DNA of 24,000 nucleotides, taken from assembly GCA_938010435.1 (NCBI GenBank), contig CALLUS010000004.1, forward strand, positions 75,230-99,229, in the 5' to 3' direction. Under the pieces are notes generated by a model that did no database searches, was not told the DNA's origin, and saw only the letters and a list, made by a program, of their open reading frames with translations. Positions 1 through 24,000 of the stretch are shown here, piece by piece. Within the stretch, counting starts at the first letter, position 1. Each line of letters begins with the position of its first letter. Both the position numbers and the translations under genes were made by a program. This stretch comes from an uncultured Rhizobiaceae group bacterium. GTDB lineage: Bacteria > Pseudomonadota > Alphaproteobacteria > Rhizobiales > Rhizobiaceae.

Positions 1-56
1 GGGCACACAGCGCATTTTCAAGACAAAATCGTGTAAAGCTTTGTAAAGGAAGCGTT

Positions 57-359
57 TTAGCCGTCCCAGCCTTCAACAATAACCATATCCGCCTCAGAAA
101 CGCCGCCTTTGGTGCGAAATCCGATGGCGGCCCGGTATTCTGGTGAATGATAGCATTCAACCGCATTTGCGTAGCTCTCAAATTCCAGAACGACATTGCG
201 GGAGCGACTTGTGCCTTCCGGATTTTCAAACTGCCCACCACGAACGAGAAACTTCGCTCCAAACTTTTCAAAGGCTACCGCATTGGCCTCCACGTATTTT
301 TTATAGGCCTCAAGATCGCGCACATCGACGCGACCAATCCAATATCCTTTGGCAGCCAT
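57..359 (-). CDS. DUF1330 domain-containing protein (tandem copy 1)
   Basis: Track ORF 57..368. The translation MAAKGYWIGRVDV...NVVLEF...YHSPEY...VIVEG fits the DUF1330 pattern. I prefer the ATG at 357-359 over the GTG at 368: it lies 1 nt after the upstream stop and has a GAAGGTG SD-like motif about 7 nt upstream. Confidence 0.75.
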   Translation of the reverse strand: MAAKGYWIGRVDVRDLEAYKKYVEANAVAFEKFGAKFLVRGGQFENPEGTSRSRNVVLEFESYANAVECYHSPEYRAAIGFRTKGGVSEADMVIVEGWDG

Positions 360-360
360 A

Positions 361-648
361 TTACGCACCTTCCACGATAATCAATTCTGAATCTGCTGCC
401 GATTGGCGGATTTTTACCGCATTTTGATATTCAGGAGAATTGTAACAGTCGAGGGCATGTTGAACTGATGGAAATTCTATCACCACATTGCGTGCACGGT
501 TTTCACCTTCCAGCGAATGGGTTTCACCGCCACGGGCTAAAAAATTTGCGCCAAAACGTTCAAAGGCGGGTTTGGCCGTATTCACATAATCTGGATAACG
601 GTCCGGGTTATTCACATCCACACGTGCAATCCAATACCCTTTGGCCAT
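361..648 (-). CDS. DUF1330 domain-containing protein (tandem copy 2)
   Basis: Track ORF 361..654. MAKGYWIARVDV...NVVIEF...YNSPEY...IIVEG is a clear paralogue of the neighbouring ORF. Both ATG 654 and ATG 648 are possible starts; 648 has better spacing to the AAGGA motif inside the pyrF 3' end. Confidence 0.75.
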   Translation of the reverse strand: MAKGYWIARVDVNNPDRYPDYVNTAKPAFERFGANFLARGGETHSLEGENRARNVVIEFPSVQHALDCYNSPEYQNAVKIRQSAADSELIIVEGA

Positions 649-659
649 ACCCATATTCC

Positions 660-1358
660 TTAAGCTGATGAAATCTCTTCGACAATATCCAACGCCGCTT
701 GGCGTCTGTTTGATGCTGCCATAATCGGACGACCAATCACAAGATGCGATGCGCCAGCTTTCAAAGCTTCCAAGGGTGTCATCACCCGTTTTTGGTCTCC
801 AGCATCACTGCCTGCCGGACGAATACCCGGAGTTACAATTGCCATATCGGGCCCAACTATTGAGCGAATAGCTGCAGCTTCCCGCGCAGATGCTACTAAA
901 CCGCCCATGCCGGTGTCCTTCGCCTGTGTTGCGCGCAGTTCCACGAGGTTTTGCGCCGTATGGGCATAACCCGTTTCAACCAAATCACCGTCGTCCATGG
1001 AGGTTAGTACCGTGACCCCAAGCAATATGAGATCACTGTCTTTTGCAGCCGCAGTCGCTGCACGCATAGCTTTTGGGTAAGCATGAAGTGTGAGCATATT
1101 CACGCCCATTTTTATGACGCTCTCAACACCTTTGGCAACGGTGTTGTCGATATCGAGCAATTTTAGATCGAGAAAAACATTTTTACCTTCGGCCACGAGG
1201 TCTTGCGCCAGATGCAGGCCGTTTTCACGTTCAGCAGAGAATGCGAGTTGATGACCTATTTTATAAAAGGAAACCGCATCGCCCAGTTCTTCAATCGCCG
1301 AACGTGCCTCTGATACAGAAGGAACATCAAGCGCAACAATAATTCTTGGATCAGCCAT
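660..1358 (-). CDS. pyrF: orotidine 5'-phosphate decarboxylase
   Basis: 232 aa with an ATG start. IVALDV...FYKIGHQL...[12 protein letters not shown]...GRPI are typical PyrF motifs. Confidence 0.9.
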
Positions 1359-1372
1359 AAGGTTTTATAACA

Positions 1373-1930
1373 TCAGGTGAGGAGACTTGCGCGTTTGATC
1401 AATGTTTCACACATAGTTTTCAACATCCCTTGCGCGCGTTCGTTTGTGAGCGTGCCATCATCTGCAAAAGCATCGCCGGCACCACCGACTGCAAGTTGCG
1501 GGGTAATCGTGTCTGCCACAACACTAACCAAAATATCGCGCAGATGAGAGAGACCACGAATCCCACCCAATGCTCCCGGCGAACAAGCAGCCAAAGCAAA
1601 AATACGGTTTTGATAAACTTTCTCGCCAACATCGCGGCTCAACCAATCGAGCGTGTTTTTGAGTAAAGGCGTCAGCGAACCATTATATTCCGGGTTGATC
1701 AAAACAACCCCTTGATAATCAGTAATGTGGCTGGCCAATTCCTTTGCGCTTTCAAGCACACCGTTTTCAGCTTCATCATCTTGATTGAAAATTGACATCG
1801 GGTAATTCGCCAAAGAAATCAAATCAGCTTCAGCGCCCAATTCTATCAGTTTCAGGCGAATGGCTTCGCCTAATTTAGCATTTACTGAATCTTCGCGGGT
1901 CGACCCCGGGATGATGATTATCTTTGTCAT
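1373..1930 (-). CDS. NADPH-dependent FMN reductase family oxidoreductase
   Basis: 185 aa. The N-terminal IIIIPGSTREDSVN flavodoxin-like motif and INPEYNGS segment are typical of the NAD(P)H-dependent FMN reductase family. Confidence 0.7.
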   Translation of the reverse strand: MTKIIIIPGSTREDSVNAKLGEAIRLKLIELGAEADLISLANYPMSIFNQDDEAENGVLESAKELASHITDYQGVVLINPEYNGSLTPLLKNTLDWLSRDVGEKVYQNRIFALAACSPGALGGIRGLSHLRDILVSVVADTITPQLAVGGAGDAFADDGTLTNERAQGMLKTMCETLIKRASLLT

Positions 1931-1939
1931 TTGAGCTTC

Positions 1940-3064
1940 CTATTCAGCCAGTCCGTCAAAAAAGCTCTTCATACGCGAAAAGAAGCCTGTGCTTTCTGGC
2001 GAGTTTTCTTCTGAACTCAATTGCTCAAACTCGGTTAGCAATTCGCGCTGTTTCTTACTGAGATTGGACGGTGTTTCAATCGCAACTTGAATGTACATAT
2101 CACCCATTTGAGTGGACCGCATAACCGGCATACCTTTGCCACGCAGACGAAATTGCTTTCCGTTTTGAGTGCCCTCTGGAACTTTTACCCGTGTTTGGGA
2201 GCCATCAACTGTGCCCACTTCAAACTGACCACCAAGCGCCGCGGTTGTCATAGAAATCGGAACCCGGCAGTAGATGTCGGCACCATCACGTTGGAAAAAC
2301 TCGTGGGGTCTGATCGACAGGAAAATGTAAAGATCACCATGTGGGCCACCGCGCACTCCGGCTTCACCTTCACCAGCGACGCGGATTCGTGTACCGTCTT
2401 CGATACCTGCCGGAACCTTTACTTCAAGTGATTTTTCTTCGGTTACACGACCGCTGCCTGAACAGGGAGAACAAGGGTCAGAAATCACCTCACCACGGCC
2501 TTGGCATGTGGGACATGTGCGTTGAATTGAGAAAAATCCTTGGCTTGCCCGCACTTGCCCAACACCACCACACGTGCCGCATGTGGAAGGTGATGTACCC
2601 GGCTTTGCACCCGTACCCGTACAAGTTTCGCACGTAATGGATGTTGGGATTTCGATCTCGGCAGTTTTACCTTCAAATGCTTCTTCCAGCGAGATTTCCA
2701 TATTGTAACGCATGTCTGCGCCACGGGAGCGACCACCAGAAGAGCGGCGTCCGCCGCCGCCCATCATGTCTCCAAAAATATCTTCGAAAATATCGCTCAT
2801 AGAGCCGCCGCCGAAACCACCGCCACCGGCGCCGCCATTTTCAAATGCAGCATGGCCGAAGCGATCGTAAGCCGCCCGTTTTTGTGGATCTTTCAAAGCT
2901 TCATAAGCTTCACCAACTTCTTTGAACTTGGCCTCTGCTTCAGCATCATCAGGATTGCGGTCGGGATGATATTTCATCGCTTTCTTACGGAAAGCGCTTT
3001 TTAGCTCTTTCTCGTCAGCCTCGCGAGAAACACCCAACGTGTCATAATAATCAGCTTTACTCAT
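1940..3064 (-). CDS. dnaJ: molecular chaperone DnaJ
   Basis: 374 aa with a J-domain (YYDTLGV...KYHPDRN), a G/F-rich linker, four CxxCxGxG zinc-finger repeats and a C-terminal substrate-binding domain. Its ATG overlaps the stop of the upstream ORF (ATGA at 3061-3064). Confidence 0.97.
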
Positions 3065-3978
3065 ACCCCAGCCTTTCGCGAATCAGTGTCCGCGTTGAAT
3101 TCAAGAACGGCATTGATCCCGGCACGTTCTTTCAAAGTGTATCCATAACCCAGCATCTGCGTAACGATTGGACTGTCTGCACGATGCCCAACCTCAACAA
3201 TCAATAAGCGTGGCCACACAGATTTTGGGGCCTGCTCAATCAAAGCTTTCAACGCAGCTTTATCGCGACCTTCAATATCAATTTTCATGGCATCAACATG
3301 ATCAACGCCAGTGCGGGTGATTAATTGTGCCAGTGTTTCAAGTTCAATTTTGTCGCCCGAACCGGTTTCCGCCACAGCAATTGTGCCGCGATTGTCACCC
3401 GGGTCTGTCAGCACACCACTCCCAGCCTTTTCTGCGATGCCAATAGGTTCAACCTGCGCGATACAATTGCTCGCAGACAAATTGAAATTGAGGCGTTTAC
3501 GATTTTCGGAATCAGGTTCGACAGCCACAATACGCAATTTTTTGGAGTAGCGTTTTGCGCTTGCATTCACGAACAAGCTGTAGAAACCAACATTCGCACC
3601 AATATCGAAAAACACATAGTCACGATCAACATCCGCCTGCGCAATATCTTGGTCCAAACATAAGCGTTCGCGATTGTCCCAAATTTGTACCCCCGCATAA
3701 GCACGTTTTTCGCAACGGTTTGATCCAGGAAACACACGCGCATGAACGTCTGACGCGACCACAACATCAATTGGTCCGCTCATGCCCACTGAATGACCAA
3801 GCAAGCTCAGCTTGCGCAGAATAGAAATTCTCCACATGCCCAATCGACTTTTAGGCGCGGTTCCAGCCAGCTGACGTATTTTTTCACGCCAACCGCTTAA
3901 GCTGTATGTTCCAAATGGCGGGACAATATCGTTCATGGCACTTTTCGTTTTTGCATTGTTACCAATACGTGTGTTCAC
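3061..3978 (-). CDS. FkbM-family SAM-dependent methyltransferase
   Basis: 305 aa. [13 protein letters not shown]...VAVEPD...MKIDIEGRD...LIVEV follows the Methyltransf_21 (FkbM) motif order. The start is uncertain: GTG at 3978 with no SD, or ATG at 3936 (MNDIVPP). Confidence 0.7.
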
Positions 3979-4085
3979 AAAAAAGCTCTAGAGGCGTTCA
4001 CTTTAATATGGAATCAGAAATATCCCTAAGGTCGAACGGCTTCTGATACACAATTACTCCACCAAAAGGTGAAGCGCCCTAGATG

Positions 4086-4122
4086 TGAAAAACCCCACGC
4101 GCCGTGTTTGCAGCGTGCGGGG
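4086..4122 (-). terminator. rho-independent terminator downstream of dnaK
   Basis: On the minus strand, CCCCGCACGC / GCGTGGGG forms an 8-bp GC-rich stem with one bulge and a 12-nt loop. It is followed by TTTTT and starts about 25 nt after the dnaK stop. Confidence 0.7.
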
Positions 4123-4147
4123 CATCTCATTCAATCACCTAAATTCC

Positions 4148-6070
4148 TTAGGCAGATTTTTTCTCATCGTCGTCGTTGATTTCTTCGAAATCAGCGTCAA
4201 CAACATTTTCATCAGCGGCAGCATGCATTTCTGCGTCTGCTGCAGCAGCAGCCTCTTCTTCAGACTGTTGTGCTTCGTAGATCGCTTGACCCATTTTCAT
4301 GCTGGCTTCAGCAAGAGCTTGGGACTTCGCATTGATCTCTTCAGCATCTTCGCCTTCAAGAACAGTTTTCAAATCTGCCATCGCAGTTTCGATTGCTGTT
4401 TTGTCTTCATCGCTGACTTTATCTGCATGCTCAACCAAAGATTTCTCGGTTGAGTGAAGCAGCGTTTCGGCTTGGTTCTTGGCTTCAACTGCTTCGCGGC
4501 GCGCCTTATCGCCTTCAGCATTGGCTTCTGCGTCTTTGACCATTTGTTCGATATCAGCATCAGACAAGCCGCCAGATGCTTGAATGCGAATTTCATGAGA
4601 CTTGCCGGTGCCTTTGTCTTTGGCATTTACGTTCACAATGCCGTTGGCATCAATGTCGAAAGTCACTTCAACCTGTGGAACACCGCGCGGCGCCGGCGGA
4701 ATGCCAACCAGATCGAATTGACCCAAAGACTTGTTGTCCGCGGCCATTTCGCGTTCACCTTGTGACACACGAATGGTCACAGCATTTTGGTTGTCTTCAG
4801 CAGTGGAGAACGTTTGTGACTTTTTGGTCGGGATCGTTGTATTACGGTCGATCAAACGTGTGAACACGCCACCGAGTGTTTCAATACCGAGCGACAATGG
4901 TGTCACGTCGAGCAATAGAACGTCGGTTACGTCACCTTGGAGAACGCCAGCTTGAATAGCTGCACCCATGGCCACAACTTCATCAGGGTTCACACCTTTG
5001 TGCGGCTCCTTGCCGAAGAATTTCTGAACCGTTTCTTGAACCGCTGGCATACGGGTCATACCACCAACCAAAATAACTTCGTCGATTTCGCCCGTTGAAA
5101 GACCTGCATCTTTCAAAGCTTCTTGCATCGGCTTAACCGTACGCTTGACGAGATCAGCCACAAGGCTTTCGAATTTAGCCCGTGTCAGTTTCATAGTCAG
5201 GTGTTTTGGACCAGACGCGTCAGCCGTGATGAACGGCAGGTTGACTTCCGTTTGTGCAGATGAAGACAATTCGATTTTTGCTTTTTCAGCAGCTTCTTTC
5301 AAACGTTGCAAAGCAAGTTTGTCCGATTTCAAATCAACACCTTGATCTTTTTTGAATTCACTCGCCAGATATTCAACAAGCGTCATGTCGAAATCTTCAC
5401 CACCGAGGAATGTATCACCGTTGGTGGATTTCACTTCAAATACGCCATCGCCAATTTCAAGGATGGATACATCGAACGTACCGCCGCCAAGGTCATAAAC
5501 AGCAATTGTTTTGCCGTCATTTCTTTCCATACCGTAGGAAAGAGCCGCAGCGGTTGGCTCGTTGATGATGCGCAAAACTTCAAGACCTGCAATTTTACCG
5601 GCATCTTTGGTGGCCTGACGCTGGGCGTCGTTAAAGTAAGCAGGAACTGTAATAACAGCCTGTTCTACTTTTTCACCGAGATAAGCTTCTGCAGTTTCCT
5701 TCATTTTCTGAAGGATCATCGCTGAAATCTGTGATGGGGAATAGCTGTCGCCATTGGCCTCAACCCATGCATCGCCATTGTCGCCTTTGACAATATTGTA
5801 AGGGACCAATTTTTGATCTTTTTTCACTTCTGGCGCGTCAAAACGACGACCAATTAAGCGTTTTACCGCAAACAAAGTGTTTTCAGGGTTTGTCACAGCC
5901 TGACGTTTGGCAGGTTGCCCAACCAGACGTTCTTTTTCTTCTGTGAACGCAACCATTGAAGGTGTTGTACGCGCACCTTCCGCATTTTCGATCACTTTGG
6001 CATTTTTGCCATCCATCACCGCAACACATGAGTTGGTTGTACCCAAATCAATACCAATTACTTTAGCCAT
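4148..6070 (-). CDS. dnaK: molecular chaperone DnaK (Hsp70)
   Basis: The canonical N-terminus [18 protein letters not shown] begins at the ATG at 6068-6070, with an AAGGAGAG SD 7 nt upstream. The 23 extra residues of track ORF 4148..6139 are not Hsp70-like. The predicted protein is 640 aa. Confidence 0.97.
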
Positions 6071-6175
6071 ACTTTTCTCTCCTTGCAGCGTTCTGCCAGA
6101 ACCCTTTAATCCGCATCGGACGCCATTACTGGCAGGCATTCCGGTGGCAGAACCTATTGGATAATTTTACACAAT

Positions 6176-6204
6176 GCTATGGTTACGTGGGTGTGAACCA
6201 TAGC
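6176..6204 (-). other. perfect 9-bp inverted repeat (GCTATGGTT-N11-AACCATAGC) in the predicted dnaK 5' leader
   Basis: Read directly from the sequence. It lies immediately downstream of the candidate sigma32 -10 element. Function is unknown, and it is not a CIRCE element. Confidence 0.6.
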
Positions 6205-6212
6205 GTTGGCAG

Positions 6213-6243
6213 CTATATAAGAAGGCATGGTTGGGCCTGCAAG
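6213..6243 (-). promoter_or_regulatory. candidate RpoH (sigma32)-type heat-shock promoter of dnaK
   Basis: The minus strand reads CTTG-N18-CTTATATAGC. This is close to the alphaproteobacterial sigma32 consensus CTTG-N17-CYTATNTNNG as I recall it. It sits about 140 nt upstream of the dnaK ATG. Confidence 0.5.
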
Positions 6244-6325
6244 TGATTTGAGAAATTGAATCTGGAAGAAAATGCAACAAAATCATATTTTATTGCCCAA
6301 AACGGCTGAATTGCTGGAGATTTAG

Positions 6326-6961
6326 ATGCTGACATTACCCGATGGGGTTTCTCACTGGCCCGGATTTTTTAACAATTCAGCGCAAAACGAACTTCTACAC
6401 CTTATTAGAAAAGCCACTCAGCAAGCTCCGCTCTTCGTGCCCAAAATGCCCCGCACAGGAAAACCTATGTCCGTTCGCATGACCAATATGGGAGCATTGG
6501 GTTGGGTGACTGACCAGAAAAATGGCTATCGGTATCAACAAATGCACCCTGAAACTGGAGCGAACTGGCCTACAATGCCGCCAATGCTGCTCGATTTGTG
6601 GGCTGAAAAGTCTGGTTGTGAACTCCCGCCTGAGGCCTGTCTTGTTAATTATTATCAAGATGATGCCAAAATGGGGATGCACCAAGACAGAGACGAAGCC
6701 GAATTTGACGCACCCGTTTTGTCCGTATCCCTTGGCAATGCCTGTCTGTTTCGTGTTGGCGGAGAGAAACGCGGGGGCAAAACCACGTCATTTCGCCTCG
6801 ATAGTGGTGATGTGATGATGTTGAGCGGGCCTGCACGATTGGCGTTTCATGGGGTTGATAAAATCTATCCTGACACAAGCGATCTCCTTAAAGATGGAGG
6901 TCGGATCAATTTGACAATGCGGCGTGTGACAAAAATGGCTGGCCAGTCTCAAGAAGTGTGA
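6326..6961 (+). CDS. alkB: alpha-ketoglutarate/Fe(II)-dependent dioxygenase AlkB (DNA/RNA alkylation repair)
   Basis: 211 aa with an AlkB-like layout: PLFVPKMPRTGKPMSVRMTNMG..GW, the HxD iron ligands in MGMHQDRD, a distal H in AFHGV and the RINLTMR motif. Confidence 0.85.
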   Translation: MLTLPDGVSHWPGFFNNSAQNELLHLIRKATQQAPLFVPKMPRTGKPMSVRMTNMGALGWVTDQKNGYRYQQMHPETGANWPTMPPMLLDLWAEKSGCELPPEACLVNYYQDDAKMGMHQDRDEAEFDAPVLSVSLGNACLFRVGGEKRGGKTTSFRLDSGDVMMLSGPARLAFHGVDKIYPDTSDLLKDGGRINLTMRRVTKMAGQSQEV

Positions 6962-6988
6962 CAGATTGGCTTTTGGACTTATATTGAG

Positions 6989-7675
6989 ATGATGAATCAC
7001 TCCTCGCTGCCCATTCTTTATTCTTTTAGACGTTGCCCCTATGCGATGCGGGCGCGTCTCGCGCTACAATCCAGCCAACAAGTCTGCGAATTGCGAGAAG
7101 TTGTGTTGCGAGACAAACCAGAGGACATGATTGCAGCCTCTCCCAAGGCCACAGTTCCTGTATTGATTGACCGCGATGGAACCGTAATCGATGAAAGCCT
7201 CGACGTGATGCTTTGGGCGTTACGTAAAAACGACCCCAGCAAATTGCTTCACCCCGACACAGCCACGGAGCAAGACATGCTGGACCTCATTTCACGCATC
7301 GATGGGCCATTTAAAGCTCATTTGGATGCCTATAAATATGCGCCGAGAAATGCCAAAGCTGACAGCGTTGTCGGGAATGAGCGCGACAAACATCGCGATG
7401 CGGCAATGGTGTGCCTTAAGGAGTTGGAACAAAAACTCACCGAGACGGAATTTCTCTTTGGCAACAGAAAATCTCTAGCGGACATCGCCATTGCTCCCTT
7501 CGTACGACAATTCGCAAATGTAGATCTTGATTGGTTTCAATCCCAACCCTTTCCCAAACTTATTGTTTGGCTGGATGGGTTTGTTAGATCCGACGACTTC
7601 GTGAGTTGCATGAGTAAATATGACAAATGGGTCGCGCCTGATGCTGGTGTCACTTTTCCGGAGCAACAGGCATAG
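6989..7675 (+). CDS. glutathione S-transferase family protein
   Basis: 228 aa. The thioredoxin-like N-terminal domain shows LYSFRRCPYAMRARLAL and TVPVL...ESLDVMLWAL, followed by a helical C-terminal domain. Confidence 0.7.
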   Translation: MMNHSSLPILYSFRRCPYAMRARLALQSSQQVCELREVVLRDKPEDMIAASPKATVPVLIDRDGTVIDESLDVMLWALRKNDPSKLLHPDTATEQDMLDLISRIDGPFKAHLDAYKYAPRNAKADSVVGNERDKHRDAAMVCLKELEQKLTETEFLFGNRKSLADIAIAPFVRQFANVDLDWFQSQPFPKLIVWLDGFVRSDDFVSCMSKYDKWVAPDAGVTFPEQQA

Positions 7676-7677
7676 CT

Positions 7678-8364
7678 TTGGCAAAGACAAAACCACGTGA
7701 GACGGACCTTTATGCCCCAGTAAAAACTTTTCTTGAAGCGCAAGGGTATGAAGTAAAAGGAGAAATCGGCGCTGCTGATGTCGTCGCTGTTCGCGGGGAA
7801 GAGCCGCCAGTCATTGTGGAACTGAAAACAGGCATCACGCTTACCTTGTTTCATCAAGCGGTTGAACGCTTGGCTGTGACAGATGCTGTTTACATCGCAG
7901 CCCCCCGGGGAAGCGGCAGAGCATTTTTGAAATCTTTAAACCTGAACAAAAAACTGTGTCGTAGGTTGGGACTCGGTTTGATCACCGTTCGGTTAAAAGA
8001 TGGATTTGTGGAAGCCCATGTGGACCCGGCACCATACGCACCGCGCAAATCCAAAGTGAAATCTACACGGCTGCTGCGCGAGTTTCACAAGTTAAACGGT
8101 GATCCCAATATGGGTGGCTCCACACGCACCAATCTCATCACAGCCTATCGACAAGATGCATTGCGTTGTCTGTCCATGGTTCACACCAACGGCCCGACCA
8201 AAGCATCGGAAGTGGCCAAACAAACATCGGTCACCACAGCCAGACGCATCATGGCAGACAATCACTATGGGTGGTTTGAAAAAGTTTCGAAAGGAGTTTA
8301 CGGCATCAGCACCAACGGTGAAAAGGCCGTTGGAGACTATGCTGCACAATTGAAAAAGCTCTAG
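7678..8364 (+). CDS. DUF2161-like protein: N-terminal PD-(D/E)xK-type motif plus C-terminal winged-helix-like region
   Basis: 228 aa with a TTG start 2 nt after the GST stop. The D...ExK signature is visible in AADVVAV...VIVELK. The C-terminal segment [32 protein letters not shown] looks wHTH-like. Confidence 0.6.
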
Positions 8365-10166
8365 TCACCCATTTTCAGGGCTTCGATGAACGCCGTTTGT
8401 GGAATTTCCACTTTACCGAACTGACGCATTTTCTTCTTACCGGCTTTTTGTTTGTCCAGGAGTTTGCGTTTACGGCTTGCATCACCACCATAACATTTTG
8501 CAGTCACATCTTTGCGCATGGCTGAAATTGTCTCACGGGCAATCACGTTGCCACCAATGGCAGCCTGAATTGGAATCTTGAACAGGTGTTTTGGAATGAG
8601 CTCCTTCAACTTCTCGCACATCACGCGACCGCGCGTTGTTGCGACAGAACGGTGAACCAGCATAGACAATGCGTCCACAGGTTCCGCATTCACAAGCATT
8701 GAAAGTTTCACGAGATCACCGACACGATATTCATGAATGGTATAGTCAAATGATGCGTAACCCCGCGAAATGGATTTCAAACGATCGTAGAAATCGAACA
8801 CCACTTCGTTGAGGGGCAATTCATATTCCAACATGGCGCGGGTACCCACATAAGTGAGGTTGGTTTGAATACCACGGCGATCTTGGCACAATTTCAAAAT
8901 CGGCCCAAGATATTCGTCCGGCGTTAAAATTGTCGCTTTGATCCATGGTTCATGAATTTCATCGATCTGCATCACATCAGGCATATCAGCAGGATTATGC
9001 AGATTCATCATGGAACCATCACGCATGTGCATTTCATATACGACTGAAGGCGCCGTCGCGATTAGGTCAAGATTGAATTCACGTTCAAGGCGTTCTTGAA
9101 TGATCTCCAAATGCAACAATCCCAAGAATCCGCAACGGAAGCCAAAGCCAAGTGCTGCCGAAGATTCCATTTCGTAAGAAAAACTCGCATCGTTCAAACG
9201 AAGTTTTCCAACGGCGGAACGCAAATCTTCGAAATCAGCAGCATCGACAGGAAACAAGCCACAAAATACAACCGGCTGAGCAGGTTTAAAACCAGGCAGA
9301 GCCTCTTCCGTCTGACGTTTATCTTCGGTGATTGTGTCGCCCACACGGGTGTCGGCTACTTCTTTGATAGATGCAGTTATAAAGCCGATTTCACCCGGGC
9401 CAAGGCTTTCAATTTCAGTCAATTTCGGAGAAATGACGCCAACGCGGTCGACCGGATGCTTGGCATCCGTTCCCATCATACGGATGGTTTGGCCTTTTTT
9501 GAGTTGGCCATCAATCACGCGCACAAGAACAATCACGCCAAGATAAGCATCGTACCAGCTGTCCACCAAAAGTGCTTTCAGCGGCGCATCAATGTCCCCA
9601 TGGCTTGGCGGGGGCAGGTCTTTAACGATGGCTTCCAGCACATCCTCCATACCCATGCCCGTTTTCGCCGAAATCTCCACCGCATCGGTTGTGTCTAAGC
9701 CAATCACTTCTTCGATTTGTGCTTTCACACGATCTGGCTCTGCAGCAGGTAGATCGATTTTGTTCAGAACAGTCACGATCTCATGGTCATTGTCGATGGC
9801 CTGATACACATTGGCCAGTGTTTGCGCTTCTACACCTTGCGAAGCGTCCACCACCAAAAGCGAACCTTCGCAGGCAGACAACGAGCGAGACACTTCGTAG
9901 GCAAAATCCACATGACCGGGTGTATCGATCAGATTGAGCACATATTCTTGGCCGTCCTTCGCATTATAATGTAAACGAACAGTTTGAGCCTTGATGGTGA
10001 TACCGCGCTCTTTTTCAATGTCCATATTATCGAGCACCTGCTCAGACATTTCACGGTCGGCCAAACCGCCGCACATTTGAATCAAGCGGTCCGCCACTGT
10101 GGATTTACCGTGGTCGATATGTGCAACAATTGAGAAGTTGCGAATATTTGAAAGTGGTGTGGTCAT
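8361..10166 (-). CDS. lepA: translation elongation factor 4 (LepA)
   Basis: 601 aa. [24 protein letters not shown] and NKID GTPase motifs, plus the LepA-specific C-terminal domain, are conserved end to end. Confidence 0.97.
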
Positions 10167-10241
10167 AAGTGGTGTTTACCAACATCACAGGCGGCTGCAA
10201 GTGGAATGATCGTTACGTTGATGCCAAGGAGGCTTTTTTGT

Positions 10242-11087
10242 CTAAGCTGCTGGCACTCGATGAGTATCATCTTTGACATTAGACTGCTCAATGGCGGATT
10301 TTGCCCAATTGAGTTTCTTATAATCAAATCCATGTTCAATGGTGGGTTTAATGGTGGCAAAATAAGGCGACAGATCAAAATCACGCGGTGCGAAAAGGGA
10401 ATGATGTCTGATATGCAAGATTTCTGATCTGGCATAGGTCTCACAATCATCACCAAGGCATTTGGGCAACTGTTTCACATCAGGCAAAATCGGATATTGA
10501 ACAGATTGGAACGCCTCTGCGATAAGGGTCGAACAAATCGCACGCGTTGGGTCACCAGAACCAAATGCGATCATTTTACGACGCCAGCGGGTTGGAACGG
10601 GAGGTGTTGGCAAAAGATAGCGCAACATATCAAGAATATTTCGCGTGTCGTAAGCCACGCCAATCTTACCGACCATGAATTGAACAATTTTCTGACGATC
10701 CTCGGAGCTCAAACCTACGGGCCTACAAATTCGCGTGTTATAGGTTTCATATCGGTTCAAGGGAACAGAAATGCAGCCCTCACCCAAATTCACTTCAATC
10801 AATCTGGGGCGGTTTTCGTCAAGACCGTCTTCAGACGCAGGCAATGCATCACCTACATATATTGCCGCATGGGACCATGTGGATTGAGTGAGATATTTGA
10901 TGGCTGCCGATACTTTTTGATTGCCTTCAACAAGCAACACATCACCCGGCTGGAGTGTTTCCCGAAGAATTTCCGGAGAGGAGGGCGTGTAGGGTTCATA
11001 ACCTGATGATTGCGCGGTGATTTTTCCGGCAACAAGCTCAGCAATCCAGTCCAACCATGTTCTTTTGATATTCAAAAGTAACTCCAA
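10242..11087 (-). CDS. YiiX-like permuted papain/NlpC-P60-fold hydrolase (putative)
   Basis: 281 aa. GDVLLVEG....AIKYLTQSTWSHAAIYVGD (His region) precedes AICSTLIAEAF (Cys region), the circularly permuted order of the YiiX family. The start is uncertain: TTG at 11087 or TTG at 11075. Confidence 0.5.
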   Translation of the reverse strand: MELLLNIKRTWLDWIAELVAGKITAQSSGYEPYTPSSPEILRETLQPGDVLLVEGNQKVSAAIKYLTQSTWSHAAIYVGDALPASEDGLDENRPRLIEVNLGEGCISVPLNRYETYNTRICRPVGLSSEDRQKIVQFMVGKIGVAYDTRNILDMLRYLLPTPPVPTRWRRKMIAFGSGDPTRAICSTLIAEAFQSVQYPILPDVKQLPKCLGDDCETYARSEILHIRHHSLFAPRDFDLSPYFATIKPTIEHGFDYKKLNWAKSAIEQSNVKDDTHRVPAA

Positions 11088-11115
11088 AACGTCACGTTCT
11101 GTTTTAATGTGACAT

Positions 11116-11139
11116 GATTTTTCAACGACGATTTTTCAA
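11116..11139. repeat. perfect tandem direct repeat GATTTTTCAA-CGAC-GATTTTTCAA
   Basis: Read directly. It lies 30-50 nt upstream of the YiiX-like start, within the likely promoter or operator region. Confidence 0.8.
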
Positions 11140-11340
11140 TAAATTTCACGTTGATGTCAGCAATGTCGTACGCAGCTGTTAGCGCAATAACACTGTTATG
11201 TCCTATTGAGAATATCGTTCTTTATGACAATTTGGATTTTTTGAAGGACTCTGTTGCGCTTGAAGCCCAAACAGAGAACGCTACATTGTCCCCATAATCT
11301 CGTTGCAGTGTCAATAGCCGACAAGCGGCTTTGTTGAAGT

Positions 11341-11400
11341 GGGCCCGCACACGAGTCATCATTTTCATGAGGGATGAGAAATAATGATTGGTGCGGACCC
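11341..11400. other. 60-nt imperfect hairpin (outer arms GGGCCCGCAC / GTGCGGACCC, 9/10 pairs, further internal pairing)
   Basis: Read directly. It lies in a 639-bp region with no convincing ORF. Confidence 0.7.
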
Positions 11401-11412
11401 GTCATGCATATA

Positions 11413-11428
11413 AAGTGGCCGGCCACTT
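11413..11428. repeat. perfect 16-bp palindrome AAGTGGCCGGCCACTT
   Basis: Read directly. There is no flanking T-tract on either strand. Confidence 0.85.
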
Positions 11429-11454
11429 GCAAACACGGCCCCAAACGCATGTGT

Positions 11455-11508
11455 CAGCCACAGATCCGTACCGAGGTAAACCACGGTTGCGCCCCGATCT
11501 GTTAGCTG
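11455..11508. other. 54-nt hairpin (CAGC+ACAGATC paired with GATCTGT+GCTG, 11 bp with an internal loop)
   Basis: Read directly. It is adjacent to the two structures above. Confidence 0.7.
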
Positions 11509-11726
11509 ACAACGGCTTATATGACTTTAGTTGCTCACTTTTGGCAGGTATATAACTGTTATATGGATGTAACACTGAATTTAATCATTTTAAATCATAT
11601 AGTTACATTATATCATATTTTGTGCTTCTTGAAGTGATCGACGCAAAGACAAGATATTTTCTCAAAAACTCCTGATAATTTTATGCAACATCTGAGCATG
11701 ACATGCTCAAAACACCAAAGAGTCGT

Positions 11727-12506
11727 CTAAGATATTGAAAATTGCAGAAGTGTCTTTTTCAAGAGTTCCAAGTCTTCATCTCGGGATAATCTATGATCAC
11801 CGTCTTTAACTAGTGTCACTTGTATATCATCATTTGCGAGAGTTTCCACAACTCGCAAAGCATGTTGCCAAGGAACATCAGGGTCTTGCATACCTTGCAA
11901 GATGCGAACTGGACCACCAACATTCAATTCTGTGTCGAGCACAAGGTTTTTACGTCCATCTTCGATCAACAATTTGGTGATAATTGTTGGTTCATCTGAA
12001 TATTCACTGGGCTCTTCTAAATAGCCTCTGATTTCAATTTCATTTTTTTGGTCATCCGAAAATTCAGGCTCCATCAGTTCCTTTGTGAAATCAGGAGCTG
12101 GCGCGATCAGTAACAAACCGCCAACGCGGCCGCTTTCACCGATCTTGTTCAGCTCTTGCACAACACGTAGCGCGATCCATGCACCCATTGATGACCCCAC
12201 AAGAATTTGCGGACTATCGGTCTTCTGACAAATAACCTGCACACTTTCTGACACCCAGCGTGAGATACAACCTTCTACAAACTCACCACCGGAGACCCCA
12301 TGGCCCGAATAATCAAACCGCATAGAGGCACAGCCTGCCGAACGCGCGCATTCAACCATGGTTTCAGCTTTGGTTCCCGCCATGTCTGAACGAAACCCGC
12401 CGAGCCACACGAATCCACGCGACTTGTTTGCAGCAGCCAATACCTTTACAGCCAGAGAAGTTGATTGCCCGTTCCACAGGTGATCAACAGTGGTATCAAC
12501 TTCCAA
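11727..12506 (-). CDS. alpha/beta-fold hydrolase
   Basis: 259 aa. It has the nucleophile elbow GSSMG, with later D (MQDPDV) and H (DGDHRL) completing a Ser-Asp-His order. The start is TTG. Confidence 0.75.
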   Translation of the reverse strand: MEVDTTVDHLWNGQSTSLAVKVLAAANKSRGFVWLGGFRSDMAGTKAETMVECARSAGCASMRFDYSGHGVSGGEFVEGCISRWVSESVQVICQKTDSPQILVGSSMGAWIALRVVQELNKIGESGRVGGLLLIAPAPDFTKELMEPEFSDDQKNEIEIRGYLEEPSEYSDEPTIITKLLIEDGRKNLVLDTELNVGGPVRILQGMQDPDVPWQHALRVVETLANDDIQVTLVKDGDHRLSRDEDLELLKKTLLQFSIS

Positions 12507-12575
12507 ATCAAAGTCTCCTAAATTGAGCTTGGAACCCTTTCAATTATTGAAGCGCGGAACGTCTGAAATATCAAC

Positions 12576-13754
12576 ATGAGTGATGAACCAACCACAAAAC
12601 ATGTTCTTCAAGTCATCCCCGATATGGGAACTGGTGGCGCAGAAAAAACAACCCTTGATATTGCCAATGAATTGGTTCGATTGGGGTGGAATTCAACAGT
12701 CACGAGCAATGGGGGGCGCTTGGTTTCAGCGTTGGAGGCTGGCGGCAGCACCCATTTGAAAATGTCTATGCACTCAAAAAACCCAATTACAATCATCACC
12801 AACGGGTTCAGATTAGCGCGTATCATCAAAGCTGAAAATATCAGTATTATCCATGCTCGGTCTCGAGCGCCTGCCTGGTCTGCCTTGATTGCAGCACGTC
12901 TCACGGACATTCCATTTGTCACAACTTATCACGGCGCTTACAGCCAGTCCGGGCGACTTAAAGCTCTCTACAATTCCATCATGGCGCGCGCGGACGCCGT
13001 TATCGCCAATTCCCATTGGACTGCTGATCTGATCCGAAAACGTCATCCATGGTCCCATGACAAAATTAGCGTGATTCATCGTGGAACAGATTTTGATGAA
13101 TTCGCCCCAAAGGCGATTTCTGATGAACGCCTAAAAAACATAAAGAGCACTTGGAACATCAAAAATGACGACTTCGTTGTTCTAAAACTTGCACGATTGA
13201 CCGATTGGAAAGGTCAAAAATATCTCATCGAAGCGGTCGCTCTGATTATCGAAGAGTTCCCTCATGTAAAACTCGTTTTGGCAGGTGATGCTCAAGGACG
13301 TGACACTTATAGAAACCAGTTGATGGATTTGATCAAAAAATACGATCTCCAAAAGAAGGTCATATTGCCCGGTCATTGTGATGACCCAGCAGCTGCCATG
13401 GCGACTTCACATGCAGTGGTTGTCGCCTCAACAGATGCGGAAGCATTTGGCCGCGCAGCTGTTGAAGCCAGCGCCTTTGAAAAACCTTTGATTGTGACAC
13501 GTATTGGCGCGGTGGTTGAAACAGTTTTGGCTGAACCTGAAGTCACAAAAGCGAAGGCCACCGGCTGGAAAGTACCTCCGGCAAACGCCGCTGAAATGGC
13601 ACGTGCTTTGAAAGAATTGCTTCTCTCCTCAAAGGATGAACAAAACGCCATTGGAAAACGAGCGCGTGCTTATGTAACAGCCAGTTTTTCGCTTCAGAAC
13701 ATGTGCTCGAAAACCATATCCGTTTATAATGCATTGCTGAGCAAACAGCGTTAA
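12576..13754 (+). CDS. glycosyltransferase family 4 (GT-B, group 1)
   Basis: 392 aa. The N-terminal GGAE motif (MGTGGAEKTT) and the C-terminal E(x7)E-type region (EAFGRAAVEA) are typical of GT4 retaining transferases. Confidence 0.75.
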   Translation: MSDEPTTKHVLQVIPDMGTGGAEKTTLDIANELVRLGWNSTVTSNGGRLVSALEAGGSTHLKMSMHSKNPITIITNGFRLARIIKAENISIIHARSRAPAWSALIAARLTDIPFVTTYHGAYSQSGRLKALYNSIMARADAVIANSHWTADLIRKRHPWSHDKISVIHRGTDFDEFAPKAISDERLKNIKSTWNIKNDDFVVLKLARLTDWKGQKYLIEAVALIIEEFPHVKLVLAGDAQGRDTYRNQLMDLIKKYDLQKKVILPGHCDDPAAAMATSHAVVVASTDAEAFGRAAVEASAFEKPLIVTRIGAVVETVLAEPEVTKAKATGWKVPPANAAEMARALKELLLSSKDEQNAIGKRARAYVTASFSLQNMCSKTISVYNALLSKQR

Positions 13755-13903
13755 TGTGTATTCATCATAGGGCGTTTCTCTTCATCAGGTTTCACGCAGA
13801 GTCCCTGTTTTTCTTATGAAACCATGCTATAGGGAAACTGCATTTGGTGATTTGACCATCAAATGGTTCGATTTTTTACGTCAACAACCAGGAGTTAACA
13901 GCC

Positions 13904-14440
13904 ATTCGCCGTCCACATAGAGCCGCAGCACCGCAAAAAAACGGTCCACGCGCAAACCAAGATATTTCCGCCACAGAAGTTCAATTAATTGACGCTGAAG
14001 GCACAAACCACGGAACCGTGGCAACAAGTCAAGCATTAGAAATGGCGTTGGAAGCCGGATTGGATCTCGTTGAGATTTCACCAACTAACCGCCCGCCCAT
14101 TTGTAAAATTCTAGATTTTGGTAAATATAAATATGCTGCCCAGAAAAAGGCTGCTGAAGCACGCAAGCGCCAAAAAACCATTGAAGTCAAAGAGATCAAA
14201 ATGCGTCCCAATATTGATACGCATGATTATGACGTGAAAATGCGTTCTGTTCGCAGATTTTTTGAAGACGGCGATAAGGTCAAAGTCACTCTTCGTTTCC
14301 GCGGGCGCGAAATGGCGCACATGAATCTCGGCATGGACCTTCTGAAGAAGGTCAAAGAAGACACAGAAGAAATTGCCAAAGTTGAAGCCGAGCCGAAACT
14401 GGAAGGCCGTCAGATGATGATGGTTCTGGCTCCCAAATAA
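13904..14440 (+). CDS. infC: translation initiation factor IF-3, initiating at a non-canonical ATT codon
   Basis: Track ORF 14018..14440 starts at an internal GTG. The frame is open back to 13856 and encodes (I)[32 protein letters not shown], which aligns with the conserved IF-3 N-domain start (MRRPF...GPR.N..I...V.LID..G). The ATT at 13904 lies 9 nt after AGGAG (13890-13894). The predicted protein is 178 aa. Confidence 0.85.
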
Positions 14441-14504
14441 CCGGCTTTCTTTAGACTTTTCACGACACCGTTAGAGATACGGGCATTTAATCGTGTTTCA
14501 GGCA

Positions 14505-14547
14505 TTTACCCTTGGGAAAGAGTTGTTAAACTGTTTCTTAGGGTAAA
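14505..14547 (+). other. extended hairpin (TTTACCCT / AGGGTAAA plus GGGAAA/UUUCUU with G-U pairs) between infC and luxR
   Basis: Read directly. The stem has 8 perfect bp plus 6 more, with a 1-nt bulge and a 14-nt loop. There is no T-tract after it. Confidence 0.6.
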
Positions 14548-14681
14548 GTCGTTGGAAGCGTTCCTAATTGGAACATTTGTGTCGGCGTGGGCGTGAAATT
14601 GATGATGTATCGGATCTAATTTGATATGTTTGTTGAATTGCTTTCCCACTTACCCCTAATGTGAAATTGAGGGCGCATGGG

Positions 14682-15422
14682 ATGGGGACTCCCGAATTAA
14701 CAGACGAGTATGATCGTTTTTTCGATGAATTGAGCAGATTGCCAGATATTAATCTGTGCATTGAAAAGATTTGTTCCGAATTTAAAATTCAATTTGTCAC
14801 GTACCATTTGGCTTTCCACGAAGGGAAAGCCATAGATTCACCCTATGTTAGAACCAATTACCCTGCTGACTGGGTAAGTCAGTATTTGACAAATGATTAT
14901 GTTGAAATTGATCCAGTCGCACAAAGCGGCTTTAAACGGGCTCTGCCTTGCCTTTGGTCGGACCTAGATTGGTCATCTGATAAGTCGGTAGATTTTAAAA
15001 ATGATGCTCAAAAGCATGGTATTGGCACTTCTGGATATCTTGTACCAATAACCGATCGCCGGCGCCGTAGAGCAATTGTCAATTTTGCCAGTTCTGCAAA
15101 AGAATCAATTTGGTCACATAAGATCAATGATATAAGTCTTTTGCTGCAAGAGTGTGCTGAGATTTTACATCGAAAAGCGATTGTAGATCTTTACGGTACA
15201 GACGATGAAAAGCCCGCACTGTCTCCTCGCGAAATTCAATGTTTGACTTGGGTTGCACAAGGCAAAGACGCGAGTTCAATTGGTCTTATTCTAGGTATTT
15301 CCGAACACACAGTGCGTGATTATTGCAAAAGTGCAAAACACAAACTCGGCTGCTCAACCATGTATCAGGCAATCCATAAAGCCACGATGCTGCGATTGAT
15401 TGATCCTGACTCACTGAACTAG
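14682..15422 (+). CDS. luxR: LuxR-family AHL-responsive transcriptional regulator
   Basis: The autoinducer-binding domain shows the conserved W/Y/D-P/W/G pattern (YPADWVSQYL..YVEIDPV, LPCLWSD, GIGTSGY). The C-terminal GerE-type HTH reads LSPREIQCLTWVAQGKDASSIGLILGISEHTVRDY. I prefer the ATG at 14682 (GAGGG 8 nt upstream); the track start is the GTG at 14661. Confidence 0.9.
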   Translation: MGTPELTDEYDRFFDELSRLPDINLCIEKICSEFKIQFVTYHLAFHEGKAIDSPYVRTNYPADWVSQYLTNDYVEIDPVAQSGFKRALPCLWSDLDWSSDKSVDFKNDAQKHGIGTSGYLVPITDRRRRRAIVNFASSAKESIWSHKINDISLLLQECAEILHRKAIVDLYGTDDEKPALSPREIQCLTWVAQGKDASSIGLILGISEHTVRDYCKSAKHKLGCSTMYQAIHKATMLRLIDPDSLN

Positions 15423-15461
15423 ATAACACAAACTCCATTCATAGTTTTTGAACTTCACCAA

Positions 15462-15479
15462 CCCCCTAAATTTGGGGGG
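15462..15479. promoter_or_regulatory. candidate lux-box-type operator CCCCCTAAATTTGGGGGG upstream of luxI
   Basis: This 18-bp dyad has 8 of 9 symmetric pairs. Its centre is about 80 nt upstream of the luxI ATG and about 32-37 nt upstream of a -10-like CATATT (15503-15508), consistent with a box centred near -42. An extra TTTGGGG half-site lies at 15485-15491. Confidence 0.45.
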
Positions 15480-15550
15480 GTGAGTTTGGGGAATTGTTGA
15501 TTCATATTGAAATCTGCTGCGATGCATCATCACAATTGAGGAGGTGATGT

Positions 15551-16213
15551 ATGTTTTTTGTCTTGGAGGACCACAACAGAAACGAATATCCAACGCTCTA
15601 TCAGCGCATGTTTCAACTTCGCAAAGAAGTTTTCGCGGAACAATTGGAGTGGGATGTCAAACTGTCTAATCTTGGAGAGATTGATGCCTATGACGACTGC
15701 AACCCAGCTTATTTGATATGGACCAACGCTGACAAAACAATATTATACGGCTGCCTGCGACTTTTACCCACGACCGGACCGACCCTTCTATACGATGTGT
15801 TTCGTGACACATTTCCCAACAATGTATCATTAACTGCCCCTGGAATTTGGGAGGGTACACGCCTTTGTATCGATGAAAAGGCTTTGGCCAAAGACCATCC
15901 TGCAATGAACCCAAGGCGTGCGTTTTGTCTTATGTTGCTTGGGCTATGTGAAGTGGCCCTGCAATTCAAAATCCACACATTGATCTCAAATTATGAACCT
16001 GCGACCAAACGGTTGTATAATATGTCTGGTGCTGTGCTCACCGAGCTGGGACGGGCAAATAGTTACGGCAAACGCCCTGTATGTGCCGGGAGTTTTGAAG
16101 TTTCCCAAAAAGTTCTTAAGAACATGAGGATCAGATTGGGGGTAAACCATGCATTGCTAAATAATGACTTTCCTGATGATGAGAAAAAAGCAACCCAATC
16201 TCAGGCAGCCTAG
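15551..16213 (+). CDS. luxI: LuxI-family acyl-homoserine-lactone synthase
   Basis: 220 aa with a strong SD (GAGGAGGTGA) 4 nt upstream. Conserved LuxI residues are visible: FQLRKEVF..L.W, EIDAYDD, RLLPTTGPTLL and IWEGTRLC. Confidence 0.92.
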   Translation: MFFVLEDHNRNEYPTLYQRMFQLRKEVFAEQLEWDVKLSNLGEIDAYDDCNPAYLIWTNADKTILYGCLRLLPTTGPTLLYDVFRDTFPNNVSLTAPGIWEGTRLCIDEKALAKDHPAMNPRRAFCLMLLGLCEVALQFKIHTLISNYEPATKRLYNMSGAVLTELGRANSYGKRPVCAGSFEVSQKVLKNMRIRLGVNHALLNNDFPDDEKKATQSQAA

Positions 16214-16236
16214 CCGCAGATTTGCAAAATATCGTC

Positions 16237-18219
16237 ATGATGAACCACGATACTTCGCACGGAACAAATAAAGGACGATCCGAGCTTTCCCCAACTCAAC
16301 ATTTCTCGACACAAGGCAAAATTGAGGTCACCGATGACGCAATCGCAACCGAAATTGCATTTCTCCTGAAATACGGATTAGGACGTCCAACTTTAGAAAC
16401 AGCAACACGCCGCGCAGCTTATTTCAATATCTCGGCAGCTGAATCTTTAATGGCTTATGGTGCTATCAGTGAAAGCGACTATGCCAGATGTTGCGCTTGG
16501 GAACTTAACATCGAGTTCACAGATTTCACATCAGAGATGGTGGAGCCGATAACACAAGTGCCCAACCCAGACACACTTTTGCGAATGGCAGCAATGGTTC
16601 AAACGCAAGAGCGACGAGATTTGGATGTCATCGCACAGCAGTTTGATGGCAGGCTGGTGAATTTAGCGCCTGATATGCGCAAACTATCTCAGTTTGTTCC
16701 CTTTTTTTCCAAACATCCAAATGTGAAGAATAGGATCCGCATTACTACGGTGCGCGCAAATCGCGAGAGCATCATTCGGCGGTGTAAGGGCAGTCTTCTG
16801 TTCAATGCCGTTCACGGATTACGGGAAAAACTTCCACAATTCAGCGCGCGGCGGGTCATCACTGTTGCACAAGCAATCGTACTTTTTGTACTTTTTCAAA
16901 CAGTTGCAATTATCGCATTCATCTCTTCGAACGCTATTTTATTTACAGCTCATCTACTTGCATCCACGTTCTATCTGGGGTGTGTGGGGTTACGTGCTTA
17001 TTCAGCACTGCAACAAGGTGTTGTGCAAAAACATGCCGAGTTTAAAAAGAAACAAACCCGGAAGTTGAACGACAGTGAACTGCCATTCTATTCAATCGTT
17101 GTCGCGCTCTATCAAGAACAATCTCAAATTGCCGACCTCATCTCATCATTGCTGAAACTCGATTGGCCTTATGAAAAACAAGAGATCTTATTGGTTTGTG
17201 AAGAAGACGACACCGCTACAATAAATGCCATTGAAGCCTGCATCACAAATTTACGACGACCTCATATTTCTCTAATCATTGTGCCGTTTGCTGAACCGCG
17301 CACAAAACCAAAAGCATTGAACTATGCTTTGCAGCTTTGCCGCGGAGATTACGTTGTTGTTTATGATGCAGAGGACCGGCCTGCAACAAATCAACTGCGT
17401 CAAGCGTCGGATGAATTTATGATGGAGAGTGCTGACCTGGTTTGTTTGCAAGCACCATTATCCATTCATAATCATCACGAAAGCTGGCTCTCCAAAATGT
17501 TCGCAATTGAATACAGCGCTCTCTTTGATGGGCTGTTGCCAACTCTTGCGCACAATAAGCTGCCCCTGCCGTTGGGTGGAACTTCAAATCACTTCAAAAA
17601 AGATATCTTAATCGAAATAGGTGGTTGGGACCCTTATAATGTGACCGAAGACGCTGATCTGGGTATGCGTATGTCCAGAGCCGGATATTCCATCGGCACA
17701 TTGACAGCCCCTACAATGGAAGAAGCACCAATTGCTTTCAATATCTGGTTAAAACAACGAACACGTTGGTTTAAAGGGTGGTTTCAAACTTGGCTGGTAC
17801 ACATGCGTCACCCGATTTTTTTGGTACAAGACCTCGGGTTTAGGGGCGCTCTTATTTTTCATCTCATGATCACAGGGATGATTGTATCATCACTGGTCCA
17901 CCCACTTCTATTATATTTCATTGCATCATGGATTTGGTTCAACTGGGCTTATGGGTTTGCAGCAACTTTTTCCAATCCTCTTTTCTTGTTCGATCTTGTA
18001 ACGATTCTTGGTGGCTATTTATCGTTTTCGGCATTGGCATTGCGGACGATGCCGAAGCGAAACTTACAACATTTGTCTATTTGGTTGCTTACCCTGCCAA
18101 TATATTGGTTGTTGTTGTCGATTGCAGCATGGCGCGCCGTTTGGCACCTGATTAGACGTCCCCACGAATGGGAAAAGACGCCACACAGGTTACAACGTGC
18201 AAATTCTGCGACAGATTAG
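16237..18219 (+). CDS. processive family-2 glycosyltransferase (membrane-embedded polysaccharide synthase) with an extra N-terminal cytoplasmic domain
   Basis: GT2 motifs appear in order: YSIVVALYQE, YDAEDR (DxD), VTEDADLG (TED) and KQRTRWFKGW (QxxRW). Two hydrophobic helices precede the catalytic domain and at least four follow it. The ~200-aa N-terminus looks T2SSE_N-like. The start is ATG 16237 or 16240, or the track's TTG 16222, 8-23 nt after the luxI stop. Confidence 0.85.
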   Translation: MMNHDTSHGTNKGRSELSPTQHFSTQGKIEVTDDAIATEIAFLLKYGLGRPTLETATRRAAYFNISAAESLMAYGAISESDYARCCAWELNIEFTDFTSEMVEPITQVPNPDTLLRMAAMVQTQERRDLDVIAQQFDGRLVNLAPDMRKLSQFVPFFSKHPNVKNRIRITTVRANRESIIRRCKGSLLFNAVHGLREKLPQFSARRVITVAQAIVLFVLFQTVAIIAFISSNAILFTAHLLASTFYLGCVGLRAYSALQQGVVQKHAEFKKKQTRKLNDSELPFYSIVVALYQEQSQIADLISSLLKLDWPYEKQEILLVCEEDDTATINAIEACITNLRRPHISLIIVPFAEPRTKPKALNYALQLCRGDYVVVYDAEDRPATNQLRQASDEFMMESADLVCLQAPLSIHNHHESWLSKMFAIEYSALFDGLLPTLAHNKLPLPLGGTSNHFKKDILIEIGGWDPYNVTEDADLGMRMSRAGYSIGTLTAPTMEEAPIAFNIWLKQRTRWFKGWFQTWLVHMRHPIFLVQDLGFRGALIFHLMITGMIVSSLVHPLLLYFIASWIWFNWAYGFAATFSNPLFLFDLVTILGGYLSFSALALRTMPKRNLQHLSIWLLTLPIYWLLLSIAAWRAVWHLIRRPHEWEKTPHRLQRANSATD

Positions 18220-19307
18220 GAAGCGAAGTGCTTTGAAAGTTTTAAGCCTTGAGCCTGATAGTTGGATTTTAAATCAGCGCCGTATAAAGCTTTTGGGCGT
18301 TCCATCATGTGTTCATAGACCAACCGGCCGACGATCTGTCCGTGTTCCAAAATAAATGGTACTTCATGGCTGCGCACTTCAAGGACAGCACGAGCGCCTG
18401 TTCCTCCCGCCGCAGCATGACCAAAACCAGGGTCAAAAAATCCAGCATAATGCACGCGGAATTCACCTACTAACGGATCGAATGGCACCATTTCTGCCGC
18501 ATAATTTGGCGGTACATGAACAGCTTCACGCGACACCAGAATGTAAAATTCGTCAGGATCGAGAACAATGTCCTGCGACCCGCGATTGTAAATCGGTTCC
18601 CAATAATCGAGCACGCTACATGCAGCTTTTTTATCCACATCCACAACGCCTGTGTGACGCTTACCCCGATAACCCACCAGACCATCTTTGTCGCCCGTGA
18701 GATCAATCGACATGGCGATGCCTCGATGATCAATATTTGGTTGTTCAGCAGCTACAAGCGTTTCAGCGTCATGCAAAGCCAACAGTGTATCTCGATCGAG
18801 AACAGCTTCGCCCGTGCGAAACCTGATTTGAGAAAGTCTTGAACCCGTGCGCGCGACAATCGGGAAGGTACGTGGGCTCACTTCGATATAGAGTGGTCCT
18901 TCGTAGCCCGTTGGCACCATATCAAATTGCTGGGCATTATCCGCAATAACGCGGGTAAAAATATCAAGACGGCCCGTAGAGCTTTTTGGATTGGCCGACG
19001 CGGAAATATTTTCTGGTAACTTGAAACCTTCCAATACGGGAACGATGTAAACGCAACCTGTTTCCAAAACGGCTCCCTCGCTAAGATCGATTTTATGGAG
19101 CAGGAAGCGTTCCATTTTATCAATCACGGTGGAGTCTTTTCCAGGCAAAAATGATGCTCTCACACGCCAGGCATATTTGCCCAAACGCAGGTCCAAGCTC
19201 GCTGGCTGAATCTGATCTTCATCCAGCCGGCGCTCACACGAAATACCACCTTGCGCGAATAGCGCGGCAATTTGGGCGTCGTTTAAAATTCCATACTCTT
19301 TGCTCAT
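18216..19307 (-). CDS. dcd: 2'-deoxycytidine 5'-triphosphate deaminase (long ~360-aa form)
   Basis: 363 aa. The length and overall pattern match the long DCD family common in alphaproteobacteria (two dUTPase-like halves). It has an ATG start. Confidence 0.8.
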   Translation of the reverse strand: MSKEYGILNDAQIAALFAQGGISCERRLDEDQIQPASLDLRLGKYAWRVRASFLPGKDSTVIDKMERFLLHKIDLSEGAVLETGCVYIVPVLEGFKLPENISASANPKSSTGRLDIFTRVIADNAQQFDMVPTGYEGPLYIEVSPRTFPIVARTGSRLSQIRFRTGEAVLDRDTLLALHDAETLVAAEQPNIDHRGIAMSIDLTGDKDGLVGYRGKRHTGVVDVDKKAACSVLDYWEPIYNRGSQDIVLDPDEFYILVSREAVHVPPNYAAEMVPFDPLVGEFRVHYAGFFDPGFGHAAAGGTGARAVLEVRSHEVPFILEHGQIVGRLVYEHMMERPKALYGADLKSNYQAQGLKLSKHFAS

Positions 19308-19376
19308 AACAATCTCTTTATCGCGACAAGGAATTGACGCAAAGTGGTCCTTGCTTTAACCCACACCTCAATTGTG

Positions 19377-19428
19377 GTGATTTGGCCGGTCGGCTTGCAG
19401 CCACATTAAACAAGTCGCTAAAGGACCG
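19377..19428 (+). promoter_or_regulatory. SAM-II (alphaproteobacterial metA/metZ-type) riboswitch aptamer, candidate
   Basis: GUGAUUUGGCCGGUCGGCUUGCAGCCACAUUAAACAAGUCGCUAAAGGACCG matches my memory of the SAM-II consensus (GAUUUGG...GGCUUGCAGCC...UUAAACAAGUCGCUAAAG). P1 is 19377-19384 with 19411-19418 (8 bp). A pseudoknot is possible between CGGUC (19387-19391) and GACCG (19424-19428). It lies in the 5' leader of metZ. Confidence 0.6.
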
Positions 19429-19466
19429 AAACTGAAACAGGGCTTTCGCCGTGTCTTCAATTTGGG

Positions 19467-19503
19467 AAACCGATTTCGCGGCCGTCGTGAAGTCGGTTTT
19501 TTT
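19467..19503 (+). terminator. intrinsic terminator/attenuator in the metZ leader
   Basis: AAACCGAUUUC / GAAGUCGGUUU forms an 11-bp stem (one G-U pair) with an 11-nt loop, running into a 7-T tract. It ends 40 nt before the metZ ATG and is the likely expression platform of the riboswitch. Confidence 0.75.
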
Positions 19504-19543
19504 ATATCCGATTTTCTGATGACCAATTTGGAGTGAAAAGAAT

Positions 19544-20731
19544 ATGTCTAAGAATTGGAAGCCAGCAACACAACTCGTGCACGCCGGCACACAACGTTCG
19601 CAGTTTGGGGAAACATCAGAAGCTCTCTATCTCACACAGGGCTTTGTATATGAGTCTGCAGAAGCTGCAGAAGCACGCTTCAACGGCGAAGAAGAGGGCT
19701 ATGTGTATTCACGCTATGCCAACCCAACAGTATCTATGTTTGAAGAACGTATGTGCGCCTTGGAAGGTGCTGAGGCTGCCCTTGGCACGGCGAGTGGCAT
19801 GGGGGCAATCAGTGCCGCGCTTATGTGTCAGGTGAAAGCGGGAGATCATGTGGTTTCTGCCCGTGCACTGTTTGGATCATGCCGCTGGGTCGTTGAAAAA
19901 CTTATGCCGCAATATGGGGTTGAATCGACCTTGGTGGATGGAACAGATCTAGAAGCTTGGAAAGCGGCTATCCGTCCGAACACAAAAATTCTGTTTTTAG
20001 AATCACCCACGAACCCGACACTTGAATTGGTGGATGTTGCTGCAGTTGCTCAGCTGGCCAAAGAAATCGACGCCAAGCTCGTCGTTGACAACGTATTTGC
20101 TACACCACTTTATCAAAAACCTTTGGAACTTGGTGCCGATATCGTGGTCTATTCAGCAACCAAACATATTGATGGCCAAGGTCGTTGTTTGGGTGGCGTT
20201 GTGCTCTCCAGCGAAGAGTGGATTAAAGAAAGTCTGTTTGACTATTTTCGCCATACCGGACCGAGCCTCTCACCCTTCAATGCATGGGTGTTGCTAAAGG
20301 GATTGGAAACCCTGCCTCTTCGGGTGGCACAGCAAACTGCTAATGCCACACGCCTTGCTGACCAATTGGCAGATGCTTCCCATGTGAAACGTATCATTTA
20401 TCCCGGTCGAGACGACCATCCACAAGCTGATATTGCCAAAAAGCAAATGAGTGCCGGATCAACGCTGGTTGCTTTTGAATTGGAAGGCGGGAAACCTGCC
20501 GCTTTCGCATTTGAAAATGCACTGGAAATAGTTAAAGTTTCCAACAACCTTGGTGATGCTAAAAGCCTTATCACTCACCCAGCCACCACCACACACAAAA
20601 ACTTGTCTGACGAAGATCGCGCTGAACTGGGCATTTCCGATGGTATGATGCGTCTATCTTGTGGTTTGGAAGACACGGACGACTTGATGGGTGACATTGC
20701 AAAAGCGCTGGAGTTATCGAGCAAGGTGTAA
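19544..20731 (+). CDS. metZ: O-succinylhomoserine sulfhydrylase (Cys/Met-metabolism PLP enzyme)
   Basis: 395 aa. The PLP-lysine context is YSATKHIDGQGR, with the N-terminal TQLVHAG...E...LYLTQGF. The overall pattern fits MetZ-type enzymes. Confidence 0.85.
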   Translation: MSKNWKPATQLVHAGTQRSQFGETSEALYLTQGFVYESAEAAEARFNGEEEGYVYSRYANPTVSMFEERMCALEGAEAALGTASGMGAISAALMCQVKAGDHVVSARALFGSCRWVVEKLMPQYGVESTLVDGTDLEAWKAAIRPNTKILFLESPTNPTLELVDVAAVAQLAKEIDAKLVVDNVFATPLYQKPLELGADIVVYSATKHIDGQGRCLGGVVLSSEEWIKESLFDYFRHTGPSLSPFNAWVLLKGLETLPLRVAQQTANATRLADQLADASHVKRIIYPGRDDHPQADIAKKQMSAGSTLVAFELEGGKPAAFAFENALEIVKVSNNLGDAKSLITHPATTTHKNLSDEDRAELGISDGMMRLSCGLEDTDDLMGDIAKALELSSKV

Positions 20732-20734
20732 GTT

Positions 20735-21208
20735 TCAAAAGACACTTCTGACTTTAACGATATTAATTCTGAACGGATTGTCCTGCAGGTATGCCACTGC
20801 GATTTTCCAGTATGCAAGCGCCCCTGCTGCTCCGCCTAAACAACTTAGGAGTACAAATGTAAAATCCATCTCTTGTGCTAGAAAAGATGCTTCGAAAGTT
20901 TGAAAAATAAGATGGGCGACCAAGGCCACACCCACGCCTACTATTGCGTGTCCATAAGGACCAAGACGACCTCTCGTCTCATTTACAAGCACGAATAGCA
21001 TTGTTGGGAAGAATGCAGTCGTTCCAGTAATCACTATACCAAGTAGCCACAGTCCGTTCACATACGCGTCGCCAAAGATACCGAACGGCAACAGGACAAT
21101 TGTGGTGGCCACCAAAACCGCCGCTACGTAGCCTGCCAGTATCCTGACCACTCTTAGCGCAATACGCTTTCCGCCCGACCATTCTCCTTTGTCTGAAATC
21201 AATTCCAA
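20735..21208 (-). CDS. small integral membrane protein (about 4 TM helices), unknown function
   Basis: Track ORF 20735..21370 runs through the cox terminator, so I trimmed it to the TTG at 21206-21208, which has AAGGAGAG 5 nt upstream. That gives 157 aa. Hydrophobic segments are ILAGYVAAVLVATTIVLL, LWLLGIVITGTTAFFPTMLFVLV, IVGVGVALVAHLIF and FVLLSCLGGAAGALAYW. Confidence 0.5.
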   Translation of the reverse strand: MELISDKGEWSGGKRIALRVVRILAGYVAAVLVATTIVLLPFGIFGDAYVNGLWLLGIVITGTTAFFPTMLFVLVNETRGRLGPYGHAIVGVGVALVAHLIFQTFEASFLAQEMDFTFVLLSCLGGAAGALAYWKIAVAYLQDNPFRINIVKVRSVF

Positions 21209-21318
21209 TTTTTCTCTCCTTGACGGTTTCAACAAGGAAAATGTAATTTTGAACTGGATAGAATTTACGGCCCGCAAGTGCAGCCGAACCTTATCGTTTT
21301 GCAGATTTCGCGCAGGCA

Positions 21319-21347
21319 CAAAAAAGGGCGGTTTGAAACCGCCCTTT
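21319..21347 (-). terminator. rho-independent terminator after the coxM-like gene (palindromic, potentially bidirectional)
   Basis: AAAGGGCGGTTT-G-AAACCGCCCTTT is a perfect 12-bp dyad. On the minus strand the GGGCGG/CCGCCC stem is followed by TTTTTTG. It starts about 22 nt after the stop at 21370. Confidence 0.85.
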
Positions 21348-21369
21348 CCATATTCAATATTTGATTGCA

Positions 21370-22173
21370 CTAACCGGCAGCAGCAACCACTGCACGCTTG
21401 GCCATAACCTTCACCAGATTTGCGCGATAGGCTGATGAGCCATGAATGTCAGACAACATATCACCTTCATCGACCTTGCACCCTTCAAGAGATCCAGGCT
21501 CAAATGATTTGGACAATGCTTTCTCCATATCTTTTGGACGGTATACACCGCCTTGCGAAGCGCCAGTAACACCAACACGCACATCGCCTTTACCATGATC
21601 AGCCACATACACACCGGCCATTGCATAACGGGATGCCGGATTTGGAAACTTGGCATAAGCCCCACGTTTTGGTGCCATGAACGACACTGCTTTTACAAAT
21701 TCATCCTCCGCCAACGCTGTGTCAAACATACCGGTGAAAAACTTCTCAGCTTTCATCTTACGCTTGTTGGTGATGATGGTGGCGCCTAGCGCCAGCATAG
21801 CGGACGGATAGTCAGCCGCCGGATCATTATTGGCAATTGAACCACCGATCGTTCCCCGATTGCGCACATGAGGGTCGCCAATATGCGCCGCAAGGCCTGC
21901 CAAACTCGGGCAAACTTTTGCAAGTTTAGCATGGGTGGCAACTTCCGCATGGGTGGCGGTTGCCCCGATGGTCACTTCTTTACCCTTCACTTCGATCTTG
22001 TTCATATCTTTAATATAGGTCAGATCGATCAGATCAGATGGAGCCGCGAGGCGCTGTTTCATCGTTGGCAGTAAAGTCATACCGCCTGACAAATACATTC
22101 CATCATCACAGGCGCGCAGTTTCTTACCTGCGTCAGCTGCGTCTTTTGCGCGGTGGTAGTTTGTATCATACAT
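21370..22173 (-). CDS. FAD-binding medium subunit of a xanthine dehydrogenase/CO dehydrogenase-family molybdoenzyme (CoxM-like)
   Basis: 267 aa. YLSGGMTLLP, the GDPHVRNRGTIGGSIAN FAD-binding motif and the C-terminal CO_deh_flav_C-like SAYRANL are present. It has an AAGGAG SD. Confidence 0.85.
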   Translation of the reverse strand: MYDTNYHRAKDAADAGKKLRACDDGMYLSGGMTLLPTMKQRLAAPSDLIDLTYIKDMNKIEVKGKEVTIGATATHAEVATHAKLAKVCPSLAGLAAHIGDPHVRNRGTIGGSIANNDPAADYPSAMLALGATIITNKRKMKAEKFFTGMFDTALAEDEFVKAVSFMAPKRGAYAKFPNPASRYAMAGVYVADHGKGDVRVGVTGASQGGVYRPKDMEKALSKSFEPGSLEGCKVDEGDMLSDIHGSSAYRANLVKVMAKRAVVAAAG

Positions 22174-22184
22174 GGTATTTCTCC

Positions 22185-24000
22185 TTATTCCGCAGCTTCA
22201 GCCATGCCGCCATCGTTGATGGCCGCCCAAACATTTTGCGGACTTGCTGGCATGGTGAGATTGTTGTGACCGATTGCATCTGTGATCGCATTGATGACCG
22301 CAGGTGGCGATCCAATGGCTCCAGCTTCCCCACACCCTTTGATGCCGAGTGGGTTGCCCGGGCAAAGTGTTTCGGTTGTGGAAACGTGGAAGTTTGGCAG
22401 ATTGTCAGCACGTGGCATGGTGTAATCCATATAAGACGCTGACAGCAGTTGCCCGTCGTCGTCATACACCGCATTTTCCATCATGGCCTGACCAATACCT
22501 TGCGCTAAACCGCCATGGACCTGCCCTTCCACAATCATCGGATTAATGATTTTCCCGAAGTCATCCGCCGCGACGAATTTCTCGATTGTGGTCACACCCG
22601 TATTCGGATCGACCTCAACTTCGCAAATGTAACAACCAGCTGGGAAGGTGAAGTTGGTCGGGTCGTAAAATGCGCCTTCTTTCAGTCCTGGTTCCATGCC
22701 TTCTGGCAAGTTGTGGCCTGTATAAGCTCCAAGACAAACTTCATGCCAACCAAGCTTTTTATCAGTACCTTTGACCATCACTTCACCGTCTTTGATCTCG
22801 ATGTCACCTTCGGCAGCTTCTAGCATGTGCGCCGCAATTTTTTTGGCTTTGGCTTCCACTTTATCAAGCGCCTTCTCGATAGCAGACATGCCAACGGCAC
22901 CTGAACGGGACCCATAGGTGCCCATACCGAACTGAACCTTATCTGTATCACCATGCACAATTTGAACATTGTCTTTTGGAAGACCAAAACGCTCCGTCAC
23001 CAATTGGGCAAAGGTGGTTTCATGTCCCTGCCCATGGCTGTGAGAACCTGTCAAAACTTCCACAGTACCAACTGGGTTCACACGCACTTCGGCAGATTCC
23101 CAAAGACCAACACCAGCACCGAGTGATCCAACAGCGGCCGATGGCGCTATACCACAGGCTTCAATGTAGCAGCTCATACCTATGCCTCGCAGCATACCAT
23201 TCTTGGCCGACTTTTTACGACGTTTTTCAAAGTCTGAATATTTGATTTCTGCCATCGCTGCATCAAGTGATGCACCAAAATCTCCAGCATCATAAGCCAT
23301 AATCACTGGCGTCTGATGCGGGAACTCTTGAATGAAATTGTTGCGACGTAATTCTGCCGGATCAACACCCAATTGACGTGCTGCCGTGGTCATCATTCGC
23401 TCAACCAAATAAGTTGCTTCTGGACGACCAGCCCCACGATACGCATCCACTGGCACAGTGTTGGTGTACACTGTTTTCACATTACAATGGATGTTGGGAA
23501 TGTTGTATTGGCCAGACAAGAGCGTGGCATAAAGATAAGTCGGAACACTTGATGAAAAGAGCGACATATAAGCGCCCAAGTTCGCCAGTGTTTCAATCTT
23601 GAAGCCTGTGATCTTGTTATTCTTGTCGAAAGCCATTTTCGCTTTGGAAAAATGATCGCGGCCGTGCGCGTCCGTTAAAAATGATTCAGACCGATCAGCC
23701 GTCCACTTTACTGCTGCAACGCCAGCTCTCTTTGCGGCCCATAGGCAGACAATCTCTTCTGGGTAAATGTAGATTTTCGCGCCAAAACCGCCACCTACAT
23801 CCGGCGCAATCACACGTAATTTATTTTCCGGAGCCACCTGATAAAAAGCTGACAAAACCAACCGCGCCACATGAGGATTTTGCGACGTGGTGTGGAGAGT
23901 AAAATGATCTTCGGCAGCATCATACTGGACCAATGCAGAACGTGGTTCCATTGGGTTTGGCACAAGGCGGTTGTTGCGAATATCCAACTCAACCACATTC
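22185..24000 (-). CDS. molybdopterin-binding large subunit of a form-II CO dehydrogenase-like enzyme (CoxL-like), 5' end outside the window
   Basis: At least 603 aa are readable, and the frame stays open to the window edge. It carries the active-site loop AYRGAGR (the form-II signature) rather than the form-I AYxCSFR. The gene order is large then medium subunit. Confidence 0.85.

Follow-up and report, generated by a model that had tools for sequence, protein, structure and literature searches.

Rhizobium leguminosarum and Rhizobium etli carry on their chromosome a cinR-cinI-cinS locus, in which a luxR precedes a luxI on one strand and the small regulator CinS is presumably encoded directly after cinI. 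Chromosomal synthases of the CinI type produce 3-OH-C14:1-HSL or another long-chain AHL. In Sinorhizobium meliloti, the ExpR/Sin system exerts its control in trans, on gene clusters located far away. It places EPS II, succinoglycan and a mixed-linkage glucan (BgsA) under the control of long-chain AHLs (PMC5567048). In E. coli, NfrB is a c-di-GMP-activated GT2 exopolysaccharide synthase whose MshEN domain binds c-di-GMP (PMC8669469).

Examination of a 24-kb stretch of DNA from an uncultured Rhizobiaceae group bacterium (hereafter the window) revealed the gene order infC - luxR - luxI - GT2 - dcd, with luxR, luxI and the GT2 gene head to tail (Table 1). As in the Rhizobium cin locus, a chromosomal luxR is followed by luxI on the same strand; both loci contain, ahead of luxI, a box in two parts, C5-N6-G5 and then a repeated half-site with GGGAATT at its end, and in both a gene lies 0-23 nt after luxI. 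In Rhizobium this gene is a 63-aa ORF, which we take to be CinS-like from its position and from the literature, whereas in the window it encodes the 660-aa GT2. With S. meliloti the window has in common a quorum-sensing system, here of predicted long-chain-AHL type, of Rhizobium relatives together with a putative exopolysaccharide function, the link in the window being one of gene position: unlike in S. meliloti, the synthase gene stands directly behind luxI. We lean towards the reading that a cinR/cinI-type AHL pair lies directly upstream of an older, resident GT2 synthase whose polymer output would be linked to cell density.

Table 1. Features of the luxR-luxI-GT2 locus, with positions in the 24-kb window
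Feature	Position	Strand	Basis
infC (IF3), left flank	13904..14440	+	Pfam IF3_N/IF3_C, TIGR00168
luxR, AHL-receptor transcription factor, 246 aa	14682..15422	+	Autoind_bind E 1e-26, GerE E 7.5e-13
Conserved box, candidate cin-type LuxR binding site	15459..15496	.	Inverted repeat, conservation
Candidate luxI promoter region	15503..15536	+	Weak consensus match; inferred
luxI, AHL synthase, 220 aa, CinI-like	15551..16213	+	Autoind_synth E 2.4e-29
luxI-GT2 junction, 23 nt	16214..16236	+	Terminator scan, RNA folding
GT2, membrane-integrated processive-type glycosyltransferase, 660 aa	16237..18219	+	Pfam GT2 models
Cytoplasmic GSPII/MshEN-fold domain, GT2 aa 33-200 (~170 aa)	16333..16836	+	Profile, model
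Two transmembrane helices ahead of the catalytic domain, aa 206-255	16852..17001	+	Hydropathy; AF2 helices 210-229, 231-273
GT-A catalytic domain	17083..17802	+	Pfam, motifs
C-terminal transmembrane bundle, aa 526-640	17812..18156	+	AF2, hydropathy
dcd, two-domain dCTP deaminase, right flank	18216..19307	-	NF005734, E 3e-187

The luxRI pair and its flanks

The probable start of infC is an ATT codon preceded by AGGAG; a GTG at 14018 was discarded as start, the frame being open further upstream. At the other end of the locus, dcd is convergent with the GT2 gene, overlaps it by 4 nt and is, on the evidence of synteny, its ancestral neighbour.

An HMM search recovered Autoind_bind and GerE in luxR and Autoind_synth in luxI, in keeping with the first-pass annotation, which had described both genes as complete. 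The most likely start of luxR is the ATG at 14682, which gives the length found in relatives; a GTG at 14661 is the alternative. QscR, TraR and RhlR are the nearest solved structures, and a direct reading of the protein found the TraR-conserved residues W57, Y61, D70, P71, W85, E178, L182 and G188 at equal spacing. With both domains and the conserved ligand-binding and HTH residues, LuxR is by sequence a LuxR-type AHL receptor.

LuxI, by sequence an AHL synthase, scored 102.7 bits against PF00765 (cut-off 24), matches the structures of LasI, BjaI and TofI, and carries RLLPTTGPTLLYDVF (aa 70) and ISNYEP (aa 145). Synthases of 221 aa from Rhizobium, Mesorhizobium and Agrobacterium are 55-58% identical to it. 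The resemblance to CinI, suggested earlier, is borne out by the promoter box common to both and by 56% identity to P0170, a Rhizobium LuxI whose gene lies on a 4.48-Mb chromosome between luxR and an overlapping 63-aa ORF. The reported lack of a cinS-like small ORF after luxI also holds, since the GT2 gene begins 8-23 nt past the end of luxI and no small ORF would fit in between. Judged from sequence, luxRI is a complete, canonical, chromosomal pair of the cinR/cinI type.

The box ahead of luxI, which the first-pass annotation did not mention, consists of the palindrome CCCCCTAAATTTGGGGG (15462-15478) followed by its right half-site again, GAGTTTGGGGAATTG, and lies 73-89 nt ahead of the luxI ATG. 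The pattern CCCCYAAATTTRGGGG has a single match in 24 kb, at the box, where 0.26 would be expected by chance. The box is kept in the related loci L082, L084, L085, L086 and L089 while the remaining spacer diverges, and CCCCC-N6-GGGGG upstream of luxI is common to the window and the Rhizobium luxR-luxI spacer, making the box a candidate LuxR operator. A -10-like hexamer, CATATT, sits 6 nt past GGGAATTG; this placement, as CATAAT or CATATT, is common to the window, L082 and L086. A promoter scanner returned TTGAAA-18-CACAAT at 15507-15536, a weak consensus match only.

The gap between luxI and GT2 is 8 nt to a TTG (16222) and 23 nt to the ATG taken as start (16237), and no clear Shine-Dalgarno sequence was seen at the GT2 start of the window. 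As the first-pass annotation had stated, the ~660-aa GT2 follows on the same strand without an intervening terminator: no terminator-like site was predicted on the + strand from 15491 to the GT2 stop at 18219, and the junction RNA did not fold better than shuffled sequences (z +0.43). The spacer measures 3-27 nt in the sub-lineage of the window. Operon coupling may not be general, because L086 and L089 have spacers of ~140 nt with strong stem-loops (z about -3).

The GT2 synthase and its N-terminal domain

GT2 matches the Pfam families Glyco_tranf_2_3, Glyco_trans_2_3 and Glycos_transf_2. All the catalytic motifs listed in the first-pass annotation were found, namely YDAEDR (aa 376), TED (aa 470) and QRTRW (aa 507), along with GGTSNHF (aa 447), and their residues are invariant columns among 22 homologues. 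The transmembrane segments that it had placed on both sides of the catalytic domain were likewise recovered, as hydrophobic segments at aa ~206-255 and ~536-635. The best Foldseek matches of the AF2 model (pLDDT 87.5) are BcsA, hyaluronan synthases and chitin synthases, with E 5e-14 to 1e-8. Catalytic motifs, topology with flanking helices and predicted fold are those of a membrane-integrated processive synthase, and GT2 has them in common with BcsA, class I hyaluronan synthase, chitin synthase and PgaC. It belongs to a widespread, uncharacterised Hyphomicrobiales family.

Two specific assignments were rejected: cellulose synthase BcsA (no PilZ match, no BcsB in the window, TIGR03030 (CelA) 53 vs 699 bits) and the PNAG synthase PgaC/IcaA (TIGR03937 75 vs 422 bits, no pgaABD neighbours). 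PgaD and PgaA/B, too, are absent from the window. The earlier observation that PilZ and an exporter partner are missing agrees with the Pfam matches of the window ORFs between 10242 and 20731, and the neighbouring genes listed for the loci of relatives include no exporter; neither an outer-membrane exporter nor a substrate-supplying gene was found near GT2.

The N-terminal domain of GT2, also absent from the first-pass annotation, gave a profile match to PilF (E 0.0015). With its model (pLDDT 82.9), the top 19 Foldseek matches are all GSPII/MshEN domains (PilF GSPII-A/B, MshE-N, XpsE-N and PilB-N), at modest E values of 2e-3 to 0.3 and target-normalised TM scores of 0.43-0.61. PF05157 (MshEN) has no match in GT2 at E up to 10, the NfrB control scoring 52.9 bits. 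The 24-residue c-di-GMP motif of MshEN domains is RLGxx(L/V/I)(L/V/I)xxG...Q (PMC5013675); a relaxed form of it occurs in 0/120 members of the GT2 family and twice in the NfrB control. The modelling newly predicts a GSPII/MshEN fold for this domain, which is devoid of the c-di-GMP motif.

NfrB and GT2 are both GT2 enzymes of the inner membrane that carry the DxD/TED/QxxRW motifs and are joined to a cytoplasmic GSPII/MshEN-fold domain, and their GT domains are 24% identical (hhalign probability 97%). The domain of NfrB is C-terminal, recognised by Pfam and endowed with the c-di-GMP motif, whereas that of GT2 is N-terminal, unrecognised by Pfam and motif-free. The NfrB partners NfrA and YbcH are absent from the window.

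Synteny and base composition

A survey of gene neighbourhoods gave a divided answer on the linkage of luxRI to GT2. It was found in four fully sampled metagenomic relatives: L082, L085 and L086 keep the order infC-luxR-luxI-GT2-dcd, and L089 keeps infC-luxR-luxI-GT2 on a contig that stops short of dcd. It was absent from 80/80 distant loci, as well as from L087, L090 and L091. The contig of L083 begins at luxI and continues as luxI-GT2-dcd; L084 retains luxR, the box and GT2, with luxI reduced to a remnant. LuxI and GT2 matches on contigs of equal size (4974 and 4575 bp) suggest two more luxI-GT2 cases. GT2 identity across the luxRI-linked loci of relatives ranges from 73 to 45%, and the adjacency kept across this deep divergence argues for functional coupling.

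Of the 80 distant Hyphomicrobiales loci, 18 have dcd within 8 kb of GT2, and in about 8 of these it is the next gene downstream. The order GT2-dcd(-metZ) without luxRI is also found in Ahrensia, and L090 has ABhyd-GT4-infC-GT2-dcd-metZ, the backbone of the window with luxRI absent, that is, an empty site. GT2-dcd-metZ is an old Hyphomicrobiales synteny, and what varies is luxRI, present or absent as a two-gene unit between infC and GT2. The pair is probably old in the marine clade, with several losses; gains and losses of luxRI cannot be counted, since a NJ tree of the GT2s does not resolve the branching.

The lower GC noted earlier for the three genes was confirmed as a small dip over 14000-18000 (0.42-0.46 vs 0.47-0.51); a deviant composition was not. 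In luxI and GT2 the dip stems from codon positions 1 and 2, and their GC3 (0.462 and 0.428) falls within that of the other 18 window genes (0.415-0.515), luxR alone being low (0.356). The codon-usage divergence of all three genes is within the range of the other genes of the window.

Proposed mechanism and alternative explanations

In the mechanism that we propose, LuxR with a long-chain AHL would bind the CCCCC-N6-GGGGG box and activate luxI, resulting in positive autoinduction. Transcription would continue from luxI into GT2, given the 3-27 nt spacer and the lack of a terminator after luxI, and translation of the two genes may be coupled, so that the synthase level would climb with cell density. 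GT2 would polymerise a nucleotide sugar at its DxD/TED/QRTRW site, perhaps into the beta-linked homopolymer put forward in the first-pass annotation, and the product would pass through the transmembrane bundle of the same protein. The GSPII/MshEN-fold domain of GT2 could be a regulatory or partner-binding module whose c-di-GMP motif was lost or never present; it may sense another ligand or dock a partner protein. As luxRI stands directly in front of GT2, the amount of polymer made probably depends on population density.

Alternatively, luxRI and GT2 could be mere neighbours, the pair having been inserted or kept at a permissive infC-GT2 site and GT2 being transcribed independently of AHL from a promoter in the 3' part of luxI. 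GT2 must have its own promoter in most genomes, because luxRI is absent there; the hairpins and 140-nt spacers part luxI from GT2 in L086 and L089, and weak sigma-70-like matches occur within luxI. Such promoter-like matches, however, do not exceed those in shuffled sequences (12 vs 10.8 expected), the order and orientation of luxRI-GT2 are kept down to 45% GT2 identity, and the spacer has shrunk and is terminator-free in the sub-lineage of the window; L084, too, kept luxR, the box and GT2 without luxI. We regard simple neighbourhood as the less probable explanation, and rather doubtful. The proposal of the first-pass annotation that luxR, luxI and GT2 form one horizontally acquired island between infC and dcd fits the GC dip and the low GC3 of luxR, but GT2 adjoins dcd-metZ in many Hyphomicrobiales without luxRI, L090 has infC-GT2-dcd without the pair, and GC3 and codon usage of GT2 and luxI are ordinary, so that the variable unit is luxRI and not a three-gene island. 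At the borders, the ORF and Pfam listing shows neither mobility genes nor a tRNA nor direct repeats, and an island of this kind appears highly improbable.

The operator role of the box has its own competitor, in which the palindrome would mainly be a luxR terminator or an RNA-stability hairpin. It lies 40 nt past the luxR stop, a scanner flags 15464-15491 as terminator-like, and its arms are G/C runs around a centre that differs by clade (AAATTT vs ATCTGA). The tail that follows is nevertheless not T-rich, and both the non-palindromic GGGAATTG beside the palindrome and the repeated right half-site are kept as sequence, which a hairpin does not need. In size and symmetry, and in its place ahead of luxI, the box agrees with lux-box-type operators as established for LuxR-family regulators. 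A mainly structural role is in our view quite unlikely, and the terminator and operator roles are in any case not exclusive.

With the density-linked operon as the preferred reading, we tentatively propose a marine Rhizobiaceae-like clade in which the gene of a putative single-protein exopolysaccharide synthase-translocase sits within a cin autoinduction operon, at the position of the cinS-like ORF, and carries an N-terminal MshEN-fold domain that would have lost c-di-GMP binding. If true, luxR-luxI-GT2 would unite signal, receptor and matrix in a minimal set of three genes.

Gene content and junctions of the locus

The first-pass annotation had described luxR, luxI and the gene for a 660-amino acid membrane-integrated glycosyltransferase (GT2) as three co-oriented genes. 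Our analysis confirmed this: all three were found in the stretch that it had given, Pfam assigned domains to each, and every motif it had quoted was recovered in place. Direct reading of the LuxR sequence revealed the TraR-conserved residues at the expected spacing. The best NCBIfam matches of GT2, PgaC/IcaA and CelA, were both far below threshold. Upstream, infC apparently starts at an ATT codon located 9 nt past an AGGAG motif; a mechanical ORF list opens the gene at GTG 14018, which truncates the IF3 N-terminal domain. No rpmI-rplT was found after infC in the window.

Features of the luxR-luxI-GT2 locus (window positions)
Feature	Position	Strand	Remarks
infC	13904-14440	+	upstream of luxR; apparent ATT start
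luxR	14682-15422 (alternative GTG 14661)	+	Autoind_bind and GerE domains (Pfam)
box	15459-15496		CCCCCTAAATTTGGGGG then GAGTTTGGGGAATTG; 40 nt past luxR stop; candidate LuxR site
luxI	15551-16213	+	Autoind_synth domain (Pfam)
GT2 gene	ATG 16237 or TTG 16222, to 18219	+	several GT2 models matched (Pfam)
dcd (two-domain)		convergent	downstream of GT2; 4-nt overlap with GT2 stop

The junction between luxI and GT2 is 23 nt long; a scan of the window predicted no terminator in it, in agreement with the earlier reading, and the structure of the junction RNA is not beyond chance (z +0.43). An inverted repeat over the GT2 start codon (16223-16259) was rejected as a regulatory hairpin, its fold being no better than those of shuffled sequences and not being kept in the related loci L082 and L083. 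Between dcd and metZ (19544-20731), a SAM-II riboswitch (SAM_alpha, RF00521; 72 bits) precedes metZ at 19364-19441 on the forward strand.

A cin-type pair and its conserved box

The nearest named relatives of LuxI are 221-amino acid synthases of Rhizobium, Mesorhizobium and Agrobacterium (55-58% identity). The gene of one such orthologue, P0170, is located on a 4.48-Mb Rhizobium chromosome and is flanked by a luxR and an overlapping 63-amino acid ORF. In the known cinR-cinI-cinS layout, a luxR and a luxI are followed by a small ORF; from its position and this known layout, the 63-amino acid ORF is probably CinS. Both loci have luxR followed by luxI, a two-part box in the spacer between them and a gene right behind luxI, but that gene is the 63-amino acid ORF in Rhizobium and GT2 here. 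GT2 of the window fills the slot held by the small cinS-like ORF in the Rhizobium locus, and the first-pass view of a CinI-like synthase lacking a cinS is borne out.

The box is a palindrome whose core pattern is unique in the 24-kb window, against 0.26 occurrences expected by chance. It is kept in all relatives that carry luxR, the remainder of the luxR-luxI spacer being divergent. A 13-14-nt insertion duplicating its right half-site is present in the window, L082, L086 and L089; the palindrome is single in L084 and L085, and the duplicated form recurs at the Rhizobium cin locus. The Rhizobium spacer is built alike, from CCCCCCATCTGAGGGGG followed by CCCATCTGAGGGAATTT as its two parts, and the sequence similarity supports common descent of the luxI promoter in the two loci, with the box as the likely, still candidate, LuxR binding site. 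Literature searches gave no usable consensus for ExpR or CinR boxes, and the palindrome was compared with the Rhizobium locus instead. The box was also flagged as terminator-like by the terminator scanner.

Distribution of luxRI beside GT2

The closest genomes (near-clade loci and Ahrensia) were found through exact-protein look-ups. The order infC-luxR-luxI-GT2 recurs in the near-clade loci L082, L085, L086 and L089, whose GT2 proteins are 73%, 53%, 50% and 45% identical to that of the window. The next gene after GT2 is dcd in the first three, and the L089 contig stops short of that point. L083 (GT2 69% identical) begins at luxI and continues with GT2 and dcd. Across these loci LuxR is 59-79% and LuxI 65-78% identical, and LuxI and GT2 matches on contigs of equal length suggest two further luxI-GT2 cases. 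In L084, luxI has been lost save for a short remnant; luxR and GT2 are kept.

The distant loci came from a scan of genome contigs. The linkage of luxRI to GT2 relatives, found in the near clade, did not extend to them: among the matches listed, all 34-47% identical to the window GT2, no LuxI was present within 8 kb of the GT2 relative in any of 80 loci from different species. Among the same matches, dcd lies within 8 kb in 18 of 80 loci and directly downstream in about eight, usually with metZ next. Ahrensia (L087) also has GT2-dcd-metZ without luxRI. L090, a near-clade locus with a GT2 49% identical to that of the window, shares the window backbone (alpha-beta hydrolase, GT4, infC, GT2, dcd, metZ), with an empty infC-GT2 interval.

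According to the first-pass annotation, luxR, luxI and GT2 were acquired together as one horizontally transferred three-gene module, a proposal that we now consider very improbable. It is opposed by the GT2-dcd synteny without luxRI, by the empty site of L090 and by the ordinary composition of luxI and GT2. Third-position GC of luxI (0.462) and GT2 (0.428) lies within the range of the 18 other window genes (0.415-0.515), as does the codon-usage divergence of both genes; luxR alone is AT-rich at third positions (0.356). GT2 is an old resident beside dcd, and the luxRI pair is the variable unit. A neighbor-joining tree of the GT2 homologues, drawn for counting luxRI gains and losses, was star-like and gave no branch resolution; luxRI carriers and genomes lacking the pair are intermingled on it. 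We interpret the luxRI-GT2 arrangement as ancient and repeatedly lost, and the coupling is probably real.

The luxI-GT2 spacer is just 3-27 nt long in the sub-lineage of the window and about 140 nt in L086 and L089. Both long spacers carry strong GC-rich stem-loops directly 3' of luxI (5861-5901 in L086 and 5873-5918 in L089; -29 and -38 kcal/mol, z -3.0 and -2.9), without a T-tract and without equivalent in the window. These spacers and stem-loops are evidence against a universal luxI-GT2 operon. For the genome of the window, we somewhat favor quorum-sensing-driven expression of GT2; that GT2 is regulated independently despite adjoining luxRI seems to us rather unlikely.

An identical 17-mer, TTGCGGCTGCCTGCGAA, occurs upstream of GT2 in L084 (5905-5921) and L086 (5940-5956), both GT2s being only about 50% identical to that of the window. 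The L084 copy lies within the weak luxI remnant (region encoding YGCLRL). The L086 copy is located downstream of a luxI that is intact, and may mark a further, degraded piece of luxI or a regulatory element under conservation.

Other neighbors of GT2

In the distant loci (L002-L081), the commonest upstream neighbor of GT2 is a divergent SBP_bac_3 gene (47 of 73 loci, among the matches listed). This gene, coding for a periplasmic protein, is directly 5' of GT2, some 1 kb ahead of the matched GT2 region, and is often accompanied by genes for a class I lysyl-tRNA synthetase and an S24 (LexA-like) protein. It was considered as a GT2 partner and rejected, being absent from the window and the near-clade loci. 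A block coding for a C92 amidase, an alpha-beta hydrolase and a GT4 glycosyltransferase (10242-13754 in the window) also travels with GT2 in L084-L086 and L089-L091; in L091 it is inverted, still with GT2, at a locus that lacks infC. GT4 and GT2 may be functionally linked.

Architecture of GT2

An AlphaFold model of GT2 built from 22 homologues was confident (pLDDT 87.5, pTM 0.86). In a structure comparison it matched BcsA, hyaluronan synthases and chitin synthases best (E 5e-14 to 1e-8), and BcsA was also reached by the sequence profile (E 2e-12). The protein begins with a disordered stretch and a soluble domain (aa 33-200); a pair of transmembrane helices, a GT-A domain and a C-terminal helical bundle follow. 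Because of this five-part layout and the predicted synthase-like fold, the modeled GT2 has the build of a synthase-translocase. The motifs YDAEDR, GGTSNHF, TED and QRTRW of the GT-A domain are invariant across the family. No source annotation returned with the homologues bore a GT2-family name more specific than "glycosyltransferase"; this is an orphan family conserved across Hyphomicrobiales.

The N-terminal domain had been overlooked in the first pass. Pfam searches with the isolated N-terminal 233 and C-terminal 139 amino acids gave no matches at E up to 10, and the identity of the domain came only from a profile comparison against the PDB and a fold search. The former gave a weak match to a GSPII domain of Thermus PilF. 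In the latter, made with a separate model of the domain (pLDDT 82.9), all top 19 matches were GSPII/MshEN domains (PilF GSPII-A/B, MshE-N, XpsE-N, PilB-N); the E-values were modest (2e-3 and weaker), yet the match list was uniform. With the domain as a single-sequence query, 1.84 billion representatives yielded only 24 proteins, none longer than 669 amino acids and none a secretion ATPase, each matching near its own N-terminus and several already known as GT2-family matches; the predicted tie to GSPII/MshEN is therefore structural only.

A 24-residue c-di-GMP motif has been defined for MshEN (PMC5013675). Even in relaxed form it was found in none of the 120 GT2 family members checked, and it was present twice in the E. 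coli control NfrB, a c-di-GMP-activated GT2. NfrB is the closest described analogue of a GT2 with a GSPII/MshEN-fold domain, but the window protein differs in domain order, lacks the nucleotide motif and aligns with it only over the GT domains (24% identity). It would represent a second architecture, after NfrB, fusing a processive GT2 to a GSPII/MshEN-fold module, here without the c-di-GMP motif.

Discussion

In the mechanism that we infer, AHL-bound LuxR would bind the box and drive luxI, establishing autoinduction, and transcription from luxI would run on into GT2. The synthase would then make a polymer and carry it across the inner membrane, and the GSPII-fold N-terminal domain may add a further layer of control. 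That quorum sensing can control exopolysaccharides is well known; such control mostly works in trans, on large clusters. As far as our incomplete coverage of the literature goes, we found no earlier description of a glycosyltransferase gene next after luxI, of a processive synthase directly behind luxI or of AHL systems in Ahrensia.

The locus offers a handle on the orphan GT2 family of Hyphomicrobiales, and genomes that carry both luxR and luxI, luxR alone or neither gene at a single backbone site form a natural comparison set for experiments. A synthase within the candidate autoinduction operon of a cin-type system would provide a compact, testable model of density-dependent matrix production in marine relatives of Rhizobium.
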